Sequence record: NC_041917.1
Length of the DNA: 64,000 nucleotides
Reading direction: 5' to 3' (one strand)
How positions within the stretch are numbered: the stretch's first letter is position 1; every line of letters starts with the position of its first letter. The position numbers were made by a program, and so were the translations under genes. Positions 1 through 64,000 of this stretch are shown in pieces. The notes below the pieces were generated by a model. The model was not told where the DNA came from and did no database searches. It saw nothing but the letters and a program-made list of their open reading frames with translations.

Positions 1-17
1 GATTCTTTCCTGAATCG

Positions 18-236
18 TTGAAAGGTATGGGTGGTGATCAATCGTTTGGTAATTTTAGTTACCAATACTATGATGCTAAAGCAAACGAAGTTATTTGGAT
101 GAACTTATATCAAGAAGAACTTCAAGAACGTTTGCATGAATTGCAAAAAGCTTCAGCGATTCTTTATCAAGAACGGCGTTCTCGTGAAAAAGAGGAACGT
201 AAAAATGACGAAAGCGGAACTACTGGAAATTCTTAA
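18..236 (+). CDS. hypothetical protein (may begin upstream of window)
   Basis: ORF track; overlaps next gene. Confidence 0.5.
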   Translation: MKGMGGDQSFGNFSYQYYDAKANEVIWMNLYQEELQERLHELQKASAILYQERRSREKEERKNDESGTTGNS

Positions 237-393
237 AGATTATTCAGATGATTCATGTATTGAAGTAGTTCATGGTGGTGCACATTTTGATATTACGTGT
301 GTAGTACCTTATAATGATAATGGAACTATTATCGCTGAATTAGGAATTTTTGATCAAAAAACTATTCCTGAATCTGCAAAAAGGGTAATTTAA
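205..393 (+). CDS. hypothetical protein
   Basis: ATG at 205 after GAGG; ORF frame 136..393. Confidence 0.6.
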   Translation: MTKAELLEILKDYSDDSCIEVVHGGAHFDITCVVPYNDNGTIIAELGIFDQKTIPESAKRVI

Positions 394-604
394 ATGTCAA
401 TAAAAATTGATCCAGAAACTCAAACTGCGGTAGACCCTGAAAGTATTGGTAAGGGTATGTGGAAACGTGCAGTACTAGCAATTTGTGTTATTGCTGCAAT
501 TATTGTCACTGCAAAAATTCTGTAAAAAGTACTTGACAGATATTGATAATTTTGATATTATATCTGTCAAGGGATTTTTAATTAAGAACAAAAAAGGTAC
601 TTAC

Positions 605-820
605 ATGAAAACTCTGTATTGCTGGGTCGCTGGTTTAATTAGTGTGATGGTTGGTATAATGATAACCTCTATCCGAATGGCAACATGGCCTCAAGGTAAT
701 ATGTATTATCTATCATATGATGAACGGCTGTTTGTCGGTTTATGGGGTGGTGGTCTATTTTGTATGTGGGTGCTTATAATTGCACTTATTGTTTGGTTAG
801 TTGTAAAAGGTACTGACTAA
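605..820 (+). CDS. small membrane protein
   Basis: ATG 605 after AAGG; two hydrophobic segments. Confidence 0.65.
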   Translation: MKTLYCWVAGLISVMVGIMITSIRMATWPQGNMYYLSYDERLFVGLWGGGLFCMWVLIIALIVWLVVKGTD

Positions 821-1227
821 TGAATGAAGTAATTGAAACTTGGCTTAATAAGGCAAAAACGTATCCACCTGCGGAAATCTTTTTTGAAAAATACGGAAAA
901 GAAGCAAAAGCAGAAGAACGCCTGAAAGGTGTTTGTGAAGAAGTATATCGTTTCTGTTTCCCTGAAAACCAAAAAAATCCATTAGGTGATTTGGGTGCTT
1001 CCTATCGTGATTTTGAAGTAGCTTATATTATGGGTTTTGAAGGTATGAAGCCAGAATATATTCAAAAAGTAAAAGATAAATTTCTCGAAGATGTGAAATT
1101 TGCAATTACTGCATTGGATAATCTGTTTAAAAAAGATCAAGTACTTCAACAGTATTATGCACCGTGGAAAGTTAAATTCTCTGAAATTAATTCTATTGTG
1201 TTCGATATGACTAAGGATTATCTATGA
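820..1227 (+). CDS. hypothetical protein
   Basis: ORF coupled to neighbours (TAATG, ATGA). Confidence 0.75.
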   Translation: MNEVIETWLNKAKTYPPAEIFFEKYGKEAKAEERLKGVCEEVYRFCFPENQKNPLGDLGASYRDFEVAYIMGFEGMKPEYIQKVKDKFLEDVKFAITALDNLFKKDQVLQQYYAPWKVKFSEINSIVFDMTKDYL

Positions 1228-1523
1228 AAAAGTTTCATCATGAACATCAAATTCATTTAGTATCACCTTGCATTGAACTTATTACCAATAATTCAGATTA
1301 TTGGGAAGTACGTGAACGCTTGGATGATAATATGAATGGTGAAGTATCATTGGTATGGGATCAGTATAATAGAAATCTTTTAAATCTCAGTATTAAAGTA
1401 CGTTCAGCCGATATTAATTATGCTGAAAAGCTTGATAAAGCTATTGACGATTTAGCTGGGTACTGTTATGATTACGAATGTAATATCCGTATCGGCGGTG
1501 AAATTGTTAGGAGTGAAGTATGA
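1224..1523 (+). CDS. hypothetical protein
   Basis: coupled ORF. Confidence 0.7.
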   Translation: MKKFHHEHQIHLVSPCIELITNNSDYWEVRERLDDNMNGEVSLVWDQYNRNLLNLSIKVRSADINYAEKLDKAIDDLAGYCYDYECNIRIGGEIVRSEV

Positions 1524-1756
1524 AACTTGTAGCAATCGAACGAATTGGTGATTTTTCTATGCCGTACTTGAAATTGTTCAAAGGTTCAGAAGATTCACCA
1601 TCACCTGAAGTAGTACTGGCAGAATTGGAAGCAGTTAATTATCAAATTAATGTATTCTCAGATCAGGATGAAAAATTAGATAAACAAATGACTCGTATTC
1701 TTAACCGTAATGGTTATACGGAGTTTGAACCACCAACGGTCACGATTAGTGACTAA
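1520..1756 (+). CDS. hypothetical protein
   Basis: AGGAG RBS, coupled ORF. Confidence 0.7.
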   Translation: MKLVAIERIGDFSMPYLKLFKGSEDSPSPEVVLAELEAVNYQINVFSDQDEKLDKQMTRILNRNGYTEFEPPTVTISD

Positions 1757-1763
1757 TTAATTT

Positions 1764-1879
1764 GCAGTGATCGTCTAGAGGCTTAGGACACGAAAAAGCG
1801 ATTCTTGGTTAAGAATCTTACGGCATCAATAAACTTTCATTTCACGAACGTAACGCAGGTTCGAATCCTGCTCACTGCA
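1764..1879 (+). tRNA. tRNA-Glu(UUC) interrupted by a 43-nt insertion (1793-1835)
   Basis: Acceptor GCAGTGA/TCACTGC; T-arm GCAGG-TTCGAAT-CCTGC; removing the insert gives CG|TTC-ATTTCAC-GAACG. Confidence 0.85.
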
Positions 1880-1897
1880 CTAATATTGGAGTAATAT

Positions 1898-2200
1898 ATG
1901 AAAAGTATTCTTCTCTTTGAGTACTTCGCAACTGGCGAAGGTTGGCGTACTGTAATCCGCTTCTATAATCAGAATCGTGTTTCTGATGAGGCTGCACTGG
2001 AAACATTAAAATCAGAATTCGATCCATATTTTCATGTAGGATTTGAATTGCATGATATTAGTACTGTCAAGGATAATGCATCCTTAATGCGTACTTTGAA
2101 AGAACATGTTCCAATTTTGTACAATTATGTTATGTTACCAGATGATGCATATCATCCAGTAATTAATGTAAAATATGAAGGTTATGTAAACTATTCATAA
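1898..2200 (+). CDS. hypothetical protein
   Basis: GGAG RBS. Confidence 0.75.
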   Translation: MKSILLFEYFATGEGWRTVIRFYNQNRVSDEAALETLKSEFDPYFHVGFELHDISTVKDNASLMRTLKEHVPILYNYVMLPDDAYHPVINVKYEGYVNYS

Positions 2201-2209
2201 AAATAATTT

Positions 2210-2335
2210 GTGGGGTTAGCTCAGTCTGGTAGAGCAGCGAAAGAAAAAACAATGGAATCTTGAAAAGGATTCTAACAGCATTATATCTTCTACTGTAAAT
2301 TCGCAGGTCGGTGAGTTCAAATCCACCATCCCACA
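2210..2335 (+). tRNA. tRNA-Tyr(GUA)-like gene interrupted by a ~51-nt insertion (2242-2292)
   Basis: Acceptor GTGGGGT/ATCCCAC; D-arm GCTC..GAGC; GCGAA|CTGTAAA-TTCGC after removal; short variable loop and bulged T-stem are atypical. Confidence 0.75.
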
Positions 2336-2408
2336 CAAATTTGTCTTGACATGGTGTATCCTGTGTGTTATATTACTATCATCAATTAAACGAGATAGGA
2401 TTTAAATT

Positions 2409-2681
2409 ATGGACGGGATTGCAATGCGTATTCAAGTCTTACCGAATGGTTTGATTATTGGTCATGTTGTTCCAAAAGAACATCCAGCAAATCGCTGTTA
2501 TAATTTGGAACCGAACCATGTATATGAACTTCAAATTGATCTTACTTATGGTAACGATAAATTGAAAAACATTGGCGAAGCCGATTTTAAAACTTCTGAT
2601 GTTGATCCTCGTGGTTGTAGTATCGACCACTTGATTGCAGTAAGCAGTGGGCGTCATTTAACCGTGAATGATGGGAAATAA
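2409..2681 (+). CDS. hypothetical protein
   Basis: AGGA RBS; TTGACA promoter upstream. Confidence 0.65.
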   Translation: MDGIAMRIQVLPNGLIIGHVVPKEHPANRCYNLEPNHVYELQIDLTYGNDKLKNIGEADFKTSDVDPRGCSIDHLIAVSSGRHLTVNDGK

Positions 2682-2683
2682 AA

Positions 2684-3049
2684 ATGAAAGTATTCATTGA
2701 TGATATTCGTGACCCAAAAAATTACTTGACACCAGAACAGGCTGATGGTATTATTTGGATCAAAGAGTGGTGGTCAGCAAAACGCTTTTTGATTGATCAT
2801 GCTGCTGAAATTGAAGTGATTCATTTTGACCATTACATGGATGAACCAACGTTAACTGGTAAAGATTTATTCTTTATGGTTGCTGGGGATTGTATGTGGG
2901 GTGGAAAAGAAACATGGATTAAACTACAGAAAATTTATTTACATTCTTCTGATGTTGATATGGTTGAAGAACTTGTTGAAGAATATAGTACTGAATTGGC
3001 TGAATCTGGTGTTGAGCTTATTGATAACCATCAAGAAAGGAACTACTAA
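2684..3049 (+). CDS. cyclic-phosphate-processing receiver-like domain protein
   Basis: KVFIDDIRDP ... IHFDHYMD ... GKDLF ... IYLHSS pattern recognised by eye. Confidence 0.6.
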   Translation: MKVFIDDIRDPKNYLTPEQADGIIWIKEWWSAKRFLIDHAAEIEVIHFDHYMDEPTLTGKDLFFMVAGDCMWGGKETWIKLQKIYLHSSDVDMVEELVEEYSTELAESGVELIDNHQERNY

Positions 3050-3406
3050 ATGAAAGTTTATGTAGATGATATTCGTAATCCACAAAACCATCTAAGTTCT
3101 GAACAGGCAGCCGATGTAGTGTGGATTAAAGAATGGTGGGATGCACGTAACTTTATCTTTTATAATAATTTAGAAATTGAAGTGATTCATTTAGATAATT
3201 ATCTAGGTGACCGTACCCACACTGGTGCTGATTTACTTCGAATGATTACATATAGGTTTCGCCGTGGGGAATTCCCTAAGTTGAAACAAATTTATCTTCA
3301 CAGTTCTGATAAAGATATTGTGAATAAACTGTATGACACACATATTGAATGTTGTACAGAAGCTGGTGTTGAATTAATTAAAAATTCACGTCCAAACCGT
3401 AGTTAA
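3050..3406 (+). CDS. cyclic-phosphate-processing receiver-like domain protein (paralogue)
   Basis: KVYVDDIRNP ... IHLDNYLG ... GADLL ... IYLHSS; tandem paralogue of 2684..3049. Confidence 0.6.
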   Translation: MKVYVDDIRNPQNHLSSEQAADVVWIKEWWDARNFIFYNNLEIEVIHLDNYLGDRTHTGADLLRMITYRFRRGEFPKLKQIYLHSSDKDIVNKLYDTHIECCTEAGVELIKNSRPNRS

Positions 3407-3412
3407 ACAAAT

Positions 3413-3537
3413 GGCGAGTTAGCTCAGTTGGTAGAGCACGTAGAAACCCAAGATTCAAGTACTTGAATCTTACAGCAACAATAACTCATACACTTTTAAT
3501 GTCGTGGTCGTTGGTTCGAATCCAACACTCGCCGCCA
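3413..3537 (+). tRNA. tRNA-Lys(UUU) interrupted by a 49-nt insertion (3441-3489)
   Basis: Acceptor GGCGAGT/ACTCGCC plus G-CCA; CG|ACA-CTTTTAA-TGTCG after removal; T-arm GTTGG-TTCGAAT-CCAAC. Confidence 0.9.
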
Positions 3538-3554
3538 AATAATAAGGAGTACAT

Positions 3555-3761
3555 ATGTTCCTTGATGAAATTAAATCTGTTCCATTCCCAAGCTATAAAG
3601 CTTTGGAAAAATCACGTAACGAATCGTCTAAGTCTGTTAATCCAACAACTTATGATCGTTATGAAAAGTACCATTATCCTGCTGGTACAGAATTCCGTTT
3701 AGCAAAAGCTATTGATTCTGTAATTGTAAAAATTAAAAAGGTAATTAACTATGTCGGTTAA
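3555..3761 (+). CDS. hypothetical protein
   Basis: AAGGAG RBS. Confidence 0.7.
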   Translation: MFLDEIKSVPFPSYKALEKSRNESSKSVNPTTYDRYEKYHYPAGTEFRLAKAIDSVIVKIKKVINYVG

Positions 3762-4356
3762 ATTCACACCAGTAGTAACTACATTGAAAAACACACTTGT
3801 TGTTGAATTGGAATACGAGCATGGTGATGCAGATGCAACTACCTTTGAATATGTAAATATTCCAGTACTTCCTGAACAAAAAGAAAGTATTGGTGTGTTA
3901 CTTTCAATGATTGAGCACGGTCTTGAATGTCAAAATGCTGAACGTGATGACTACACTATTGACCCGTTCTTTGTTGATGAAACCATTGATTATGATGATA
4001 ATCAAGGTATTCCATTAGTTGGTGTTGAAGTTCGCTTCAGTTTTGATTATAATTCTCCGAAAGAGAAAGGAACTGTCGTTAGCGTTGACCACGAACAGAA
4101 ATATATCATTATTCGTTCATCTACTGGTGAAGAACACCAATTTGACTTTGATGAAATTGAAGATTGTATTGCTTCATCAACAGGTATGATGGTAATGGAT
4201 GGTGGTGAAATTAGCTTTACATATAATGGTATTAATGTTAACATTGGCAATGTTGGTGATTGTACTGTTGATTGTCAATTTAATGCATCGGGTGGTATTA
4301 ATGCGGTTTATTACTACGATGAAAATGCTATTAAATACAGTGTAACTGAATATTAA
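3751..4356 (+). CDS. acidic hypothetical protein
   Basis: GAGG-like RBS, 201 aa. Confidence 0.75.
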   Translation: MSVKFTPVVTTLKNTLVVELEYEHGDADATTFEYVNIPVLPEQKESIGVLLSMIEHGLECQNAERDDYTIDPFFVDETIDYDDNQGIPLVGVEVRFSFDYNSPKEKGTVVSVDHEQKYIIIRSSTGEEHQFDFDEIEDCIASSTGMMVMDGGEISFTYNGINVNIGNVGDCTVDCQFNASGGINAVYYYDENAIKYSVTEY

Positions 4357-4371
4357 AATTTGCGGGAACGC

Positions 4372-4401
4372 TTGACAAACTGCCAAAGACCCCGCTATAA
4401 T
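4372..4401 (+). promoter_or_regulatory. sigma70-type promoter
   Basis: TTGACA-N18-TATAAT. Confidence 0.7.
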
Positions 4402-4563
4402 AGAGGGGTTCTTTATGAAGCATTATTATGATGTATTAGTGACGGTAGTTGTGTTATTCGGTCTTGCAACTTGTTTGTTTAAAAGTATAATTGTGGCATT
4501 TATTGGAATAGCAATATTCTTTTTAGGATGCCTTGTTGAATATCTTATCAATAGGAACAAAAC

Positions 4564-4905
4564 ATGAAACACTTCTTGGAAGTACTGTTCGTAGCAATTG
4601 CAATTTTGGCTGGTTTATTAGGTCACGTTGGTCTTGCGATTTGGGCAGGTATGTTTGGTGTGATTATGTGGTTTATTATCCCAAATCCAACGTACCAACC
4701 ACAAGTTCCTGTAGTACCAAAAATTAATGGTATTGAAGTGGAATTTAAATATCGTTCAGATGAAGAAGGTAAAACGTTCACCATCGTTGTGCCAAATAAT
4801 GGTGATGAAGAAATTGTTAATGTGGTTAAGTACATTAACAATTTAACAGGTACAGAAACCTCGGCTGAACGTTTAGAGATTTTATCTACTAAGTACTTAA
4901 TTTAA
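4564..4905 (+). CDS. membrane protein
   Basis: AGGAA RBS; N-terminal TM segments. Confidence 0.7.
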   Translation: MKHFLEVLFVAIAILAGLLGHVGLAIWAGMFGVIMWFIIPNPTYQPQVPVVPKINGIEVEFKYRSDEEGKTFTIVVPNNGDEEIVNVVKYINNLTGTETSAERLEILSTKYLI

Positions 4906-4921
4906 GAGTACTTTAATAGTG

Positions 4922-4945
4922 AAAGCCCTTATTAAAGGGCTTTTT
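4922..4945 (+). terminator. intrinsic terminator
   Basis: AAAGCCCTT-ATT-AAAGGGCTTTTT hairpin with T tract. Confidence 0.7.
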
Positions 4946-4949
4946 AATT

Positions 4950-5035
4950 GGGGATATGGCGAAATTGGTAAGACGCACCACACTCAAAATGTGGCGGTTT
5001 AATCCGTGTCGGTTCGACTCCGACTATCCCCACCA
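4950..5035 (+). tRNA. tRNA-Leu(CAA)
   Basis: CCACA-CTCAAAA-TGTGG, long variable arm, CCA end. Confidence 0.95.
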
Positions 5036-5119
5036 AAAAAAAGATTGACAGTGCTACAAATTTTAAGTAAGATAGAGTCATTGAGTTCAGCAAGTTTAAA
5101 AAAATCTTTAAAAAACTGC

Positions 5120-5148
5120 TTGACAAGTGATTACAAATTCGATACTAT
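5120..5148 (+). promoter_or_regulatory. sigma70-type promoter
   Basis: TTGACA-N17-TACTAT. Confidence 0.7.
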
Positions 5149-5234
5149 GTATCACATCGACGGATGTAAAACGTATCTCTTGGTACTCAACGTTGAGTAC
5201 TGTTTTAGAAAATAATATATAAGGGCTTTAAAAA

Positions 5235-5456
5235 ATGGCTAAGAACACTATTACTGATATTGGCGAAGTTGAACGTACTGTGAACTACATCAAGTTCCAG
5301 ATCTCTCAAGCTGACGAACAGCTTGCTCCATTCGCTAACAGCGATAAGCCAAAGATCTGCTATGCACATCTGTTGGATTGGAAAAAACAGTTGCAGTCTG
5401 AACTGTATGAAATCCGTCAGGCTCAGCAGAAAGCACGTCACAACACGCACAAGTAA
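5235..5456 (+). CDS. hypothetical protein
   Basis: AAGGG RBS; downstream hairpin. Confidence 0.7.
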   Translation: MAKNTITDIGEVERTVNYIKFQISQADEQLAPFANSDKPKICYAHLLDWKKQLQSELYEIRQAQQKARHNTHK

Positions 5457-5516
5457 TGAGCCATGCCGCTAACATCGTTAGCGGCGTCTTTTAAGTGATA
5501 AAAAGAGTATAAAAAT

Positions 5517-5759
5517 ATGAAAAGTGCAACTACTTTAAAGAACATGCATACTCGCATTGAGTTACTTAAATCACAACGTGATTTAGCATGGATTGAATGG
5601 CATAAGTTAAATGATTTGGAACAGCGTAACAAAGAGCAAGGTAAAGCATTGTCTCAAACTTTCGCCCTTATCACTAAACTGACATATGAAATTCGCGGTC
5701 TGCAAATCACCTTTGGTGAACTGAAAGAACAAGTCATCAAAGAAATCATTTTGTCTTAA
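5517..5759 (+). CDS. coiled-coil hypothetical protein
   Basis: ORF track. Confidence 0.7.
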   Translation: MKSATTLKNMHTRIELLKSQRDLAWIEWHKLNDLEQRNKEQGKALSQTFALITKLTYEIRGLQITFGELKEQVIKEIILS

Positions 5760-5775
5760 CTAAAATGGGGTTGTT

Positions 5776-6237
5776 ATGGGTGCAATTATTCTGTACAGTA
5801 TTTTAGGTTTTCTCGGTGTATTCACTTTGTATATGTTCGTTGTAACATCTGCAATGGGTACTGAACGTTTAAAAACTTCACAGTACTTTATGTCTTCATT
5901 GAGTTATAGTGAAGAAGCTACAGTAAAAATCAATCTTTTGATTGATAAGTATCAAGCTGGCTTACTTAAAGCTAAGCTTAAATCAAATGTTATAGAATTC
6001 ACCGAAATGGAAGGTAATGCACTGGCTGGTGAGATTTATATTGCAAATAAGTACTTCTCGTATGGTCAGTTGTATCGTTATGGTGCAAATGGAAATACTA
6101 AGTGGCAATGCAATAAACCAGATTTAAAAACTTTCAAGCGTATTATTAAACTTGAAAAACAACTTGATATTACTGATGAAGTTCCAGTACAAAAAAGTAC
6201 TAGTAAGTCATCAGAAGAACAGGTTATTCTGGACTAA
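5776..6237 (+). CDS. membrane-anchored hypothetical protein
   Basis: N-terminal TM helix. Confidence 0.7.
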   Translation: MGAIILYSILGFLGVFTLYMFVVTSAMGTERLKTSQYFMSSLSYSEEATVKINLLIDKYQAGLLKAKLKSNVIEFTEMEGNALAGEIYIANKYFSYGQLYRYGANGNTKWQCNKPDLKTFKRIIKLEKQLDITDEVPVQKSTSKSSEEQVILD

Positions 6238-6273
6238 GGGCAGCAATGCCCTATTTTAATTGAGAGATTTAAT

Positions 6274-6957
6274 ATGAATATCATTGAACGAGCAAAACAT
6301 ATTGTTTCCGTTTCTGAATTTGAAAGTAATGTTAATCCAATAGAAATGAAAAAGATTAAAGCAGTTTGCCCATACGATGAACAATATATTTTACGTATGG
6401 TGGTAAGTACCGATGGTTTGACCTATCACTTACCTATTGAATTACGATGGATGTATCCATTGTATATTGCAGCTTTAAAACATCAAACTGAAGTAATTGG
6501 GATAAAACATCCGTTTTGTTATATTACTGTTCGTCATGGTTTAGTTAAATCAATAACTGATGACGAATGGCACGTTGATGGATTCAGTACTAAAATTGTT
6601 CATGTACCTGAACAGAACTACATTTGGTCTAACAGTATTCCTACCGAATACACCAATGTTTCTGTTAAGTTCCCTGATGATTTTGATTCTAATATTCATA
6701 ATGTGAATCATTACTTACAAAAGTTTGTCCATAATGATGAAGTTCAGCAGTGTAAAGAAAATGTGTTGTATTGTTTAGACCCATATATCTTACATCGTCG
6801 TCCATCATCAAGTACTGGTGAAGTACGTACTTTTGTTCGTATCTCATTTGTTCCAATTGAAATCAATGATGTTAATAACACCCAAAATAAGTTATTACCA
6901 CGTACTTATAACAACGATGGGGTTCAAGTACGAAATAAATTGAGAACGTATGGCTAA
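6274..6957 (+). CDS. 2OG-Fe(II) dioxygenase-like protein
   Basis: WHVDG (HxD) ... LHRRP ... RTFVRISF double-stranded beta-helix pattern. Confidence 0.65.
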   Translation: MNIIERAKHIVSVSEFESNVNPIEMKKIKAVCPYDEQYILRMVVSTDGLTYHLPIELRWMYPLYIAALKHQTEVIGIKHPFCYITVRHGLVKSITDDEWHVDGFSTKIVHVPEQNYIWSNSIPTEYTNVSVKFPDDFDSNIHNVNHYLQKFVHNDEVQQCKENVLYCLDPYILHRRPSSSTGEVRTFVRISFVPIEINDVNNTQNKLLPRTYNNDGVQVRNKLRTYG

Positions 6958-7363
6958 AATTATTTGTGGATTTCCTGGTATAGGTAAGAGTAGTATTAAA
7001 AATATCGGCAAAGTACTTGATTTGGATAGTTCTTTGTATACCAAGAATTCTTTATTTCCTGCTAATTATATTGTTGATATTGTATCTGCAATGGATGAAT
7101 ATGATTATATTTTGGTAAGTACGCATGACGTACTTAGAAAAGAATTACAATCATTGGGTATTAGTTATACTAATGTATATCCAGAGATTGATTTAGGTGA
7201 AGAATACCACGAACGTTATGTTCAACGCGGAAGTCCTGAAAGTTTTATTAATTTTATTGATGAAAATTGGGATGACTTCATATACGAATTGCAGTATGAT
7301 GATTCTGAATATGTTGAACTGGAAAGCGGTCAATTTCTTTCAGATATTATAGCAAATATTTGA
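6950..7363 (+). CDS. P-loop kinase/NTPase
   Basis: Walker A GFPGIGKS near N-terminus, small NMP-kinase-like size. Confidence 0.7.
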   Translation: MAKIICGFPGIGKSSIKNIGKVLDLDSSLYTKNSLFPANYIVDIVSAMDEYDYILVSTHDVLRKELQSLGISYTNVYPEIDLGEEYHERYVQRGSPESFINFIDENWDDFIYELQYDDSEYVELESGQFLSDIIANI

Positions 7364-7389
7364 AACGAAAGAAAAAATTGTGGTATAAT
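7361..7389 (+). promoter_or_regulatory. TGAAAC-N17-TATAAT promoter (RNA-gene class)
   Basis: TGAAAC ... TGGTATAAT; five more copies in the window. Confidence 0.7.
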
Positions 7390-7406
7390 ATAGTACATAA
7401 GGCAAC

Positions 7407-7523
7407 GGAATCTTACAGCAAAAATACTAATTTTTGATGAAAACGAAACGACGAGGTTCGAATCCTCACCCACGAATTGCCTTATTATTAGTGGGAGCAC
7501 GGTGCTGGATAAACAAAGATTCC
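7407..7523 (+). ncRNA. ACAGCA element bracketing a degenerate permuted tRNA (Ile GAU-like)
   Basis: GGAATCTT-ACAGCA ... AAGATTCC; GAGG-TTCGAAT-CCTC precedes CCCAC..GTGGG. Confidence 0.7.
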
Positions 7524-7584
7524 AGAATTTAAGTTAGAAAATTATGAAACAAATCAAAAATTTGTGGTATAATATAAGAAGTAA

Positions 7585-7691
7585 AGCGGGATGGTGATTG
7601 ATGAAAGCTATTATTTGATTCTAGAAAATCATAATAAGTGAGTAAGAGAACAGGGTTCTTAATATCACGAGGGTTCGATCCCCTGTCGCTG
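7585..7691 (+). pseudogene. degenerate Leu(UAG)-like tRNA
   Basis: TGATT-CTAGAA-AATCA hairpin, variable-arm hairpin, AGGG-TTCGAT-CCCT; poor acceptor and D arms. Confidence 0.35.
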
Positions 7692-7706
7692 CACAAAGCA
7701 ACAAAC

Positions 7707-7824
7707 GAAATCTCACAGCAAACAAAACAATTTTTTTCCTTGCATAGAAAAACGGTGGGGTTCGATTCCCCAACATCCAAGTTGCTTTTAGGATGTGTCT
7801 GGAAGGCCGTATGACAAAGATTTC
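7707..7824 (+). ncRNA. ACAGCA element bracketing a degenerate permuted tRNA (Ala UGC-like)
   Basis: GAAATCT-C-ACAGCA ... AGATTTC; CTTGCAT loop, GGGG-TTCGATT-CCCC, ACATCC..GGATGT. Confidence 0.7.
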
Positions 7825-8000
7825 AGTTCCTATCAACTAAAAAGGATAGCATATAATGAGTTCTGAAGAAAATTTAGAATTATTAAATAAAATAATGAAT
7901 GCCATTGCAAATGGTAAATTGAGTGAAACAATGACTGAACTTGGTTACGAAGTAACTAAGAGTACTGATAAAAGTACAGAATGGTCATTAAAACAATAAT

Positions 8001-8074
8001 GTTCTGTTAGACAAATTGGTAAAGTCACCACCCTTTCAAGGTGGGGTTTACGGGTTCGACCCCCGTACAGAACG
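8001..8074 (+). tRNA. tRNA-Glu(UUC)
   Basis: CCACC-CTTTCAA-GGTGG; acceptor GTTCTGT/ACAGAAC. Confidence 0.95.
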
Positions 8075-8079
8075 CTAAA

Positions 8080-8192
8080 GGATTCGCACAGCAACAATAA
8101 AATCTTAAAATTCAATTGGTGAAAACAACCTTGCAGTTCGATTCTGCTTCCACAATGTGTGGATCTGGTGATGGATAGAAAAAACCGAATCC
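8080..8192 (+). ncRNA. ACAGCA element bracketing a highly degenerate permuted tRNA
   Basis: GGATTCG-C-ACAGCA ... AGAAA..CGAATCC; GCAG-TTCGATT-CTGC then TCCAC-AATGT-GTGGA. Confidence 0.65.
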
Positions 8193-8231
8193 TGATTTTA
8201 ATTAAGAAGTACTAAAGAATTTGATACACAC

Positions 8232-8384
8232 GGATTTATACAGCAAACATAATCCTAAAATAAAACATACGATAATGTTACTAACTCGGAATTCGTTCCC
8301 TTCGTTAGTACTTGGCAACTTGGGTACTTAAATAAGTTGTATCACCTCACGTGTATCGGATTAGAGGTGATTATAAATAAATCC
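8232..8384 (+). ncRNA. ACAGCA element with multi-hairpin cargo
   Basis: GGATTTAT-ACAGCA ... ATAAATCC; internal GGAA-TTCG-TTCC, CAACTT/AAGTTG, ATCACCTC/GAGGTGAT. Confidence 0.65.
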
Positions 8385-8392
8385 AGTAACAC

Positions 8393-8418
8393 AAAAGTAC
8401 CTTGAACGGTACTTTTTT
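8393..8418 (+). terminator. intrinsic terminator
   Basis: AAAAGTACC-TTGAAC-GGTACTTTTTT. Confidence 0.7.
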
Positions 8419-8420
8419 AT

Positions 8421-8513
8421 GGTAGGTTGGCAGAGTTTGGCTTATTGCACTTGTCTTGAAAACAAGCGGGGGTTAACAGCCCTCCGAGGGTTCAAATCCC
8501 TCACCTACCTCCA
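8421..8513 (+). tRNA. tRNA-Ser(UGA)
   Basis: CTTGT-CTTGAAA-ACAAG, long variable arm, CCA. Confidence 0.95.
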
Positions 8514-8530
8514 ATACAATAAAGGTGAAC

Positions 8531-8842
8531 ATGATGGATTCAGTTGGTTTAATCGTTGTGTTTTTAGAACAACGTGTTCGTGGTTCTCATGAAATACATT
8601 ATGTAGTACAAGTTACTGAAGAAGGAACTTGTGACGTTCATGTTACGGACTCATGGAGTTTTAAGTCATGGGAAGATTTAAAAGAAACGCATCCTACTTT
8701 CAAAAGTTTGTTATATGAATTTTTTAATTCTTGCAATTGGGCACCTTATGTAAACGAAAAAGAAATTTGGGCTGATGAAGTAATCGGCGGCGAAGGTCTT
8801 TATGATGATTATGATTCACATGTATTAAGTACTGATTTGTAA
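8531..8842 (+). CDS. hypothetical protein
   Basis: AAGGTG RBS. Confidence 0.7.
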   Translation: MMDSVGLIVVFLEQRVRGSHEIHYVVQVTEEGTCDVHVTDSWSFKSWEDLKETHPTFKSLLYEFFNSCNWAPYVNEKEIWADEVIGGEGLYDDYDSHVLSTDL

Positions 8843-8850
8843 AGTTCAAT

Positions 8851-8925
8851 GGGGTACGTAGCTCAGTCTGGTAGAGCAGCCATGCGAAAACGGTGTGTCG
8901 GTGGTTCGAATCCACTCGCTCCCCA
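8851..8925 (+). pseudogene. pseudo-tRNA (Phe GAA-like, damaged anticodon arm)
   Basis: Good D and T arms; acceptor has 2 mismatches; anticodon stem poorly paired around GCGAAAA. Confidence 0.5.
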
Positions 8926-8929
8926 CTAA

Positions 8930-8986
8930 GGAATCTAGCAGCAACCATAACCCAATCAAACTTTTAATTTGACAATTATGGATTCC
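8930..8986 (+). ncRNA. ACAGCA element carrying an isolated Lys(UUU) anticodon stem-loop
   Basis: GGAATCT-A-GCAGCA ... TCAAA-CTTTTAA-TTTGA ... GGATTCC. Confidence 0.75.
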
Positions 8987-9164
8987 CGTTATTTTTAAGG
9001 ATGTGATATGTCTAAAGAACAAGATGATTTTGAAAAAGAATATCTTATAAGTAAGCGTATTGATCCAAAAGCAACATTTTATATAAAATCTCGTAGAAAG
9101 AAAAATGGTTATAGAACTCGTGAATTGAATAATAAATTTCAAGAATTTCTTAAACGATTTAAAG

Positions 9165-9256
9165 GGTAAAGTGGCAGAGCGGCTGAATGCAACCGCTTGG
9201 AAAGCGGTCAGGTTAGGTAATCCCTAGCCTCGTAGGTTCAAATCCTATCTTTACCG
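9165..9256 (+). tRNA. tRNA-Ser(GGA)
   Basis: ACCGC-TTGGAAA-GCGGT, long variable arm. Confidence 0.9.
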
Positions 9257-9308
9257 CAAAGTAATAACTCCTTATTAAAGTGAAGTACAAAAACAACAGG
9301 AGAATATT

Positions 9309-9665
9309 ATGTACGAGAAAGATGATGGTCCATTAACTGATGAACAAATTCGTATCATCCGTGAAATGAATAGCCATCTGAATCAAACTGATTTAGAAAT
9401 TGATTTAAATTGGTTGAACAGTGATATACAAGGAAATGCAATGTATTACGACTATTATTACAAAGTTGACGGTGACCTTCGTCGTTATACCAGTAATCAA
9501 GAGTTAACGGATGCGGAAATCAATAATATTTTTGGTGCAAGCAAACAAGTAGTAATGCTTACTCCAATTGTATTTGAACGTGACGTAACTACTGAAGACA
9601 AATCTGGTAAAAAGATTAAAAGTACTGAAAAAGTACATGTTGGCTTCTTAGGATATGTGGAATAA
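9309..9665 (+). CDS. hypothetical protein
   Basis: AGGAG RBS. Confidence 0.7.
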   Translation: MYEKDDGPLTDEQIRIIREMNSHLNQTDLEIDLNWLNSDIQGNAMYYDYYYKVDGDLRRYTSNQELTDAEINNIFGASKQVVMLTPIVFERDVTTEDKSGKKIKSTEKVHVGFLGYVE

Positions 9666-9667
9666 AA

Positions 9668-10354
9668 ATGTCAAAAAAGACTGATAAAGAAGTAAAAGAT
9701 ACAAAAGAAAAGTACACTGTTGTTAAACACGGCTCACTAACACTAGTGAATACACCAACAGTAAAAACTTTCTATATGAATGGTTCTATTGATCATCCTA
9801 CATTAACTAAGTTCCAAAAGTTCTTAGAAGATACATGTACGGAAAATAATAAAATTGATACCGAAGAAACTGAACGCAAAGAAAAGGATGAATTTAAAAA
9901 GATTCATGATCCTGAATCTAAGCCAGAGTTTGTTCCTGCTAAACGTAAAGTTGAGCGTATCAATCTGGTTATCAATAGTGGTGGTGGTTTAGTTGCAGTA
10001 ATGCTAGAAGTTGTAGCACTAATGAAAACTTCACCAATTCCAATTGATACCTACTGTTTTGGTTCTGCAATGAGTGCAGCTTTCTTTATCTTCTTACATG
10101 GCAAACGCCGTTTTGTTGGTGAAGGTGCCTCATTTATGACACATAGCATTGGTGCTATGGCATGGGATAATGTACCAAACATGACAATTCGTATGGAGTA
10201 CTTGGTTAAACAAAACGAGTACGCACAACAGGAAATTGCTAAACGTACTGGAATTCCTCTTGAAAAATTAAAAGAGAAAGAACATCTCGATTGGTACTTG
10301 ACTGCTGAAGAAGCGTTAGATGTTAAAATCGGTGAATATTTGATCCGAGATTAA
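9668..10354 (+). CDS. clpP: ClpP-like serine protease
   Basis: INSGGG, AMSAA (catalytic Ser), MTHS (His), DWYLTAEEA. Confidence 0.85.
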   Translation: MSKKTDKEVKDTKEKYTVVKHGSLTLVNTPTVKTFYMNGSIDHPTLTKFQKFLEDTCTENNKIDTEETERKEKDEFKKIHDPESKPEFVPAKRKVERINLVINSGGGLVAVMLEVVALMKTSPIPIDTYCFGSAMSAAFFIFLHGKRRFVGEGASFMTHSIGAMAWDNVPNMTIRMEYLVKQNEYAQQEIAKRTGIPLEKLKEKEHLDWYLTAEEALDVKIGEYLIRD

Positions 10355-10400
10355 ATATAAATTCTGGATTCGAAAGAATCCTTTTTTAAGTGAGATGATT

Positions 10401-10625
10401 ATGGACAATCAACACAAACATATTAAAGGGTATCGTGACCTTTCACAAAAAGAAGTGGATGCGATGAATGAGATTAAACAACTGGCTGCCACCATTGGAG
10501 AGTTGATAGAAAAACTTGAAAGTACTGAATCAGTAGATAAACGTTGGCTTGCAATTGCAAAGACGGATTTACAAAAAGGATTCATGTCAGCAGTACGAAG
10601 TGTGGCTAAACCAGATTCCTTCTAA
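10401..10625 (+). CDS. acb2: anti-CBASS nucleotide sponge Acb2 (T4 Vs.4-like)
   Basis: MDNQHKHIKGYRDLSQ ... RWLAIAKTDLQKGFMSAVRSVAKPDSF closely follows the Acb2/Vs.4 signature. Confidence 0.9.
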   Translation: MDNQHKHIKGYRDLSQKEVDAMNEIKQLAATIGELIEKLESTESVDKRWLAIAKTDLQKGFMSAVRSVAKPDSF

Positions 10626-10634
10626 GGAACAAAG

Positions 10635-11015
10635 ATGTATACAACGGTTAATCATGCTGATATAATTGATGATATTATAACTGAAATACTTGAAATTTAT
10701 ACATGTCGAGTTGAAATTTATAAAGATGGTCATTTATTCACTCAGTACGGGTATAATACTAAACATAATGTGAATTATCATATAAATGTAAAGTACTATA
10801 ATGATAATCCAAGTAATGGTGATAAAGCGAATAGCTTAATGGTAGAATTTAAATTTACCAATAGAGTTCCGAAGGGACTAAAAAATCATTACAAGTTATC
10901 TATACCTGAAATAACAAGTCTTACAGAAGAACGGCATTTTCAATTAATGTTTATCACTGATGATATGTATTTGGATTATGAAGTTATAAATAAATTACGT
11001 ACACATATTGTGTAA
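10635..11015 (+). CDS. hypothetical protein (EExxFQ family)
   Basis: EERHFQL motif. Confidence 0.7.
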   Translation: MYTTVNHADIIDDIITEILEIYTCRVEIYKDGHLFTQYGYNTKHNVNYHINVKYYNDNPSNGDKANSLMVEFKFTNRVPKGLKNHYKLSIPEITSLTEERHFQLMFITDDMYLDYEVINKLRTHIV

Positions 11016-11023
11016 AAAAGTTT

Positions 11024-11077
11024 TAGAATCTAACAGCAATCAAAACTCATTGGATATATGAAAAAAGATAGATTCTA
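11024..11077 (+). ncRNA. minimal ACAGCA element
   Basis: TAGAATCTA-ACAGCA ... TCAT-TGGATAT-ATGA ... TAGATTCTA. Confidence 0.75.
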
Positions 11078-11083
11078 GTATTT

Positions 11084-11156
11084 GGGAATATAATTCAGTT
11101 GGTAGAATGCTCGACCGATAATCGAGTCGCCGCTGGTTCGAGTCCAGCTATTCCCA
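11084..11156 (+). tRNA. tRNA-Ile(GAU)
   Basis: CTCGA-CCGATAA-TCGAG (C33 rather than U33). Confidence 0.9.
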
Positions 11157-11255
11157 CGAAGTAGTTCAGTACTGAAAAATGTACAGTGAAATTATTCAAC
11201 ACTATAGGTAGCACTTTGAATGAATCAGTAAGCCTATAAGTAACTACAATAAATT

Positions 11256-11384
11256 TGGAATTCAACAGCAATTCACTTACTAAAAACAGCTACCTCACGG
11301 TTTGTAGGTTCAAGTCCTACCTTGTACTTTCGAGTACATGTGGTGAAAATGGTAAACACGGCTGTCCAAAAGAAATGAATTCCA
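11256..11384 (+). tRNA. circularly permuted tRNA-Leu (probably UAA) inside an ACAGCA element
   Basis: 3' half (ACAGC, variable arm, T-arm, CTTGTAC) precedes TTTCGA linker and 5' half (GTACATG, D-arm, GCTGT). Confidence 0.85.
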
Positions 11385-11436
11385 GTATTAATTAAGACAT
11401 AAATATTCTTATACACTTTTTTGTAAGGATATAATT

Positions 11437-12036
11437 ATGGAAATGAAAAAGTTGATGGAAGATATTTCTGCCATCATGGAAGGACAACTACCTGGTTATT
11501 ATTATCATGGAAGTTCTGCCCCAATATCAAATTTTAGTGATGAGTTTGTTGGTAGAGGAAATGATGAATACGGTCCGGGAATATATTTTAGTTCAGTTCC
11601 AAATACTTCTATAGGTTATGCAAAAGATGGCGGTTCTAATGGAATGGTATATCAGTGCGAAATCAATTTAAGAAAAGAACTATCTAAAAAAACTAGAGTT
11701 AATAAAGCAGTACTATTAAAATTAATGCAAAATACACCTGATGAAGATGCATATACTAACTGGAATGAAAATAAAAATGTTGCTTATAGAACAGCATTAC
11801 AGGGTTATGTAGATGAAGGTAATATGTATGATGCGTTAATGGGTGTTTGGTACGATTGGTATAGAGAATATCCTGTTCAATTCGTGCGTTCACTAGTACA
11901 GTTAGGATATGATGGATACATATATACTTTTGCAAGCGGTGAACGTTTTATTATAGTATATAATCCAGCAAGTATAAAAGTTGTAAACACATTCAATCCA
12001 GAAGAAGCTATGCAGAAACTGATTGGAAGTGAATAA
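11437..12036 (+). CDS. ADP-ribosyltransferase-like protein
   Basis: YHGS ... GPGIYFS ... ERFIIVYNP pattern of ART-fold (ART-PolyVal-like) domains. Confidence 0.55.
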   Translation: MEMKKLMEDISAIMEGQLPGYYYHGSSAPISNFSDEFVGRGNDEYGPGIYFSSVPNTSIGYAKDGGSNGMVYQCEINLRKELSKKTRVNKAVLLKLMQNTPDEDAYTNWNENKNVAYRTALQGYVDEGNMYDALMGVWYDWYREYPVQFVRSLVQLGYDGYIYTFASGERFIIVYNPASIKVVNTFNPEEAMQKLIGSE

Positions 12037-12043
12037 TAAGATT

Positions 12044-12163
12044 TGGAATTCAACAGCAAATCATTCTAAACCCGTAGCATGTCGTAGGTTCAAGTCCTAC
12101 CAGTACTATCGAGTACTGTAGCTCAGTTGGTAGAGCAGCCACCTTAAAAAGAAATGAATTCCA
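12044..12163 (+). tRNA. circularly permuted class I tRNA inside an ACAGCA element (anticodon uncertain)
   Basis: GTAGC-ATGTC-T-arm-CAGTACT-ATCG-AGTACTG-TA-GCTCAGTTGGTAGAGC-A-GCCAC. Confidence 0.8.
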
Positions 12164-12194
12164 GTATTAATTAAAACAACATGAGTATAAATCA

Positions 12195-12644
12195 ATGTCT
12201 GATAAGCATCAATTTAAAGTAAACATCGGTGATTGGTCACAAGATGGTCATAATCAATATGATGTTTTAGTTCTTAACAGTACTAAACCAGTAGATGAAG
12301 TACAAAAAGCATTTAAAAAAGCTGCAACAGATTTACATTTACTAGTAAATGGTCGTTTTCTAATTGCAGATGAATTTGAAGATTGTAGTCTATCTGAAGA
12401 CCATGCAGAAGTTCTTAAAAATGCAGGTGTAAAATTTGATGATTTAGTGTATAATGATGGCGATGATGAAGAACCAAATTATATTATTGAAGGTTCAAGT
12501 GATATGACTATCCTAGTGATGCGTATCGCCCAACTTGAATTGGACTTTGAATTTGAAATTACGAATGATGCAATTCCGAACTTTAACGGGTTCTGGACAG
12601 AAGAACAAATGCCATCAATCGGATATGGTTTGTATAACATATAA
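12195..12644 (+). CDS. hypothetical protein
   Basis: ORF track. Confidence 0.75.
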   Translation: MSDKHQFKVNIGDWSQDGHNQYDVLVLNSTKPVDEVQKAFKKAATDLHLLVNGRFLIADEFEDCSLSEDHAEVLKNAGVKFDDLVYNDGDDEEPNYIIEGSSDMTILVMRIAQLELDFEFEITNDAIPNFNGFWTEEQMPSIGYGLYNI

Positions 12645-12653
12645 AACAAGTTT

Positions 12654-12718
12654 TGGAATCTAGCAGCACCCATAAAATGAAATCAACTGTTAATTGAAAA
12701 ATTCAAAAATGGATTCCA
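12654..12718 (+). ncRNA. ACAGCA element carrying an isolated Asn(GUU) anticodon stem-loop
   Basis: TGGAATCT-A-GCAGCA ... TCAA-CTGTTAA-TTGA ... GGATTCCA. Confidence 0.7.
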
Positions 12719-12738
12719 GCCTATTTCGGAGTAAAAAA

Positions 12739-13008
12739 ATGTATTATGCTCGATTAGAATATCCAAACAATGGATATGAGATTGAAAGAATACGTCTTAA
12801 AGCCTTAGATCGCAAAAAGTACTATCCAGTAGTTTCGATTGATATTGGTAGTTCAAGTACTCGCATATATCTTGAAGGTGATAAGAATGCATATAATAGT
12901 GTGAACTTTGAATTCTATACCAAACATGGTGATGAATATATTCTTGAAGATATTTTCGAAGACCCTGATTTAAACCCGTACTTGGATGATGATGACGAAG
13001 AATATTAA
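12739..13008 (+). CDS. hypothetical protein
   Basis: ATG 12739 after GGAG. Confidence 0.7.
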   Translation: MYYARLEYPNNGYEIERIRLKALDRKKYYPVVSIDIGSSSTRIYLEGDKNAYNSVNFEFYTKHGDEYILEDIFEDPDLNPYLDDDDEEY

Positions 13009-13076
13009 ATAAAAATACCACAAATAAATGAAACGCTTCAAAAAATTGTGGTATAATATAAGTAAGTTAAACAAGA

Positions 13077-13148
13077 GGTTATGTCGTATAAAGGTTATTA
13101 CGGAGAGCTGTTAACTCTTTTATCTTGGTTCGATTCCAAGCATGACCG
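13077..13148 (+). tRNA. tRNA-Asn(GUU)
   Basis: GAGAG-CTGTTAA-CTCTT; acceptor GGTTATG/CATGACC; atypical D-arm. Confidence 0.85.
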
Positions 13149-13265
13149 CAAAAAGTTAAATTCACCAGGCGTACTATGGTGGGAAAGGTATCATGATACC
13201 AATTCGAATAGAATACGTATTAAACCCTTGAACGGTTTTCTGTAAACTCAATTTAACAAATAATT

Positions 13266-13320
13266 AAGAATCTAACAGCAATAAAAACTCATTCGATTAT
13301 ATGAAAAAAGATAGATTCTT
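13266..13320 (+). ncRNA. minimal ACAGCA element
   Basis: AAGAATCTA-ACAGCA ... TAGATTCTT; near copy of 11024-11077. Confidence 0.75.
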
Positions 13321-13325
13321 GTTTT

Positions 13326-13398
13326 AGGAGTATGGTGTAATTGGTTAGCACACGTGACTTTGACTCACGTAGTTGAGGTTCGAGTCCTTATATTCCTG
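13326..13398 (+). tRNA. tRNA-Gln(UUG)
   Basis: CGTGA-CTTTGAC-TCACG. Confidence 0.95.
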
Positions 13399-13549
13399 CA
13401 AATTAAAATTTCATTCATTTCCTTGTGTGAAACAAGCTGGTATGATTCCCCTTGCTTGTAAAATTATCGAACGGGAACCGCGTTGCACCTGTACAGGTCA
13501 GATTGTAAAGATCGAGTATGTACAGTACTGAGAGCGGCAGTACAACAAA

Positions 13550-13631
13550 GCGGGATTAGCTCAGTGGTAGAGCACTTGCCTTCCAAGCAAGAGGCGAATA
13601 GGTTCCATCGGTTCGAATCCGATATTCCGCT
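13550..13631 (+). tRNA. tRNA-Gly(UCC) with 15-nt variable region
   Basis: CTTGC-CTTCCAA-GCAAG; U73. Confidence 0.9.
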
Positions 13632-13749
13632 CAAACTAAACAAACAATAAGGTGATTTTTATGCTATAGAATCCTAGTACTGGTCCTCCTAAAGAATTTA
13701 ATTCTGATATAAACAACTCAAAATTAAACTACTATAGGAAGAACATACC

Positions 13750-14076
13750 ATGTTAAACAAAGAACAATATATTACTGTAAAAAATACTTGGAAAGCTGTA
13801 AAAGAACATAACATTTTTGATCATGTGATCTATAATGTACTTCGTGGAGTCCCATCTGATACTGGTTTCGCACCAATTACAGACAGGGGTCGTTTACACG
13901 CTAACAACAATGACCCGTTCAATATGTACAATTTCGCAGTTCGTGAAATTCATTATGAATTAAACGAAAAACGGTACAATTACGAAAAGACAGTAAAGCA
14001 TTATTCTGAACTATTCGGCATTGAATTTACAAAAGAACTCATCGAAGAAATTGTTTCTTTGATTAAAGTTAAATAA
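13750..14076 (+). CDS. hypothetical protein
   Basis: AGGAAG RBS. Confidence 0.7.
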   Translation: MLNKEQYITVKNTWKAVKEHNIFDHVIYNVLRGVPSDTGFAPITDRGRLHANNNDPFNMYNFAVREIHYELNEKRYNYEKTVKHYSELFGIEFTKELIEEIVSLIKVK

Positions 14077-14084
14077 CAGAATTA

Positions 14085-14141
14085 AAGAATCCAGCAGCAA
14101 CTAAAACTCATTCGCTTAATATGAAAAAGAAACGGATTCTT
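14085..14141 (+). ncRNA. minimal ACAGCA element
   Basis: AAGAATCC-A-GCAGCA ... AGAAA-C-GGATTCTT. Confidence 0.75.
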
Positions 14142-14161
14142 GTTTTTATTTGGAAAACGAT

Positions 14162-14389
14162 ATGAAACGTAACTACTTCCATTTTGTTACTTTTACTAAA
14201 CCAAAGGTATCTACAACTAAAAGTGCAGACGATGTTGCACAATTAATTGAAGATACTATCAATAAAATGCAAGAAGATGGTGAAAAATATGGAGAAATTC
14301 ATATTGATATGCCAGAAGACTTAACACCAGAAGAACAACAAATGTTCATAGAAGAAATTATGAAACGGTTTGGTGGAACTGATGAGTAA
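14162..14389 (+). CDS. hypothetical protein
   Basis: ORF track, ATG 14162. Confidence 0.65.
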   Translation: MKRNYFHFVTFTKPKVSTTKSADDVAQLIEDTINKMQEDGEKYGEIHIDMPEDLTPEEQQMFIEEIMKRFGGTDE

Positions 14390-14636
14390 TTCATTTTATG
14401 AAGATTTAAGATTTAGATATATTGAAGTGCTTGATTGTCAAGCATATTGTAATCCTGATGAACCTACTAGCAACAAACATTTAGTATGGATGTTATTAGA
14501 ACTAAGTAATCCTAATATGTCTGAAACAAAGAAACATAGATGGTTAGGATACATACAAGGTTGTATGGTTTCTAAAGGACTAATCAATGTTCAAGAAGAA
14601 CGTGAATTAACCAGAGATGTATTTCAAGGTAAATAA
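14382..14636 (+). CDS. conserved phage hypothetical protein
   Basis: KKHRWLGYIQG motif common in phage small proteins. Confidence 0.7.
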   Translation: MSNSFYEDLRFRYIEVLDCQAYCNPDEPTSNKHLVWMLLELSNPNMSETKKHRWLGYIQGCMVSKGLINVQEERELTRDVFQGK

Positions 14637-14637
14637 T

Positions 14638-14847
14638 ATGAAAAAATATTTTGTACGCTACACTTATCCTAGTACTGAATATAGTCAAGAACTTCATGAC
14701 TTTGAACGAATAGAAACAAGTGATATTATTAGTACTGAACACGAATTTGAAGATATTTCGGATGTTCGTGAAAAATTAAGAAGTGTATTTTCATGGCGTA
14801 ATATTCAAGAACATGAATTTGACGTTATAGCATTGAACGTGCTATAA
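14638..14847 (+). CDS. hypothetical protein
   Basis: AAGG RBS. Confidence 0.65.
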   Translation: MKKYFVRYTYPSTEYSQELHDFERIETSDIISTEHEFEDISDVREKLRSVFSWRNIQEHEFDVIALNVL

Positions 14848-14852
14848 TAAAT

Positions 14853-14924
14853 GGAGCTATCGTATATCGGTTAGTATACTCCCCTGTCACGGGAGAGAGG
14901 CGGGTTCGATTCCCGCTAGTTCCG
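14853..14924 (+). tRNA. tRNA-Asp(GUC)
   Basis: CTCCC-CTGTCAC-GGGAG. Confidence 0.95.
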
Positions 14925-14931
14925 CAAAAAT

Positions 14932-15195
14932 ATGAATAAGAAAGCTAAAAAACGTATTTTTAATACTGTGATAGAAACATCATCAGAACATTGTAAGTAC
15001 AATTACTGGTATCATAATCTTCTTAGAAAAACAATTTTACTTATGTCTAAAGGAAAGTATCGTAAATCTGAAAAAGAGATTATACAAATACTTACTGCAA
15101 GACATGGTAAACCCAAATATAATCCTACGCCAGAACAACATGATGAAATGGTTCGTTTAGAACAAAGTGTTGGTCTAATGTGTGGTGTTAAATAA
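14932..15195 (+). CDS. basic hypothetical protein
   Basis: ORF track. Confidence 0.55.
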   Translation: MNKKAKKRIFNTVIETSSEHCKYNYWYHNLLRKTILLMSKGKYRKSEKEIIQILTARHGKPKYNPTPEQHDEMVRLEQSVGLMCGVK

Positions 15196-15198
15196 ATT

Positions 15199-15304
15199 GG
15201 TAATAAAGAGTGTAAGGGTTAGTACTTAGTATCATATTCCCCCTCTACTTTCATCCCCCATAAATTGGGTTCTAGTCGTAGACACAAAGAAGTACTTTAT
15301 TACC
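15199..15304 (+). ncRNA. candidate structured RNA
   Basis: 10-bp closing stem GGTAATAAAG/CTTTATTACC in ORF-free gap. Confidence 0.35.
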
Positions 15305-15384
15305 CGCGATTTTCCTGAAAGGGTGACGATGTGAATAGTGCATATCCTTGTAGTATGGGACAGTACTACATTTTTATAAATAAA

Positions 15385-15592
15385 TTGGAATAGAGAATGA
15401 GACTGCCCTCACTATTCGACGCTTTAAGTAGCTAGCAGACGTTTACTGCATGTAATAAATATGATAGTAGGTTGCAATTCATATTGTTGTGCGGTATCAT
15501 GCAACCACTTTGGATAAAGGTCAAGAAACTAGATTCTCTTTATCGACGCTTTAAGTAGCTTTCTAGAGAGTACTTTCGGGTACTCATTCCAA
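15385..15592 (+). ncRNA. candidate structured RNA with internal 18-nt direct repeat
   Basis: TTGGAAT/ATTCCAA closing stem; TCGACGCTTTAAGTAGCT twice; UUCG hairpin. Confidence 0.5.
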
Positions 15593-15606
15593 ATATTATA
15601 AACACT

Positions 15607-15680
15607 GTTCTCGTAGCTCATTCGGATAGAGCGTCACGCTACGAACGTGAAGGTAGTAGGTTCGATCCCTTCCGAGAACG
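15607..15680 (+). tRNA. tRNA-Arg(ACG)
   Basis: TCACG-CTACGAA-CGTGA. Confidence 0.9.
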
Positions 15681-15699
15681 CACATTAAAGGTCATTAAG

Positions 15700-15927
15700 A
15701 TGAAATCACTAGTAACTATGGTAAAAGACAAAAAAGTCTATTTTAGCCATTATCAAAACAACGAGTTATGGTACAGTACTGAATGCGGATTTATGTTTCC
15801 GGTTCCGGTATCTGATACTGGTAATGCAGAATTTAAAAACGAAGATAAAGCTACGTTCTTTATACGTTGGATTCGGAAACATCTTGAGATGATTGCTGAT
15901 GAGAGTCAAGCACAATCTGTCAATTGA
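15700..15927 (+). CDS. conserved phage hypothetical protein
   Basis: LWY..ECGFMFPVPVSDTG pattern. Confidence 0.7.
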   Translation: MKSLVTMVKDKKVYFSHYQNNELWYSTECGFMFPVPVSDTGNAEFKNEDKATFFIRWIRKHLEMIADESQAQSVN

Positions 15928-16228
15928 TGATTGGAAAACTATACATAATGTATTAAATGAGTACTACACTTCTGGTGAAGATGCTTTACATTATGGAAAC
16001 GTATATTATGAGTACTGGATGCACTATTGCACCTTTATGGGAACTAGCTTTAACTTTACGGATGAATACATTCAGTTTGGTGAAACACGTTCCTATATAG
16101 ATAAAGTACTTGATGAAGAATCACATTTTCAATTAAGTACTGTGTACAATTTCTACGATCTAACATTCGAAGATATTACAGCACTTAAAGAAATCTATAT
16201 ATTCAAACGCGGGGAACCTACACCATAG
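15893..16228 (+). CDS. hypothetical protein (EExxFQ family)
   Basis: EESHFQLST. Confidence 0.7.
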   Translation: MLMRVKHNLSIDDWKTIHNVLNEYYTSGEDALHYGNVYYEYWMHYCTFMGTSFNFTDEYIQFGETRSYIDKVLDEESHFQLSTVYNFYDLTFEDITALKEIYIFKRGEPTP

Positions 16229-16258
16229 GTTCCCTTTTTTTATATCTGGAGTTTATTA

Positions 16259-16618
16259 ATGGAAGATATTAATTCGACTATAGTAAAAAATACAAAGATA
16301 GTTAGAACATTTGAACAAATATCTTTTGACGATATTAAAACGTACTTACCACATCTTAATATAGTTAGGGGTACTAAAGAGTCAATGACAGGAAGTACAA
16401 GATTGTTTAGTATTTCCTTATCAGATAGTGAATCTGTATTAGTCTCACGTGATGTTATCATGTATATATTTGATAAAACTTTTGTTAAATTTAATACTAA
16501 TATTACTGAAGAACAAATGTTTCAAGATAGTACTAGAGTTAATTATGGTAATCTTGCACCAGAAACTTTACCGTACTTGAGAGAGTTAATACAACTTCTT
16601 GACCATTTGTGGAAATAA
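16259..16618 (+). CDS. hypothetical protein (EExxFQ family)
   Basis: EEQMFQDST. Confidence 0.7.
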   Translation: MEDINSTIVKNTKIVRTFEQISFDDIKTYLPHLNIVRGTKESMTGSTRLFSISLSDSESVLVSRDVIMYIFDKTFVKFNTNITEEQMFQDSTRVNYGNLAPETLPYLRELIQLLDHLWK

Positions 16619-16621
16619 ATT

Positions 16622-17047
16622 ATGAATGTATTTGAAACGTGTTTTTTATATGCAAGTGATGGTAACCAAAATAAAACAATTCGAAGTGTAGATGATGACA
16701 AAGCTCTATTCATGTACAAAGTCATAACCGAATATGATTCTTCAATTGAACAAAATGTGTGTATTTTAATGATTACCATATTTGAGGCCAGTGAAACATT
16801 AATATTTGCCTTTGGTATATCTGAACAATATCCAGATATTGGAATTTCAATTATGAAAGTACAAGGTAATAAAACCTTACATTGCAGTGATGTAAGTACT
16901 GTAGAAGATTTAGAAGCACGTTTGTTTCAATTGGAAACAGTAGTTGATGTATATGATTTAGATACTTCTTTATTGGATAAAATGAATATTATTCGTGAAG
17001 TATTTTTAAATAAAAAAGATGAAACGGTGCTGAATAATCTGGTATAA
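16622..17047 (+). CDS. hypothetical protein (EExxFQ family)
   Basis: EARLFQLET. Confidence 0.7.
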   Translation: MNVFETCFLYASDGNQNKTIRSVDDDKALFMYKVITEYDSSIEQNVCILMITIFEASETLIFAFGISEQYPDIGISIMKVQGNKTLHCSDVSTVEDLEARLFQLETVVDVYDLDTSLLDKMNIIREVFLNKKDETVLNNLV

Positions 17048-17070
17048 TATCAGTACCTTAGAAAGAAATT

Positions 17071-17147
17071 CGGGGTGTAGCTCAGTTGATTAGAGTGCAT
17101 ATTTTGGGGATATGAAGCCGCTGGTTTGAGTCCAGCCATCCCGACCA
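17071..17147 (+). tRNA. tRNA-Pro(UGG)
   Basis: CATAT-TTTGGGG-ATATG, CCA. Confidence 0.9.
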
Positions 17148-17155
17148 ATACAAAA

Positions 17156-17229
17156 TCTCCGATTGGGTCATTGGTTGATCGCATAGTTTGGGACTATGAT
17201 TAAGGGTGTTCGATTCACTCATTGGAGAC
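17156..17229 (+). tRNA. second, divergent tRNA-Pro(UGG)
   Basis: CATAG-TTTGGGA-CTATG; acceptor TCTCCGA/TTGGAGA. Confidence 0.7.
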
Positions 17230-17295
17230 TAACTGTAGGTTTTGAGTTCAAAACCTACAACATTGATAAATATTCCATAACAGGGAGATTTATCA

Positions 17296-17892
17296 ATGAA
17301 AATAAATTTTACAAAAGAGCAGCTTTTGAAAGCATCTATTGGTATAACAAGAAAAGTTCATCTTTATAGGAATTTAGGTATTGCGAATACAAATAGTACA
17401 ACATCTAATAAAATAAAACAACTGTGTTTAGATAATGGTATTGATATAGAACAAATAATACACGACAATTTGTATGAATATAAATCATGTCCAGTGTGTG
17501 GAAATGAGTTTAAAGTTTCTAAACAATATGAAACACATAGTCCAAAAACCACTTGCTCACATTCTTGCTCTAATACCTACTTCAGAAGTGGTATTAATAA
17601 TGGTTCTCATGCCAAAGCCCTATCAACAGATAAAATTAGGAAGGCTAAAGAAAATTCTCAATACAGAACACTGTGTTTTCATTATCATGAAAAGAAATGT
17701 GTAGTATGTGGGGAGAAAAATATAGTTGCTGTTCATCATTATGATGAAAATCATTATAATAATGAACCATCAAATTTAATACCATTATGTCCAACGCATC
17801 ATGTTTATATGCATAGTAGTTTCAAACATTTAATTGAAGAACAAGTACACCAATATGTACTTAACTGGAAAAATAACAATAATGTACTATAG
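17296..17892 (+). CDS. HNH homing endonuclease
   Basis: CPVC, CSHSC, CVVC..VAVHHYDENHYNNEPSNLIPLCPTHH. Confidence 0.85.
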   Translation: MKINFTKEQLLKASIGITRKVHLYRNLGIANTNSTTSNKIKQLCLDNGIDIEQIIHDNLYEYKSCPVCGNEFKVSKQYETHSPKTTCSHSCSNTYFRSGINNGSHAKALSTDKIRKAKENSQYRTLCFHYHEKKCVVCGEKNIVAVHHYDENHYNNEPSNLIPLCPTHHVYMHSSFKHLIEEQVHQYVLNWKNNNNVL

Positions 17893-18235
17893 AATATGCA
17901 CAAAACCTTATTCTGACAGAGTTATTACCATGACGCATTTGAGGGGTTTTTATGGTGACTGGATAGAAGAATTTGGAATGAATTATAATGTTGATACTAA
18001 AGAATGGATGTTATGGTATTTGGAAAACAGAGAAAAAATTTATTTAGATTTTATATTATTAGATAAAAATATAGATCAATTTGAATTAGAAAATTATCCA
18101 GTTCCTTTAAAATCATTACAAATAATACAAGAATATATGTTATTCTTTTTATTACATGACAATAATCCATCATTTGTATTAAATGAAAAATTACAAATTG
18201 TAAGATATAATTATAAAGAAATAATATCGGAATAA
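17882..18235 (+). CDS. hypothetical protein
   Basis: ORF frame 17834..18235. Confidence 0.6.
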   Translation: MYYRICTKPYSDRVITMTHLRGFYGDWIEEFGMNYNVDTKEWMLWYLENREKIYLDFILLDKNIDQFELENYPVPLKSLQIIQEYMLFFLLHDNNPSFVLNEKLQIVRYNYKEIISE

Positions 18236-18241
18236 AGTACT

Positions 18242-18571
18242 ATGAAACGCAATAGACAAATGATATTAAGTACTGATTCAGTAACTGACATTAAAGTTAC
18301 TAAAATCAAAAATAAGTACCATGCACGACTATTCGTTAATGGTATCTTATCTGATGAAATGGCATGTTCCTTACGTTCAGATATTGGTTGGATTTGCCGA
18401 GAAATGATGCGTTGGTGTGATAAGTTAGGTGCAGGTAATGCACATACTACATCAGCTCGACGTAGACACAATGAAGATGCTGCTCCACGTGGTAAGGTAT
18501 ATTACTACAATGAGATTCAAACTAATATTCAAAAACATAAGGCCAAGAATAATGGAAAATTATCTTCCTAA
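18242..18571 (+). CDS. conserved phage hypothetical protein
   Basis: ORF track. Confidence 0.7.
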   Translation: MKRNRQMILSTDSVTDIKVTKIKNKYHARLFVNGILSDEMACSLRSDIGWICREMMRWCDKLGAGNAHTTSARRRHNEDAAPRGKVYYYNEIQTNIQKHKAKNNGKLSS

Positions 18572-18938
18572 ATCCGAATTAATAGTTGGAAGAACTTATA
18601 GTGGTTCATGTCGTAATTCTGATACGGCTGTATGGACTGGTACACAGTTTACTTATGAACGAGAAAAATTTGGTTCAACCTATAATGATAGTGTTAATCA
18701 TCCAGAAGATGATGATAACTATGATTTGTTTTATCCCACAGAACTTTTGAAAGAAACATATCTACCTAAATATAAATTAGTAATAGGTGCATGGTATCAC
18801 GGATATGGTTGCTCATCACAAGCAATGTGGATTGGTAATATGTTTATGTATAATTATGGAAATACTGAAAAAGAAGCAAAACATGTTGATGATAGTACTG
18901 AAAATTGCTTTATTCCGTACAGAAAAATAGATACTTAA
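18552..18938 (+). CDS. hypothetical protein with duplicated domain
   Basis: LIVGRTYSG..A.W.G..F.Y repeated as LVIGAWYHG..AMWIGNMFMY. Confidence 0.7.
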   Translation: MENYLPKSELIVGRTYSGSCRNSDTAVWTGTQFTYEREKFGSTYNDSVNHPEDDDNYDLFYPTELLKETYLPKYKLVIGAWYHGYGCSSQAMWIGNMFMYNYGNTEKEAKHVDDSTENCFIPYRKIDT

Positions 18939-18945
18939 AATCAGT

Positions 18946-19023
18946 GGTGGCTATAAGCATAGTTGGTTAATGTTCCTGCCTGTGACGCAGATGACGTGGG
19001 TTCGACTCCCACTAGCCACACCA
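18946..19023 (+). tRNA. tRNA-His(GUG)
   Basis: CTGC-CTGTGAC-GCAG, G-1, CCA. Confidence 0.9.
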
Positions 19024-19040
19024 ACAATAGGAGTACTATC

Positions 19041-19307
19041 ATGAGCGTAGAAAAAATCCTCAGTAAAATGAGACAAAATAAAAGAGATTGGTCAATGCCG
19101 AAACTACTTACAGTAGCAAGTAAGCTGAACATCCCGTACTCGAATCATAGATCAAGTCATTATATATTCAAGTACGAAGGTATAACAGATAATCTGAGTA
19201 TCCCCGAAAATAAAAAAGATATTCATCCAGATTATATAACAAAATTCCTGAGATTCGTAGATAGAGTACTGGAATTGCAATCAAATAATGGGTCTGTAGC
19301 TCAGTAG
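19041..19307 (+). CDS. HicA-like toxin/RNase
   Basis: AGGAG RBS; KILSKMRQNKRDW ... SSHYIF ... LSIP ... HPDYITKF HicA-like pattern. Confidence 0.6.
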   Translation: MSVEKILSKMRQNKRDWSMPKLLTVASKLNIPYSNHRSSHYIFKYEGITDNLSIPENKKDIHPDYITKFLRFVDRVLELQSNNGSVAQ

Positions 19308-19367
19308 GTTTAGAGCGTTGGTTTGAAACACCAAAGGTCGAGGGTTCGATTCCCTCTGGACCCACCA
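19290..19367 (+). tRNA. tRNA-Phe(GAA)
   Basis: TTGGT-TTGAAAC-ACCAA, CCA. Confidence 0.9.
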
Positions 19368-19375
19368 TAAAAAAC

Positions 19376-19404
19376 TTGACTTCAGATAGTCAGTGTGATA
19401 TAAT
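19376..19404 (+). promoter_or_regulatory. sigma70-type promoter
   Basis: TTGACT-N17-TATAAT. Confidence 0.75.
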
Positions 19405-19437
19405 TTTTGCACTGATTAATGATAAAGGAAATGAATA

Positions 19438-19875
19438 ATGTCATCGCAAGTAAAAGCTACCATTGAGTTCGTTAAATCCAATTCAATTGAAAATACACGT
19501 GAAGTAGAAAGTGTATCTATTGTTGGTAAAAGTAAAGAAGCTTTGCATTCACAAGTTTCTTCCATGATCGACACGTGGGTAAGTACTATCAAAGATGATT
19601 CAGGTGCTGTTGTTTTTCAGTGTTATCTGAAAAATGTAAAATACAATGATATTAATATTGCAAGTAAACCAGTACTGGATGCTTCAGTATTAATGACTAA
19701 GGATGAAATGTTCGATTTCATTTCTAACAATCAAGTATACATCACTCCAGACACTCGTTTTTGGGTAGATGATGAAGGTAATGATGTAAAAATCACTACT
19801 ACTATTCAAATTAATAATAAGTCATACGATGGCATGACACTTGAAGATGCGATTTTAAGCTACATTAATAGCTAA
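19438..19875 (+). CDS. hypothetical protein
   Basis: AAGGA RBS. Confidence 0.75.
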   Translation: MSSQVKATIEFVKSNSIENTREVESVSIVGKSKEALHSQVSSMIDTWVSTIKDDSGAVVFQCYLKNVKYNDINIASKPVLDASVLMTKDEMFDFISNNQVYITPDTRFWVDDEGNDVKITTTIQINNKSYDGMTLEDAILSYINS

Positions 19876-20064
19876 AAATGAACTTCCTCAAGCGACTGTT
19901 CTGTGGTCACTATATTAGTATGGAAGTGTGTAAGATACAGTATCACACTTCTAGTACTGAACTAATTTATACTAAAATCTGTAAAGATTGTGGTAAAAAA
20001 TTAGGAATATCCAGAACAAAAAACATTGATAAAAATGGCAATTCATGTTAGAATTGCTTTAATT

Positions 20065-20151
20065 GGGTCGTTCACTCAGTTGGTTAGAGTACCGGACTTT
20101 TAATCCGGCGGGTATATCCCATCGAAGGTTCGAATCCTTCACGGCCTACCA
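20065..20151 (+). tRNA. tRNA-Lys(UUU) with long variable arm
   Basis: CCGGA-CTTTTAA-TCCGG then GGG-TATAT-CCC arm; CCA. Confidence 0.9.
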
Positions 20152-20171
20152 ATTTAAATAAGGAAACATTT

Positions 20172-20708
20172 ATGTTCAGTACTGAATTCATTCCTACTAG
20201 TATTAGCATGTCTTCACTTGTGGGTATTAGTGGTGAGTTCCCACGTGGTCGAGGAAACTATATTAGTACACGTAATAATCATACAGGCGAAAACTTTTCT
20301 ATTATCAATCTAAGTTATGAAGATTTAGAAGATGCGAAAAGTTTAGGTCTTATCGGTGATACTATGCAAGCTGAAGTATATGGTGAAGGTACTGATAAAG
20401 TCGCTTTCATTATTGATGAACGTTTTCCTCCAATCTGCCTTACTCCTGAATGGTGGTATGGAAGCCGTCATCATTTCAAAATACCAGTACTTCGTCGTAA
20501 GTTTGGTGTTCCTGATGGTGTGTGTTTGTGTGAATTTGTTCCATCACGTGCTTCGGCTATTCATTTCCATAATTATGGGTACTCACAGATACCAGGGTAC
20601 ATTGTTAAGAATGGTACATGTACCGAATGTAAAACTGAAGTTCGTACTGTAGACATTGATAAACGTCAATCTATGGTTGGTAACATAGTAACTATTAAAG
20701 GTGCATAA
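20172..20708 (+). CDS. hypothetical protein (C-terminal CxxC)
   Basis: AGGA RBS. Confidence 0.7.
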   Translation: MFSTEFIPTSISMSSLVGISGEFPRGRGNYISTRNNHTGENFSIINLSYEDLEDAKSLGLIGDTMQAEVYGEGTDKVAFIIDERFPPICLTPEWWYGSRHHFKIPVLRRKFGVPDGVCLCEFVPSRASAIHFHNYGYSQIPGYIVKNGTCTECKTEVRTVDIDKRQSMVGNIVTIKGA

Positions 20709-20835
20709 TGAAACCTGAACAATGGATTATTGATGACATGCGTAGTATGCGTTCTATTAAGGAGCGTACTGAAATTGAACAATCATATCTTGAATTACTT
20801 CAATGGTATTGTTCAGTACTTAACGGGAAGGATAA

Positions 20836-21150
20836 ATGAATTTAACTTTAATTATCGTTGCTGGTATGTTAGTACTGGCAGCAGGATTGATATACTTAGC
20901 TAATAAAAAGATTGCAGCTAATGTATATACAAGAACATATCTTGAAATTCATGGACAAGATCCTGCGAATGCAAAGAAAAGTCCATATAGTATTGTTCGA
21001 ACATATAACCGTTGGGATGAATCTCGTTATACAGTAGTTGAGAAGGGGAAACCCGTTTCACCAGTACTGACTTCATTGAATGAAGCTAAAAAATCAATGT
21101 GGGAACTTGAATCATTAAACAATTATGATAAATCCAAGTTTAAGGATTAA
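20836..21150 (+). CDS. membrane-anchored protein, tandem paralogue 1
   Basis: N-terminal TM, KSPY. Confidence 0.7.
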   Translation: MNLTLIIVAGMLVLAAGLIYLANKKIAANVYTRTYLEIHGQDPANAKKSPYSIVRTYNRWDESRYTVVEKGKPVSPVLTSLNEAKKSMWELESLNNYDKSKFKD

Positions 21151-21152
21151 TT

Positions 21153-21476
21153 ATGTCACTAACAACCTTAGTATTTTTGATGTTTGGTGCAGCGTGTATT
21201 ACATTGATTACAAACAAAATGATTGCAGCGACTATCTATAATCGTAGTACTGGTAACTTTGGTAAGAAAAGTCCATATGGACTTTCTCGTGAACAAGGTG
21301 TAGATAAAAAGTGGGGATATTGCATCACTAAACATGGAAAAATCCTCCGTGGCAATGATGGTTATGGATCAGCACCAGTATATCTATCTATAGCAAAAGC
21401 AGTCAAAGACATGAATGTTATGGAAGCAATTGAGGGTTATAAACTGACCACAATTAATTTAGAGGAAAATACATGA
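21153..21476 (+). CDS. membrane-anchored protein, tandem paralogue 2
   Basis: TM, KSPYGLSRE..WGYCITK. Confidence 0.7.
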   Translation: MSLTTLVFLMFGAACITLITNKMIAATIYNRSTGNFGKKSPYGLSREQGVDKKWGYCITKHGKILRGNDGYGSAPVYLSIAKAVKDMNVMEAIEGYKLTTINLEENT

Positions 21477-21784
21477 ATATTTTAATTATTTGTACTACTA
21501 TCATGTTTATTTCTGCATTAATTGCATTAATGGTTAATCGTTCAATTGCCGCACGTATATATGAGCGTACTATATTAGATTTAGCACAATCTGATCTACC
21601 AGATAGCCCATATGGTGTTAGTCGTGAGCCACGTGGTGACGGTTCTTGGGGATATTGTATTACCAAAAATGGTAAAATAGTATTCAGTAGTGATACTGCA
21701 CAAATATTTCCAAGTATTGGTACAATTATCAATGAAATTAATAAACTTGAAAAAATTGAAGGATATAAACTAACTCGTGTTTAA
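21473..21784 (+). CDS. membrane-anchored protein, tandem paralogue 3
   Basis: TM, SPYGVSRE..WGYCITK. Confidence 0.7.
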   Translation: MNILIICTTIMFISALIALMVNRSIAARIYERTILDLAQSDLPDSPYGVSREPRGDGSWGYCITKNGKIVFSSDTAQIFPSIGTIINEINKLEKIEGYKLTRV

Positions 21785-21959
21785 ATCTAAATGCCCTCGC
21801 TGTGGCTGTACTGGTATTCATGCCTGTATGGGCGACACAGCGAAATTAAAAAAGGTTGACATGGCCTCAATAAGCATGTATAGTACCTTGGAAGAAGCGA
21901 TTGAACACATTCGACGTGAGGAAGCCAAAAAATGCAAGACCAAAAAGAAAAAACGGTAG
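21777..21959 (+). CDS. small Zn-ribbon protein
   Basis: CPRCGCTGIHAC. Confidence 0.55.
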   Translation: MFKSKCPRCGCTGIHACMGDTAKLKKVDMASISMYSTLEEAIEHIRREEAKKCKTKKKKR

Positions 21960-22150
21960 CCGTTATCGAGTATTTTGAACTGGCATATGGTGCTGAAGAA
22001 CGACGATTGTTTCAAGTGTTTGAAAGTACCGCTTCATTTGAGAAGTATTGCATTGATAACAATATAGAGATCCGTAAAACTGGTTATGGAACTTATTACT
22101 CTGATGCAACTTATGCATACAATGTTAAAGTTATGGTGGTTAACCAATGA
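21932..22150 (+). CDS. hypothetical protein
   Basis: ORF track. Confidence 0.55.
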   Translation: MQDQKEKTVAVIEYFELAYGAEERRLFQVFESTASFEKYCIDNNIEIRKTGYGTYYSDATYAYNVKVMVVNQ

Positions 22151-22401
22151 TTTTAAGTACTGGTGAAGCTGCATTAGCACTGTTAGTATGGCAATCGTTT
22201 CTTACCTTACTAGCTTATATGCAATATTTGGTTGATAGTTCTAAAAAAGATTATCGTGAATATCTGGCACTCATCGAGCGTACTAAAGGTAAATTCAGAA
22301 AACAATTATATACAATTTATGATTGCATTGATAATATTTTAGGATTTTGGATAGTTGGTTGTTTACCAAGCATAGGATTTTTGATTTATATTTTCAAATA
22401 A
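22147..22401 (+). CDS. membrane protein
   Basis: two hydrophobic segments. Confidence 0.6.
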   Translation: MILSTGEAALALLVWQSFLTLLAYMQYLVDSSKKDYREYLALIERTKGKFRKQLYTIYDCIDNILGFWIVGCLPSIGFLIYIFK

Positions 22402-22448
22402 TCCTTTACAGTACTGACAGTTCGTAGTACTATTTTAATTAAGAAATT

Positions 22449-22533
22449 GGCATCGTCGCATAGCGGCAATTGCAGGAGACTGTAAATCTCTCGCCTTCGG
22501 GCTTCGTTGGTTCGAGTCCAACCGGTGCCACCA
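22449..22533 (+). tRNA. tRNA-Tyr(GUA)
   Basis: GGAGA-CTGTAAA-TCTCT, UUCG variable arm, CCA. Confidence 0.95.
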
Positions 22534-22559
22534 ATTCAACTCTTTATAAAGGAAATTAT

Positions 22560-22835
22560 ATGTTCAATCCATATATTTCATATGTACCAATGAGTGAAGA
22601 AGAAGCAAAAAATGTTAAACCACGAGAAATACTGAATGACCATTATACGTGGGTACAAGGTACTTCTATGGTAGGAAGTAAAGTAGTGAAACGTTCAGGT
22701 AGGCCGTTCAAAAGTCAACTTAAATGTAATACATGTACGGGTATAGTCCGTAATCCACACACCCATCTATGGGCATTAACATTTGCTGATGATGATAGTA
22801 TTGTGGATGTTAAGCAACTAAAACTGGAGTCTTAA
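22560..22835 (+). CDS. hypothetical protein
   Basis: AAGGA RBS, ATG 22560. Confidence 0.7.
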   Translation: MFNPYISYVPMSEEEAKNVKPREILNDHYTWVQGTSMVGSKVVKRSGRPFKSQLKCNTCTGIVRNPHTHLWALTFADDDSIVDVKQLKLES

Positions 22836-23035
22836 TGGTTCATGTGATAAAATACACCGAATCCGAACGTGGATGGGGTGGTGAAGTATGGTATCGTGAA
22901 TTCAGTACTGAAAAAGATGCACGTGCAGAAGTTATGGATACCAATAAAGATTTACCTGAAGCTGTTCCAGACTGGTATATTCAAGCTGAATATATTGGTG
23001 AAATGGAAAAAGCACCAGAAGGTTATAAGTTTTAA
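22835..23035 (+). CDS. hypothetical protein
   Basis: GGAG RBS. Confidence 0.7.
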   Translation: MVHVIKYTESERGWGGEVWYREFSTEKDARAEVMDTNKDLPEAVPDWYIQAEYIGEMEKAPEGYKF

Positions 23036-23131
23036 CAATATTCTCAGGTTAAGCAGGAAACATTCGTAAAGTACTGCGTTCATACACCAATGAGCCTGAA
23101 TTTTTAATTAATCCAGTGTAGGATATATCTA

Positions 23132-23443
23132 ATGAAATATATTTTAGTACTTATCTCTGCTTTACTCATAACTGGTTGTGAACCAGTAAGTGCTGATAAT
23201 ACCAGTACTAACGCTCCTAAACAAAATAATTCCAAATATGATTCTAATGAATCAAACTTCGATCCAGTTCGTCTATCTGAAAATACAGTTGTTTTATATG
23301 GTACTAGTAACAATCAAGTACTTCTAAAACGAGTGGAAGATGTTGATGGTACATGCTGGGTAACTTTGAATACCAAAAATTGGGATTCATCGGTTAGTTG
23401 TGTACGAAAAGAACATACACAAACAGAAACAACTGCACACTAA
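23132..23443 (+). CDS. putative lipoprotein
   Basis: signal peptide with lipobox LITGC. Confidence 0.7.
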   Translation: MKYILVLISALLITGCEPVSADNTSTNAPKQNNSKYDSNESNFDPVRLSENTVVLYGTSNNQVLLKRVEDVDGTCWVTLNTKNWDSSVSCVRKEHTQTETTAH

Positions 23444-23519
23444 AATTTACATCATTCATAAGTACTTCAATTCTAAATAATTAGCAGACAACAAGTTCTG
23501 TTTTTATTATGGAGTACTT

Positions 23520-23708
23520 ATGAGCATTTTAATTAAGATTTGGTCAGTGATTGTATTGGTAGTAGGTAAGATTTGGGCAGAATTGACCAAAGAGCCAGCT
23601 AATAATGTGCTAGATACTGATGCACCAGCAGATGAACCTGCTAGTGAAGAACCAGTTCAACCAGCACCGGAAGCCACCGTTGACAATACAGAGGAACCTA
23701 AGCAATAA
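23520..23708 (+). CDS. small membrane-anchored acidic protein
   Basis: GGAG RBS. Confidence 0.65.
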   Translation: MSILIKIWSVIVLVVGKIWAELTKEPANNVLDTDAPADEPASEEPVQPAPEATVDNTEEPKQ

Positions 23709-23753
23709 AAAGGGAAAAGATTTCCCTTGACAGCCAAAAGGATTTAATATAGA

Positions 23754-24365
23754 ATGAGTGGATTGACAAACAGAAACAACCTTGTTGATTATTTTCATAG
23801 ACATTTAAGTTCATTTGTGGTAGAATCATCATCACCATCACAAACAGTACTCGTAAAGGGTACTGATTTGAAAATTATCAATAATATTGATGGTACGATT
23901 GAATTCTACAAAAAACTCTCAGGTGAATATGCATATCAATATATGGATGATTCACCTTGGAATCCAAGTAGAAGTACTTACACAAATGTTGCCAACATCG
24001 AAAGATTAGCATTAGTCATGGTTAATACTGATACACATTTCTCAATGGTATCTGCTAGTAATGATGAATGGGCTACTGTTAATAAAAAGGTTCGAGAAGT
24101 TAGAATTAAAGATAGTTTTCAAAGTCATTATGAAGAATATTATGACATTGATACAGTACTCAATATGAAGTACAAAAAATTACCCATCTCTGAAGAAGAA
24201 CACTTTCAACGAACAGCATCTGATGATTTGATATTAGATTTGAAACAATGCTTGAAAGTTAAAGAAATGTGTGATAAGATTAAAGCTGTTGGTGAAGTTG
24301 TTGAAGTTTCACCAGTACTGAAAATTAATTTATTGTTCGAAGAAAATTTACGCAACGGTGCCTGA
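23754..24365 (+). CDS. hypothetical protein (EExxFQ family)
   Basis: EEEHFQRTA. Confidence 0.7.
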   Translation: MSGLTNRNNLVDYFHRHLSSFVVESSSPSQTVLVKGTDLKIINNIDGTIEFYKKLSGEYAYQYMDDSPWNPSRSTYTNVANIERLALVMVNTDTHFSMVSASNDEWATVNKKVREVRIKDSFQSHYEEYYDIDTVLNMKYKKLPISEEEHFQRTASDDLILDLKQCLKVKEMCDKIKAVGEVVEVSPVLKINLLFEENLRNGA

Positions 24366-24429
24366 GATGGCTTAAAGGAGCGGATTGCAAATCCGATGTT
24401 CGGGGGTTCGAATCCCTCCCGTTGCTCCA
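24352..24429 (+). tRNA. tRNA-Cys(GCA)
   Basis: CGGA-TTGCAAA-TCCG, U73, CCA. Confidence 0.9.
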
Positions 24430-24444
24430 TTTAAAGGAAAGATT

Positions 24445-24810
24445 ATGCACCACTTTGCATCGCTTGATGAAATAGCTAGTTTCTTTTATAATAATTACTA
24501 TCAATTCTTTAGATATGATGATAAAACCATTGATTATGGTGGCGTAACATATATGATGGAATTTGCGGAGAGTTCACCAGTACCAGTACTGAAGCTTTCT
24601 TATATTAATCCAGATGATGATACTGAACAAGTACTACTATGTGTAGTAGATTTCGGTTTAGTTATTCATTCGGAAAGAAGTGTTGATAATCGTCCAGATA
24701 TTTTTGAGTACGTTGACATTATCAAAGAAGAATTGTTCGGCTTGAATTTGTTTGACTTAGCTAAGTTTAACACTATATTTGAGCGATATAAAAATGATAT
24801 GGGCTGTTAA
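24445..24810 (+). CDS. hypothetical protein
   Basis: AAGGA RBS. Confidence 0.7.
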   Translation: MHHFASLDEIASFFYNNYYQFFRYDDKTIDYGGVTYMMEFAESSPVPVLKLSYINPDDDTEQVLLCVVDFGLVIHSERSVDNRPDIFEYVDIIKEELFGLNLFDLAKFNTIFERYKNDMGC

Positions 24811-24877
24811 CTCAGTAGGTTAGAGTAGCCGACTCTTAATCGGTTTGTCCAGGGTTCGAATCCCTGACAGCCCACCA
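24801..24877 (+). tRNA. tRNA-Lys(CUU)
   Basis: GCCGA-CTCTTAA-TCGGT, CCA. Confidence 0.95.
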
Positions 24878-24945
24878 GATTTCACTTGACAGTCGTGAAA
24901 TTTCGTGCGATAATAATCGCACATTTTAAGTAAGAGGATTAAAAC

Positions 24946-25149
24946 ATGAATATTTCACGTTTGAATGAAATTCAAGTTGAATTGATGAAAATTCAACATG
25001 AGCTTCAAACCGTTATTCGAGTTGATGATTCAATACAAAAATCAGTAAATTATGCACAGCGTTTTATCGTTGGTGGTATTGCAGACGCACGTAATGAATT
25101 GCAGTACTTAATAAAATCGATAGAAGCAACGGGTAATCATTGTGATTAA
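24946..25149 (+). CDS. hypothetical protein
   Basis: GAGGA RBS; promoter 24886-24914. Confidence 0.7.
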   Translation: MNISRLNEIQVELMKIQHELQTVIRVDDSIQKSVNYAQRFIVGGIADARNELQYLIKSIEATGNHCD

Positions 25150-25161
25150 TTAGTACTCAAA

Positions 25162-25234
25162 GGTCAGTTAGTTCAGTTGGTAGAACGCTTCACTCATAAT
25201 GAAGAAGTCACTGGATCGTAGCCAGTACTGACCA
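25162..25234 (+). tRNA. tRNA-Met/Ile2(CAU), atypical T-loop
   Basis: CTTCA-CTCATAA-TGAAG; T-loop ATCGTAG. Confidence 0.85.
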
Positions 25235-25975
25235 CTAATTATATTTTTCATCCCAAATGCGAATTCTCTCTAAAAGTTCTTCATATGTAATACTAGAAGT
25301 ACTATGCTTTATAGTATTATTAGTTTGAAGCATTATTGAGCAATTAGCAGGATGTTTAAGTATGGATGGATCTACTTTATTGTGGTATCCATCATGAACT
25401 GAATACATATGATCACGAGAAACGCCTTTTGGATTTTTCTTTGGATGAAACATACCATGTTCTTCTAATAAAATTAAATCATATTCATTTGGATAATTTC
25501 TTAAATCATGTGTAAAATTACAAAGACCACGATATTCAGTTATTGTTCTACAGGACGGACATAATTCATGTCTAAAACATCCTAATGAAATTTCCTTAAT
25601 GTTGCATTTAGGACAATTTCTTATATTAACAAATTTACGTGAACGATGTGGAGATATTTTAGTACTACAATCTTCACATAATTTTCGTTTTCTATCGGTT
25701 GTAGTTTTTTCATTTTCACATAGTTGACAAACATAGTTATATGTAGTTGATAAAGATTTTGATATTGATGCAGCTTTTGCTTGTAATTGTTCCTTTGTGC
25801 GATTAGAATTATTATACTTTGCAGCACAAGAACTATTACAAAATTTTTTTGTCGAATGGATTAATTTACTACAAAACAAACATGAGTTTGTTTGACATTT
25901 CTCATAGTGAGATTTAATATTACATGTAGAAATTTCTTCATGGCATTTTAGACAAGAACATTTTTTGTGAATCAT
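25235..25975 (-). CDS. Zn-finger HNH-like homing endonuclease
   Basis: several CxxC pairs; GVSRDHMYS ... HPANC ... NTIKH. Confidence 0.7.
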   Translation of the reverse strand: MIHKKCSCLKCHEEISTCNIKSHYEKCQTNSCLFCSKLIHSTKKFCNSSCAAKYNNSNRTKEQLQAKAASISKSLSTTYNYVCQLCENEKTTTDRKRKLCEDCSTKISPHRSRKFVNIRNCPKCNIKEISLGCFRHELCPSCRTITEYRGLCNFTHDLRNYPNEYDLILLEEHGMFHPKKNPKGVSRDHMYSVHDGYHNKVDPSILKHPANCSIMLQTNNTIKHSTSSITYEELLERIRIWDEKYN

Positions 25976-26098
25976 ATTTTTCTCCTTTTTATATTTATAA
26001 AAAGATTCAAGATTTAGGTTCGAAATCGGTATCTATAAAAAATGAAAAAAATTTGAAACGGTAGGAAAAAATGTGGTATAATATACACATAAAGAAAT

Positions 26099-26173
26099 TG
26101 CGGAGTAGAGCAGTGGTAGCTTGCAAGGCTCATAACCTTGAGGTCGTGTTTGGTTCGAATCCCACCTCCGCAT
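26099..26173 (+). tRNA. initiator-like tRNA-Met(CAU) with a 3-nt T-stem bulge
   Basis: CAAGG-CTCATAA-CCTTG; GTG-TTT-GG-TTCGAAT-CCCAC. Confidence 0.7.
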
Positions 26174-26191
26174 CTAAGTAGTAATATGTTT

Positions 26192-26264
26192 GGGGATATA
26201 GCTCAGTTGGGAGAGCATCTGCCTTGCACGTAGAAGGTCATCGGTTCGACCCCGATTATCTCCA
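26192..26264 (+). tRNA. tRNA-Ala(UGC)
   Basis: TCTGC-CTTGCAC-GTAGA; G3:U70. Confidence 0.95.
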
Positions 26265-26462
26265 CAGACAATATACTTATCGTCTAATATTCAGTTTGCG
26301 TATTGTCCAAATAAGGGATACAATAGCTGGACAGGATACTGATTCGCTCGCAGGAGGTTTCGGGGATACAAGTGAAATTCTTGTTGAGTATACCAATTTT
26401 AAGTAACACCATAGTAAAAAAGTAACTAAGAGTCCTAAACAAATAACTAATGAGGTATTATC

Positions 26463-27167
26463 ATGCAAGTACAATTCCAAACCGTTCTATTTGATTCTGA
26501 AGATTATCGTTTCGCAGTAGTAGTTGAAGAAACCCTAGTGATTGTAACCTCAAAAGGTGAAATCGAGCTAGAGTTCGATTCTGAAGCGGAAGCACTAGCA
26601 GGTCAGCTAGAACTCGGTGAAGTACTAGATGCTGCTAAAGGTTCTAACATCGCTTCTGTAATTCAGGACGCTGCTGAAACTGTTTCTGGTCTAGTTTCTG
26701 GTCTATTCGGCAAAACTGGTTTCGGTTCAGTTAAATCTAAAGTAGCTGGTAAAGCTGCTAAAGCAACCGCTGGTATTGATGAGCGTGTAAATGAGTTCCT
26801 ACGTCAACTTGACGAAGCGATCAAAGGTGCAGAACAAGCTGTTCCAGCTCGTGCAGATACCCGCCGTGCTTCCACCGCTGAAGCAGAAGATGTATTCGGT
26901 ACTTCTCGCACACGTCGTGTAGTAGATGCTGATGCAGTAGTAAGTACTCTATCTGATGCTGATCTACAAGCAGTTATCAGTACTAAAGCAGACCAACTAA
27001 TTGCTACTAACCGTCAGGTTCAGGGTCTAGTTGCAAATCTACGCCGCTTCCATAGCGAAGAAGAAGTACAAGAAGCTATCGATGCACACAAAGAAATGGT
27101 ATTCAACGTTGCTCGTGCGAACGATGAACTAACCGTTAACGAAGTGTTCAATCACCTTCTACGTTAA
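26463..27167 (+). CDS. probable abundant protein, unknown function
   Basis: GAGG RBS, strongly biased codons, own terminator. Confidence 0.85.
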   Translation: MQVQFQTVLFDSEDYRFAVVVEETLVIVTSKGEIELEFDSEAEALAGQLELGEVLDAAKGSNIASVIQDAAETVSGLVSGLFGKTGFGSVKSKVAGKAAKATAGIDERVNEFLRQLDEAIKGAEQAVPARADTRRASTAEAEDVFGTSRTRRVVDADAVVSTLSDADLQAVISTKADQLIATNRQVQGLVANLRRFHSEEEVQEAIDAHKEMVFNVARANDELTVNEVFNHLLR

Positions 27168-27216
27168 TATCCAAAATTAAGGCAGCCATTGGCTGCCTTT
27201 TGTCATTTGAGGTTAT

Positions 27217-27756
27217 ATGAAAATAACAGAGCAGTACCGAACACTAGGTGTTCAAAATTTCTATTCATGTCCTTCTATCCAGAAAACATATCAAAACCCA
27301 CACGGTCAATTCATCATCGAATGCCTGAATAACTCATTCTATCAATACTTCACAGAAAACGCCTCAGTACTCGATCTAGGCTCAGGAAATGGCCTTATCA
27401 GTCATGCTCTCAAAACATGTGGAGTCCACAACATTGAAGGTTCAGACAAATACATGTATGAACGTTATACAGAAGAAACGGGTTTTAAATGCTATCCATA
27501 TTCATTCGAAGACATTTCCGATTTTAATTGTACGTTTGAAAAAGAATATGATGTTATCATATGTAGCTATGCATTTGATCTTGTTCCTGAATCATATCGG
27601 CAAAAACTGTTATATGCATTAAGTACTTATACCGAAACACTAATACTAATAAGACCTAACTCACATGAGTTGATTTCTGATATATGGAAATTAGAGTATA
27701 AAAACAGAACGGGAAAATCTAGAGTTACGATGTATCAAAAAGAAAGGCACTCATAA
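27217..27756 (+). CDS. class I SAM-dependent methyltransferase
   Basis: VLDLGSGNG motif I; YDVIICSY. Confidence 0.8.
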   Translation: MKITEQYRTLGVQNFYSCPSIQKTYQNPHGQFIIECLNNSFYQYFTENASVLDLGSGNGLISHALKTCGVHNIEGSDKYMYERYTEETGFKCYPYSFEDISDFNCTFEKEYDVIICSYAFDLVPESYRQKLLYALSTYTETLILIRPNSHELISDIWKLEYKNRTGKSRVTMYQKERHS

Positions 27757-27770
27757 GAGTGCCTTTTTTT
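27743..27770. terminator. bidirectional terminator
   Basis: AAAGGCACTC-ATAA-GAGTGCCTTTTTTT between convergent genes. Confidence 0.75.
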
Positions 27771-28902
27771 ATGCCTTACCAGCGATAACAACTTTACCAG
27801 CAAAATCTTCATTGCTATATAATGTAATATTATCTGAACTATCTACTTCTATTGTTATTGAAACCATTTCAGAACCATCATATACTGAAACGGATGGATT
27901 TGATTTATCATGTATGCTAAATGGTATTTCCATTTTATATGAAAAACCATCCTCAGACCACACTAAACTAGTACTGAATACTGATAATTGATCCGTTGGG
28001 CCAATTATAACAATATCCATATCCTCTGCAACTAATTGAGTTACTGAAATGTCACCAGTACTGTTTACATGTACTTCAGGATTATATACTACCCCATTTG
28101 GATTTTGAATTTGAACTACCAAATCAGCACCACGATTATGTACACTTTCAGGTAATGTATATGTAAATGTTCCATCACCATTATCTACAAATTGTGCAGA
28201 TGCTACAGGTATATTAGTTACAAAATCAGTATCAGTTCCAGATGGTAAAACATCAAAAGGTACTGTTGCAGTATTATAATGTGGTGATGTTATTACAATA
28301 GTACCTACACCAGTATTTTCAAATACGACATTATCGAATGTGAATACTCTGTTAACTACATTAGTAGTATATATTAAACCTTCTGGTGTAGTTAATGTAA
28401 CGATCATTCCATCTTCATTTAATGCACCACTAATTGCACTTACCGATCCAGTTACTGTAGTACTATCAACAGTAACAGTATTAACGATAATAGTTCCTAA
28501 GTCTGGAATTGGTATGTCACATTCAGGGGTATACATATCATAAAGATATGTTCCATCACTCAAAACAACTTTATTAGATAAAAACCGGATTACAAATCCT
28601 TGTTCAGATAAAGAATCGTTGTAGCCACGAACAAAAAAAGAATTTTTTGGAATCATATCCAATAAATTATCATCCGATAAACTATAATCGAGTACTCTAT
28701 TACTTGTGTTATAACCAGTTAATTGTACTTTTTGATACACCATATTAGATACGGGATCAATCAAGTCGAACATATGAATAGATCTTTGCTTATATATTCG
28801 CATATTTTTTAGCTTAGTCCCATCCTTTAATAATGCTCCACTCACAATAAATCCACATACTCCGTATGGATAATCATTTATGCCAGCAATAGGTTTAGCC
28901 AT
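27769..28902 (-). CDS. beta-rich protein, possibly structural (Ig-like/repeat C-terminus)
   Basis: GGAGG RBS; Thr/Val/Asp-rich with repeated segments. Confidence 0.6.
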   Translation of the reverse strand: MAKPIAGINDYPYGVCGFIVSGALLKDGTKLKNMRIYKQRSIHMFDLIDPVSNMVYQKVQLTGYNTSNRVLDYSLSDDNLLDMIPKNSFFVRGYNDSLSEQGFVIRFLSNKVVLSDGTYLYDMYTPECDIPIPDLGTIIVNTVTVDSTTVTGSVSAISGALNEDGMIVTLTTPEGLIYTTNVVNRVFTFDNVVFENTGVGTIVITSPHYNTATVPFDVLPSGTDTDFVTNIPVASAQFVDNGDGTFTYTLPESVHNRGADLVVQIQNPNGVVYNPEVHVNSTGDISVTQLVAEDMDIVIIGPTDQLSVFSTSLVWSEDGFSYKMEIPFSIHDKSNPSVSVYDGSEMVSITIEVDSSDNITLYSNEDFAGKVVIAGKA

Positions 28903-29077
28903 ATGTACCCTCCTAGTTATTATCCTGTATTTATTTGATACGGTATGATTTTCCTTGACTTTTCCAACTCATTGTAGTATAATGTTTTTGTAATGAGAAA
29001 CCCTATTGACAGTGATTAATGGGGTTGACATACCATTCATTTAATGTATAATGAATGAAAATTAATTGAGGTGATGT

Positions 29078-29656
29078 ATGACACGTTTAATTATCCGTGA
29101 AGAAAAAATGAAAATCCGATTGCATCAAGATGAAGCTGAGTCATTTATGGCTAAAGCTGCTGCGAAAGCAGAGAAGTACACCAAGCTTGCACCGGATGGA
29201 AAATCACCATATGGTTTCAATCATGCACACTCGCATCTTGTAGGAATGGCTGCTGAACATGCATCATGGGTGCTTTTTACTGAAATTGAAGAAATGTTAG
29301 GAATTGATTTAAAGATTGATCCTGCCTTTCAAGATGAACGCCGTGAAGGAGAATGTGACCTTTATGTAGGTGGCAAACGTATTGAAGTAAAAGGTATTAA
29401 GTACGGTTCATGGTTGCGATTTGGTCCATGTGTAAGTGCTCGTCAACTTCCAAAAATAAAAAAGAAAGCTGACATTGTACTGTGGGCGTTGTATAATGAA
29501 CGTTGTCAGGAATTTACATTTGAAGGATACAACTTAGTATCTGAAATTGAAACTATTCCTACTATCATGACTGGTGCTGAAGGTCGTGAAAAGATTGAAA
29601 ACTATCCAGTACTAAGCATTATTAAACCACTACAGGAGCTTACATTTGATGGTTAG
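29078..29656 (+). CDS. PD-(D/E)XK nuclease-like protein
   Basis: ECDLYVGGKRIEVKG. Confidence 0.5.
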   Translation: MTRLIIREEKMKIRLHQDEAESFMAKAAAKAEKYTKLAPDGKSPYGFNHAHSHLVGMAAEHASWVLFTEIEEMLGIDLKIDPAFQDERREGECDLYVGGKRIEVKGIKYGSWLRFGPCVSARQLPKIKKKADIVLWALYNERCQEFTFEGYNLVSEIETIPTIMTGAEGREKIENYPVLSIIKPLQELTFDG

Positions 29657-29843
29657 GGTAACAGTTATTAATAAAAATGACCTATCACGAAAGGATTACA
29701 CGTTTCTAGTATTACCCCGTAAAGACGAATGGGTAGTACTAGATAGTGGAGACTTATTTTCCGTGCATAGTATTGTACATCTATGTTCAGGGGATTCAGA
29801 ATATAATCCTCCACGAACTGAAATTTATGTAATTCCAGAATAA
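29646..29843 (+). CDS. hypothetical protein
   Basis: AGGAG RBS. Confidence 0.65.
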   Translation: MMVRVTVINKNDLSRKDYTFLVLPRKDEWVVLDSGDLFSVHSIVHLCSGDSEYNPPRTEIYVIPE

Positions 29844-29849
29844 GGTAAA

Positions 29850-30167
29850 TTGAAAATGAAAAGTATTGGTATTTTGTTTCTTGTATTAGTGTGTACATTT
29901 CTTTACAAAACCGCACATGCAAGTACTGTACCAGTTTATCATAGTGCGTATTGTTCAGGATACGCATCTAAGATGGCAGCGACATATCGTATGCAGTACT
30001 ATTACAAAATGCAAAAGTTTTATGATAGTCAAGTTAGTTCTACAATTGAACATGATGGTCTACTCAATGAGTACTATCAAAGTGGTTCAGAAGCAGTGAA
30101 AGATAATGTATCTATTTCTCATAACTTAAATGATAAGTGTGAGGAACAATTTAAAAGGAATAAATGA
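29850..30167 (+). CDS. putative secreted protein
   Basis: signal peptide ending AHA. Confidence 0.65.
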   Translation: MKMKSIGILFLVLVCTFLYKTAHASTVPVYHSAYCSGYASKMAATYRMQYYYKMQKFYDSQVSSTIEHDGLLNEYYQSGSEAVKDNVSISHNLNDKCEEQFKRNK

Positions 30168-30649
30168 TGTGGCAAGTAATAGTATTTTTTATTTTGTTCC
30201 AAATCTTCTATTCTATAGCTAATAATGCATTTGTGTTTCGTTCAATATATGCATTCAAATTGGCTCAGAAATTAGGTTGGAAGTCGTTTTTTAAATTCTA
30301 TTTCGAATCGTACCTAGTTTATGGTGATGCAATAAATGCATTCGAACACTTCTTACCAGAAGTAAATGATAGGTTGGAAAAGTTGTTAGCACTAGCATTA
30401 AATGGTGAAGCACAGGCAACAATCTCATGGGATCGTTGGGGTGAACAGAATTACTTGAACATCCAAGCACCACGGAATTTTGATACTAATAGTAGTTCAA
30501 TTTCATTCTATTATTTGGTTGGAAAAATTAATAGTAATGAAAAATACCTACTATCACCAAGCGTATTTTTCATTGCTAATAAATTGATCAAGAAGTTGGA
30601 AGACAAAAAGGCTCAAGAAAAGTTAGATAGTCAAAAACGTACCATTTAA
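30164..30649 (+). CDS. membrane-anchored protein
   Basis: N-terminal TM. Confidence 0.7.
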   Translation: MMWQVIVFFILFQIFYSIANNAFVFRSIYAFKLAQKLGWKSFFKFYFESYLVYGDAINAFEHFLPEVNDRLEKLLALALNGEAQATISWDRWGEQNYLNIQAPRNFDTNSSSISFYYLVGKINSNEKYLLSPSVFFIANKLIKKLEDKKAQEKLDSQKRTI

Positions 30650-30710
30650 CTTGACTTGTAAAAATGATAGTGTATAATACTTGTATATTAACAAATGTGA
30701 GGGTTCCATT

Positions 30711-31211
30711 ATGTCAGCAGTACTAGCAACCAATATGACCAACAATATGTCAAACCGTGCAGGTTACCTCACCTTCAATGAAATTATGGATGAAAATTTG
30801 ATGTACTATACATTCAAAGATTGTATTAAGTACAATAAAGAAGGATTCCACAGTTGGATCTGTTATTGGGAAGGTTCACCAATTGCAGTACAATGTACAG
30901 TTAAAGCATCAGTACTTGCAAATGGTTTTACAAAGGTCGCAATTCTATCGAAAGAATTGAAAACTATTGATGAAATTGGTATGTATCCAGCTAAGCAGCA
31001 TCATTGCTTAGGCCACGTAATTAATGGTCGCTTCTTAAATGAAAAAGGTGTACAAAGCTTTGTAACTAAATCAATGGTGGATGGTCTACCAGTTGAAGTT
31101 GCACAGTCAAATACAGTGCTAAAATCCTCTGACAAGAAAGTTCTATCAGCATCTGAGGTAGATCATTTCAAAAAAGTTATGGCAGAAAATTGGGGCTGTA
31201 CATTCAAATAA
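30711..31211 (+). CDS. hypothetical protein
   Basis: GAGG RBS; promoter at 30651. Confidence 0.75.
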   Translation: MSAVLATNMTNNMSNRAGYLTFNEIMDENLMYYTFKDCIKYNKEGFHSWICYWEGSPIAVQCTVKASVLANGFTKVAILSKELKTIDEIGMYPAKQHHCLGHVINGRFLNEKGVQSFVTKSMVDGLPVEVAQSNTVLKSSDKKVLSASEVDHFKKVMAENWGCTFK

Positions 31212-31250
31212 TTTGGTTGGGGCGAAAGCCCCATATTTAAATGGTGACAT

Positions 31251-31697
31251 ATGAAAAAGTCTACAATCTTTACTATAGTGTTCTTACTATTCACAATTGA
31301 AGTAGCAATGAGTTTCGCTCAACTAAACAAAACATATCATTTTTATGCATATACAATTCAATCCAAGTATGTAGTACTATCTGTTATTTCATACTTGTTG
31401 TTCACAGCATTCTCAGGATTATACTTCATGAATATGCCTGATGGACAGAATGCTGAACGAACACATTATCTTGAAGTTTATGGTCCAAAGAAGTTTAACC
31501 TCCTTTATACCTATCACTTCATTATATTCACCGTAATAATGTTCCATGTTGGGAATTGGCCTTGGACTATTATGGGTATCCTACTCTTTATGATATGGAA
31601 CTGGATACGAGTTAAGCAGAATAACTATGTTACGGCAGCTAACTTAGAACAACTCAAAGAAGCTGCAAAGCAAAAACCAACAGTTACATTAGAATGA
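31251..31697 (+). CDS. multi-pass membrane protein
   Basis: 4 hydrophobic segments. Confidence 0.75.
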   Translation: MKKSTIFTIVFLLFTIEVAMSFAQLNKTYHFYAYTIQSKYVVLSVISYLLFTAFSGLYFMNMPDGQNAERTHYLEVYGPKKFNLLYTYHFIIFTVIMFHVGNWPWTIMGILLFMIWNWIRVKQNNYVTAANLEQLKEAAKQKPTVTLE

Positions 31698-31707
31698 GGA
31701 TATAATT

Positions 31708-32136
31708 ATGTTTTCGAATATTGTATCTAAATCATTAGCAGTGATATATCTTTTTTTAGGAGTATCATTGTATGGAGAATTTGTTGAAATGTTTCAATGG
31801 AATACTTATCTAGCAAGCCAATGGTTTATTGTAACTAATGTATTCATGGCTCTAGTAGTGTTCTGTTCATTTTGTTCAATAATCGCATTGGGTATGGTAT
31901 ATTGTGAAATTGATGCAGAGGCTAAACGTTTTAAAGTACAAATGTACACACTACTATCAGACAACCTATACAGTTCATTTTGGTATATATTACCATTTAT
32001 CATAACTGTAGTATGTTTCCAATTAGCTATGTATCTATTCGCTGGTGGATTTTTGATCATTGGTCTGTGTGTACTAGCATTCTATTTGTTACATAAAAAC
32101 ATTATCAAAAAAGCCACAATTACCGCATTAAAATAA
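31708..32136 (+). CDS. multi-pass membrane protein
   Basis: 4 hydrophobic segments. Confidence 0.75.
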   Translation: MFSNIVSKSLAVIYLFLGVSLYGEFVEMFQWNTYLASQWFIVTNVFMALVVFCSFCSIIALGMVYCEIDAEAKRFKVQMYTLLSDNLYSSFWYILPFIITVVCFQLAMYLFAGGFLIIGLCVLAFYLLHKNIIKKATITALK

Positions 32137-32209
32137 TGAAATACCAGTTGACATGACCGCTGTCAACTGGTATAGTACTTGTATATTAAATGAGATGAGA
32201 GGCCACAAA

Positions 32210-32458
32210 ATGGAAATCCAACACCTTGTTAACACAGTAAAAGAGAATGAAATTAAAATCGAAGAACTTCGTCAGTCTATTAAAGATCTGTACGAGGATA
32301 ACAGTATTCGTTTTTCTGAATATAAAAATACTGTCACTCCTGAAATTCAGGAAAACTATAAAAAAATTGATAGTACTTTTACTGCTAAAGCTAAACTTGA
32401 AGCAGAAGTTCGTAGTTTGCAGAAACAAATTCTATCTGTCGTGTTGGGAGAACAATAA
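32210..32458 (+). CDS. coiled-coil protein
   Basis: GAGG RBS. Confidence 0.7.
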   Translation: MEIQHLVNTVKENEIKIEELRQSIKDLYEDNSIRFSEYKNTVTPEIQENYKKIDSTFTAKAKLEAEVRSLQKQILSVVLGEQ

Positions 32459-33081
32459 TGGCTAAGTATAGTGCTGCTAAAATTGAAGTTGCTCGTAAGT
32501 TAAGTACTAGTAAGTATCGTTATTATAGTATCTTTCCAACAGCATTATCACAATTAGATCATATCTTTTTTGTGATCGGCAATGGTATTGGTTTCGACCC
32601 CAAAGATGGAGTGTACTTCGAAAATCTTAGTATCGAGGATGCCAAAAAAGAAAGGGCAAATCGTATTATTCGTTGCCATGAACGCATGAAAGAAATGCGT
32701 GATATTTTCGGTGAAGGTGGTTCCCGTTTTGATGAAATTTATCAAGAAGAAATCCAAGAACTGGAAAAAGATTTTGAACCAATGCCAGCCAGTTATTATT
32801 TTGATGCTGATGCAATGGCAGCAGAACAAATTGTACATAATGAAACAGCAAAACATAAAGGACAACCATATCCTGTTTGTGGTTACTCCATCATTATGCA
32901 TGTTCAACCAGATACAAACAAAACAACGTTAGCATTGGCATTAGCCTGTACTAAAGGTTGGTTGAAAGTAGTTCAACATGAACTTACTTCTGAACAGAAT
33001 GACGAACAGAAAGCAGTACTTGAAAAATGGATTGCTTTCTTTAATGAAACAATTGAACGTTTGGAGAATAAAAATGCTTAA
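32458..33081 (+). CDS. hypothetical protein
   Basis: coupled ORF. Confidence 0.75.
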   Translation: MAKYSAAKIEVARKLSTSKYRYYSIFPTALSQLDHIFFVIGNGIGFDPKDGVYFENLSIEDAKKERANRIIRCHERMKEMRDIFGEGGSRFDEIYQEEIQELEKDFEPMPASYYFDADAMAAEQIVHNETAKHKGQPYPVCGYSIIMHVQPDTNKTTLALALACTKGWLKVVQHELTSEQNDEQKAVLEKWIAFFNETIERLENKNA

Positions 33082-33195
33082 ACCATTAATCCTGTTAATT
33101 GTAGTACTGGCAGTCGGTATTGGTATCGGCTATAAAATTGGTCAAAAATCACCATCAGTTGGTGACTGTGTAAATTCTATTATTGGGAGCAACTA

Positions 33196-33675
33196 ATGAA
33201 CATTAGTACTAATTCGTGGCATTACAAAATGAATGAGTTTGTGTATGAGTTCTTGAACAAGAACGTAGCAACCTCACTCTGTGGTTATTTCTGGCAGACT
33301 GTGTTTGCTCCGATCATTACTCTAACGTTAGCTATTGTTGGATTGATTGTCATTTCCATTCTAAGTTGGGGTGCGTTATATCTAGTAGGTGCACTATTCT
33401 CTAACTTCTTAGTATGGATCAATGTTCTACCTGAATCGTTCCAACTTGTGAAAAACGTATTCAACTGGCGGTTCATTCCAATGTCAATCCTTTTTGACGT
33501 GTTAGTGATTGCAGTGTTCTATGGTAAGTACAAATACTCATCTTACAAAGAACGTAAAATTGAAGAAGCTAAAGAAAAAGGTGCTCCGATTGATTCAAAA
33601 CCACTATTGGTTATTGAGTATATCAAAGCTAAAAAACGTAAAATCTGCCCATTGATCAATTTCACTGACGATTAA
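33196..33675 (+). CDS. membrane protein
   Basis: TM segments. Confidence 0.75.
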   Translation: MNISTNSWHYKMNEFVYEFLNKNVATSLCGYFWQTVFAPIITLTLAIVGLIVISILSWGALYLVGALFSNFLVWINVLPESFQLVKNVFNWRFIPMSILFDVLVIAVFYGKYKYSSYKERKIEEAKEKGAPIDSKPLLVIEYIKAKKRKICPLINFTDD

Positions 33676-33739
33676 TTGTAGTATAGTGCCAGTTAAATCT
33701 GGCACATTTTAAGTTAGTTCAATACAACAGGGGGTCATT

Positions 33740-34081
33740 ATGGCTCTATTCAAAAAAGGAGATGAGGTTTGTTTTGTATATGAAAAACAGATACTTGCCG
33801 GAATCGTAAAAACTATTGGTTTATTGATTGGTATTAAAGTACAATCAGGTGAAATACTGTACGCATCAGAACAGTACGTTGCACCAATAGATGCAAAATT
33901 TTGTGTAGTTGAAACAGATCCAGAATATTCTAATTATTCTAAGATTCGTTTAGATTACACTACTTATACCACAAGAAACAAAACATGGAATAATTGGCGT
34001 AATCAATCCTCTTGGATAAAAGAATCATTTGATCCAGTTGAACTATGTTTAAAAACAACTGTCTATGGACTGGAGATATAA
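33740..34081 (+). CDS. hypothetical protein
   Basis: GGGG RBS. Confidence 0.7.
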   Translation: MALFKKGDEVCFVYEKQILAGIVKTIGLLIGIKVQSGEILYASEQYVAPIDAKFCVVETDPEYSNYSKIRLDYTTYTTRNKTWNNWRNQSSWIKESFDPVELCLKTTVYGLEI

Positions 34082-34353
34082 TGGTTTACATTTTTAGCAT
34101 TAACTTAACACCAGATGATGACTACTATGATTTTCTTGTAAGTATTGTCCAAGAAGATTATTTCAAAGAACATGGCTGTCTAAATGATAATCATCTTGAG
34201 GATGAACTGTTTGATAGTATCCCTGATTTTTATGAAATCATGGAAAGTGTTTTTGAAACTGAATTATCATTATCTTCCGCACGTTCTGCATTAATTAGTG
34301 CAGGGTTAATTGAAAGTACTGAACTTCATTCATTTATTGAATCATGTAAGTAA
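34081..34353 (+). CDS. acidic hypothetical protein
   Basis: GGAG RBS. Confidence 0.7.
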   Translation: MVYIFSINLTPDDDYYDFLVSIVQEDYFKEHGCLNDNHLEDELFDSIPDFYEIMESVFETELSLSSARSALISAGLIESTELHSFIESCK

Positions 34354-34363
34354 GGGGTTATAT

Positions 34364-34909
34364 ATGTCTTTTAAAACTGGTCAGTGGATTGTATTAAAAG
34401 ATCCTGATAATTTCAGCAAAGCTCACGGACAGAATGAAGAAATTGCTCGTGCTATTAATGGAGAAGCTATCAAAATTACGGTTATGGATCGTGATGGAGA
34501 TGTACGCCGTTTTGTTAATGCTGATGGTAATCAGTTTGATATGGGACTATATCGTGCTGAACTTGAACGTTTTTTTGAACCGTTCGACAAGACTGAAGTA
34601 TTTGGTAAGTTTAAATTGATTATTACTTATATTGAGAATGGTAAAACACTGGAAGAAGAAGGTGTTACGAACATTGAACTTACACATGATACAGTATCTT
34701 ACAAATACAACCGTAAGAAAATGGGATTTTTAACCTATAAAGGTGAAGTTTCATTGAAGATCGATGAACTGAAGCAAATCACAGTCAGTACTCCAGCATC
34801 TGAACGTGTGTTTCACATCGAAAATGGTGTTGTAATTCGTGAGCATATCATGTATGATAATAATCGTAAGTTTAAGAAATTCTCATTAAGGAGTAAAGGT
34901 GACAACTAA
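34364..34909 (+). CDS. hypothetical protein
   Basis: AAGGGG RBS. Confidence 0.75.
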   Translation: MSFKTGQWIVLKDPDNFSKAHGQNEEIARAINGEAIKITVMDRDGDVRRFVNADGNQFDMGLYRAELERFFEPFDKTEVFGKFKLIITYIENGKTLEEEGVTNIELTHDTVSYKYNRKKMGFLTYKGEVSLKIDELKQITVSTPASERVFHIENGVVIREHIMYDNNRKFKKFSLRSKGDN

Positions 34910-35043
34910 TTCATGGTGGGTTCGTTTTAAGAAAAAAATGAATGAACCTGTAACAATGTATCATTTTCATATAGCTATGGCATTCCTTATAGGGTACTTC
35001 GCAGCTACTATGGTCATGATAATTTTAATGGTTGGACGTTAAT

Positions 35044-35361
35044 ATGAGCAAATTCTTTGTTGTTCGGGTACAAACTAATTCTGATTATAACCATATCCGC
35101 ATGGATAAATGGAATACGCCAGTACGAACCAATATATTTTCGGAATGTACTAATTTTGAAAGCAAAGAATCTGCTCTAGAAATGATAGAGAAGTTCATGC
35201 TGGTTAGTACTTTCTATCCTCATGAAGTACTATGTTGTGATTTAGAAAATAATCCACCAGTATCTGTGGTGGCGACTTGTACATTTGTTAAGAAAAAAAA
35301 TGGTAAATTCGGATTACACGTACAGGATTTAACTGTTGGGGCAAGCCATCGATCAAGCTAA
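35044..35361 (+). CDS. hypothetical protein
   Basis: ORF track. Confidence 0.6.
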   Translation: MSKFFVVRVQTNSDYNHIRMDKWNTPVRTNIFSECTNFESKESALEMIEKFMLVSTFYPHEVLCCDLENNPPVSVVATCTFVKKKNGKFGLHVQDLTVGASHRSS

Positions 35362-35440
35362 AAAATGTTTAAAATGGATTGACAACAATGGAATTCAATG
35401 ATATAGTACTTGTCATAATTTGCTTATTAAGAGGTTTAAT

Positions 35441-35851
35441 ATGGCATCAGCTTTAATCAATAAACTTTCTGAAAAAAATAAGTACGATGAACTCGATCCA
35501 CGATTAAATCGTATCATGTTTTTAATCGATATTTTCAAAGAACGTGAAGAAAAGTATCGTGAAGTTATTAAAGTTCGTAAAAATCAAGAACGTGCGTTTG
35601 AATTAAGTAATTCTAAACGGCAAAATTATTCAGTAGTTTATACTGAACATACCGTTTTCGGTCGTACTATGAAGTTATGTGATAGTACTGAGGGTGATTT
35701 GGAATATAAACTGATTGAATTTGGTCGTAAGATTTCAAAGATCATCAGTGCTACACCGGAAATGGTTCAAAATGAAAAGGTTGCAAGCTTCCTTTATAAT
35801 ATGGAATTCAAGTCAAACGAATATAAAAACAAGCATCAATATGATCATTAA
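35441..35851 (+). CDS. hypothetical protein
   Basis: GAGG RBS; promoter upstream. Confidence 0.7.
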   Translation: MASALINKLSEKNKYDELDPRLNRIMFLIDIFKEREEKYREVIKVRKNQERAFELSNSKRQNYSVVYTEHTVFGRTMKLCDSTEGDLEYKLIEFGRKISKIISATPEMVQNEKVASFLYNMEFKSNEYKNKHQYDH

Positions 35852-35958
35852 ATAAAAAAAAGACTTGACACCACCGTTCATTATGATATACTGAACAGGC
35901 TAAGAAGGAAGTTCACCACGAAGCCATACCGAGGCTTCAAAATAAAATAAAATAGTAC

Positions 35959-35987
35959 TTGACAGACGAAACGCTAGATGGTACTAT
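35959..35987 (+). promoter_or_regulatory. sigma70-type promoter upstream of large RNA candidate
   Basis: TTGACA-N17-TACTAT with TGG extended -10. Confidence 0.7.
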
Positions 35988-36089
35988 GTAGTCTCTAAAG
36001 AAGACATACGATTAACTAGAAAGAGGATTGAACGCAAATGTAACAGTTTAACTATAATCTTTTATAATATAACCTAGTCGAATCTAAAA

Positions 36090-36945
36090 AATTTATTCAG
36101 CAGTAACAGTTGCAGGGTGGAATGTCTCTACTCTGACAAACAATGAGGGATACGATCATGAAGTAATTTAAACACTTTAAACATCGATCTTAAATATTGC
36201 CTGAGTTAAAGTGCAGTACGGGACGGCGATAAGCAAAGTTGCCTTCTACTATGATCTGCATGACTACATTGCAAATGAACGTGTATCCATTGAAATGGTA
36301 CAAGTGGAGAGGAAACCGATTCACGTGGTACAACCAGTAATCGGCAGAGAATCGTTGAAGCTGTTCATGTTGACTTCGCCATTCAAAGTAATGGCAAGCT
36401 ACTTAGTACTGGAAGTGTATATTTTGTCGTATCATCACATTATAGGGGACATGAAGCCCGTATAATGGGGGTTACGCGGGGATTGCCAGCAGGATTAAGT
36501 AGACAATATGAGGGAAACACGACTAACTGAACACGGTTAGATGAAGTCAATGAAGTGACTTTCCCCTGATACGTAAGTTGATACGTCAGTGGGTTCCGGT
36601 AGACGCAGGCCGGAGAGTGTTTCAAACAAGTGCAAGTTGTACAGCGTAGGTACAACACCCTTTCGAGGGAAGCTGTGAGAAGCGGCACTTGTCGAACATC
36701 CCGAACGATGTTCACACAAAGACTTGCAGTACTACGAAGTTTAATGCTATAATCAGTTCGGTGAGGACTAGCATTAAGCGATTTCAACGCCCCTACGGTA
36801 CGTACCATAATGTCGTACCTGTTCTGTGGCAGAGCATAGCCGACTAGCTTAGAACTAGATGCTCAATTACCCACAAGGGTCAACCCAAGTGAGGTAAAGA
36901 TGTTTCGGATGCAGTACAAATCGGTGGTGGAAACACCACCAACTT
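36090..36945 (+). ncRNA. candidate large structured ncRNA (~850 nt)
   Basis: No credible gene; visibly G+C-richer; nested hairpins with UUCG/GAAA-type loops; boundaries approximate. Confidence 0.6.
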
Positions 36946-36965
36946 TTAAATTAGAGGATATTATC

Positions 36966-37115
36966 ATGAAAGAATATATTGTAGAGTACTTTTTACCAAA
37001 AAGTTCAATTCCTTTAGCAACTCGTCAATTCGCACATTCCGAAGCAAATGCACGAAGTGCAGCTAAAGCAGAAAAGGGACAGGATATAATTATTCGTAGT
37101 ACCCGCCTTGCATAA
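36966..37115 (+). CDS. small hypothetical protein
   Basis: GAGGA RBS; terminator 37141-37167. Confidence 0.6.
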   Translation: MKEYIVEYFLPKSSIPLATRQFAHSEANARSAAKAEKGQDIIIRSTRLA

Positions 37116-37210
37116 TAACTATTAAGTAAGTAAAATTGAGAAAAAGCCAGTTAACGCTGGCTTTTTCTGTTGGATAAAATCAATTGTTGTAATTTTGTAC
37201 GGAGAAAAAT

Positions 37211-38203
37211 GTGAGCATCAAAAAGCTAAACTTAGATGAAATTCAGGATGAGATTCTAGATGAGTGTTTTAACAGTGAAGATAAAACACTTGACTCGTTA
37301 GTTGTCGATGAAGATGATTTCGAAGTAGAAAGTACTGAAGAAGTTATCGATACTGGTCTAACTATGGATAAGATTAAATCCAAAGTAAAAACAGAGCAGT
37401 ACATCAGTAATGAAGTTTTAGTTCGTAATGTACAGAATAATATTGATGTTGAACGTTCAAAAGAACTTCTAATCATGTTCAACAGTGGTTTAGTGTATAA
37501 CGAAGCAAAGAACTGTACTTGTAACATTCCGTTCCAAGATAAAGTACAATACGGTTTTGAAGGATTAATGAAAGCTATCTATGGTTTCAATACAAACTTC
37601 AAAACAATGTTCAGTACTTATGCAACTACCGCGATCCGTCAACATATGTACCGAAACGGAAACAACGATGTGCGTATGGTAGCGTTACCAGAGCATCTAT
37701 CAATGCACAATATTCGCATCCAGAGCTTCATTGAGAAGACCATGCAGGACAGTACTGGCTACCCTACGCACGAACAGATCTCAGAGGGTACGGGCATTGA
37801 CATTCGTTCAGTGAAGCGTATAATGAACTACAACAGCAACACATTCAGCATCGACACCCCAATGAATCGCGGTGGGGATGAAGGGTCACAACAGACTCTA
37901 AAAGATATGATTCCTGGTGAAAGTGGGGATTACATCGTAGATGAACGTTGTGTAAGTAAAGACTTCCTAAGCACAATGGAAGATATTATGAATGAACTAG
38001 AAGAACATGAACGTGTATTGTTAGGTTTAGTTCATGGTTTAGATGGTTATCGTATTCATACATTTGATGAAATTATTAGTACTGGATATATCGACAGTAC
38101 TGGTAAGTATGTTTCATCTAAAGCAACATTATCTCGCCGTTATAGTGCTGTGATGGATAAAGTACGCCGCATTGTTGAACGTAAACAAATCAGTTTTGAC
38201 TAA
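37211..38203 (+). CDS. sigma-70 family RNA polymerase sigma factor
   Basis: Region 2 GLMKAIYGFN..FSTYATTAIRQ, ..VALPEH, region 3 PTHEQISEGTG, SIDTP. Confidence 0.85.
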   Translation: MSIKKLNLDEIQDEILDECFNSEDKTLDSLVVDEDDFEVESTEEVIDTGLTMDKIKSKVKTEQYISNEVLVRNVQNNIDVERSKELLIMFNSGLVYNEAKNCTCNIPFQDKVQYGFEGLMKAIYGFNTNFKTMFSTYATTAIRQHMYRNGNNDVRMVALPEHLSMHNIRIQSFIEKTMQDSTGYPTHEQISEGTGIDIRSVKRIMNYNSNTFSIDTPMNRGGDEGSQQTLKDMIPGESGDYIVDERCVSKDFLSTMEDIMNELEEHERVLLGLVHGLDGYRIHTFDEIISTGYIDSTGKYVSSKATLSRRYSAVMDKVRRIVERKQISFD

Positions 38204-38215
38204 GAGAGGTTATGC

Positions 38216-38653
38216 ATGTTTTTAGATTGTCCTGATATTCTTTCAGATAAAATGATTGACAATAATGAATTAGTTCATATTGTAATTAAACAAAAACGAA
38301 ATCGTAAGTTGCCACAAGAACAACGAAGTGTTTTGACTAAAGCATATAGCCGTTATGTTAAAAAATTACATAAACGTCAGGCTGAAGTACTGAAGAAAAA
38401 AGAACAAAGTAAGGCACAAAAGTATAATTCTGCACGTCCACACGGTTTTCGTTATCGTTCTGCAAAAGAAATTTCAGAATTGATGATTAAAAATCCGGTA
38501 GTACTGGCTAAAGCAAAAACTTATCTAAGTAAGAAAGTTCGTTCTCGTGCTACAAACACATTTTTGCAAAAAATGGATTCAGCCTTAGCATTATATTGTG
38601 CAAAAACTGGTGATGTAAAAATCAAATATAAGTTGGATATTCTAAATCCATAA
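38216..38653 (+). CDS. basic hypothetical protein
   Basis: GAGG RBS. Confidence 0.7.
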   Translation: MFLDCPDILSDKMIDNNELVHIVIKQKRNRKLPQEQRSVLTKAYSRYVKKLHKRQAEVLKKKEQSKAQKYNSARPHGFRYRSAKEISELMIKNPVVLAKAKTYLSKKVRSRATNTFLQKMDSALALYCAKTGDVKIKYKLDILNP

Positions 38654-38664
38654 GGGTTATAATA

Positions 38665-39351
38665 ATGTCACATAAAGATAAACGTTCTGTAAGTACTGAT
38701 GCGTTAGATACGCTTGGTACTATTCATACACGCGATGAACATCGTGATGCAATCCATCTTGGAGTAGAACCAGTTATTGCTGGTGAAGATATTGCAGTTG
38801 GTGCTAATATTGGTATTGGGACTGATGGTAAAGCATATGCTACTGATTTCCGTTCAGATATTAAAGCTGTAGGTATTTCCGATCCATTCCTACGCAATCG
38901 TATCAATGAAGGAGAAAGTTTCTGGTTAGTTGTATATCCACGTAAGATTACATCACTTCGTCATGTGTGGTCACATCCAGACTTTGATTCAGATGAACCA
39001 GTACTAGATATTTCTTCACTAAGTTCAGAAGAAATTATGGCTGAAGTACAAAAACGTTTAGTACAATCATCTGCTGCACCAGAACTCGATGAAAGTCTTC
39101 GTATTGCGGAAGCATTTACATGGATTGACAATTATGCCGACAACTTAGGCTTAAATGTTGAGGAACTAATTGATTATGCTGATTCATGGGTGAACTCTCA
39201 AAAACGTGGAAGTTTTGGTGAGTACTTATGTAAAGGTGGATTACTAGAAGGTGAATGGGTATCTGATGAGTTTTGGGATAACTATGATATATATCGTAGT
39301 ACTAAAACTTTAGATGAACATCGTGGTTCCTTCTTTACATGTTCATGTTAA
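38665..39351 (+). CDS. conserved phage hypothetical protein
   Basis: GISDPFL..FWLVVYPRKITSLRHVWSHP. Confidence 0.75.
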   Translation: MSHKDKRSVSTDALDTLGTIHTRDEHRDAIHLGVEPVIAGEDIAVGANIGIGTDGKAYATDFRSDIKAVGISDPFLRNRINEGESFWLVVYPRKITSLRHVWSHPDFDSDEPVLDISSLSSEEIMAEVQKRLVQSSAAPELDESLRIAEAFTWIDNYADNLGLNVEELIDYADSWVNSQKRGSFGEYLCKGGLLEGEWVSDEFWDNYDIYRSTKTLDEHRGSFFTCSC

Positions 39352-39549
39352 AGGTATAATATGAATAAAACATTATCTCCAGTATCAAAGATAATTGATT
39401 TACACTTGATGCCAGTTAAGAACTTGAATCAAGGAACCGGTAAGTTAGGTTTAGAGAATCACAAAACTGAAACTATCATTGATACTACCAAAATGACTTC
39501 TGATGAAAAGAATGAATATCTGAAGAAGTTTAATAAGTGAGGCAATAAT

Positions 39550-39768
39550 ATGAAAATCTTTATTGCATTCATTGTATGTGTAATTTTAATATTCAGCATT
39601 TTGATTACAGTAATAGATCATAAACCAAAAATTACAGCATACGAATCTCAAGAAAGTACTGAACAAAAGAAAGAAGATGAAGATGATTGTACCTATACGA
39701 TGTGTAATTCATTCGGTGGTGGTATTGCTGGTGATACACTAGCAATCGGATTTATGTTTGGAGAGTGA
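39550..39768 (+). CDS. membrane-anchored protein
   Basis: N-terminal TM. Confidence 0.65.
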   Translation: MKIFIAFIVCVILIFSILITVIDHKPKITAYESQESTEQKKEDEDDCTYTMCNSFGGGIAGDTLAIGFMFGE

Positions 39769-39771
39769 TAA

Positions 39772-40062
39772 ATGAATATTCAAGAATTGGCTAATAGTTA
39801 TACAAATCATTTAAAGTTACTAAATGACAATAATTTTCATATTGATGCCGAAGTTCTAGATAATATGAATATAGTAATTATTGGTGATTATGAATTTCAT
39901 GATATAGGTTTTATTGGTGCATCTACAAACCGTAGGAACTTATTTGAAACAGTTAAATTAGCAATTAAGTTTTATGAAGATATTGTTAGTTATAAAAGTC
40001 CAGTTGGTCCATTTTTCGGTGAAAGTGGCTATTCAATAATTGCTTATTATCGTCCACGATAA
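39772..40062 (+). CDS. hypothetical protein
   Basis: GGAG RBS. Confidence 0.65.
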   Translation: MNIQELANSYTNHLKLLNDNNFHIDAEVLDNMNIVIIGDYEFHDIGFIGASTNRRNLFETVKLAIKFYEDIVSYKSPVGPFFGESGYSIIAYYRPR

Positions 40063-40136
40063 TATTAAAAAAGGGTTGACTTCGGTCAGCCCTTTTTGCT
40101 ATACTCTATGCATCGACAATACAAAGAGATAATATT

Positions 40137-40526
40137 ATGAAAACTATTTATCACTCAGATTCTGTATTAAAAGTCAGTGCAGTACTAAATGGTTTTACAA
40201 AAATGATCCCACAAGAAACGATCACAGAAATGTCTTCGGCTGTGGGTGTTTTAATTGAGGCTAATGCAAAACGGAATGATTCCGATAAAGATTATAACTA
40301 TTTTACATCTATGGTTGAAACATACTTACGGGATTATCACAAAATAACACCGGAAGCATTTATTTGGTTCATTAGGAATGTTACAGATAATGAAATTTTG
40401 ATACGTTATGCTGATGTTCCTTACTTCCGTGATATTGTTTTTATGTATGGTCCACTTCTTCGGGCTGCACGTTGTGTTAATAAAGAAGAAGTTGATAGCT
40501 ATATTATGGGAGTACTTGAAGCATGA
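40137..40526 (+). CDS. hypothetical protein
   Basis: promoter at 40076. Confidence 0.7.
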   Translation: MKTIYHSDSVLKVSAVLNGFTKMIPQETITEMSSAVGVLIEANAKRNDSDKDYNYFTSMVETYLRDYHKITPEAFIWFIRNVTDNEILIRYADVPYFRDIVFMYGPLLRAARCVNKEEVDSYIMGVLEA

Positions 40527-40783
40527 CTATCATTTATCAATATGCAATTGTAGACACAATAACTGAAGAAGTTATTGGTAAGTATACTCGTCCATTTGCA
40601 CCACCAAAAATGCAGAATATTCCTTATGTGTTAATGGTAACAAATTCACATAATACATCATATGTTGAAGGTACTGCATTTCTTTCTAAGGCTGTTAAAT
40701 TTTGGAATGTTGTATCTGATCCGTTGTACAGTACAACTCCAGAACAAAATCGCACATCATTAAAGTTGGAAGGGTTCATCTAA
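40523..40783 (+). CDS. hypothetical protein
   Basis: coupled ORF. Confidence 0.65.
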   Translation: MTIIYQYAIVDTITEEVIGKYTRPFAPPKMQNIPYVLMVTNSHNTSYVEGTAFLSKAVKFWNVVSDPLYSTTPEQNRTSLKLEGFI

Positions 40784-41043
40784 TGGCAATTGGATTTGGT
40801 TCTTGTGATAATTTTCAGGAAACAATTCAGGCTACAGTAGATAATGGTATTGACTTTGCTCGTGCACAATTACCTACTGGTGAATCTGAAGAATTCTGCT
40901 TAGAATGTGGAAATGAAATACCTGAAAAGCGTCGATTGATTCTTAAAGGTGTAAAGTACTGTGTGAACTGTCAAAGTACTAAAGATACTAAGATTAGTTC
41001 TATGTATAATCGTCGTGGATCTAAGGATTCACAGTTGAGGTAA
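40783..41043 (+). CDS. DksA/TraR family C4 zinc-finger protein
   Basis: CLECGNEIPEKRRLILKGVKYCVNCQ. Confidence 0.85.
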   Translation: MAIGFGSCDNFQETIQATVDNGIDFARAQLPTGESEEFCLECGNEIPEKRRLILKGVKYCVNCQSTKDTKISSMYNRRGSKDSQLR

Positions 41044-41045
41044 CT

Positions 41046-41318
41046 ATGGCACATTTAGATAAAAGCAAACTTATCACAAGTCCAATGGATGTATGGGAGT
41101 TCGAATACAATGGTAGGACTTTCTATCGTAGTTCAAAACTTCGTCAGTTTCTTAATGAAATGTTCGGTTCAACATTAGTAGCTGTATTCTGTACAGATAA
41201 AAATCCGAGTACCATTCAGGGATTAGATTGGAGTGGTGAGGATATTGTAACGGTAACAGCTAATGGTATTGTAACCCATCTTATTAATTCAGAGTGGGCA
41301 CATTTTACTAAACTATAA
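41046..41318 (+). CDS. hypothetical protein
   Basis: GAGG RBS. Confidence 0.7.
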   Translation: MAHLDKSKLITSPMDVWEFEYNGRTFYRSSKLRQFLNEMFGSTLVAVFCTDKNPSTIQGLDWSGEDIVTVTANGIVTHLINSEWAHFTKL

Positions 41319-41329
41319 TCGGAGTAAGT

Positions 41330-41650
41330 ATGTTAGAAGGTTTCACTAAAGTTGGCTTTTGTCCTACGGTACTACCAAATGAAAGTGGTGCATATAATGT
41401 AGTCATTATATCACGTGACGGGCTTCCTGTTATTCGTGTAATGTACTTTGATAAAGATGCAGCAGATCGTTTTGAACGTGAACGTCAATGGATTTATGTT
41501 GAAATTTCAGAGTATGGCTACTTCGATTATCATCGTCAAAATGGCGAATTCATTCATGCGTGGAAGAAAATTGAAGGTGTTAATCTTCAAATTATTCCTG
41601 AAGAAATTAAAATTTCAATAGACGGTTTAAAAACTGACGAAGACGAATGA
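41330..41650 (+). CDS. hypothetical protein
   Basis: GGAG RBS. Confidence 0.7.
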   Translation: MLEGFTKVGFCPTVLPNESGAYNVVIISRDGLPVIRVMYFDKDAADRFERERQWIYVEISEYGYFDYHRQNGEFIHAWKKIEGVNLQIIPEEIKISIDGLKTDEDE

Positions 41651-41659
41651 GGTATTATA

Positions 41660-42142
41660 ATGAAAGAAGGTCAATCTAATTCTATTCAACAATCAAAAGA
41701 ATTGTTTGAAAGTGCTCGTTCTGGAAATGTTATGCATCTAGAGCTAGGAAAGTACTTGTTCAACAATATGAACTCAGTTTCTTTTGGTAAGGATAGTGGT
41801 TGGTTCAATGGTGCTGGAACTGATGATCTAGAATATATAGATGCATTTATTGCGTTACGTGATGAATATTCAGATTTATATTCAGATTATAAAGTACATC
41901 CAGATTCTGTAAAATTTTTCAAATGTACAATCCGACCGTCTTATTCACATGATTTAACGTTGGACATTATGGATCATTGTGATTTCAGTACTGAAATGGG
42001 TGACACCATTTTAGGTATGATAAAGAACTATTATAATATTTTGAATAAGACTTCGCGTGAAGAACTTACTAAAGATGAAGTTCAAAACATAGATGCTATT
42101 CTTAATAAAATAGATGAAACCGAGAAGAAAATTCTGGTATAA
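41660..42142 (+). CDS. hypothetical protein
   Basis: GAGG RBS. Confidence 0.7.
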   Translation: MKEGQSNSIQQSKELFESARSGNVMHLELGKYLFNNMNSVSFGKDSGWFNGAGTDDLEYIDAFIALRDEYSDLYSDYKVHPDSVKFFKCTIRPSYSHDLTLDIMDHCDFSTEMGDTILGMIKNYYNILNKTSREELTKDEVQNIDAILNKIDETEKKILV

Positions 42143-42149
42143 TCTATAT

Positions 42150-42620
42150 GTAAAATTCTGTTTGATAGGGGCTTAGATGCCCCTAAAGTTGTTTTTATCC
42201 TGATGTTATCGAAAAGTAGATACCAGTTGAGAAGTTCAAGCAGTTCGAAGTGCAGAAGAAACCCGATAGGTGAAGGCATAGTTTGTACCTCCCTCGGCAA
42301 TGCGGCACTATAAAGAAGTACATCTAATCGTTATTAGTACTTCCTAGATAGACATATAAGATGCACCTTACCAAATACGATAAGGGAGATTATGCATCGA
42401 ATTTGTACAATATAGATCCGTCCAGAATTTGATGTTATAATCAAGTACTAGGATTGATTGTATAGTCCAAGTATTAAGTGAGCTAAAACCTCGACCGTTG
42501 TTAGAACTGAAATAGGAAGAAACAGAATAACCCGCTTCCGTACTGTAAAAGTAATTTTCAATACAATATTGCCGACGACTATCATCGTCAGATTTCATTC
42601 CCCTGCGGGGGGATGAAATT
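42150..42620 (+). ncRNA. candidate structured ncRNA (~470 nt)
   Basis: Follows a TGAAAC-type RNA-gene promoter; CTGTTTGA/TCAAGCAG and AGGGGC/GCCCCT stems; 12-bp terminal hairpin. Confidence 0.45.
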
Positions 42621-42786
42621 GCCTCAACAAATCTCGTCAGTACAATAGTATTGAACGTACATTTAGAAATTGATTTTCTGTGAACGAAGTGAAAGAAAAT
42701 CCTTGACTTGCTTCAGCAAGGCGAGTAAAATATCTCGTATTGAAGCAGTGAACCGTTTTATAATATTAACCAATGAGGTAATTCAG

Positions 42787-43581
42787 ATGGGCGACATTTA
42801 TTTCAAATTAGCAAAAGAAGATGTAACTGGTGACAAATTACGTAAAATGGATTTGACTGATATGGATCGTCGTGATCGTGAAGACCTGTGTGAAATTCCT
42901 GGTGTACGTGAAGAACTTATTGCTATTAATATTCCAAGCCGTCTGCAAGAAACATTGCATCGCCAGAAACACCTTTCAGTAGATGAATGTATTTCTATCC
43001 TGCGTAATAGTGATCGTGTATGGGATAGTATTAGTACTATGCACCTTGATTATCCAGCAGAGGCATTGATGGAATTGGGTAACAAACTTGATTTGTACTG
43101 CATTGAGAATCAGAAAAACATCACACCAGAATTCGTGAATAAGTTCGGTTCAAAAATGGATATTTCTACATTCATTCGTATCCGTGAGGAACGTGGTGAT
43201 ATTGCAGATTTTCTTCAATGTGCACCAGTTATGAAAGTTGGGATTCAAGGTCGTATCCGCTGGACATATTCAAAAGAAATGGCACGTAACGTTATGTTGC
43301 AGTACGCACCTAATCGTGTAGAACAAATTGATGCTGCACTTGATGAAGTCTACAGTACTATCATCAACAAAGAAACGTTGACTCGCAATTATGATATTGG
43401 TGGTTCACATAGTACTACTGATATTATGCGTTTCTTCAATCGTCACTACAACGAAGATAGTACTTTTACATGGGATGCTTTTGTAGAAAAATCCAAAGAC
43501 ATTGATGTTTCAGCATTGGCTGATGTATTCTGGTCAGATTTCTTACTGCCAAAATTGACTCAAGCACTCACTGCTGAATAA
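42787..43581 (+). CDS. helical repeat protein
   Basis: IENQKNITPEFVNKF repeat shared with the next genes. Confidence 0.75.
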   Translation: MGDIYFKLAKEDVTGDKLRKMDLTDMDRRDREDLCEIPGVREELIAINIPSRLQETLHRQKHLSVDECISILRNSDRVWDSISTMHLDYPAEALMELGNKLDLYCIENQKNITPEFVNKFGSKMDISTFIRIREERGDIADFLQCAPVMKVGIQGRIRWTYSKEMARNVMLQYAPNRVEQIDAALDEVYSTIINKETLTRNYDIGGSHSTTDIMRFFNRHYNEDSTFTWDAFVEKSKDIDVSALADVFWSDFLLPKLTQALTAE

Positions 43582-43650
43582 AAACCCCTTGACATGGCAC
43601 GGTCACCGTGCCATAATGTATGTACTTTAAATGAACAGGACATAAAAATT

Positions 43651-44691
43651 ATGTTAGCTTTCAAATCAGATAAAACCAGCCTCCTTGACCTGAGTGTAGA
43701 AGAAATTCGTCGTTTAGCATGGCGTCATATGGATTTCAGCGACTTCGAAGATGAAATCAATGATAAGAAATTTCTTATCCGTATGCGTCTTGCGGATAAA
43801 AATATGTTCTCTTATATTCTGACACGTGATGAAGTATGTTTCTTAAACAAAGAAACTATTGGATTCATGTTAGAATCATTGGGTTCTGATTTCACTGAAG
43901 AAGTGAATGCAAACATGTTCAGGGATAATGCTCAATACCCAATCGAGTTTCTTGAGCGTTATAACCGTAATATCCCCATGTACCATGTTGAGAATCAGAA
44001 GTGCATCACTCCTGAATTCTTGTCTAAGTACAAGAATCGCATGGATCTCAGTAACTTCTGGAGCCGTTTCAGCCGTAACCAAGATGTTAGTACTTATGCA
44101 GTTTGGGCTAACTATAACGATGGTGAATTCCGTTCTGATATGGAAGAATACTGTGTAACTCGTTACTATACAGCGGCTCAACTTGCTTCTTGCGGTATGA
44201 CAGCACCTGAATACTACAATAACATCATGAATGAACAGCGTGTTATGTCAGGTGATCCATGTTCTGATGGTCAACGTTCTTATGCTATCTGGTTGCGTAA
44301 ATATCGTCGCACTTTCAAAGATGAAACGGGTTATCCAACATGGGATCAACTGCTTCAATTATTTGAACAGCATCCCCGCATGAACAACAATGGTTATATT
44401 GATTGGTTGTTTGATCGTGCAGTTCGTCACGATGATGAATATATTTCTGAATATCGTGAAACTCTGGAAATTGGTGAAGTGTCTGAACGTGCTTACGCAA
44501 ATGAAACTGGTGAGACACCAGACGGCGAAGCAGTAGATGTTGAAGAAGGTTGTCAGTGTGATTCATGTGTAGCGGATCGTGAACGTGCTCGCCAACGTCA
44601 ATCACAAGAAGCACCTATCGATCTTTCAGAAGCAGTGACTGTAGCAATGTCACCAATGACTTCAGAAGTTCGTCAACCAACCGAAAGCTAA
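43651..44691 (+). CDS. helical repeat protein
   Basis: VENQKCITPEFLSKY. Confidence 0.75.
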   Translation: MLAFKSDKTSLLDLSVEEIRRLAWRHMDFSDFEDEINDKKFLIRMRLADKNMFSYILTRDEVCFLNKETIGFMLESLGSDFTEEVNANMFRDNAQYPIEFLERYNRNIPMYHVENQKCITPEFLSKYKNRMDLSNFWSRFSRNQDVSTYAVWANYNDGEFRSDMEEYCVTRYYTAAQLASCGMTAPEYYNNIMNEQRVMSGDPCSDGQRSYAIWLRKYRRTFKDETGYPTWDQLLQLFEQHPRMNNNGYIDWLFDRAVRHDDEYISEYRETLEIGEVSERAYANETGETPDGEAVDVEEGCQCDSCVADRERARQRQSQEAPIDLSEAVTVAMSPMTSEVRQPTES

Positions 44692-44761
44692 TATAATTTT
44701 AGTACTTAATAATGCCGAACAAGTTGTTCGGCATTTTCTTTTTTATCAAAGGTAAACTTTA

Positions 44762-45286
44762 ATGACAACAATTATTGTTACACGTAATACTAATATTGGT
44801 TCTATCAATGAACTTATTGAACTTATTAATAAACATGGTTCAGAAAATGTAACTATCAAAAGTATGTATAACCTTCTAAGTTCATCCAATTGCTCAGTAC
44901 AGGAACTTTATAATCTACTACAAGTACTTAATAGTGAATCAGCAGGGGTTCTGATTAACAACATCCTTGATGACAATCGACTATACAATAAAGTACTAGA
45001 AAATTCAGAGTTCACTGAAACACAAATCAATGAACACTTATATGACATTGCTGTTGCAAAGAAAGCACACATTCAGAATGTCCGTACCTCAACTACTATT
45101 GAACAATTGAACAAATTGGCTGAAGCGAATATTGCACCATTGTATTACGTGGAAGTACTACCTGTTATTGATCTTCCATTCATTCAAAAATATGGTGAAC
45201 AAATGGATTTATTGGGCGTAGTTCGTAATTCACGTAACCCTGCTGTAGTTGCTTTTGCACAAAACCTATTGAATAATAAGGAATAA
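44762..45286 (+). CDS. helical repeat protein
   Basis: IDLPFIQKYGEQMD. Confidence 0.7.
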   Translation: MTTIIVTRNTNIGSINELIELINKHGSENVTIKSMYNLLSSSNCSVQELYNLLQVLNSESAGVLINNILDDNRLYNKVLENSEFTETQINEHLYDIAVAKKAHIQNVRTSTTIEQLNKLAEANIAPLYYVEVLPVIDLPFIQKYGEQMDLLGVVRNSRNPAVVAFAQNLLNNKE

Positions 45287-45289
45287 TAA

Positions 45290-46090
45290 ATGTTTAATAT
45301 TTCAGTTAAATCTAATGTTGAATTAGATGAAGTTATCAAAGATATTGGATCATACACGTTTGATCGTGAAGTAATTACCAAAGAAGTTTTCGTATCAATG
45401 GTAGAAAAGTTGAATCCTACAGACTATCGTCGGTTATATTATAATAATGTACTTGAACATTTTACGGCGAACTGTGGTCAGATTGATGATGAAATTGCAC
45501 AAGTACTACTATCTGGAAACATTGATCTAGATTCAGTAGTTGGTTGTACTAAACTATCACCAGAAATGATTGTAGATATTTTGACTAATCATTTGGACGA
45601 ACTATCCCCATCAGTTATGATTGAAGCACAACACATCAGTACTGAACAATTGGATTTATTACTTAATAGTGAAGACCATGAATTAGATGTGTATTCTTTA
45701 GGTGAAGCAATTGGTACATCTGGTAATGTTGAACTGGCTAAGCATGTTGTTATGAATTGGGATAAGTTTGACAACCTAGATGATATTGATAGTTTCCGTA
45801 CTGAACTATTCAATGGTTTCGGTTCAGTTATGATTGATCATGATGATGAGCTTATTATCTTTGGTCTTAATCGCCCAAGTATGTGTGCTGAAGAACTACG
45901 TGAACATGAACCATGTTCGGAAGGTTGGAAACGTGTTCTAAAATGGACACCACGAAATGGTCAATCATATACTTGGAATTCATTTATTGCATTCCACCTT
46001 CTTGCAAACCAAGACGATCTTGATAATGCTAAATCAGATTTAACATGGTTAGCAGAAGTAGTTGCAGATGATAATTCATACTTTTATTAA
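45290..46090 (+). CDS. acidic repeat protein
   Basis: C-terminal ELREHEPCSEGW..TW shared with 50361..51161. Confidence 0.7.
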   Translation: MFNISVKSNVELDEVIKDIGSYTFDREVITKEVFVSMVEKLNPTDYRRLYYNNVLEHFTANCGQIDDEIAQVLLSGNIDLDSVVGCTKLSPEMIVDILTNHLDELSPSVMIEAQHISTEQLDLLLNSEDHELDVYSLGEAIGTSGNVELAKHVVMNWDKFDNLDDIDSFRTELFNGFGSVMIDHDDELIIFGLNRPSMCAEELREHEPCSEGWKRVLKWTPRNGQSYTWNSFIAFHLLANQDDLDNAKSDLTWLAEVVADDNSYFY

Positions 46091-46155
46091 AATCTGCTTG
46101 ACTTATGAACAATTGATGTAGTACTATGGACTCTCACATTAGAAGGGAGTCCATA

Positions 46156-46668
46156 ATGATTAAGTTAGAGTTCAATTCAGAACCAGTGGTAGCGTATCGC
46201 AACACTTGCTGCATGTGCTGTGGAATACCACAAGTGTCGAACCAGCACTTTTTAAAACCCAATGGGAAGCCTGTACAGGTCACTAGTGACCATGTGCTGC
46301 TGAAGTCGTTGGGTGGCTCAGCTAAGGCCGAAAACCTCGTGGTGATGTGCTACGATTGCAATCAGTTGAGGGCAAATCTCTTTGCTGAACTGGAACAGTT
46401 TATTGATTGGTATTGGAGTGGAAAAGAACTACCAACTGAAAAAAACTTCAGTTATATAAAAGATAATCCTAAGTACAAACGTAATTACCGATTCACATTT
46501 GAAACTCCAGAGAAGCATGTAACACACAAGACACCATCTAGTACTGGTGTTGTGCTGCCAAGCAAAAATACATCAGTACCCCTAAATGTTATTGTAATGA
46601 ATGGTGTTAAGTATCAAGAATACAAACATCCTTTATTTGGTAACAGCCTAATTAAGATAGAGGATTAA
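46156..46668 (+). CDS. HNH endonuclease family protein
   Basis: CMCC ... TSDHVLLKSLGG..ENLVVMCYDCNQLR. Confidence 0.8.
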   Translation: MIKLEFNSEPVVAYRNTCCMCCGIPQVSNQHFLKPNGKPVQVTSDHVLLKSLGGSAKAENLVVMCYDCNQLRANLFAELEQFIDWYWSGKELPTEKNFSYIKDNPKYKRNYRFTFETPEKHVTHKTPSSTGVVLPSKNTSVPLNVIVMNGVKYQEYKHPLFGNSLIKIED

Positions 46669-46671
46669 AAT

Positions 46672-46908
46672 ATGACTTTTGATATATTCATGGTTATGGT
46701 TATTATCTTTGTTCCATCCATATTTTGTTTAGTACGTTATCCAAATGAAATTGTAAAGATTTTCGTACTGAACTTTGTATTGGGTTATTTGTGGGTAATG
46801 CATCCACCTGTGTACGGTTGGTTAAATGGTGCATTTCATTTCTTAGCATGGATCGGTTGGTTCATGTTACTTGATACAGATAATAATCTGAAAAAGGAAT
46901 CCAAATGA
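46672..46908 (+). CDS. Imm-like superinfection immunity membrane protein
   Basis: FVPSIF..IFVLNFVLG..WIGW resembles the T4 Imm family. Confidence 0.45.
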   Translation: MTFDIFMVMVIIFVPSIFCLVRYPNEIVKIFVLNFVLGYLWVMHPPVYGWLNGAFHFLAWIGWFMLLDTDNNLKKESK

Positions 46909-47234
46909 CATTATTCGGATTTGTAGTAGGTACTACATTGATAAACACATTGTTTTTATTTGATGTGTATGTAACTAAGTACAGCCAACGTATGTCTCTT
47001 TGGGGAAGTACTATGGCAGTAGTACTACAACAAAGTGGATTGTTCAAATTAGTTCCAATCATTACTCTTTTAAATTTATGGGTGATTGGTATGTTATTCA
47101 GTGGTGGTGTTACATTTGTACAATTCATTGTAAGTATTGCATTCTGGTGCTGGTTCATGCTATTATATGTTTCCAGTACTTTCATGTATTATAAATGGGG
47201 TATTGATAAGATTCCTAATCCAAATAAGAAATAA
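46905..47234 (+). CDS. membrane protein
   Basis: hydrophobic throughout. Confidence 0.7.
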   Translation: MTLFGFVVGTTLINTLFLFDVYVTKYSQRMSLWGSTMAVVLQQSGLFKLVPIITLLNLWVIGMLFSGGVTFVQFIVSIAFWCWFMLLYVSSTFMYYKWGIDKIPNPNKK

Positions 47235-47285
47235 CAAAACGGGATGCTTAGGCGTCCCTTTTTTATTTGACAGAAAGAGGCAATT

Positions 47286-47540
47286 ATGTTAAAGTACAAA
47301 ATAATTCTTAAAGGTTTACAACCTAAGCAGGATGATTATATTGTAGAAGAATTGTTCATTTGTGCAGAAACTGAAATTCAAATTGAAGCATTAATTGCTG
47401 ATGCAATATATGAACTTCGAAATCAGAAGAAGTACTATAAGATGAAATATGTATCTAAGGAATTGTGCAATGACGATGAAAAGTGTGTATGCGGAGTTGA
47501 ACAGGTACAAAGCGAATTGGAAAACCCGTCAGGACGTTAA
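47286..47540 (+). CDS. hypothetical protein
   Basis: GAGG RBS. Confidence 0.6.
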   Translation: MLKYKIILKGLQPKQDDYIVEELFICAETEIQIEALIADAIYELRNQKKYYKMKYVSKELCNDDEKCVCGVEQVQSELENPSGR

Positions 47541-47730
47541 TAGTTCTTGTACAAGGATTTTAAATAAACTTACTCAAATGCGTAGTTTACGTAGAAAAGA
47601 ATTAGCAAAAGCAAGTACTGAAGCTGAAAAGACAGTAGTACATAAAAAATATGACAATCAAATTAAGTTTTATGATTTTCTGTTATATACTATTAAATTA
47701 GAATATTATGAAATTGTGGGTAAGCTATGA
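47449..47730 (+). CDS. hypothetical protein (start uncertain)
   Basis: ORF track. Confidence 0.5.
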   Translation: MYLRNCAMTMKSVYAELNRYKANWKTRQDVNSSCTRILNKLTQMRSLRRKELAKASTEAEKTVVHKKYDNQIKFYDFLLYTIKLEYYEIVGKL

Positions 47731-47928
47731 TATACCAAATGATTATACGAGAATTAAATCGTATACGTAACGAAGGTACTGATATTGGTAAAGCAATAAA
47801 GTACTGTACTGAAAATGCATTTGATTTAGTACAAATGCACGATGATGGTAAAACGGTTAATGAATTGGTGAAGATATGTTTAGCACATAAATAAAATTAC
47901 AGGAAATCATTATTATAAGGATATAAAC

Positions 47929-48201
47929 ATGATTCGACCAGATATGAACGTTATTCAACGTTGGAATACCGTTAAGGTTTCTGATCTTCCAGAACTTCTA
48001 AAATCACAGGGATTTAATTTTGTAAAATCTTTTAGTACTGATGAACATAGGATTTTTGTTAGTCAAGATAATTCATTGATGATAATTTTTGAACGTAATG
48101 TAGGGAAAGTGTATAGTACTCGAAATCGTAAACAGTCTTTACATTCATTCACTGTAGTACCAGAAGGTCCAAAGTTAAATCAAATAAAACGTGCTGAATA
48201 A
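47929..48201 (+). CDS. hypothetical protein
   Basis: AAGGA RBS. Confidence 0.7.
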   Translation: MIRPDMNVIQRWNTVKVSDLPELLKSQGFNFVKSFSTDEHRIFVSQDNSLMIIFERNVGKVYSTRNRKQSLHSFTVVPEGPKLNQIKRAE

Positions 48202-48283
48202 AAACAAAAAAGGGGTTGACTTAGGTCAGCCCCTTTGCTATTATACTAGCATTGAAACAGATAACCTTTTAAGTGAGATACTA

Positions 48284-49153
48284 ATGTCTACTCCAACAGT
48301 TAAAAACATTAAATTTAAACCTTCATATGTAATGAATTTCAACACTAATGTTAACGGTATTCGTTTTACCAAAAACGTTGAAAAGGTTATTGAAGTTATG
48401 AAGCGGGATGGTTTAAAGTGTCATTGTTGTGAAGAAAGTTCAGTATTTTTTAAAGTTATTGATAACGATTATATGGCTGCGTTTGTTGATCGTGATGGAC
48501 AACACGTTCGCCTTACGTTAGACCATGATCATTTAGATTCAATGGGTGGTTCCGATACCATTGATAACTTTCACGTTCTTTGTGAGCAATGTAATCTTCT
48601 TCGTGATGATCGTTTTGCCGAGTACAGTACTTTTAAATCATGGTATGATGAAAAGAAATCGTCTGGTAAAAAGATTTGCAAACCAAACATGCGTAACTAT
48701 TCTCGTATAGATTTTGAATACATGATCAAACATCGTTTATCTGAAATCAATTTCAGTGCTGGTGTTCCAGCACCAATGAAAATACAATTGCGTAAGTATG
48801 TATTATCTCACAACAAATTGAGTGGACGCTACACCGCTAGTGCATTAAAGCGTATTAGTTCAAAGCATATGAATAATTTCTTATCTAAACTCGTACATGA
48901 AATTGCAGCTAAGCGAACTAATTCAGATATTCTTACAAATATCAGTACTCTTAATTTCTATCCTAAAGTTACAAAAGGAACAACTTCCAAAGAATTTTTA
49001 GATAAGTTGGATAATAATTTTAAAATGCATTTGAAAAATACCGTTAAAATGTATTCATCTTCAGAAGTACAACAGAAAGTACTTAATGTACATACATCAC
49101 GAACCGGAATCTGGACACGAATTACTGAAGCATTCAAAATACTGTTTTGTTAA
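48284..49153 (+). CDS. HNH domain protein
   Basis: CHCC ... LTLDHDHLDSMGG..DNFHVLCEQCNLLR. Confidence 0.75.
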   Translation: MSTPTVKNIKFKPSYVMNFNTNVNGIRFTKNVEKVIEVMKRDGLKCHCCEESSVFFKVIDNDYMAAFVDRDGQHVRLTLDHDHLDSMGGSDTIDNFHVLCEQCNLLRDDRFAEYSTFKSWYDEKKSSGKKICKPNMRNYSRIDFEYMIKHRLSEINFSAGVPAPMKIQLRKYVLSHNKLSGRYTASALKRISSKHMNNFLSKLVHEIAAKRTNSDILTNISTLNFYPKVTKGTTSKEFLDKLDNNFKMHLKNTVKMYSSSEVQQKVLNVHTSRTGIWTRITEAFKILFC

Positions 49154-49216
49154 AAACAGCTTGACTCCCTTCGGGGAGTCTGGTATACTGTCTTCATCAA
49201 GTGAGGGGAGTAGAAA

Positions 49217-49999
49217 ATGATTGATCGTCGTGAAGTGCTAAAACTGCGTATCGCTGAAAACTTTAATGCTATGATGGATACGCTTGAATGTGTCCTGAAT
49301 CCGTTGAATCCTATTAAGTCAATGACTGTAACAGGTGCGAGTGGTATTGGTAAATCATACAATCTGATTCTGCGTCTTAAAGAAGCTGATGAAACTGGAT
49401 ATTGTAATTTCCATTACCTGAACAGTAAATGTACGACTCTAGGTTTATATGAGGCGTTGTGGAATGCACGTGAAGTTGGGTCAGTACTGTTACTGGATGA
49501 CGTTGACGTTTTCGATACAGAAGATAAGTTGAACTTATTGAAAGCGGCATTGGAAACTGATGAAGAACGTATTATTACTTATATGAGTACTTCACGTCAT
49601 TTGGTTGATAATGATATTCCAACACAATTTGATTTTCGTGGTAAGATTATCTTTATCACGAACAAAGATCTTGTTAAGATCTCTGAATCAAATTCATCTT
49701 TGTCTCCACATGTGGATGCATTGATGACTCGTGGTGTGTTTGTTGATTTGGAAATTCACGACAATGAAAGTATCATGGTTCACATTGAGAACATCATGAA
49801 CAGTACTAACATTGTTGCTAAGTTCGGTATTGATCAAAATGGTGCAACAAGTATTTTAAACTTCATGCTAAAGAATGCTGCGAATCTTCGTAAACCGTCT
49901 TTACGTATGCCTGTTCAGTTAGCAGGGTTGTATATTCAGTATCCTGATAAGTGGGAGATACATGCAACTAAAATGTATGTAAAAACTAAGAAGGTGTAA
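49217..49999 (+). CDS. AAA+/P-loop ATPase
   Basis: Walker A GASGIGKS, Walker B LLLDD. Confidence 0.8.
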   Translation: MIDRREVLKLRIAENFNAMMDTLECVLNPLNPIKSMTVTGASGIGKSYNLILRLKEADETGYCNFHYLNSKCTTLGLYEALWNAREVGSVLLLDDVDVFDTEDKLNLLKAALETDEERIITYMSTSRHLVDNDIPTQFDFRGKIIFITNKDLVKISESNSSLSPHVDALMTRGVFVDLEIHDNESIMVHIENIMNSTNIVAKFGIDQNGATSILNFMLKNAANLRKPSLRMPVQLAGLYIQYPDKWEIHATKMYVKTKKV

Positions 50000-50000
50000 T

Positions 50001-50348
50001 ATGGGTGAAATGTTTTTAAATTATGCATATGTTAATGTGTCATTATGGACAATAGTAGCACTCATTATGTTCGTAGGGTACTGGACTTATGCAGATTATT
50101 ATACTAATCTTTCAAAACAGATACGTGAAGTATTTGCTGCAATTAGTATAGGACAATTCGGGTGTGGTATGTTTTTCTTACTCATCGGTCTTGGTATTGA
50201 AGACGACAAAATGAATGCAGTGAATGTTGGTGTATGTGTGTTCACAGCAATTAGCACTGTTGTTTATTCAGTACTTCTATTTGTATTCTTATCGAAGTAC
50301 TTCGAACAATCACGTAAGTACTTCGGTCGTAAACGAAACAAAATTTAA
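50001..50348 (+). CDS. three-TM membrane protein (paralogue family)
   Basis: ADYY ... RKYF..KR. Confidence 0.7.
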   Translation: MGEMFLNYAYVNVSLWTIVALIMFVGYWTYADYYTNLSKQIREVFAAISIGQFGCGMFFLLIGLGIEDDKMNAVNVGVCVFTAISTVVYSVLLFVFLSKYFEQSRKYFGRKRNKI

Positions 50349-50360
50349 GGGTAATGCAAA

Positions 50361-51161
50361 ATGATTAAACTTATTCTGAACAGTACTAAACTTTCTGATC
50401 TGACTACTGACCAGTTGAAATTTCTTGACTGGAAAGCATTGTCACGCGATGATGTAACTGAATCTGATAATGAATTCGTCGCGGCGAATCTCAATAAATT
50501 CAGTACGAACCTGAAAAAGCATCTGATTACATCAGGACGCATCAATTCGTCAGCACTGGATCATGATCAGTGGATTGCATTCATTCAAGAACACTCGTAC
50601 TACTCAAGTGATATTGACGTATTCAAACACGTTCAACTTCCGTACAGTGTAGTCAACCAACTTCTTACTGATACCAGCCATCGTTACCGTAGCCGTATCG
50701 TAAGTACACAATCATGTGTTCCTATTGAAGTGGCGATTGAACAAGTATCCGCAACTGAAATGAATGATATTCTATTCAGCAATTCAAATCCAGCGATTGT
50801 TGATTTCATTCAAACGCCTGAAGGTGCAGAAGCAGTTAAGAAACGTGGTAAATCATTCTTGAATTCATTACGTTACTTGACCAGTGCTGAAGGTGAACGC
50901 CTTGGTGTGCGAGTTCGCAACCACACAATTAGTGTAGAAGTACTTCGCCGTGCTAATGCATGTGATGATGGTTGTAACTATGCTCGTCGTATTTTGAAAG
51001 AACTTGATCTTCCATCCATTAAATGGGATGATGCAGTACTGCGTATTCGCAATAGTTCTAAACTTCAAGGCCGTCAAGCATTACGTAGTTACATTCAGTG
51101 GATTGTAGAAAGTCGTGATCGTGTTGAATCCGCTGCTGCTCGTGTTGAAGCTCAGGGTTAA
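50361..51161 (+). CDS. helical repeat protein
   Basis: C-terminal VLRRANACDDG..KW. Confidence 0.75.
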   Translation: MIKLILNSTKLSDLTTDQLKFLDWKALSRDDVTESDNEFVAANLNKFSTNLKKHLITSGRINSSALDHDQWIAFIQEHSYYSSDIDVFKHVQLPYSVVNQLLTDTSHRYRSRIVSTQSCVPIEVAIEQVSATEMNDILFSNSNPAIVDFIQTPEGAEAVKKRGKSFLNSLRYLTSAEGERLGVRVRNHTISVEVLRRANACDDGCNYARRILKELDLPSIKWDDAVLRIRNSSKLQGRQALRSYIQWIVESRDRVESAAARVEAQG

Positions 51162-51209
51162 CATCTAATATAAAAAACTCCCTGCGGGGAGTTTTTCTTT
51201 GAGGTTATT

Positions 51210-51554
51210 ATGTCAGAATTTTTCATATACTTATGTAATGGAATATTAATTTCAGAATTCGTTTTCGGTGCATTGATTGCAGTTGGTTGGTTATGTTGTG
51301 CCAATTATTATTTCTACATTGAAGATATTATAACGAATGTAGGAATTGGAATAATCTATCTCTATTTGGGAATATTTGCATTCTTATCAATAGTTCTGTC
51401 TCTCATGGATGGATGGAAAGGATTTACCTTTATATCAATAATTGGAACTATATTGACTGGTATAGTACTAATTGTATGCTTTATTGTTAATGTAGTACCT
51501 ACTGTACTTAAACTCCGTCAGTACTTTGCTAATAAAAGAGGTCGCCGTATATGA
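51210..51554 (+). CDS. three-TM membrane protein (paralogue family)
   Basis: ANYY ... LRQYFANKR. Confidence 0.7.
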   Translation: MSEFFIYLCNGILISEFVFGALIAVGWLCCANYYFYIEDIITNVGIGIIYLYLGIFAFLSIVLSLMDGWKGFTFISIIGTILTGIVLIVCFIVNVVPTVLKLRQYFANKRGRRI

Positions 51555-51913
51555 TAGATTTTATCGCATCTATATTCCAACAGATTGGAATGTATCCACA
51601 TATTTTAAGCATCCCACTATATGCATTCACTATATGCATTGGAATGTTTATAATCGGATGGTTCTTTAGTACTGATTATTATGATAAGATTGCTGAAGAC
51701 TATGACGATGATGATATGCCAGGTATAGTATGTGTGTTATTGATATGTTTACTGACTGTAGCATGGCATGTAGTTAATTACGTATATGGACTAGATAACA
51801 CTTTTAATATAATTAGTAATCTAGTAGCATGGGTAGTGTTCGTTATACCGATTGTATATGGTTCGTTAGATTCATTTCGTCTTAAAATTCGTAAAAAACG
51901 AGGTAAGTCATGA
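51551..51913 (+). CDS. membrane protein (paralogue family)
   Basis: TDYYD ... RLKIRKKR. Confidence 0.7.
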   Translation: MIDFIASIFQQIGMYPHILSIPLYAFTICIGMFIIGWFFSTDYYDKIAEDYDDDDMPGIVCVLLICLLTVAWHVVNYVYGLDNTFNIISNLVAWVVFVIPIVYGSLDSFRLKIRKKRGKS

Positions 51914-52251
51914 GTATTTGGGAATGGGTTGTACAAAATTCTATTGTACTAACTGCACCATTGTTTTTGTATATTACATTGTATGCATTCACAACAATAA
52001 CTTGGTTGTTTGCAACTGATTTTTATGATAGTTTTAAATACAATTACTCAAATAACTTTGGGATGTTTCATACCTTATTGTGGGGAGGATTAGCAACAAT
52101 CCCAATTGGCTACTATTGGACATGGGTTAATCCCTTTACCTTTATAATCAATGGGTATATTTCACTAATACTTATAGTGATTTTTATTGCTAAGATACAT
52201 TCAACAGCCAATTCTATTCACCAGTACTTTCGTTCTAAACGAGGAAAATAA
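51910..52251 (+). CDS. membrane protein (paralogue family)
   Basis: TDFYD ... HQYFRSKR. Confidence 0.7.
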   Translation: MSIWEWVVQNSIVLTAPLFLYITLYAFTTITWLFATDFYDSFKYNYSNNFGMFHTLLWGGLATIPIGYYWTWVNPFTFIINGYISLILIVIFIAKIHSTANSIHQYFRSKRGK

Positions 52252-52583
52252 TGTTAATACCAATTCTTTATACATACAATGTTTTATTCACTGCACTAAT
52301 AGTAGTACTTATTTTAGATTGGTTGTATGCACTGGATAAAATAAATCCAGTACTAGATAAGTGGGTACATGATGAATCTTATCTATTACCAGTGATGGGA
52401 GTTGAAGTTATTGCGTTATTATCATTAATATTTGCACTAATCACTGATTTAAATTTGTTCATGTACTTTAGCCTAGCTTGTTCATTAATGTCCATTGGTA
52501 TTTTACTAATTGGTACATGTGGATATAGTTGTTACATCGTACTTGCTAAGGTACGTCAGTACTTTATTGAACGAAAAGCGTAA
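52251..52583 (+). CDS. membrane protein (paralogue family)
   Basis: VRQYFIERK. Confidence 0.7.
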   Translation: MLIPILYTYNVLFTALIVVLILDWLYALDKINPVLDKWVHDESYLLPVMGVEVIALLSLIFALITDLNLFMYFSLACSLMSIGILLIGTCGYSCYIVLAKVRQYFIERKA

Positions 52584-52649
52584 AATGCCTTGACAGGGGA
52601 GACTTTATCCCCTATAATGTACCCATCAACTGACAGAGAGGAACACAAA

Positions 52650-52943
52650 ATGCAAGAAGATATTATTGTTGAAGTAGCGAAACGTACCATTGTTGAAATC
52701 AAAGAGCAAGTGCTGTCTACCCCGTTTGTAGCTGCACCATTCGCTGTGTATGGTCTAATCGCAAGTTCATTTTTCGCCACGTTTATTTGTATTCTGGCGA
52801 TCATCGGCTTCGTAGCGTACCAAGAGTACAAACAATACGAAGAAGAATTACTTGCTGGTAATCTGGAAGTACCTAACAAGGTAGATCCTATCGAAACTGA
52901 AGTTCAGAAACAGGCCGATACTGAAAGTACGGATCAGAAGTAA
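52650..52943 (+). CDS. membrane protein
   Basis: GAGGA RBS; promoter 52590-52618. Confidence 0.7.
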   Translation: MQEDIIVEVAKRTIVEIKEQVLSTPFVAAPFAVYGLIASSFFATFICILAIIGFVAYQEYKQYEEELLAGNLEVPNKVDPIETEVQKQADTESTDQK

Positions 52944-52998
52944 TTTTCAAAATCCCCTACCGATGTAGGGGATTATTAATTAAGATGAAGGTGCAACA

Positions 52999-53634
52999 AT
53001 GAAGCGTACTAAAAATATTAATCATAAGCGTTTTCGTAAAGTACATAAATTCTGGAAATATAGTGCGTTGTTTGTAGCGATTGGAAGTACTTTCTTCCTA
53101 ACTGCTTGTGATGATTTTCAGGAAGAAAATGTTTCTGTTTATAAAACAATTCAGGATTGTGAAAAAGGTGCAAGTACTCAAGCTGATAAAGATCGTTGTG
53201 CATTAGATTATCAAAATGCATTAGGTCAAGCTGAGAAGGTTGCACCTAAGTATGATTCAAAAGGTTCATGTGAAGAAGAATTTGGTTATGATCAATGTAA
53301 GCCAAGTTCACAAACAGCTTCACATAGTTCAGGTTTTATGTGGTTCCCAATAATGAGTGGTTATAGTTCCTCACATGCGAACTATCCAAGTCAACCATTG
53401 TATTCAAGTTCACGTTATTCATCTCCGATGTATAATAAGTTCGTTGACGCAAAAGGTAATTCGTTTGGGAACTTTACTCATGCAGGTAAAGCAAGTGTAT
53501 CTCGTTCAGCATTAGCACCTAAACCTGCCATGACAACAACTACAACACGTGGTGGATTTGGAAGTACTGTACACGCACAGTCCTCTGCTAAATCTGTTTC
53601 TCATTCATCTGGTGGTCGTAGCTTTGGGGGTTAA
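52999..53634 (+). CDS. ygiB: DUF1190/YgiB-like lipoprotein
   Basis: LTAC lipobox; Cys pattern YKTIQDC..CEEEFG..QC; FPIMSGY; QPLYSS; TTTRGGFG. Confidence 0.75.
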   Translation: MKRTKNINHKRFRKVHKFWKYSALFVAIGSTFFLTACDDFQEENVSVYKTIQDCEKGASTQADKDRCALDYQNALGQAEKVAPKYDSKGSCEEEFGYDQCKPSSQTASHSSGFMWFPIMSGYSSSHANYPSQPLYSSSRYSSPMYNKFVDAKGNSFGNFTHAGKASVSRSALAPKPAMTTTTTRGGFGSTVHAQSSAKSVSHSSGGRSFGG

Positions 53635-53635
53635 T

Positions 53636-54118
53636 ATGGAACACAAAATTGTTGGTCATAGTACTGATGAATCAATACAAACAACTTTCTATATCATCAA
53701 TAGTACTAATACTGATAAAGTACTGTTCGATTCTATGGGTGGATTGCAGTTTGAACCAATCACCTATAAAAATGAATGGGCTAATGTAATGAACTTTACA
53801 ACTGCTAAAGCTGCTTATTCATATATTAAGCATTTGCATAGCAAAGATAGTATCATTACTAAGCATTATAACTTAGCAGTTATGGGTCGTACTATCATTG
53901 AAACTGTAAACTCCGTGGTTTACAGTACGTACTTGACACATAAAGAACATACTGATGCACAGAATTATGGTCACATGGATACATTTGAACATTTCTATTC
54001 ATCTATACATCCTGAATGGTCCGAAAGTAAAATGCGTGAAGAACGCAGTACTGAAGCACCTGAGTATATTTCTTCAGTACTTCAAAATGCCTTCGAGTTG
54101 TACAAGCAACTGTTGTAA
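53636..54118 (+). CDS. hypothetical protein
   Basis: ATG 53636. Confidence 0.7.
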   Translation: MEHKIVGHSTDESIQTTFYIINSTNTDKVLFDSMGGLQFEPITYKNEWANVMNFTTAKAAYSYIKHLHSKDSIITKHYNLAVMGRTIIETVNSVVYSTYLTHKEHTDAQNYGHMDTFEHFYSSIHPEWSESKMREERSTEAPEYISSVLQNAFELYKQLL

Positions 54119-54120
54119 TG

Positions 54121-54148
54121 AAAAAAGCCCCAATAAGGGGCTTTTTTT
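54121..54148. terminator. bidirectional terminator
   Basis: AAAAAAGCCCC-AATAA-GGGGCTTTTTTT at the strand switch. Confidence 0.8.
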
Positions 54149-55283
54149 ATGATAATGAAGGGGTAACTAATGGTTGGAAACCAATAACTACCTTACTACT
54201 TCCATAATTTGGAAGTAATGAATAATTGCCACTATTACCACAACCATATATTTTAAAATCAGTTATAAAATATGTAGTACTTGTCCCAAAATGTATAATA
54301 TCTTTAATTTGAGATATTATAGAAGGGTCAGTACCAGGAACTTGTGTAAATGAAGTCATATAATTATTCCAAGGTGCAGAAATAGTATTTGCTCCACCAA
54401 TTGGATATGTCGAAGTTTGATAACCACTATAATATAGGTTATTATCAGTTCCAATTATATGTGTACAACTATTAATACTAAAAATTGATTTAATAGTAGA
54501 ATATGAAAATGGTAATAATATCCAATCTGTAATTCCAGTAGTTAACCCATTTCCTAATTGCCCATTAGAATTTTGTCCCTGTACATACCAAGTACCATCA
54601 TTTTTTTTCACAAACAAAGCACTATACATTACATATACATCATTAATGTCCGTATTTAAAGTTACGAAAGATGTATTAGTTTGTGGATAAGTTGAACCTA
54701 ATAAATTTGTTCCGTTGTATCCTGAACCAACCAAAGTCCCGTCATTTTTCAATACAAATAAATTATCAATAACATCATCTTTTGTAAATATGTCTTTTAC
54801 ATCCGTTAGTTGAAGTTTTGTAAATGATTGACTTGTTGTGGTAGTTCCATTTCCATATGAACCATATTGATTACCACCAACTGCCCAAACTTCTCCAATT
54901 GTATTTAAAACATATATAGCTCCTGAACTTACACACATTTTTTTAATAATACCAAATGCGTTAAATCTTGAGCTAACATTACTCCAAGTTACGGATGTAC
55001 TTATTCCAAATGGATTTGATGAACCACTCCACCAGTAAGTACCATCATTCTTGAGTACAAAAGACCAATTTGTATTACTCCAAACATCTTTGACATTAGT
55101 AATAGTATTAATAAAATATGTAAATGGTACACCTAATCCAAATCTTGAAGAATCACCCATTGCATATAACGAATTTGTTGAATCCTGAGAAAGTAGCCCT
55201 AAACTAATTCTACTAGTAACAAACTTTTTATAGAATCTTTTTTCGCGTATTGTAGTATTACTTATTATTGGAAATGGTAGCAT
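54147..55283 (-). CDS. MLPFP-family RCC1-like beta-propeller protein
   Basis: VWAVGGNQYGSYG, GQNSNGQLGNG repeats. Confidence 0.75.
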   Translation of the reverse strand: MLPFPIISNTTIREKRFYKKFVTSRISLGLLSQDSTNSLYAMGDSSRFGLGVPFTYFINTITNVKDVWSNTNWSFVLKNDGTYWWSGSSNPFGISTSVTWSNVSSRFNAFGIIKKMCVSSGAIYVLNTIGEVWAVGGNQYGSYGNGTTTTSQSFTKLQLTDVKDIFTKDDVIDNLFVLKNDGTLVGSGYNGTNLLGSTYPQTNTSFVTLNTDINDVYVMYSALFVKKNDGTWYVQGQNSNGQLGNGLTTGITDWILLPFSYSTIKSIFSINSCTHIIGTDNNLYYSGYQTSTYPIGGANTISAPWNNYMTSFTQVPGTDPSIISQIKDIIHFGTSTTYFITDFKIYGCGNSGNYSLLPNYGSSKVVIGFQPLVTPSLS

Positions 55284-55295
55284 ATTATATTCCTC

Positions 55296-56138
55296 TTATT
55301 GATTATTTGTTAATTGGTTAGGGAATGATCTACCTGCACCCCATATAACTCGTACTCCACCTTGGCATGTAGTAGAATTTGAACCACCAGCACCACGATA
55401 GTTAGTACTTCCCATATTTGAAGAACCAGCAGCACCTTCATTTCCTCGACCTCCACCAGTACCATTGTTACCTTGACCATACATAGCAGTTCCACCACCT
55501 GATCCACCATATGACTGTGAACCTAGACCAGAACCACCACCGCCTCCAGCACCTCCAGCACCAGTTCCTCCTGATCCTCCTGAATATACACCACCATTTC
55601 CTCCAGCACCAGAATATCCTCCAGCACCACCGGAACCACCTCTGCCGTTTCCATATAATCCAGCACCACCGGAACCACCATTAGCACCCCCATCATTTAT
55701 AGTACTTGCAGATTTACCACCTGTACCACCTGTACCTGCATATGGTGTTGTGCCACCCGTACCACCATTCGCTATAACTAATGTATCAGTATTTCTTCTA
55801 ATTGCACTTAATGTTCCACCACCACCAGTACTTCCTATTGAACTAACTGGTGCACCTCTAGAACCAACAATTATTGTTAAGGTTTCGCCTGGAGTTACAG
55901 GAATATTATTTCTAAAACTTAGTCCACCGCCTCCAGCACCTCCACCAGCAGGGTATGAACCTGAACCACTAGGTGGTCCATAATAGGTATTCGCACCACC
56001 ACCACCAGCTATAACAACTGCACTGATAGAATAAACATCATCAGGTACTGTAAAATTAAATGTTCCACTATTAATCCATTCTTGTTGACCTTTAGGTGGA
56101 AGTTTGTTAGTATTGCTTATTATTGGGAAAGGTAACAT
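55296..56138 (-). CDS. MLPFP-family glycine-rich protein
   Basis: FTVPDDV..GGGG..RNNIPVTPGE..GVRVIWG. Confidence 0.75.
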   Translation of the reverse strand: MLPFPIISNTNKLPPKGQQEWINSGTFNFTVPDDVYSISAVVIAGGGGANTYYGPPSGSGSYPAGGGAGGGGLSFRNNIPVTPGETLTIIVGSRGAPVSSIGSTGGGGTLSAIRRNTDTLVIANGGTGGTTPYAGTGGTGGKSASTINDGGANGGSGGAGLYGNGRGGSGGAGGYSGAGGNGGVYSGGSGGTGAGGAGGGGGSGLGSQSYGGSGGGTAMYGQGNNGTGGGRGNEGAAGSSNMGSTNYRGAGGSNSTTCQGGVRVIWGAGRSFPNQLTNNQ

Positions 56139-56141
56139 AAT

Positions 56142-57266
56142 TTATCCTTTTATATTAACTGGTACTAATGAAGTACTACTAGTACCATCAAATGCTAGAC
56201 CAGTTATGAAAACTTTATTATTGTATAGCAAATATGTACAATATTGATTAGACTCCAATGATTGTATTAATGTTGCATCAAATGTGGAAGGACCAATAAC
56301 ATTTGATAATGATATTTGCCTATATGTTCCAAATGCAGATCCTGCACCAGGAAAACCAACATTACCATTTGTATTTCTTCCAGAATAATATATTCCATCA
56401 GCAGTAGCAATCATAGTCATATATGCTGCTCCACGAGAACTACCAAAAAATAAAGGCTTTCCTACCAAATAAAATGTTATAGGATATACTCTATTTCCTT
56501 GCATGTCAGCAATATTATTATTCCCTAATTGACCAAAAGATGATAAACCAACAGCATATGTTCTGTCTGAACCAGGAATTAAACATGATCTGTAATGAGT
56601 TTTAAGTTCAGGGTTAAACATATCTCCATATACACCACCGTATTGTGAAGCCCATGTTGCTTGATTATTTGCAGTTAAAGGTAAGTTCAATGCCCAATAC
56701 TCACCAACTCCATATATATTTTGATTATTATCTCTGTAATACATACTTTCAGTACTAACAGATATATCATATGCGTTGTTTGCAACGTTTTGTAATGATG
56801 ATTGTAAACCAGATGTGTAAACTCCATTACCTAGATACCCACTACCTACCGTATATAACGTGTTGTCATTGCATAGTATTGCACAGATTTTTTCCGATGC
56901 ACAGATTTTTTTAACCCCCTTAGCAGCTACAACATTTAAATTTGTACGAGCTTGCCATGTAGATATATTTCCACTAAAACCGGTACTATTAACTGCACCA
57001 GTTGCCATTATTGCTGAATCCGAATCTCGAATAACAAATGATATTCTTTCTCCACAAAATATATCTCTAGCACCAGAAAAAACTTTAACATAATCTGTTT
57101 GTGTTATTGTATTTCCAGTACCAAGTTGACCATATGTATTTTTTCCTATACCATATACATCACCAGTAGATGTTAAGAACAAGAAGTGTTCTTGTCCAGC
57201 AGCAATTTTAGTAATTACTAATTTTTCTAAAATAGGTGTTGAACTTATTATTGGAAATGGTAACAT
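56142..57266 (-). CDS. MLPFP-family RCC1-like beta-propeller protein
   Basis: GKNTYGQLGTG. Confidence 0.75.
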   Translation of the reverse strand: MLPFPIISSTPILEKLVITKIAAGQEHFLFLTSTGDVYGIGKNTYGQLGTGNTITQTDYVKVFSGARDIFCGERISFVIRDSDSAIMATGAVNSTGFSGNISTWQARTNLNVVAAKGVKKICASEKICAILCNDNTLYTVGSGYLGNGVYTSGLQSSLQNVANNAYDISVSTESMYYRDNNQNIYGVGEYWALNLPLTANNQATWASQYGGVYGDMFNPELKTHYRSCLIPGSDRTYAVGLSSFGQLGNNNIADMQGNRVYPITFYLVGKPLFFGSSRGAAYMTMIATADGIYYSGRNTNGNVGFPGAGSAFGTYRQISLSNVIGPSTFDATLIQSLESNQYCTYLLYNNKVFITGLAFDGTSSTSLVPVNIKG

Positions 57267-57351
57267 TTATCTCCCCCGTTGAATAAGTTTTTATATAGGG
57301 TATTTACCTGTGTAATAAAAAAAGCCCATCCGTAGATGAGCTTAAAATTGT

Positions 57352-58149
57352 TTATAAATCTGTTGTTTTTGAACTAGGAAATGCCCTTCCATTTCCCCAT
57401 ATAATACGAACAGCCCCTGCTCCACCAGGACATAATGCAGTACCGCCACCACCTCCACCATATAAGCCGCCCCTTGATACTGTTGTACTTGTTGCAACAC
57501 CATCGGTTCCACCAGAACCACCTCTACCTACTGAACTAGATGCATTAGATGGAGAACCAGTTCTTGCCGCTCCACTTGCACCTTCACCAAGTAAACCAAC
57601 TCCACCACCAGAACCACCATAGAATGTTGAACTAGATGTAAAAGCTACACCTGCTCCCCCTGCTCCACCAGTACCTGCACTAGATATAGTACCATTACCA
57701 ATACCACCATTACCAGAATATCCTCCAGCACCGCCACCACCGCGTGATGAAGTATCGAATCCGCCATTACCACCACCAGTACTGTTAACTCCAATAGTAC
57801 TACTAGTGTCATTGTTATTACCACCTTTAGCAATTAATAATACTTCTGAAGTACTAGCTCTTACTATTTTAGATGATACTGATACTGTCCCAGCATTTGT
57901 TTGATTCGCTGCGGTTATATTAAGTACTTCTCCTGGTGTTACTGGTATATTGTTTCTCCAGCGGAGATCACCACCAGCACCACCTATTACTGTATTTGAA
58001 ATATATCTACCTGAACCAGCACCTACGCATACGGCACATATACTATGAACGCCAGCAGGAACGGTAAAGGTTGTTGTTTGTGCAGTCCATTGTTGTTGAC
58101 CAGTCGGTACTGATACTGTTGTGTGACTGATGATTGGAAATGGTAACAT
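57352..58149 (-). CDS. MLPFP-family glycine-rich protein
   Basis: FTVPAGV..RNNIPVTPGE..GAVRIIWG; paralogue of 55296. Confidence 0.75.
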   Translation of the reverse strand: MLPFPIISHTTVSVPTGQQQWTAQTTTFTVPAGVHSICAVCVGAGSGRYISNTVIGGAGGDLRWRNNIPVTPGEVLNITAANQTNAGTVSVSSKIVRASTSEVLLIAKGGNNNDTSSTIGVNSTGGGNGGFDTSSRGGGGAGGYSGNGGIGNGTISSAGTGGAGGAGVAFTSSSTFYGGSGGGVGLLGEGASGAARTGSPSNASSSVGRGGSGGTDGVATSTTVSRGGLYGGGGGGTALCPGGAGAVRIIWGNGRAFPSSKTTDL

Positions 58150-58206
58150 ATTGAATTCCTTATTTTAAAATATTTACCCAAAATAATATTAATTTGAGTT
58201 AAGTTT

Positions 58207-59340
58207 TTATACACTTGGAAATGATGTTTGTCTTGAACCAAGTACAACATTCGTGGTAGTACTTCCTAATCTCCCATCAGCACTATAACCAGATGCATAT
58301 TTCGTGTTATCAATCAAGTTTATAATTAACATACCAGCACGTATATTATCTGAATAATCACTAATTGTTGTAGGGAATGTATATGAAGTAAACACTGGAA
58401 CAATAGCAGTACTTCCAGTAGTACTTAAACTAGAATATGAATTTATTCCAGCGAACCATAAAGTACTAGGATCTGATTTAAGTACATAATATGTATTGTA
58501 TTCTGAATCAACTGCGGATAATACATTTGATGCCATTAGATGAGGTTCACTGTAATATACATTACCTGTATTATTATTCCCTGCTTGTGCTTGTGACGAA
58601 TTTCCAATAAAATATAAATCATCATTAGAATCTATATAGTTCAAATGCTTTCCACCAACTGAAAAAGATTTAACACCATTCAAAAATGGAGCACTTGTCC
58701 ATATTCTTTTAGTACTGTCAGTTGCATTCATTGGTATACCTGTAGCACTTACTGCACCACATGCTTGATAACTTCCATCCATCATCTTTGCATATGTACA
58801 CATACCAGATGAACCAGTACCATAAGCATATCCAACTTCTTGAACTGAACTTAATGTCTTGGTTAAAGTACTGTACGAAGATACAGTAGTACCAAATTGA
58901 TAACTTGCATTATTTCCTATAAAATATAAATCACCATTCTTTAGAAGTACACATGCACTTTGAAAAGCAGCACTTTTAATAGTTACTATATCACTTATGT
59001 TTGTTATACCAGCAGAACTAAATTGAGAAGTCAAATCTAATTTTTGATATGATGAACCAGTCATTCCCCAAAAGGAGTTATCACTACCGTATCCGTAAAT
59101 TTTATTACTTGCATAACATAACATGTAAGTGATATACTGACCAGTAAACACAGCATCTACCGATTCACCTGGTGGGGTTTGTTCGAACCATGCAGTACTG
59201 ACTGGTGCATTTGACCAGTATCTACCACGAACAAATACTCTTTTGTTTATAAAATATAATGTGTCAATTAACCCATTAAGTAATGGTTCTATTGGCTTAT
59301 ATCTACTATTCGTATTACTTATTATTGGAAATGGTAACAT
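58207..59340 (-). CDS. MLPFP-family RCC1-like beta-propeller protein
   Basis: GDLYFIGNNASYQFG repeats. Confidence 0.7.
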   Translation of the reverse strand: MLPFPIISNTNSRYKPIEPLLNGLIDTLYFINKRVFVRGRYWSNAPVSTAWFEQTPPGESVDAVFTGQYITYMLCYASNKIYGYGSDNSFWGMTGSSYQKLDLTSQFSSAGITNISDIVTIKSAAFQSACVLLKNGDLYFIGNNASYQFGTTVSSYSTLTKTLSSVQEVGYAYGTGSSGMCTYAKMMDGSYQACGAVSATGIPMNATDSTKRIWTSAPFLNGVKSFSVGGKHLNYIDSNDDLYFIGNSSQAQAGNNNTGNVYYSEPHLMASNVLSAVDSEYNTYYVLKSDPSTLWFAGINSYSSLSTTGSTAIVPVFTSYTFPTTISDYSDNIRAGMLIINLIDNTKYASGYSADGRLGSTTTNVVLGSRQTSFPSV

Positions 59341-59349
59341 TTCTACTCC

Positions 59350-60504
59350 TTAATTAAAATCTGGTATTACTAATGGCCTATAAACACTATCATTTTGTGG
59401 GAACATTAATCCTAAACCCCATATCTCTTGATAATCTGCACCTAAGTACAATAAGAATGCATTATTGTTATTTCCCATTGCCATTCCTGAATATGTCGCA
59501 GTACTGACTGGTAATGTATGTTGTTGTAACCAATTAGCTCGGTTAGATACATTGTTCATTAATGGTGTTACCGAACCCCCGCCACCAAATAATATCTTAG
59601 CAAAGAATTGACCAGTACTCTTTCTTCCATAAACAACTCCTCCACTTGATGCTAATTGAAAATCAGTTAGACCTGAACTTTGATTTCCAGTAGCACTATA
59701 TAAGTTTAATATACCACTATTTGATCCCTGTAAATCTACAGCATTACCACAAAATAATCCAACATTATTAGAACTGTCTAAGTACCAAGATGTTCTCCCA
59801 GCAATCGCCACTGCACTACATACTATAGTTGTACTCATTTGTTGAAAAGTACTAAATGATGATGTATTAGAAAAACTAACCTGCTTATAACCATTATATC
59901 CACATGCCCATATATGTGAAGAACTATCTAAGTAAGAAATAACATTCTGAACAGATCCAACTGGATGTTGAACATATAGTTTCTGAACATCAGTGGCTAA
60001 TGAGACAGTATAAACAGATAAGTTCGTTGTGTTATTTCTACCGAACTGACCATATGAATTTGTACCACAAAAATATACTAATCCATCAGACCGTAAAATC
60101 GCACTCATCTGATACCCAACAATAATATCCTTGATTAATGATACGCTAAATGGTATGCTAGATGTGATTTCTACCCATGAATTTGCACCAACTGTACTAC
60201 TGAACCCAAATTGTACGGCTGACGTAAATCTACCACATACCCATACTGTACCATCATTTTTAATTGCTATCGTATTTTCAGAACGATCCCCATATATCGA
60301 TGATACGTTTGACATACTAAGTACCCAATTGTTATAATCTGTACTGTACGTAGTATCACCAAGTTGTCCGTACTGGTTATTGCCTCTAGTATATAATTGA
60401 CCATTTGTTCCAAGTACTGCAATGTGGGATGACCCAGCTATAAACTTTTGAATTCTGTAATTACTTTTTTGACGTAAATTACTTATGATTGGAAATGGTA
60501 ACAT
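59350..60504 (-). CDS. MLPFP-family RCC1-like beta-propeller protein
   Basis: RGNNQYGQLG, CGTNSYGQFG. Confidence 0.75.
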   Translation of the reverse strand: MLPFPIISNLRQKSNYRIQKFIAGSSHIAVLGTNGQLYTRGNNQYGQLGDTTYSTDYNNWVLSMSNVSSIYGDRSENTIAIKNDGTVWVCGRFTSAVQFGFSSTVGANSWVEITSSIPFSVSLIKDIIVGYQMSAILRSDGLVYFCGTNSYGQFGRNNTTNLSVYTVSLATDVQKLYVQHPVGSVQNVISYLDSSSHIWACGYNGYKQVSFSNTSSFSTFQQMSTTIVCSAVAIAGRTSWYLDSSNNVGLFCGNAVDLQGSNSGILNLYSATGNQSSGLTDFQLASSGGVVYGRKSTGQFFAKILFGGGGSVTPLMNNVSNRANWLQQHTLPVSTATYSGMAMGNNNNAFLLYLGADYQEIWGLGLMFPQNDSVYRPLVIPDFN

Positions 60505-60518
60505 TTGTTGTTCTCCTA

Positions 60519-61676
60519 TTATTCTGGAACCTCTTGTGGTAAAAAATTATATGTAGTCGCATCTAACCACGTTACATCACCACAGGCATATAATATATTA
60601 TTCTGTACAACAAATGTAACACCTGTAGTATCAGTATTACCCGCTGAACAAAATGATGTAATTCCAGTACTAGGCAATGGCATAATAGTAAATCCAGTAC
60701 TCTTGTTAGTACTTGAACCTAAACTTGGCCCAGCACTTCCCGCTGAATATAAATTTGTACTACCTGCATCAGTATAAAATGATTGGTGACCAATTTCTAA
60801 ATATCCAGTACCAAATGAACTAAATGAATTTCCAGTTCCTCCAGCACCAACCCTAAATGTAGGTGTGTAGTTAGAACCATAAGGAGGTATAGCACCACCA
60901 GGATTCGTAGATGTGTATCCACAATATAATATTGCAGTATTATTCAATGTACTATCAGATGCAGCATATATTAATGTATGAATGTATCCCTCAAAGGCCA
61001 TGACAGGATATGTGTATCCAGCAGGTAATGTTATAGTAGTCCATGAAGCCATGTCAGTATTACTATTATTTCCCATCTTATAATTCTGTGCTAAACCCCT
61101 TGCGTACAATACATTATTTGTACCTATACAAAACGTTCCAGCTAGATTACTGTGAACGTACTTCACCCCTGAACGTGATAACGTAAATGCAGTACTAGTA
61201 CTATTCAATGCACCTACCCCTAAACAATTATAAGCGTTAAATCCTAAAGCATATAAGTTGTTATTCGTATTCAATAATACAAATGTTCCATATATGTTTA
61301 AACATATCTGCTTGACTGTCGTTGCAGGTGTTGAGGTTAGTGTGTATAATCTATCATATACCGTCCACAAATAACTCGTCCCACCATATCCTAATGCTCT
61401 ACCATATCCAGCACATAAGAATTGATCATCATATGTTTGTATTATAGTGTGATAATTGTTTAACCAAACCTCTTTAACATTCGTCCGTACTAGTACCCAA
61501 TTCTTATAATCACTAGGTGAAGCTATTCCAAAATTAGTATATTGATTTGAACCCCGCATGTATAAATTACCATTATCGTATAATAATGCAACAACTCTAC
61601 TTGATCCAAGTACTTTCTTTATTTTATTTTTTACTACTGTATTCCCATACTTATTCATTATTGGAAAGGGTAACAT
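60519..61676 (-). CDS. MLPFP-family RCC1-like beta-propeller protein
   Basis: RGSNQY, LGFNAYNCLG. Confidence 0.75.
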   Translation of the reverse strand: MLPFPIMNKYGNTVVKNKIKKVLGSSRVVALLYDNGNLYMRGSNQYTNFGIASPSDYKNWVLVRTNVKEVWLNNYHTIIQTYDDQFLCAGYGRALGYGGTSYLWTVYDRLYTLTSTPATTVKQICLNIYGTFVLLNTNNNLYALGFNAYNCLGVGALNSTSTAFTLSRSGVKYVHSNLAGTFCIGTNNVLYARGLAQNYKMGNNSNTDMASWTTITLPAGYTYPVMAFEGYIHTLIYAASDSTLNNTAILYCGYTSTNPGGAIPPYGSNYTPTFRVGAGGTGNSFSSFGTGYLEIGHQSFYTDAGSTNLYSAGSAGPSLGSSTNKSTGFTIMPLPSTGITSFCSAGNTDTTGVTFVVQNNILYACGDVTWLDATTYNFLPQEVPE

Positions 61677-61781
61677 GTAAAATTCTCCTTATTTTTCACT
61701 ACTGTGTAGTAGTCACCTATAATCATCAGTATTTACCTCATTAAACAAAAATAGCTCAACCTAATATTGAGCTATATGTCG

Positions 61782-61880
61782 TTACACTAATTGTCTTATA
61801 CCTAGTTTCTGAATGTATACATAAAATGTAGATACAGATGCACCACGTACATTATTACTTATTATTGGTAGTGGTAACAT
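61782..61880 (-). pseudogene. 32-aa truncated MLPLP paralogue
   Basis: AAGGGG RBS; MLPLPIISNNVRGASVSTFYVYIQKLGIRQLV*. Confidence 0.55.
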
Positions 61881-61889
61881 ATATCCCCC

Positions 61890-62555
61890 TTAACTTAATT
61901 TTGTTATCTTTATATATGCTAATGATCCTGAACTATAATAGTACTGACCACTCGCCGCATCTACATAACCACCACCTATACTAAAGTAATCACCTCGACC
62001 AAATGCATATGCAGGATAATTCTGTGTTACTCCAGTACGTGCATTGTATATGCTCCAACCAATCCCACGTATGAATGTTATCTTTAATGTCTCCCAACCT
62101 AATGTATTCGCCCCATTCATCAGTACTCTATTAAAACTAGAACCTGTATCACAAAATATTTGAAAGTACGTGCTCGGATACTGATTCGCACTACACGATA
62201 TTCCCGCGACCCTGCGTGTACCATAATTTCCAGTCTGCCATAGTACCTGTAATGTTCCCGTATTACACTTGAACATGTAATCTATCTCGAAATCGATATT
62301 CCTTAAATCTAATTGTGAACCATCAGTAATTGCAGGTGATAAGTAATATCCATTGTTGAATACCATTACATTTCTATCTACTTCAGAATCATATTGTACT
62401 ATTCCCGCTGAACCACTCGATAACGGAAACTGTACCCCAGTACTGTCTATCATAGATGTACTTCCTATATCTTGTCTATCGAAATCTATATCCAATAGTA
62501 TATTAGCCGCAGGTGCAACATTTCCGTACTCGACTATTCTCGCAAATGGTAACAT
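61890..62555 (-). CDS. MLPF-family LamG/concanavalin-like protein
   Basis: LDIDFD..VMVFNNGY..FEIDYMFK..FSIGGGY..LAYIKIT. Confidence 0.6.
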   Translation of the reverse strand: MLPFARIVEYGNVAPAANILLDIDFDRQDIGSTSMIDSTGVQFPLSSGSAGIVQYDSEVDRNVMVFNNGYYLSPAITDGSQLDLRNIDFEIDYMFKCNTGTLQVLWQTGNYGTRRVAGISCSANQYPSTYFQIFCDTGSSFNRVLMNGANTLGWETLKITFIRGIGWSIYNARTGVTQNYPAYAFGRGDYFSIGGGYVDAASGQYYYSSGSLAYIKITKLS

Positions 62556-62599
62556 CTCTATTCCTCTCCTTGAACCTAGTGTTAGGTCACTCCATTATT

Positions 62600-63682
62600 T
62601 TATTTCGGCTGCTCTAACTTATAGTACGATATAGAAGTACCCTGATTAACTAATAAATCAGAACCCGCTCCATATATTCCAGTACTCGTGTGCAATACCG
62701 TACTCGTGTTTGTACCAGTTAAATCAATTAATGATCCACTAAAAGATGTAATAGGATAATACTTCGTCCAAACCGTCTGATTCGATGAAGAACTTCCAGA
62801 ATATAAAGTCTGCCCACATCCCCATATACCATCACTTCCAATCACCGCTGCTCCATATCCCCAACAATGTATCTTAGCAGGTAACAGTATTAAAGTATTC
62901 ATTAACTTCGTTAAACCCCTATTACCTGTACTTCCACTTAAACCTAAAGATATTAATGCATTCTGACCCCTGCCCCATATCTCTCCATTAAGAAGTACTA
63001 TATATACATTGTTAATTCCTCCTAATGCAAATGATACAGAAGTCGTTATACTAGTGTAAGTACTAAATGATGTACCACTGTTAGAAATCTGTAACTGTGC
63101 ATTTGAACCAGTACCAAATAATTCTGAACCCCGTACTATATAAGTGTTGGTACTGTTAATACTAAATGAATCTACATTACTAGAACTCAACGTTAGTACT
63201 GGACTTATCGATGTACTTCCTGTACCTAAATTTGTACCAGTTAAATATAAATTTTTATTACTTAATAATACTCCTATACTACCAGTACTACTCTGTATAT
63301 CTGTAACAGTACTTCCATCTGAGGTTAAGGTGCTTAAATCATAAAACTCTGTCCATGTCAGTACTTGAGTAGATACAGAACTATCACCTATTATTGCACC
63401 CCTCTTACCACTGTATAGGAGCTTCTTCCCCTTACGTATTATAGATGTGTATGTGTTGGAGTTCCTATTCAAATATATATCATCCACTCCAGTTGCACTC
63501 AATGTCCATGTAGTCCTCTGTGTGGTATCACCTAATCCTAATTGACCATTGGCATTTGTACCATAAGAGTATACATTTCCTGTGTTACTTAAAGCAAGAT
63601 AATATCCATTAGCACCAACGTATTTTACAATAGATACCTTCACTATTATATGTGTATTACTTATTATTGGAAATGGTAACAT
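62600..63682 (-). CDS. MLPFP-family RCC1-like beta-propeller protein
   Basis: YGTNANGQLGLG. Confidence 0.75.
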   Translation of the reverse strand: MLPFPIISNTHIIVKVSIVKYVGANGYYLALSNTGNVYSYGTNANGQLGLGDTTQRTTWTLSATGVDDIYLNRNSNTYTSIIRKGKKLLYSGKRGAIIGDSSVSTQVLTWTEFYDLSTLTSDGSTVTDIQSSTGSIGVLLSNKNLYLTGTNLGTGSTSISPVLTLSSSNVDSFSINSTNTYIVRGSELFGTGSNAQLQISNSGTSFSTYTSITTSVSFALGGINNVYIVLLNGEIWGRGQNALISLGLSGSTGNRGLTKLMNTLILLPAKIHCWGYGAAVIGSDGIWGCGQTLYSGSSSSNQTVWTKYYPITSFSGSLIDLTGTNTSTVLHTSTGIYGAGSDLLVNQGTSISYYKLEQPK

Positions 63683-64000
63683 TAATTATTCCTCCTTACC
63701 ATTGTATTCCGCGTGTAGCAGTCACTAGTCAATTATAATTATGTACTATAATATCTAATATTTACCCCATAGAACTGCGTAGGAAGCTCTTAGAGAGCAT
63801 TAGTTTGATTCCTGTAGTATCGCACTGCGATATCGAAAGGATTCAAACACGCCAAAATAGTGCTTTCTAAAAGTACTGGTTATTATTATAGTACTATATA
63901 TTTGTACAACATGTGGATGTTTACAGGTGTAAGTAGGTACAGTATATTCTAGTACTGTCAATTATATTCTAGTACTTGACAGTACTACCCCCTGCCGCTA

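What the first reader, a model, noticed from the sequence alone, without database searches (positions are those of the whole stretch)
12044..12163. Second permuted tRNA, sharing flanks and T-arm with the first but with a class I body
Seen: GTAGC-ATGTC-GTAGG-TTCAAGT-CCTAC-CAGTACT, ATCG linker, AGTACTG-TA-GCTCAGTTGGTAGAGC-A-GCCAC. The left flank (19 nt), right flank (28 nt, AAAAGAAATGAATTCCAGTATTAATTAA) and T-arm are identical to 11256-11384. The acceptor stem, D arm and variable region differ but stay paired. The anticodon cannot be assigned (CTTAAAA on the 5' side, TCT or AAACCC on the 3' side). Inference: the cargo was swapped within a duplicated cassette.
Basis: partly seen in the sequence, partly recalled or inferred. 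Interest (0 to 1): 0.75.

Follow-up and report, generated by a model that had tools for sequence, protein, structure and literature searches.

The report
tRNA-like Y RNA in jumbo phage
The "permuted tRNA" is really there as a sequence pattern, but it is most likely a tRNA-shaped non-coding RNA of the Y-RNA kind: one of about a dozen RNAs in this phage carrying a stem-plus-ACAGCAA handle that, across many phages, lies next to the gene for a Ro60-like RNA-binding protein.

Summary
The window is the last 64 kb of Serratia phage BF, a 357 kb jumbo phage.

**Observation: confirmed.** The order T arm, closed acceptor hairpin, D arm is present. So are the 19-nt and 28-nt flanks and the 17-nt T arm shared with 11256-11384.

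**The flanks are not a private duplication.** They form a module: a closing stem, single-stranded ACAGCAA and an A-rich return strand. The module occurs 13 times in the window's tRNA region.

**Not a decoding tRNA.**
- The structure covaries across relatives (94.6% paired against 68% shuffled).
- No anticodon loop is conserved.
- The acceptor tip is not conserved.
- There is no BHB motif.

**Link to a Ro60-like protein.**
- BF encodes gp180 (Pfam DUF2828+DUF7788). Its predicted fold matches Ro60/TROVE over its full length.
- In 71 of 80 unrelated viral loci that encode a gp180 homologue, the same module lies on the gene's strand, mostly within 500 nt of the gene.
- Some of those copies carry tRNA-like inserts. 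A mycobacteriophage has three in tandem.

**Best reading:** a YrlA-like tRNA mimic bound by the phage Ro-like protein. It has a new binding motif and is absent from Rfam at gathering score.

**Not shown:** binding, expression and function. The one read-mapping call was uninformative.

The parts
12043..12164 (+). Whole element B (the finding): closing stem, ACAGCAA motif, tRNA-like domain, A-rich return strand
   Evidence: CM R1 scores it 143 bits. Orthologues are present in GAP32, CBB, XbC2, Kaldavass and Yen9-03/04.
12044..12052 (+). Closing stem P1, 5' strand (pairs with 12155-12163)
   Evidence: RNAalifold gives 9 pairs; the two innermost vary and stay paired, one through changes on both sides. 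Helix 1 is 95.7% paired across 25 sequences.
12053..12059 (+). Single-stranded ACAGCAA, the family's conserved motif
   Evidence: CAGCA is invariant in alignments A2 and A6. The position profile comes from 203 elements; their CAGCA core is fixed by the search pattern.
12064..12066 (+). Short helix P1b, TTC (pairs with GAA 12151-12153)
   Evidence: RNAalifold, with changes on both sides. Helix 2 is 88% paired.
12074..12078 (+). Anticodon-stem-like helix, 3' strand GTAGC (pairs with GCCAC 12138-12142; A12076 opposite C12140 is a conserved mismatch)
   Evidence: Covaries: BF GCCAC/GTAGC, GAP32 GTCGC/GCAAC, XbC2 GCCGC/GCAGC, CBB GCAGC/GCTGC.
12084..12100 (+). T arm (GTAGG-TTCAAGT-CCTAC)
   Evidence: Helix 5 is 99% paired.
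12101..12118 (+). Acceptor-like stem closed by the 4-nt loop ATCG
   Evidence: The tip is not conserved among orthologues.
12121..12136 (+). D arm (GCTC-AGTTGGTA-GAGC), with the G18 G19 equivalents
12143..12154 (+). A-rich return strand of the internal loop
   Evidence: A makes up 58-80% of the six positions before the 3' stem strand in 203 elements.
12155..12163 (+). Closing stem P1, 3' strand
11255..11385 (+). Sister element A: same module, tRNA-like domain with a long variable arm
   Evidence: R1 scores it 65 bits.
7407..7523 (+). Module RNA with another T-arm-containing insert
7707..7824 (+). Module RNA with another T-arm-containing insert
8079..8193 (+). Module RNA with a T-arm plus minihelix insert
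8232..8384 (+). Module RNA with a 150-nt insert of unknown kind
8930..8986 (+). Short module RNA (no tRNA-like insert)
11024..11077 (+). Short module RNA ending 7 nt before tRNA-Ile
13266..13320 (+). Short module RNA ending 7 nt before tRNA-Gln
14085..14141 (+). Short module RNA
3413..3537 (+). 'Closed' form: normal-order tRNA-Lys(UUU)-like gene with the module (stem capped by a loop) inserted between positions 28 and 29 of the anticodon stem
2210..2336 (+). 'Closed' form: normal-order tRNA-like gene (anticodon loop CTGTAAA) with the module inserted 5' of the loop
1764..1880 (+). 'Closed' form with variant motif ACGGCAT

Best explanation
Positions 12043-12164 encode a structured non-coding RNA of the Y-RNA kind, not a decoding tRNA.

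**Anatomy (shown):**
- The 5' and 3' ends pair into a 9-bp closing stem.
- Next comes an asymmetric internal loop. Its 5' strand starts with the conserved single-stranded ACAGCAA. Its 3' strand is A-rich.
- Beyond the loop sits a tRNA-shaped domain: a 5-position anticodon-like stem, a 5-nt variable region, a T arm, an acceptor-like stem closed by a loop, and a D arm.
- All the nucleotides needed for the tRNA elbow are kept.
- This is the architecture of bacterial YrlA.

**Mechanism (inferred):**
- The stem-plus-ACAGCAA module is the handle by which the RNA is bound by the phage's own Ro60-like protein, gp180 (DUF2828+DUF7788; a TROVE-like ring plus a vWA domain). The gp180 gene lies beside an RNA ligase gene elsewhere in the genome.
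- The tRNA-shaped domain then presents a tRNA look-alike to tRNA-handling enzymes or tRNA-targeting nucleases.
- The particle would work in tRNA or RNA repair, quality control or counter-defence, alongside the phage's Rnl1, Pnkp, second ligase, RlaP and CCA-adding enzymes.
- The RNA is probably cut out of the long plus-strand tRNA/ORF transcripts by tRNA-processing enzymes.

**Status of each step:** sequence, structure, covariation, the protein's fold and the genomic association are shown. Binding, processing and function are inferred.
For: **RNA structure.**
- Six orthologues give 32 consensus pairs, 6 of them with compensatory changes.
- Across 25 CM-aligned sequences from unrelated phages, 94.6% of cells are paired against 68% in shuffles. 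29 of 32 pairs change on both sides. Slid controls give 32-45%.
- Rfam YrlA (RF02553) matches the T/acceptor/D part at 40.3 bits, E = 8e-6 over 26 kb.

**Module.**
- There are 13 copies on the + strand of the window's tRNA region.
- None was found in the first 150 kb of the genome.

**Protein.**
- gp180 carries Pfam DUF2828+DUF7788 and an invariant MIDAS motif DxSxS.
- The AlphaFold model has pLDDT 90.6.
- Its top 11 PDB matches are all Ro60/TROVE over the full length, E = 1e-9 to 2e-6, TM up to 0.58. They include the phage phiRo60 structure 9KOP.
- Homologues are annotated 'Ro-like RNA binding protein'.

**Association.**
- In 80 viral loci chosen only for a gp180 homologue, module matches number 188 on the gene's strand (71 loci). 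The other strand has 55, and shuffles average 54.7.
- Under the stricter 7-bp criterion, 62 of 134 matches lie within 500 nt upstream of the gene and 29 within 500 nt downstream.
- A CM built only from the BF-group orthologues finds full-length tRNA-like matches in about a dozen such loci, all on the gene's strand.
- L058 has such an RNA about 260 nt upstream of the gene.
- Mycobacteriophage Clautastrophe has three module RNAs in tandem right after its Ro-like gene.

**Precedent.**
- YrlA RNAs lie next to Ro60 (PMC4201824).
- Thermus phage phiRo60 binds two Y-like RNAs (PMC12135203).
- Bas63 gp130 is Ro60-like, lies beside tRNA genes and counters a defence system (10.1101/2024.10.10.617714).
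Against: - There is no evidence here that the RNA is made, or that it binds gp180. The only runs holding the sequence were low-depth contigs.
- The canonical Ro-binding motif GNCGAAN0-1G is absent.
- The Rfam YrlA score is below the gathering score (40.3 against 69).
- In BF the gp180 gene lies about 200 kb from the RNAs.
- The same module inside normal-order tRNA genes looks intron-like. This leaves room for a processing role.
- The association was tested only from protein to RNA. The reverse scan was swamped by chance matches.
- The CM alignment used for pair counts leans towards the model's structure.
Confidence: 0.72

Rival explanations
1. A true circularly permuted tRNA gene. The transcript's ends are joined, for example by the phage Pnkp/Rnl1 or the second ligase. 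The acceptor loop is then opened by RNase P and 3' trimming, CCA is added, and a decoding tRNA results.
For: - The tRNA core is perfect and in permuted order.
- The phage encodes Rnl1, Pnkp, a second RNA ligase and a CCA-adding enzyme.
- The same module interrupts normal-order tRNA genes that keep a proper anticodon hairpin.
- After un-permutation ARAGORN calls a tRNA with an 'intron'.
Against: - The anticodon differs among orthologues: taa, ata, aac or none.
- The joining regions are 14 nt on each side, without a BHB motif.
- The acceptor tip is not conserved. XbC2 and Kaldavass have no linker or discriminator, Yen9 has a 6-bp stem with a 6-nt loop, and CBB has an insert of about 40 nt.
- Short 'empty' modules and modules with non-tRNA inserts cannot give tRNAs.
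- No endonuclease is known for this.
Confidence: 0.06
2. The module is a processing signal rather than a stable protein handle. The Ro-like protein, with a nuclease and the neighbouring ligase, cuts at both edges of the internal loop and reseals. That would splice the 'closed' tRNA genes and circularise the 'open' ones such as this locus.
For: - The closed forms keep an anticodon stem that covaries across the insertion: BF ACA/TGT, GAP32 AGC/GCT and CCA/TGG, with the loop CTTTTAA.
- A ligase gene sits beside gp180.
- The closed forms at 3413-3537 and in L185/L205 encode CCA.
Against: - No conserved cleavage-site structure was found.
- Open forms lack an anticodon hairpin to restore.
- The closed-form tRNAs duplicate anticodons also carried by ordinary genes in the window, Lys-ttt and Tyr-gta.
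- Nothing is known of such an activity for Ro60 proteins.
Confidence: 0.12
3. The module is a cis-acting leader or trailer of the tRNA/ORF transcripts, serving stability, processing or autoregulation. The tRNA-like insert has no role of its own.
For: - Short modules often sit 30-85 nt upstream of the DUF2828 start codon.
- They often sit 5-15 nt upstream of tRNA genes.
- No private promoter or terminator was found here.
Against: - The tRNA-like domain is conserved, with covariation, in distant phages.
- In BF the copies lie far from the protein gene.
Confidence: 0.07
4. A decaying relic of two adjacent tRNA genes, or of a rearranged tRNA gene, with no function.
For: BLAST with the element also hits junctions between neighbouring tRNA genes in other phages.
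Against: - The acceptor strands pair with each other.
- All helices covary.
- The element is kept in 18 phage records and in unrelated contigs.
Confidence: 0.02

Closest known systems
YrlA, the tRNA-like bacterial Y RNA (Rfam RF02553; Chen et al. 2014, PMC4201824)
   Same: - The 5'/3' stem encloses an internal loop and a tRNA-like domain in the order variable region, T arm, closed acceptor-like stem, D arm.
- The genome also encodes a Ro60-fold protein.
- Shorter relatives lacking the tRNA-like domain exist, as YrlB does for YrlA.
   Different: - The conserved motif is ACAGCAA, not GNCGAAN0-1G.
- The Rfam score is 40.3 bits, against a gathering score of 69.
- The partner protein hits Pfam DUF2828+DUF7788, not TROVE.
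- There are many copies per genome, embedded in the tRNA gene cluster.
- In BF the RNAs are not next to the protein gene.
Thermus phage phiLo phiRo60 with Yrl1 and Yrl2 (PMC12135203; PDB 9KOP, 9L5Y)
   Same: - A phage-encoded Ro60-fold protein has phage-encoded partner RNAs built from a terminal stem and an internal bulge.
- 9KOP is the best Foldseek match of gp180.
   Different: - The phiLo RNAs carry the CGAA motif, and binding was shown experimentally.
- Here the motif differs and binding is untested.
Circularly permuted tRNA genes of Cyanidioschyzon merolae and other algae (my own knowledge of Soma et al. 2007)
   Same: The 3' half comes before the 5' half, and the acceptor strands are joined by a few nucleotides.
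   Different: - Those have a BHB motif at the ends and a restorable anticodon loop.
- They pass through a circular intermediate and yield a working tRNA.
- None of these is supported here.
Bas63 gp130, a Ro60-like protein upstream of tRNA genes (preprint 10.1101/2024.10.10.617714)
   Same: - A Ro60-like phage protein lies beside a tRNA array.
- The authors suggest that some annotated tRNAs may be Y RNAs.
- SUSP1, of the same subfamily of phages, has a gp180 homologue followed by module RNAs.
   Different: - No RNA motif or structure was described there.
- I did not verify that gp130 itself is a DUF2828 protein.

Membership tests
Circularly permuted tRNA gene (C. merolae type) | The 3' half precedes the 5' half, and the acceptor strands are adjacent and complementary | tested here: met
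   CAGTACT-ATCG-AGTACTG lies between the T arm and the D arm.
Circularly permuted tRNA gene (C. merolae type) | The transcript ends fold into a bulge-helix-bulge motif at the future anticodon loop | tested here: not met
   a 9-bp stem, a 3-bp helix and unpaired stretches of 7-11 nt. There are no two 3-nt bulges around a 4-bp helix.
Circularly permuted tRNA gene (C. merolae type) | Joining restores a 7-nt anticodon loop with an anticodon kept among orthologues | tested here: not met
   taa, ata, aac or none among six orthologues.
Circularly permuted tRNA gene (C. merolae type) | The acceptor end is processable: a 7-bp stem, a discriminator and a linker are kept | tested here: not met
   no linker in XbC2 and Kaldavass; a 6-bp stem with a 6-nt loop in Yen9; an insert of about 40 nt in CBB.
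Circularly permuted tRNA gene (C. merolae type) | A circular RNA intermediate and a mature tRNA | not testable with these tools
   only low-depth contigs of two runs, with no joints.
YrlA / bacterial Y RNA | A terminal stem plus a tRNA-like domain (V, T, closed AS, D) | tested here: met
YrlA / bacterial Y RNA | Reaches the Rfam RF02553 gathering score | tested here: not met
   40.3 bits against 69, and only model positions 24-84 are matched.
YrlA / bacterial Y RNA | The GNCGAAN0-1G motif near the 5' end (PMC4201824) | tested here: not met
   ACAGCAA stands at that place, and the 5' part has no CGAA.
YrlA / bacterial Y RNA | A Ro60 orthologue encoded in the genome, usually adjacent | tested here: inconclusive
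   A Ro60-fold protein, gp180, is encoded, but about 200 kb away in BF. The RNAs are adjacent to the gene in other phages.
YrlA / bacterial Y RNA | Bound by Ro60 | not testable with these tools
   Needs pull-down or gel shift.
Ro60/TROVE proteins (for gp180) | A ring of helical repeats plus a vWA domain with a MIDAS motif | tested here: met
   DxSxS is invariant, and the top 11 Foldseek matches are Ro60/TROVE over the full length.
Ro60/TROVE proteins (for gp180) | Matches Pfam TROVE (PF05731) | tested here: not met
   DUF2828 and DUF7788 only. One related Atlas cluster has TROVE in 16% of its members.

The most novel reading that the evidence does not exclude
The stem-plus-ACAGCAA module marks RNAs for a protein-only cut-and-rejoin pathway run by the Ro-like protein, an unknown nuclease and the phage RNA ligases. 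tRNA genes interrupted by the module would be spliced, and 'open' forms such as this locus would be circularised. That would be the first intron-like, permuted-tRNA-type processing system in bacteria or phages.
Probability: 0.1. Interest if true: 0.9.

Novelty: new variant of a known kind. Interest (0 to 1): 0.62.

Why it matters
- Ro60-Y RNA particles are known in animals, in bacteria and in one phage studied biochemically.
- Here a very large phage protein family has the Ro60 fold: more than 7,500 homologues in the protein search (a lower bound) and 710 phage records.
- Its likely partner RNAs share a motif (stem plus ACAGCAA) that no Rfam family matches at gathering score.
- That gives a concrete, testable RNA ligand for proteins annotated only as 'RNA-binding' or 'hypothetical'.
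- It explains odd 'tRNA-like', 'tRNA-OTHER' and over-long tRNA calls in phage tRNA clusters.
- It links these loci to tRNA repair and anti-defence. One family-like protein, Bas63 gp130, already counters a defence system.
- The module's presence inside otherwise normal tRNA genes is unexplained and may point to new RNA processing.

Tried and rejected
- **Public reads.** Two runs held parts of the stretch, but only as low-depth contigs. There were no joints and no transcript ends.
- **Known ribozymes and RNA families.** The Rfam E-value scan of 26 kb gave only tRNA and a sub-threshold YrlA hit.
- **BHB motif.** Looked for by eye and with RNAalifold; none found.
- **A Ro gene in mycobacteriophage Bxz1 as a probe.** The stretch I fetched did not contain it.
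- **Sequence search of gp180 against PDB.** Nothing significant. The fold search was needed.
- **Reverse test, from RNA motif to protein.** The 15 'complete' hits were chance matches inside coding DNA. This is uninformative, not negative.
- **RNAalifold on 52 short forms.** It gave no structure. The sequences are AU-rich, and MAFFT shifted the register between groups.
- **Papers on ROT/TROVE systems.** Burroughs and Aravind 2016 and the Sim et al. 2020 review are not held, so prior description there cannot be excluded.
- **Private promoter or terminator.** None found.

Full report
**Where we are.** Window 11000-13000 is 100% identical to Serratia phage BF (KY630187/NC_041917) at 304154-306154. 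The window is therefore the last 64 kb of this 357 kb jumbo phage. Positions 1.7-26 kb hold a plus-strand array of tRNA genes and small ORFs.

- The identical blocks shared with the sister locus are exactly 19 nt (11253-11271 = 12041-12059) and 28 nt (11368-11395 = 12147-12174). The 17-nt T arm is also identical.
- The RNA folds far better than shuffles: z = -3.41, 0 of 200.
- ARAGORN and Rfam tRNA do not call it, as expected for a permuted order.

**The flanks are a family-wide module.**
- The left-flank 15-mer recurs 13 times at up to 3 mismatches, against 2.6 expected.
- A scan for 'stem strand + CAGCA(A/T) ... complementary strand' gave two sets on the + strand. Six are long forms: 7407-7523, 7707-7824, 8079-8193, 8232-8384, 11255-11385 and 12043-12164. 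Four are short forms of about 55 nt: 8930-8986, 11024-11077, 13266-13320 and 14085-14141.
- Three normal-order tRNA-like genes carry the same module with its stem capped by a loop, inserted in the anticodon arm: 1764-1880, 2210-2336 and 3413-3537.
- The first 150 kb of the genome has no copy.

**Comparison with relatives.**
- The element is kept in 18 records of Eneladusvirus and Mimasvirus.
- Among six orthologues, RNAalifold gives the closing stem, a 3-bp helix, the anticodon-like stem, the T arm, the closed acceptor hairpin and the D arm. That is 32 pairs, 6 of them with compensatory changes.
- The anticodon-like stem covaries (GCCAC/GTAGC, GTCGC/GCAAC, GCCGC/GCAGC, GCAGC/GCTGC) and keeps an odd C-A mismatch in most.
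- What a tRNA would need is not kept. After artificial un-permutation, ARAGORN assigns taa, ata, aac or nothing.
- The acceptor tip ranges from a 4-nt loop to no linker at all, or to a 40-nt insert.
- There is no bulge-helix-bulge motif.
- The perfect flank identity of the two BF loci is shared with Yen9 but not with GAP32 or CBB. It reflects homogenisation in that lineage.

**A lead from Rfam.** The only non-tRNA family matching the locus is YrlA, the tRNA-like bacterial Y RNA. It scores 40.3 bits (gathering score 69) over the T arm, closed stem and D arm. YrlA has the same architecture, lies next to Ro60 genes, and carries GNCGAAN0-1G near its 5' end (PMC4201824). Here ACAGCAA stands at that place.

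**The phage has a Ro60-like protein.**
- BF gp180 (genome 101477-103003, annotated 'RNA-binding protein') follows an RNA ligase gene.
- It matches Pfam DUF2828 and DUF7788 and has an invariant DxSxS motif.
- It gives a confident model, pLDDT 90.6.
- The eleven best PDB matches of that model are all Ro60/TROVE proteins over their full length: Xenopus and human Ro60, Deinococcus Rsr, and the Thermus phage phiRo60 structure 9KOP. E-values run from 1e-9 to 2e-6.
- Homologues occur in 710 phage records, some named 'Ro-like RNA binding protein'.
- BF also encodes Rnl1, Pnkp, an RlaP nucleotidyltransferase, a CCA-adding enzyme and Thg1.

**The module travels with that protein.**
- I fetched 80 viral loci chosen only for a gp180 homologue.
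- Module matches number 188 on the gene's strand (71 loci). The opposite strand has 55, which equals the shuffle mean of 54.7.
- Under a stricter 7-bp stem criterion, 62 of 134 matches lie within 500 nt upstream of the gene and 29 within 500 nt downstream. 49 loci have one within 200 nt upstream or 300 nt downstream.
- The consensus is (U)AGGAU-N4-WY-CAGCAA ... A-rich ... N4-AUCCU(G).
- A covariance model built only from the six BF-group orthologues finds full-length matches, all on the gene's strand, in about a dozen of these unrelated loci.
- On 25 aligned sequences, 94.6% of cells pair against 68% in shuffles and 32-45% when partners are slid. 29 of 32 pairs change on both sides. The alignment is fitted to the model, so these counts lean towards the structure.
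- Individual cases. A 45 kb contig has a tRNA-like module RNA about 260 nt upstream of the gene. Coliphage SUSP1 has module RNAs after the gene, in its tRNA array. Mycobacteriophage Clautastrophe has three in tandem right after its 'Ro-like' gene, the middle one tRNA-like, at 39 bits on YrlA.
- No Rfam family reaches its gathering score on these RNAs.

**Interpretation.**
- The finding is a tRNA mimic of the Y-RNA kind. Its shared 'flanks' are the probable binding handle for the phage Ro60-like protein.
- Known precedents make this mechanistically ordinary. Ro60-Y RNA tethers PNPase in bacteria. phiRo60 binds two phage Y-like RNAs and host PNPase (PMC12135203). Bas63 gp130, which is Ro60-like and lies upstream of tRNA genes, counters the Ppl defence. 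Jumbo-phage ROT/TROVE proteins have been proposed as repair platforms with a tRNA-like partner (PMC7824862).
- Biogenesis from the tRNA array is plausible. 26 modules end 5-15 nt before a tRNA, and 21 start within 15 nt after one.
- Binding, expression and function remain inferred, because read data were uninformative.

**What stays open.**
- The module inside normal-order tRNA genes keeps a covarying anticodon stem and a proper loop across the insertion. This looks intron-like.
- Those genes duplicate anticodons that ordinary genes in the window also carry. They may therefore be chargeable mimics rather than needed decoders.
- Even so, a cut-and-rejoin pathway cannot be excluded.

Noticed in passing
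window 3413-3537, 2210-2336, 1764-1880; also L001:3023-3149 and 9811-9934, L185:2575-2693, L205:1345-1463: Normal-order tRNA-like genes are interrupted in the anticodon arm by the same stem-plus-ACAGCAA module. In the Lys(UUU) genes the insert sits between positions 28 and 29. The distal anticodon hairpin covaries and keeps the loop CTTTTAA. Other records annotate these as tRNAs of 114-127 nt, or as 'tRNA-OTHER'.
   Followed up: partly
window 11024-11077 and 13266-13320: Short module RNAs end 7 nt before tRNA-Ile and tRNA-Gln. Across all loci, 26 modules have a tRNA starting 5-15 nt downstream. RNase P cleavage could therefore set their 3' ends.
   Followed up: partly
window 11437-12036 (+): The ORF between the two tRNA-like RNAs is an ADP-ribosyltransferase of the ART-PolyVal family (Pfam E = 1.8e-11). 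It is conserved at this place in GAP32 and CBB.
   Followed up: partly
window 20065-20151 and 13550-13632: tRNA-Lys(UUU) and tRNA-Gly(UCC) are 83-87 nt long because of an extra arm in the variable region. That is unusual for these class I tRNAs.
   Followed up: no
L137:4524-4687, L141:4357-4522, L192:2000-2228, L147:6572-6755 and similar: Beside DUF2828 genes, the same module also encloses conserved inserts of 100-240 nt that are not tRNA-like. These are several recurring classes of unknown nature.
   Followed up: no
window 12076 opposite 12140: A C-A mismatch in the middle of the anticodon-like stem is kept in BF, Yen9, GAP32, XbC2 and Kaldavass. It appears as A-C in the unrelated L114. CBB has A-U there.
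   Followed up: no
window 12108 and 12167 (run X1): One public contig carries the element with A>T in the hairpin loop, then runs on into unrelated A-rich sequence after 12167. It is probably a relative with a different downstream neighbour.
   Followed up: no
L114:4162-4492: A phage contig with a tRNA-like module RNA also encodes a tmRNA and several tRNAs close by.
   Followed up: no
BF genome 57227-57673 (L009:7227-7670), outside the window: The gene annotated 'RNA ligase' (gp110, 148 aa) matches the anti-CBASS phosphodiesterase family Acb1 rather than a ligase.
   Followed up: no
window 9668-10354 (+): A ClpP-like protease ORF sits inside the tRNA region.
   Followed up: no

What the first reader, a model, noticed from the sequence alone, without database searches (positions are those of the whole stretch)
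12654..12718. Stand-alone Asn(GUU) anticodon stem-loop inside an element
Seen: TCAA-CTGTTAA-TTGA (12683-12697) with a canonical CU-GUU-AA loop, bracketed by TGGAATCT-A-GCAGCA and GGATTCCA. It is a second, independent anticodon-only cargo, which makes chance unlikely. Established: G-U-N anticodons (Asn, Asp, His, Tyr) are colicin E5 targets and queuosine substrates. Inference: decoy or modification substrate.
Basis: partly seen in the sequence, partly recalled or inferred. Interest (0 to 1): 0.68.

Follow-up and report, generated by a model that had tools for sequence, protein, structure and literature searches.

The report
Phage small RNA showing asparagine anticodon loop
The hairpin is real and is the only cargo of a conserved 67-base small-RNA element in a giant Serratia phage. 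The element belongs to a large, apparently undescribed family of phage RNAs that share a docking "handle", occur together with a Ro60-like protein gene, and often display copies of tRNA anticodon loops, here that of asparagine tRNA.

Summary
**Verdict:** The window comes from Serratia phage BF.

**The element (12653-12719)**
- It has a 9-bp closing stem, a single-stranded AG-CAGCAC motif, and a 4-bp hairpin.
- The hairpin's 7-nt loop, CUGUUAA, equals the anticodon loop of the phage's own tRNA-Asn.
- About 8 such hairpins per strand are expected by chance in this window.

**Why it still counts**
- It is one of 14 copies of a stem-plus-ACAGCAA family, all in the tRNA region.
- It is far better conserved than its flanks across two phage genera.
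- The same loop sits on at least five different stems in family members of unrelated phages.
- Across the family, CU-NNN-AA loops are strongly enriched, and position 34 avoids A, as in real tRNAs.

**The likely partner protein**
- The handle co-occurs with DUF2828/vWA genes in both search directions.
- BF's copy of that protein folds like Ro60.

**Best reading:** a Y-RNA-like partner RNA that presents an Asn anticodon-loop mimic. Expression, protein binding and any decoy role are untested. The colicin-E5/queuosine reasoning is not favoured, because Lys and Thr loops dominate the family. The scan had already noted this family on other DNA.

The parts
12653..12719 (+). Whole element: a small structured RNA of the stem-ACAGCAA family, lying in the gap between BF_0454 and BF_0455.
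   Evidence: Conserved at 84-90% in CBB, GAP32, XbC2, Kaldavass and Yen9-04, while the flanks do not align.
12653..12661 (+). Closing stem, 5' strand (UUGGAAUCU).
   Evidence: Pairs with 12711-12719. 95% of cells are paired across 9 sequences and 2 pairs show compensatory changes. Ensemble pairing probability is 0.58-1.0.
12662..12676 (+). Handle motif: AG-CAGCAC followed by CCAUAAA. This is a variant of the family's (A/U)CAGCAA signature, with C instead of A at the last position.
   Evidence: The same motif sits next to the 5' strand of the stem in all family copies.
12683..12697 (+). Cargo hairpin: 4-bp stem UCAA/UUGA with the 7-nt loop CUGUUAA (12687-12693). The loop is identical to the tRNA-Asn(GUU) anticodon loop.
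   Evidence: Invariant in 7 copies from 6 phages. Two stem pairs co-vary against the Lys-type copies. The same loop occurs in the phage tRNA-Asn. The hairpin is thermodynamically weak, with ensemble probability about 0.01.
12711..12719 (+). Closing stem, 3' strand (GGAUUCCAG), ending in the family's CC-N-G tail.
8930..8986 (+). Closest paralogue: the same handle, with a cargo hairpin UCAAA/UUUGA and loop CUUUUAA (Lys UUU).
11023..11078 (+). Short family copy with a different cargo (CUCAUU...AUGA), 6 nt upstream of tRNA-Ile.
13265..13321 (+). Short family copy just upstream of tRNA-Gln.
14085..14141 (+). Short family copy. Yen9-04 carries an Asn-type cargo at this site instead.
7407..7523 (+). 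Long family copy whose stem encloses a T-arm and further hairpins.
7707..7824 (+). Long family copy with a co-varying stem (GAAAUCU/AGAUUUC). The end coordinate is approximate.
8079..8193 (+). Long family copy with a co-varying stem (GGAUUCG/CGAAUCC).
8232..8384 (+). Further long family copy (stem GGAUUUAU/AUAAAUCC), found only in the whole-genome scan.
11255..11385 (+). Family copy whose cargo is a circularly permuted tRNA-like domain.
12043..12164 (+). Family copy whose cargo is a permuted tRNA-like domain: T-arm, closed acceptor stem, D-arm.
   Evidence: Sub-threshold Rfam YrlA match at 12077-12139 (40.3 bits, E 3e-7). Fold.
1764..1879 (+). tRNA-like gene with the same module (hairpin plus ACGGCAU) inserted in the anticodon arm.
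2210..2335 (+). tRNA-like gene with the module inserted before a CUGUAAA loop.
3413..3537 (+). tRNA-Lys-like gene with the module inserted. The sequence from its ACAGCAA motif through the CUUUUAA loop aligns by eye with the cargo of 8930-8986, suggesting common descent.
13077..13149 (+). Genuine phage tRNA-Asn(GUU) with anticodon arm GAGAG-CUGUUAA-CUCUU. It lies downstream of the element in every relative examined.
   Evidence: Synteny.

Best explanation
Positions 12653-12719 encode a small structured RNA of a phage family that works like the Y RNAs of Ro60.

**Handle.** A 9-bp closing stem plus the adjacent single-stranded (A/U)CAGCAA-type motif form a constant handle. The inference is that the handle docks onto the phage's Ro60-like protein: BF_0180, a DUF2828 ring plus a vWA domain, encoded 200 kb away.

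**Cargo.** The variable interior of this copy is reduced to one hairpin, whose 7-nt loop CUGUUAA copies the anticodon loop of tRNA-Asn(GUU). The particle would therefore present an Asn anticodon-loop mimic to some factor that reads tRNA anticodon loops.

**Maturation.** The RNA is probably cut out of the long transcripts of the tRNA region.

**Shown:**
- the element, its stem, and its membership of the family;
- its conservation;
- recurrence of the same loop on different stems;
- the genomic link between handle RNAs and DUF2828 genes;
- the Ro60 fold of the protein.

**Inferred:** transcription and processing, RNA-protein binding, and what the displayed loop engages.
For: **Family in BF.** There are 14 copies, all on the + strand at window 1.8-14.2 kb, with compensatory changes in the closing stem between paralogues.

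**Conservation.** The element is 84-90% identical in CBB, GAP32, XbC2, Kaldavass and Yen9-04, and the flanks do not align. With the stem-plus-hairpin structure, 96.6% of cells are paired and 4 pairs change on both sides.

**Anticodon-loop cargo across the family**
- 14 of 62 distinct short elements carry a CU-NNN-AA loop on a stem of at least 4 bp, against 0.19 expected from shuffles. Only 1.3% of all 7-nt-loop hairpins in the same loci have such a loop.
- In a sample chosen by the handle alone, 30 of 74 elements do.
- Among 45 distinct anticodon-like hairpins, position 34 is T 22, G 17, C 5, A 1, although the cargo is 45% A.

**The Asn loop specifically.** It recurs on UCAA, CAGA, UAUGA, UUGC and UUUCA stems. 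8 of the 9 hits with a real closing stem show it as a hairpin loop.

**Link to the protein**
- In 80 loci fetched by the DUF2828 protein, there are 91 stem-plus-ACAGCAA hits on the gene strand, against 15-36 for control 7-mers. 37 of 78 lie 0-1 kb upstream of the gene.
- Of 48 viral records chosen by the RNA pattern alone, 26 encode DUF2828, including 5 of the 7 complete ones.

**The protein itself**
- BF_0180 matches DUF2828 plus DUF7788/vWA.
- Its AlphaFold model has pLDDT 88.6.
- The 12 best PDB matches are all Ro60/TROVE chains, with E from 4e-9 and TM about 0.58 over the full length.
- The nearest ESM clusters are TROVE plus vWA_Ro60.
- Homologues in mycobacteriophages are annotated 'Ro-like RNA binding protein'.

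**Position in tRNA arrays.** Short elements sit 4-10 nt from flanking tRNA genes, in the kind of slot a tRNA gene would occupy.
Against: - No RNA data exist for this phage, so expression and the RNA ends are unknown.
- The hairpin has only 4 pairs, 3 of them A-U. Its ensemble probability is about 0.01. The MFE fold instead pairs GCAG of the motif (12663-12666) with CUGU of the loop (12687-12690), and UUGAA with UUCAA. The same alternative is predicted for the one Yen9-04 copy folded.
- This copy's motif ends in C, not A.
- The DUF2828 gene is 200 kb away in BF, and its own leader has no handle.
- About half of the RNA-selected records lack DUF2828. Most of those are fragments, but two are essentially complete.
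- At the orthologous site Yen9-03 has a Lys-type cargo with loop CAUUUAA, which breaks U33.
- Sequence profiles do not link DUF2828 to TROVE.
Confidence: 0.6

Rival explanations
1. One reading: the displayed loop is a decoy or sponge for a host anticodon-loop nuclease that cuts tRNA-Asn (colicin-E5-like), or a substrate that ties up a modification enzyme such as tRNA-guanine transglycosylase. This refines the best explanation rather than excluding it.
For: - The loop is identical to the tRNA-Asn loop and contains U33-G34-U35.
- The family displays many loops, most often Lys UUU, and also Tyr GUA. From my own knowledge, tRNA-Lys(UUU) is the classic target of PrrC and PARIS.
- In BF the partner gene lies among an RNA ligase, a 2H phosphoesterase and a CCA-adding enzyme, a set that looks like tRNA repair.
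- From my own knowledge, colicin E5 and TGT both accept anticodon minihelices in vitro.
Against: - Nothing here tests it.
- The anticodon spectrum is broad (Thr UGU, Ser UGA, Cys GCA, Arg UCU, Met CAU) and not limited to G-U-N or to known nuclease targets.
- The RNA-repair neighbourhood is absent from three other DUF2828 contigs.
- The hairpin is weak.
- A stoichiometric decoy would need to be very abundant.
Confidence: 0.2
2. The anticodon look is incidental. The element functions through its alternative fold (the CAG of the motif paired with the CUG of the loop, plus a UUGAA/UUCAA hairpin), for example as a processing signal or as a cis element in the BF_0454-BF_0455 mRNA.
For: - The MFE of -11.3 kcal/mol uses that fold, against -6.4 for the stem plus the anticodon-like hairpin.
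- The downstream UCAA that allows the alternative hairpin is present in all seven Asn-type copies of the BF group.
- The element lies between two protein genes, 8 nt upstream of a GGAG ribosome-binding site.
Against: - The alternative pairing is impossible in Lys-type copies, and in the Asn-type elements of other phages that have different stems.
- The gene downstream of the element differs between relatives: a small ORF, an HNH endonuclease gene, or tRNA-Asn directly.
- The family-wide enrichment of canonical loops and the avoidance of A at position 34 are not explained.
Confidence: 0.1
3. A decaying remnant of a module-bearing tRNA gene (such as the one at 3413-3537), with no function of its own.
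For: - The cargo of the Lys-type paralogue appears related by descent to the anticodon region of the tRNA-Lys-like gene at 3413-3537.
- The Asn loop differs from the Lys loop by one base.
- Avoidance of A at position 34 could simply be inherited.
Against: - The element is conserved well above its flanks in two genera, and the hairpin is invariant in 7 copies.
- In other phages the stems have diverged completely while the loops stay canonical.
- The elements occupy regular slots in tRNA arrays.
Confidence: 0.06
4. A DNA-level element, such as a homing-endonuclease target or a recombination site.
For: - HNH endonuclease genes (annotated as such in Kaldavass and in one Yen9-04 record; unnamed in XbC2) start about 10-30 nt after the element.
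- Cargo types are swapped between orthologous sites.
Against: - Compensatory changes keep the helices paired.
- All copies lie on one strand.
- The cargo is tRNA-like.
- Homing genes commonly settle beside conserved functional sequence, so their presence does not explain why the element is conserved.
Confidence: 0.04

Closest known systems
Bacterial Y RNAs, especially YrlA (Rfam RF02553), partners of Ro60/Rsr (PMC4201824)
   Same: - A terminal stem with a nearby single-stranded protein-binding motif.
- A variable module that imitates tRNA.
- A ring-plus-vWA protein partner.
- Two paralogues in this window (11255-11385 and 12043-12164) carry a permuted tRNA-like domain; the one at 12043-12164 matches the YrlA model at sub-threshold score.
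   Different: - The Rsr motif GNCGAA(N0-1)G is absent, and the phage has no TROVE gene.
- The partner is DUF2828, related to Ro60 by fold only.
- This copy has no T-arm, D-arm or acceptor mimic, only an anticodon-type hairpin, a cargo that the one YrlA paper consulted here (PMC4201824) does not describe for Y RNAs.
Class I RNAs of dictyostelid amoebae (Rfam RF01414; PMC7919456)
   Same: - 42-65 nt long, with a short stem joining the 5' and 3' ends.
- A conserved 11-nt motif right after the 5' strand. Its near-invariant positions fit ..U..C..CAA, as in the phage CUUACAGCAA.
- A variable interior and a C-U-G-type 3' end.
- A long paralogue gave a weak RF01414 match.
   Different: - Eukaryotic, with its own promoter element, and reported as unique to dictyostelids.
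- Its known binding protein is an RRM protein.
- This copy does not match the model even at E 10.
- No anticodon-like cargo is described for Class I RNAs.
tRNA-Asn(GUU) anticodon stem-loop
   Same: An identical 7-nt loop, CUGUUAA, with U33, G34-U35-U36 and A37-A38.
   Different: - The stem has 4 A/U-rich pairs plus an A.A mismatch, instead of 5 pairs.
- There is no cloverleaf. ARAGORN and the Rfam tRNA model do not call it.
Phage tRNA genes used against tRNA-cutting host defences
   Same: It is encoded within a phage tRNA array and imitates the part of a tRNA that anticodon nucleases attack.
   Different: It cannot decode. It would act, if at all, as a mimic held on a protein, not as a replacement tRNA. 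This comparison rests on my own knowledge of the field, not on a test made here.

Membership tests
Stem-ACAGCAA phage RNAs (uncatalogued; defined in this scan) | A closing stem of at least 7 bp joining the two ends. | tested here: met
   9 pairs, 12653-12661 with 12711-12719.
Stem-ACAGCAA phage RNAs (uncatalogued; defined in this scan) | An (A/U)CAGCAA motif 1-3 nt after the 5' strand of the stem. | tested here: met
   AG-CAGCAC in BF, where the last base is C. Orthologues have AGCAGCAA or AACAGCAA.
Stem-ACAGCAA phage RNAs (uncatalogued; defined in this scan) | The 3' strand ends in CC-N-G. | tested here: met
   GGAUUCCAG. Other phages have AUCCUG.
Stem-ACAGCAA phage RNAs (uncatalogued; defined in this scan) | The genome encodes a DUF2828/vWA protein. 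| tested here: met
   BF_0180. The association holds in both directions.
Stem-ACAGCAA phage RNAs (uncatalogued; defined in this scan) | Made as a discrete RNA and bound by the protein. | not testable with these tools
   No RNA runs exist for this phage.
YrlA / bacterial Y RNA (RF02553) | A tRNA-like domain with T-arm, D-arm and closed acceptor stem. | tested here: not met
   This element has only one hairpin, and no YrlA match was found at E up to 10.
YrlA / bacterial Y RNA (RF02553) | The Rsr-binding motif GNCGAA(N0-1)G near the 5' end (PMC4201824). | tested here: not met
   Absent from 12653-12719.
YrlA / bacterial Y RNA (RF02553) | Encoded with a TROVE-domain Ro60/Rsr gene. | tested here: not met
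   No PF05731 match in the whole phage genome.
tRNA (RF00005) | A cloverleaf recognised by ARAGORN or the Rfam tRNA model. | tested here: not met
   No call at this place.
Dictyostelid Class I RNA (RF01414) | A match to the covariance model. | tested here: not met
   No match at E up to 10. Only the long paralogue at 7707 gave 24.3 bits, against a gathering score of 41.5.
Dictyostelid Class I RNA (RF01414) | A terminal stem plus an 11-nt motif with near-invariant U3, C6, C9, A10 and A11. | tested here: inconclusive
   The stem is present. UCUAGCAGCAC fits 4 of the 5 positions.
Ro60/TROVE proteins (for the proposed partner, BF_0180) | A Ro60 fold: helical ring plus a C-terminal vWA domain. | tested here: met
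   The Foldseek top 12 are all Ro60/TROVE chains, E from 4e-9, TM 0.40-0.59. vWA HMM hits.
Ro60/TROVE proteins (for the proposed partner, BF_0180) | A match to the Pfam TROVE model, or to Ro60 by sequence. | tested here: not met

The most novel reading that the evidence does not exclude
Phage Ro60-like particles carry interchangeable RNA 'baits' that copy the anticodon loops of particular tRNAs (Lys, Thr, Asn, Tyr and others). They use these baits to capture, neutralise or sense host enzymes that cut or modify those loops. This would be a modular, RNA-programmed counter-defence built into tRNA arrays, and the element here would be its asparagine bait.
Probability: 0.2. Interest if true: 0.9.

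Novelty: new variant of a known kind. Interest (0 to 1): 0.66.

Why it matters
**A second branch of the Ro60/Y-RNA system.** If the reading holds, Ro60/Y-RNA-type particles have a large unrecognised branch in phages. The protein occurs in 711 phage genome records and has more than 7,500 database relatives.

**Possible link to tRNA-targeting immunity.** The RNA partners are built to show tRNA parts, down to a bare anticodon loop. That would tie an old puzzle, what Y RNAs and their tRNA-like domains are for, to the current field of tRNA-targeting bacterial immunity.

**Simple experiments follow.** The system can be tested with pull-downs, handle mutants, and plating on hosts with tRNA-cutting defences.

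**An explanation for odd annotations.** It would account for the many 'pseudo-tRNA' calls in jumbo-phage tRNA regions.

**A lead on amoebal Class I RNAs.** It hints at what the similarly built Class I RNAs of social amoebae might bind.

Tried and rejected
**Searches that found nothing**
- Rfam at gathering and at relaxed thresholds: nothing meaningful on the element itself.
- Expression: no RNA run holds this phage. The contigs I laid on the region show only that the DNA is present.
- TROVE and RtcB family searches of the phage genome: both negative.
- Single-sequence and profile searches of DUF2828 against PDB sequences: no Ro60. The relation appears only at the level of fold.
- Literature: no paper links DUF2828 or ACAGCAA to phage RNAs.

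**Ideas tested and dropped**
- A handle in the leader of BF's own DUF2828 gene: none.
- An RNA-repair neighbourhood as a general feature of DUF2828 genes: not seen in three other contigs.
- A rule linking the displayed anticodon to the neighbouring tRNA gene: none across 19 loci. Only the BF group keeps the Asn element upstream of tRNA-Asn.
- A sigma-70 promoter or intrinsic terminator reading of the element: no support.

**Technical notes**
- My first stem detector was too permissive, with a 16-30% background, and I tightened it.
- One energy calculation used stem pairs mis-registered by one base. I redid it.
- No covariance model was built; pattern scans plus scripts were enough.

Full report
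**Where the window lies.** The window is the right end of Serratia phage BF, a 357-kb jumbo phage of the genus Eneladusvirus. Window position 1 is record position 293155. The first 26 kb hold 21-23 tRNA genes scattered among small ORFs. The finding lies in the 94-nt gap between BF_0454 (12195-12644) and BF_0455 (12739-13008).

**The observation.** The bracket is a 9-bp helix, 12653-12661 with 12711-12719, with a U.G pair at each end. Inside it are AG-CAGCAC-CCAUAAA, then a hairpin UCAA / CUGUUAA / UUGA at 12683-12697, then an A-rich linker.

The hairpin alone is not remarkable. Shuffles of the window give about 8 hairpins per strand with a stem of at least 4 bp and a CT-NNN-AA loop, and 11 occur outside tRNA genes. 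It is also thermodynamically weak. Its ensemble probability is about 0.01. The minimum-energy fold instead pairs GCAG of the motif with CUGU of the loop, and UUGAA with UUCAA. So the case has to rest on context and comparison.

**A repeat family in the tRNA region.**
- The 5' part of the element is one of 9 copies of a 21-nt repeat (family D5). Pattern and whole-genome scans raise this to 14 copies, all on the + strand between window 1.8 and 14.2 kb.
- Each copy has a helix followed by N-A-CAGCAA. The helix sequence changes between copies with both strands changing together (GGAAUCU/AGAUUCC, GAAAUCU/AGAUUUC, GGAUUCG/CGAAUCC, GGAAUUC/GAAUUCC), which indicates a helix maintained at the RNA level.
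- The interior varies:
  - Two copies hold a circularly permuted tRNA-like domain; the copy at 12043-12164 gives a sub-threshold YrlA match.
  - Four long copies hold a T-arm and other hairpins.
  - Three copies sit inside otherwise complete tRNA-like genes.
  - Five copies are short. The finding and 8930-8986 are the two short copies whose only cargo is an anticodon-type hairpin.
- Those two are paralogues, so they are not independent. The Lys-type cargo appears related by descent to the anticodon region of the module-bearing tRNA-Lys-like gene at 3413-3537.

**Conservation.**
- The element is found at 84-90% identity in Pectobacterium phage CBB, Cronobacter phage GAP32, Xanthomonas phage XbC2, Erwinia phage Kaldavass and Yersinia phage fHe-Yen9-04 (two copies). 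The flanks cannot be aligned.
- The hairpin is invariant in all seven Asn-type copies.
- On the 9-sequence alignment the stem-plus-hairpin structure has 96.6% of cells paired. Four pairs change on both sides, and no shuffle or slid register comes near.
- Sites exchange cargo. Yen9-03 has a Lys-type cargo with loop CAUUUAA where BF has the Asn type. Yen9-04 has an Asn type where BF has the element at 14085-14141.
- In this group the Asn element always lies upstream of the real tRNA-Asn gene. The gap is 55 nt in GAP32. In the others an ORF or an HNH endonuclease gene lies between.
- The phage tRNA-Asn has the same loop on a different stem.

**The protein lead, tested here.** Earlier notes of this scan said that such RNAs partner a Ro60-like DUF2828 protein. 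I treated that as a lead and tested it.
- The phage has no TROVE gene. It does encode BF_0180, which matches DUF2828 plus DUF7788 with weak vWA hits.
- I fetched 80 viral loci by that protein. In them, stem-plus-ACAGCAA occurs 91 times on the gene strand, against 15-36 for control 7-mers. 37 of 78 hits lie within 1 kb upstream of the gene, often as a ~55-nt element 47-140 nt before the start.
- In the reverse direction, I chose 48 viral records only by an RNA pattern (TAGGAT, CAGCAA, ATCCTG with gaps). 26 of them encode DUF2828, and 5 of the 7 essentially complete records do.
- An AlphaFold model of BF_0180 has pLDDT 88.6 and pTM 0.87. Its 12 best PDB matches are all Ro60/TROVE structures, from frog, human, Deinococcus and a Thermus phage, at E from 4e-9 and TM about 0.58 over the full length.
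- A language-model search gave TROVE plus vWA_Ro60 clusters as nearest neighbours.
- PHROGs names the family 'RNA-binding protein', and mycobacteriophage homologues are annotated 'Ro-like RNA binding protein'.
- Sequence profiles do not connect the two families.
- Physical binding of RNA to protein remains an inference.

**Is the anticodon look real?** Yes, at the level of the family.
- Among 62 distinct short elements near DUF2828 genes, 14 have a CU-NNN-AA loop on a stem of at least 4 bp. Shuffled cargo gives 0.19, with a maximum of 2 in 300 trials. Only 1.3% of all 7-nt-loop hairpins in the same loci have such a loop.
- In the independent, handle-selected sample, 30 of 74 do. Lys UUU appears on six different stems.
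- Pooling gives 45 distinct anticodon-like hairpins. Position 34 is T 22, G 17, C 5, A 1, although the cargo is 45% A and 10% G. Positions 32, 37 and 38 are mostly C, A and A. This is the bias of real tRNA anticodon loops.
- For Asn specifically, a scan for CAGCAA, CTGTTAA and ATCCTG gave 104 distinct hits, mostly chance. Of the 9 with a genuine closing stem, 8 show CTGTTAA as a 7-nt loop. One of these (L276) is a tRNA-Asn-like 3' half rather than a closed element. The other seven use four different stems, which with the BF type makes five: UCAA, CAGA, UAUGA, UUGC and UUUCA.
- Stems that have diverged completely around an unchanged loop argue for selection on the loop, not mere descent from a tRNA.

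**Setting.**
- In other phages the short elements occupy slots in tRNA arrays, 4-10 nt from the flanking tRNA genes. Processing of the neighbouring tRNAs would release them.
- No rule links the displayed anticodon to the neighbouring tRNA, and most of the tRNA-rich loci examined also carry a real tRNA with the displayed anticodon.
- In BF the partner gene lies among an RNA ligase, a 2H phosphoesterase and a CCA-adding enzyme. This recalls the bacterial Ro60/Y-RNA/RtcB operon (PMC7790460, abstract only). The neighbourhood was not seen in three other contigs.

**Mechanism.**
- I commit to a Y-RNA-like partner RNA. The stem plus the CAGCA motif is the docking handle for the Ro60-like protein, and the CUGUUAA hairpin is the displayed module, an Asn anticodon-loop mimic.
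- What it engages is open. A decoy or bait for anticodon-loop nucleases or modification enzymes is attractive but untested.
- The alternative fold that hides both the motif and the loop could be a free-RNA state that opens when protein binds, or it could mean the loop is not displayed in this copy. Probing would tell.

**Comparison with known systems.**
- The closest known systems are the bacterial Y RNAs (YrlA) with Ro60/Rsr (PMC4201824) and the Class I RNAs of dictyostelids (PMC7919456).
- Class I RNAs share the end stem, an 11-nt motif ending in CAGCAA, the length and the C-U-G-type 3' end.
- The element fails the membership tests for YrlA, tRNA and Class I RNA.
- I found no paper describing these phage RNAs or their link to DUF2828.
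- The scan itself has reported the family before, on other DNA and on other copies in this window.
- This report adds the Asn class with its five stems, the reciprocal RNA-to-protein test, the position-34 statistic, the fold match, and the caveat of the alternative fold.

Noticed in passing
window 8232-8384: A further 153-nt family copy (stem GGATTTAT/ATAAATCC, ACAGCAA motif, tail AG). The repeat finder missed it; it turned up only in my whole-genome stem scan.
   Followed up: partly
phage record 99795-107462 (outside the window; locus L098): The Ro60-like gene BF_0180 sits in a block that looks like RNA repair. BF_0178 is an RNA ligase (PF09414 plus an OB domain), BF_0183 a 2H phosphoesterase, BF_0186 a ribosome hibernation factor, and BF_0188 a CCA-adding enzyme.
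   Followed up: partly
L010 14449-14946; L013 493-881; L014 491-879: In Yen9-04, XbC2 and Kaldavass an ORF starts about 10-30 nt after the Asn-type element; it is annotated as an HNH endonuclease in Kaldavass and in one Yen9-04 record and is unnamed in XbC2. It looks as if homing genes use the conserved element as a landing place.
   Followed up: no
L015 401-485 (Yersinia phage fHe-Yen9-03): At the site orthologous to the finding, this phage has a Lys-type cargo whose loop reads CATTTAA, so the otherwise universal U33 is replaced by A.
   Followed up: no
window 12663-12666 with 12687-12690, and 12694-12698 with 12702-12706: There is a conserved alternative fold. The CAG of the handle motif can pair with the CUG of the 'anticodon' loop, and the 3' strand of the hairpin can pair with a downstream UCAA. 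The downstream UCAA is present in all seven Asn-type copies of the BF group. This may be a switch.
   Followed up: partly
window 7354-7401, 7538-7585, 13022-13069, 17013-17060, 26047-26094: Five copies of a strong sigma-70-type promoter (TGAAAC, then a spacer, then TGGTATAAT). They probably drive the tRNA and small-RNA transcription units. The copy at 13022 lies just before tRNA-Asn.
   Followed up: no
window 13077-13149: ARAGORN and Rfam call a good tRNA-Asn(GUU) here. The GenBank record of BF lists it as 'tRNA-OTHER / pseudo', while close relatives annotate it as tRNA-Asn.
   Followed up: partly
L276 (minus strand, about 7085-7155): A tRNA-Asn-like 3' half (anticodon arm, T-arm) preceded by a hairpin that has CAGCAA in its loop. 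It may be another way of joining the motif to a tRNA body.
   Followed up: no
L105 11712-11789 and L160 9189-9270: ARAGORN calls tRNAs with four-base anticodons (tttg, caag) in two unrelated phage tRNA arrays that also hold family elements. L105 also has a tRNA with anticodon tca.
   Followed up: no
L047 201-258: A family element that displays the loop CTTCAAC, i.e. anticodon UCA, which would read the UGA stop codon.
   Followed up: no

Follow-up and report, generated by a model that had tools for sequence, protein, structure and literature searches.

What occupies a kilobase of DNA without a credible gene, upstream of a sigma factor gene, in the otherwise gene-dense genome of a jumbo phage? 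The locus belongs to Serratia phage BF (Eneladusvirus, 357 kb), and we have analysed it within a window of 64,000 nucleotides of record NC_041917.1, whose coordinates are used throughout. An original prediction, made from the letters alone, had proposed here a highly structured non-coding RNA of about 850 nt (36090-36945) that it could assign to no class. Our comparison with homologous regions of other phages gives good support to the conclusion that the gene-free kilobase is an independent gene whose product is a modular, highly structured non-coding RNA of large size, which we call BF RNA. It is likewise well supported that this RNA family is uncatalogued in Rfam 15 and confined to jumbo phages of the Eneladusvirus/Mimasvirus type.

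Limits and promoters of the RNA gene

The gene-free interval extends over 1,114 bp (35852-36965) between BF_0504 and the ATG of a small ORF at 36966, in agreement with the ~1.1 kb first estimated. The enrichment in G+C noticed at the same time was confirmed: G+C climbs from 0.33 to 0.48 at the gene-free stretch, and values of 0.45-0.48 at 36300-36900 compare with 0.30-0.35 in the flanks. The strong promoter reported at 35959 is a consensus sigma-70 promoter, P2 (TTGACA-17-TACTAT with an extended -10 TG, 35959-35987, + strand), with an A-rich upstream tract at 35940-35955, and its -35, spacer and -10 are kept in all relatives. An upstream promoter on the same strand, P1 (TTGACA-16-TATACT with an extended -10 TG, 35865-35892), matches 11 of the 12 consensus positions and has an equivalent in 9/13 lineages, where it precedes the main promoter by 88-116 nt, the promoter being conserved among relatives mostly in this doubled form. 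The + strand of the window has eight promoters of the P2 type where 1.1 would be expected, and several of the copies adjoin tRNA genes. We count this tandem arrangement of consensus promoters, of a type that also flanks tRNA genes, in favour of expression of the RNA.

Transcription is predicted to start at ~35993, and a terminal hairpin would place the end of the primary transcript at 36950 (35993-36950, + strand, ~960 nt). The predicted element is real, but its limits were drawn too narrowly. It does lie upstream of the sigma factor gene (37211-38203), as had been stated, but it is not directly coupled to it: a gene for a 49-aa protein (phrog_36312, 36966-37115, + strand) and a strong bidirectional intrinsic terminator (37139-37168, + strand, with a T-run after its 12-bp stem), which closes the unit before the sigma gene, intervene. 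Two RNA-type runs each yielded one contig of ~150 nt, lying within the RNA at 36526-36676 in one case and at 36760-36907 in the other, and none in the flanks; both runs had been picked by the RNA's own sequence, one of them is probably DNA, their depth is 1-4 and they hold no transcript ends. As a side observation, an internal extended -10 element, TGcTATAAT (36745-36753), is possible at the DNA level, although its TG is accounted for by a covarying helix.

Coding potential of the region

GenBank annotates a minus-strand gene, BF_0505 (36440-36808, 122 aa), within the region, and six small minus-strand ORFs are called in the homologous region of phage Kaldavass, as would be expected if BF_0505, or an ORF on the + strand, were a real gene and the structure incidental. 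The reading frame, however, is not conserved. In the stretch homologous to BF_0505 no frame is open throughout in any relative, stops occur in nearly every frame and the longest open stretches reach 54-99 codons, none as open as the 122 of BF, while the lengths of the relatives differ by non-multiples of three. Substitutions pair across helices and show no codon periodicity, and the ORFs of the RNA region had no match in Pfam or PHROG. At the homologous place CBB and XbC2 carry no annotated gene, and GAP32 only one 168-nt ORF. We regard a protein-coding origin of the region as extremely improbable, and the annotation of BF_0505 is spurious.

Distribution among related phages

Homologous gene-free regions lie at the same place in phages CBB, GAP32, fHe-Yen9-03, fHe-Yen9-04, Kaldavass and XbC2, and in six metagenomic jumbo-phage contigs. 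Altogether the RNA region was found in 18 phage records and these six contigs, which make up ~6 lineages, and in the 12 non-redundant relatives the homologous regions measure 519-1,245 nt. Entire domains have been gained or lost between lineages. Contig L035 has kept the 5' domain of the RNA with a core that has diverged beyond recognition, and contig L042 retains the promoter, a 5' motif and the small gene but lacks the big RNA. In the distant RaK2-like phages 7t3, Hallingskeid, 121Q and RaK2 the covariance model of the family (R1) found no match, and genes are densely packed ahead of the sigma gene. Wider scans with a loop-based pattern and with two patterns of 15-16 nt returned mostly chance matches and no new locus matching the family profiles; three contig matches, in Vibrio, in Bifidobacterium and in a Saprospiraceae MAG, were rejected as chance matches of the 5' motif.

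A modular fold with two covarying cores

Near its 5' end the RNA carries a 24-nt motif, GAGGATTGAACGCAAATGTAACAG (36023-36046, + strand), which is identical in all members except at 2 variable positions, is found only once in the window even when 3 mismatches are allowed, and is the motif retained in L042, a contig otherwise without the RNA. Within it are a GAGGA that resembles a Shine-Dalgarno sequence and, at 36038-36043, an ATG-TAA start-stop. We rejected the reading of this mini-ORF (GAGGA, 10 nt, ATG-TAA) as a simple ribosome-binding site, in view of its long spacing and of the invariance of the entire 24-mer. A pairing of the motif with 36724-36733, suggested by RNAalifold on one alignment (A3), was also discarded, having found no support in the covariation scan. 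The motif overlaps the start of domain 1 (36026-36370, + strand), which is closed by a long-range helix between GATTGAAC (36026-36033) and GTTCATGT (36363-36370). This helix is present in 12/12 sequences and shows no double changes because its sequence is invariant; inside the domain, a hairpin near 36284-36300 covaries (GUAC/GUAC versus GGAU/AUCC), and the deletion in fHe-Yen9-03 removes only the interior. Next to domain 1 on the + strand stands a GCCAT-loop-ATGGC hairpin (36378-36395), in which GCCATT (36378-36383) pairs with AATGGC (36390-36395) and one stem position appears as A-U, G-C and C-G.

The centre of the RNA consists of two junctions on the + strand. Core A (36514-36623) is closed by GAAACAC (36514-36520) and GTGTTTC (36617-36623) and holds hairpins at 36523-36540, where CTAAC (36523-36527) pairs with GTTAG (36536-36540), and at 36543-36562, 36563-36593 and 36595-36614. 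Its statistics cover the closing helix and the three well-aligned hairpins, the fourth (36595-36614) having been read by eye only: the 24 pairs are 94.1% paired, with double changes in 11 of them, a value that 0/500 shuffles reach; slid controls give 24-53%. Core B (36626-36779) comprises a three-way junction (36626-36692) and hairpins at 36694-36713 and 36739-36779 (the latter with an inner hairpin at 36753-36764). Here ACAAGTGC (36626-36633) pairs with GCACTTGT (36685-36692), GTTGTAC (36636-36642) with GTACAAC (36650-36656), and GAACATC (36694-36700) with GATGTTC (36707-36713). Across the 170 nt of this core, 99.8% of the cells of 54 pairs are paired, with compensatory double changes in 25/54; again 0/500 shuffles reach the real value, and slid controls are 30-43% paired. 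The helices of core B are recovered by a single-sequence minimum-energy fold, and RNAalifold on 7 sequences found double changes in 47/118 pairs.

All the helices listed in the original prediction were located where it had placed them, with one corrected parse: the helix given as CCC-TTTCGA-GGG is present but is better read as CCCT-TTCG-AGGG (36658-36669), a UUCG tetraloop hairpin. The comparison of homologues that it had called for revealed compensatory double changes in both cores, and its main claim, a large and highly structured non-coding RNA, is borne out by a structure that is conserved and covaries in ~6 lineages of related sequences; the family being this narrow, the statistical power is limited.

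Two further pairings, of loop-loop or pseudoknot type, are supported in core B. A loop-loop (kissing) pairing on the + strand (36701-36761) would join CCGAAC (36701-36706) to GTTCGG (36756-36761), either of the same molecule or of another; all 6/6 pairs can form in 11/11 sequences, and one G-C is replaced by A-U in the Yersinia phages. A pseudoknot on the same strand (36645-36736) would join the loop CGTAG (36645-36649) to CTACG (36732-36736); its 5/5 pairs can likewise form in 11/11 sequences, but the sole change is an A to G that gives U.G in 3 of them, and its support is weaker because double changes are absent. Invariant unpaired nucleotides of the core include GUACUACGAAGUU, UAUAAUC and the AGCGUAG loop. 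The 3' domain (36788-36915, + strand), closed by CCGA (36840-36843) and TCGG (36905-36908), is highly conserved in sequence in 8 members, with double changes in only 2 pairs, and is missing in the Yersinia phages and L035 and mostly missing in GAP32.

The alignments also fix the + strand as that of the RNA, with 54 G.U cells and 16 cells of any other non-Watson-Crick kind. Single-sequence folding gave similar z values on the two strands (-4.3 on the +, -3.9 on the -), so that folding energy alone does not discriminate and covariation is the decisive test.

The 3' end and the downstream genes

In BF the terminal hairpin, GGTGGTG-GAAA-CACCACC (36923-36940), is followed by AACTTTTAAATT (the whole at 36923-36950, + strand). 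Most lineages have at this place a G+C-rich terminal hairpin of unrelated sequence followed by NNCTTTTAA, which the Yersinia phages replace by CTTTAAAATTTTAA. In 6/7 lineages folded the hairpins have energies of -11.9 to -18 kcal/mol and z values of -2.6 to -6.1; the 3' end of GAP32 folds no better than shuffles (z -0.57). The U-run consists of 4 U only, begins 2-3 nt past the stem and is broken by an A, and we read the element as a sub-optimal, leaky intrinsic terminator or a 3'-end signal. With so few U, and these set off from the stem, the RNA may for the most part serve as 5' UTR for the genes that follow.

The gene that follows the terminal hairpin changes by lineage. BF has the 49-aa gene there; CBB, GAP32, Kaldavass, XbC2, L034 and L035 have an HTH_37 gene, Yen9-04 has a gene for 126 aa, pEa_SNUABM_49 one for 155 aa, and L031 yet another ORF. 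The hairpin and its CTTTTAA persist while the following gene varies, and for this reason we count the RNA as an independent module. In every lineage the 49-aa gene itself is found further 3', behind either the RNA or the 5' motif. Annotated in BF as BF_0506 from 36900, it starts at 36966; there is no space for a promoter between 36950 and this ATG, and the gene must be read through from the promoters of the RNA.

The modelled 49-aa protein (pLDDT 93.5) has a beta-beta-alpha-beta fold that resembles both the N-terminal domain of eL20/LX and T7 Gp2. The similarity to Gp2 (4lk0_M; Z 7.2, TM 0.71-0.74, rmsd 1.7-2.2) falls in a range, Z<8, that is common among unrelated small folds; eL20/LX does at least as well (Z 7.7), and no sequence match was found.

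Comparison with known RNA families

Does BF RNA belong to any described class? A search of Rfam 15, at gathering score in the window and at E<=10 in 35800-37250, placed no family in 35990-36950, in keeping with the original prediction, which could name no class; the only matches were weak ones, to the downstream terminator and to one microRNA model. The models of GOLLD and ROOL found no match at these two settings nor in contigs L008, L035 and L042, and the Rfam models of RNase P RNA and of group I and group II introns found none in the region. ARAGORN detected 0 tRNA or tmRNA genes in 35000-38000, and the Rfam models of these RNAs had no match in the region either. The phage has at least 22 tRNA genes; these 22 lie at 3413-26264, the last one ~10 kb upstream of the RNA start, and protein genes fill the interval between it (26264) and the RNA (35993); the link of the RNA to tRNA genes is loose.

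BF RNA nevertheless shares traits with several large RNAs. GOLLD, whose function is not known, is expressed in lytic growth from genomes rich in tRNA genes (PMC12286853). Like BF RNA, it is phage-encoded, at least ~0.8 kb long and elaborately structured, with covariation and with one conserved and one variable part, and the turnover of domains between lineages of BF RNA resembles that of GOLLD (PMC12286853). The two differ in that GOLLD is adjacent to tRNA genes, BF RNA lying ~10 kb from the nearest, and in their hosts: BF RNA belongs to jumbo phages of Enterobacterales and Xanthomonas, GOLLD to Lactobacillales, mycobacteria and lake metagenomes. In the BF RNA family, moreover, it is the core that is conserved, the 5' and 3' domains both being dispensable. 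ROOL is a highly abundant phage and prophage RNA with multiple pseudoknots, covarying kissing loops and no known protein partner (PMC12286853). BF RNA resembles it as a phage RNA with a pseudoknot and covarying kissing loops, but ROOL measures ~580-660 nt, against up to 1,245 nt in the BF RNA family, and co-transcription with a small protein gene, constant in this family, is not a feature of ROOL.

A precedent for expression comes from the jumbo phage PA5oct, a relative of the RaK2/121Q/GAP32 group, in which RNA-seq defined four lncRNAs (ncRNA001-004); these are gene-free stretches with a G+C of 0.46 versus 0.385, transcribed at 2-5% of phage reads (PMC7318152). They are gene-free and G+C-enriched like BF RNA, but they are non-homologous and, at 236-619 nt, shorter; the terminal repeat contains two of them (PMC7318152), and neither structure nor covariation has been described for any. 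Neither covariance-model nor nhmmer searches matched them to BF RNA, and the conserved motifs are absent from them. A further large, ornate RNA, OLE, is encoded beside genes for small proteins to which it binds (PMC12054373, PMC12286853). It offers a model for reading BF RNA as part of a ribonucleoprotein, in which the 49-aa protein might, purely by inference, be the bound protein; OLE itself is bacterial (Bacillota) and membrane-associated, and its Rfam model found no match in BF RNA.

BF RNA is also reminiscent of 6S RNA by its surroundings, since an HTH regulator, a protein of Gp2-like predicted fold and a sigma factor share its operon-like cluster. This abundant non-coding RNA acts as a decoy of the sigma-70 holoenzyme and folds into a ~184-nt rod with a central bubble. 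BF RNA, by contrast, is branched, pseudoknotted and ~1 kb long, and the Rfam 6S model had no match. We also rejected a 6S-like open-promoter mimic built on the invariant UAUAAU, because most of this sequence sits in covarying helices.

Proposed mode of action

We propose that host sigma-70 RNA polymerase would transcribe the RNA early from the tandem consensus promoters, as the sequence signals suggest. The transcript would fold into a 5' domain closed by the invariant long-range helix, a compact core of two multi-helix junctions joined by the 6-bp loop-loop pairing and the 5-bp pseudoknot, and an optional 3' domain. Most transcripts would end at the hairpin with its short U-tract, and those that read past it, up to the strong terminator at 37139-37168, would serve as mRNA for the small gene or genes. 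A non-coding RNA gene, transcribed early by sigma-70 polymerase and acting in trans, is in our opinion the best explanation of the locus as a whole, with a probability of roughly 0.6. How the RNA would act is a more tentative matter: from context and analogy only, we suggest that the folded RNA may be a trans-acting particle, serving as scaffold or decoy for a component of host takeover, for which the co-transcribed 49-aa protein, the host polymerase or the ribosome would be candidates; we hold this to be somewhat less likely than not. It would act neither as a base-pairing regulator nor as a riboswitch.

The same 3' end could be read in another way, with the RNA as a cis-acting leader, that is, a structured 5' UTR or attenuator which, by way of the leaky terminator, determines how much of the 49-aa protein and the HTH regulator is made, or when, and has no function once released. 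The absence of promoter space before the 49-aa gene, the constant co-occurrence of this gene with the RNA, the sub-optimal terminal hairpin and the state of L042, where promoter, 5' motif and small gene persist without the big RNA, would all suit a leader. Against it, the gene beside the hairpin varies between lineages, unlike what is seen at the expression platform of a riboswitch, and no such platform with one constant regulated gene was found; no alternative antiterminator pairing was found, and the terminator stems are unrelated in sequence. Entire domains have been lost with the downstream junction unaltered, and the ~1 kb of RNA holds ~80 covarying pairs in addition to its kissing loop and pseudoknot, far beyond the known needs of an attenuator. 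We consider a purely cis-acting role rather unlikely.

The two complementary loops raise the possibility of an assembly made of RNA only, a homo-oligomeric cage or ring like those of ROOL and GOLLD, in which CCGAAC/GUUCGG would be the intermolecular contact. The RNA is large, ornate and of phage origin, with a conserved core and variable domains, its two 6-nt hairpin loops are exactly complementary and covary, and in ROOL a kissing loop first taken as a tertiary contact proved to be inter-subunit (PMC12286853). BF RNA has no homology to ROOL or GOLLD, however, and its two loops sit on neighbouring hairpins 25 nt apart, which makes intramolecular pairing the simpler reading; such an oligomer seems to us distinctly unlikely. 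A ribozyme of a new class, whether it cleaves or processes itself or acts on tRNA or on some other RNA, would account for the compact pseudoknotted core with its invariant unpaired nucleotides, and the phage's tRNA genes require processing. Yet the known ribozyme families have no match, exon-like flanks or repeats are not seen, there is no evidence of a cleavage site, and the core of L035 has diverged past recognition although its 5' domain is kept, and we hold catalysis to be very improbable. Returning to the trans-acting RNA that we favour, its most far-reaching form would be a new phage ribonucleoprotein or RNA-only assembly, multimeric through the complementary loops and/or bound to the 49-aa protein, which would act directly on the host RNA polymerase or ribosome as transcription passes from host sigma-70 to the sigma factor that the phage encodes beside the RNA. 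This version is speculative, and we think it unlikely.

Significance

To our knowledge, only about a dozen RNA classes of bacteria or phages exceed 500 nt and have an elaborate conserved structure. Most of these (GOLLD, ROOL, OLE, raiA) are still without a biochemical function, and two of the large classes proved to be unprecedented RNA nanocages. BF RNA would add a new class to these giant structured RNAs. Its hosts are cultivable lytic phages of Serratia, Cronobacter, Yersinia, Pectobacterium and Erwinia, all tractable Enterobacterales, and nature has provided a series of deletion variants, which lack the interior of domain 1 (Yen9-03), the 3' domain (the Yersinia phages), most of the 3' domain (GAP32) or nearly all of the RNA (L042). 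The RNA further offers a defined promoter and terminator and a candidate protein partner, on an annotation now corrected at BF_0505 and BF_0506. With cultivable phages, deletion variants, defined signals and a candidate partner all at hand, the role of a giant phage RNA becomes testable by phage genetics.

RESULTS

Positions 35850-37200 of the window are identical (100%) to positions 329004-330354 of Serratia phage BF (KY630187, Eneladusvirus, 357 kb), in an early, plus-strand region; an array of 22 tRNA genes lies about 10 kb upstream. The original prediction had placed here a large structured RNA, in a G+C-rich stretch without a credible gene and behind a strong promoter. These observations were confirmed: the 1,114 bp between the end of BF_0504 (35851) and the ATG at 36966 carry only short, unconvincing ORFs, the G+C content is 0.45-0.48 versus 0.30-0.35, a sigma-70-type promoter with an extended -10 (TTGACA-17-TACTAT) is present at 35959-35987, and every helix listed was found in place when checked against the sequence. 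The folding energy by itself is not decisive, since the z-scores of the two strands are close (-4.3 for the plus and -3.9 for the minus strand). In the same window, a tRNA model match at 3413-3534 spans 122 nt, far over the normal tRNA length, and may contain an intron or insertion.

The GenBank CDS BF_0505 (122 aa, minus strand, 36440-36808) overlaps the core of the predicted RNA (35993-36950) and has no counterpart in the relatives. In all of them the homologous stretch has stops in nearly all frames, the longest open frame being that of BF, its length differences are not multiples of three, and the region has no Pfam or PHROG match. BF_0505 is almost certainly a spurious call, as are six small minus-strand CDS of phage Kaldavass (L006:1436-2686), and we give next to no weight to a protein-coding region.

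Using blastn, the region was found in 18 phage records, with 98-100% identity in the BF-like Erwinia and Serratia phages (n = 8) and 68-74% in CBB, GAP32, fHe-Yen9-03, fHe-Yen9-04, Kaldavass and XbC2. In each relative the same position, ahead of a small gene (49 aa) and the gene for the sigma factor, is occupied by a stretch without a conserved gene, from ~580 bp (fHe-Yen9-03) to 1.6 kb (XbC2), where GAP32 and Kaldavass have only small, unconserved ORF calls; the predicted RNA ranges from 519 nt (Yen9-03) to 1,245 nt (XbC2). Pattern scans with the invariant 24-nt 5' motif (36023-36046) added metagenomic jumbo-phage contigs (349-371 kb) and shorter contigs; three bacterial-genome matches were rejected as chance, and looser scans yielded no further members. 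The non-redundant set comprises 12 sequences from about six lineages, with inter-lineage identities of 50-70%. The more distant RaK2-like phages (7t3, Hallingskeid, 121Q and RaK2) gave no covariance-model match, and their DNA upstream of the sigma gene is gene-dense. Just downstream of its sigma gene, 121Q has a 720-nt gene-free stretch (L015:4973-5694; G+C 0.39 versus 0.34) without an Rfam match, partly similar to RaK2 and to 7t3 (L013:8113-8529, where the annotated ORFs are only tiny and on the minus strand), which may be another conserved non-coding element.

From seven sequences, RNAalifold predicted 118 pairs, of which 47 show compensatory double changes. A structure of 54 pairs was drawn up for the 170 nt that align best (36614-36783), which include core B (36626-36779). 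Besides a three-way junction it contains two more hairpins, one inner hairpin and two tertiary pairings; of its 587 cells 99.8% are paired, and double changes occur in 25 of the pairs. None of 500 shuffles matched these values, and pairing fell to 30-43% when the partners were slid by 1-3 columns. The upstream junction (36514-36623) has 24 pairs, 94.1% paired and 11 with double changes (0/500 shuffles), and the minimum-energy fold of BF alone gives the same helices. As for the tertiary pairings, the hexaloop CCGAAC (36701-36706) is the exact complement of the loop GUUCGG (36756-36761), and in the Yersinia phages both change in concert, to CCAAAC and GUUUGG; CUACG (36732-36736) complements the loop CGUAG (36645-36649), and the sole variation there, A to G, makes a wobble pair. 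The non-Watson-Crick cells comprise 54 G.U against 16 other mismatches, a large excess showing that the plus strand is the folded one and counting against a DNA-level or antisense element. Our results establish a conserved, covarying RNA fold on the plus strand, accompanied by promoter and terminator signals, and support the original prediction in both observation and interpretation. In the core, TGcTATAAT (36745-36753), a nearly invariant extended -10-like sequence with a TTG 18 nt upstream, might serve as an internal promoter in the DNA; its TG, however, sits in a covarying helix.

The 5' domain is closed by the pairing of GAUUGAAC (36026-36033) with GUUCAUGU (36363-36370), an invariant helix found in 12 of 12 sequences. 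The near-identical Yersinia phages fHe-Yen9-03 (L005) and fHe-Yen9-04 (L004) differ here by a clean deletion of ~150 nt, in which Yen9-03 has lost only what this helix encloses. The sequence of the 3' domain (36788-36915) is strongly conserved, with scant covariation; the domain is absent in the Yersinia phages and mostly absent in GAP32. The metagenomic contig L035 keeps the 5' domain, its core having diverged past detection. Another, L042 (333-1200; contig Ga0308166_1000037, 349 kb), retains the promoter and the invariant 5' motif as well as both the small gene and the sigma gene, with ~350 nt of unrelated sequence and a ~70-aa ORF in place of the large RNA, which argues that the motif has a role of its own.

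In the main promoter the -35, spacer and -10 are all conserved; eight copies of this type occur in the window versus 1.1 expected, some adjoining tRNA genes. Of 13 lineages, 9 have a further consensus promoter 88-116 nt upstream (in BF TTGACA-16-TATACT, plus strand, 35865-35892, 94 nt upstream), an arrangement reminiscent of the rRNA P1-P2 promoters, and a short hairpin (GAAGCC...GGCTTC, 35920-35938) separates the two. At the 3' end most lineages have a G+C-rich hairpin, unrelated in sequence between them, and then NNCUUUUAA. Of the seven lineages folded, six give free energies of -11.9 to -18 kcal/mol, and the GAP32 3' end folds only as well as shuffled sequences; having no more than four U residues, the hairpin resembles a weak terminator. 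The transcription unit ends at a strong terminator (37139-37168) ahead of the sigma gene (37211-38203), inside whose ORF a perfect 12/12 sigma-70 consensus promoter (TTGACA-16-TATAAT, 37797-37824) falls in a local G+C rise (0.42-0.47 at 37500-37950). Two DNA sequencing runs fully covered the 5.5 kb examined. Two RNA-type runs, selected by the RNA's own sequence and one of them probably DNA, gave weak evidence of a transcript: one ~150-nt contig each (36526-36676 and 36760-36907), both within the RNA, at a depth of 1-4 and with the flanking genes essentially uncovered.

Every lineage has the 49-aa gene (36966-37115, phrog_36312) after the RNA, or after its 5' motif, and before the sigma gene; the BF_0506 annotation starts at 36900, but the homologues begin at the ATG at 36966. 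The protein is modelled as a beta-beta-alpha-beta fold (pLDDT 93.5) resembling the N-terminal domain of ribosomal protein eL20/LX (Z 7.7) and, superposing equally well, T7 Gp2 (Z 7.2), both scores being within the range of common small folds. T7 Gp2 is an inhibitor of the host RNA polymerase. In most relatives an HTH_37 regulator lies between the RNA and the 49-aa gene, and this context suggests that the neighbourhood concerns transcription control. The Erwinia phages pEa_SNUABM_49 (L002:2596-3063), _44 and _50, which elsewhere match BF at 98% identity, have an additional 155-aa gene exactly between the terminal hairpin and the 49-aa gene.

DISCUSSION

Among large ornate phage RNAs, a known kind, the RNA described here constitutes a new family. 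The original prediction could not assign it to a class, and none of the 4,227 models of Rfam 15 matched the region at gathering score or at E<=10, ARAGORN found neither tRNA nor tmRNA in it, and our literature search found no description of this RNA. A published survey lists 10,006 candidate structured RNAs of viruses, the elements reported being 30-151 nt only (PMC10690425). In the related jumbo phage PA5oct, RNA-seq revealed four lncRNAs, two of which reach 2-5% of phage reads (PMC7318152); the four are not homologous to the BF RNA.

We propose that the RNA would be expressed early and at a high level, would be partially terminated at ~36945, and may, perhaps together with the 49-aa protein, form a folded particle that acts in trans; we put the probability of this trans-acting reading at about one in three. 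The gene after the terminal hairpin begins within ~20-70 nt and lacks its own promoter, so some read-through is needed, and a purely cis-acting leader would account for the RNA with a lower probability, about that of an outside chance. The identity of this next gene varies between lineages, which favours a self-contained RNA module over an expression platform bound to one gene. That the RNA forms an RNA-only oligomer seems improbable, and a ribozyme is very unlikely.

The pair fHe-Yen9-03 and fHe-Yen9-04 provides natural variants for testing the 5' domain, and the family, narrow as its distribution is, is accessible to experiment.
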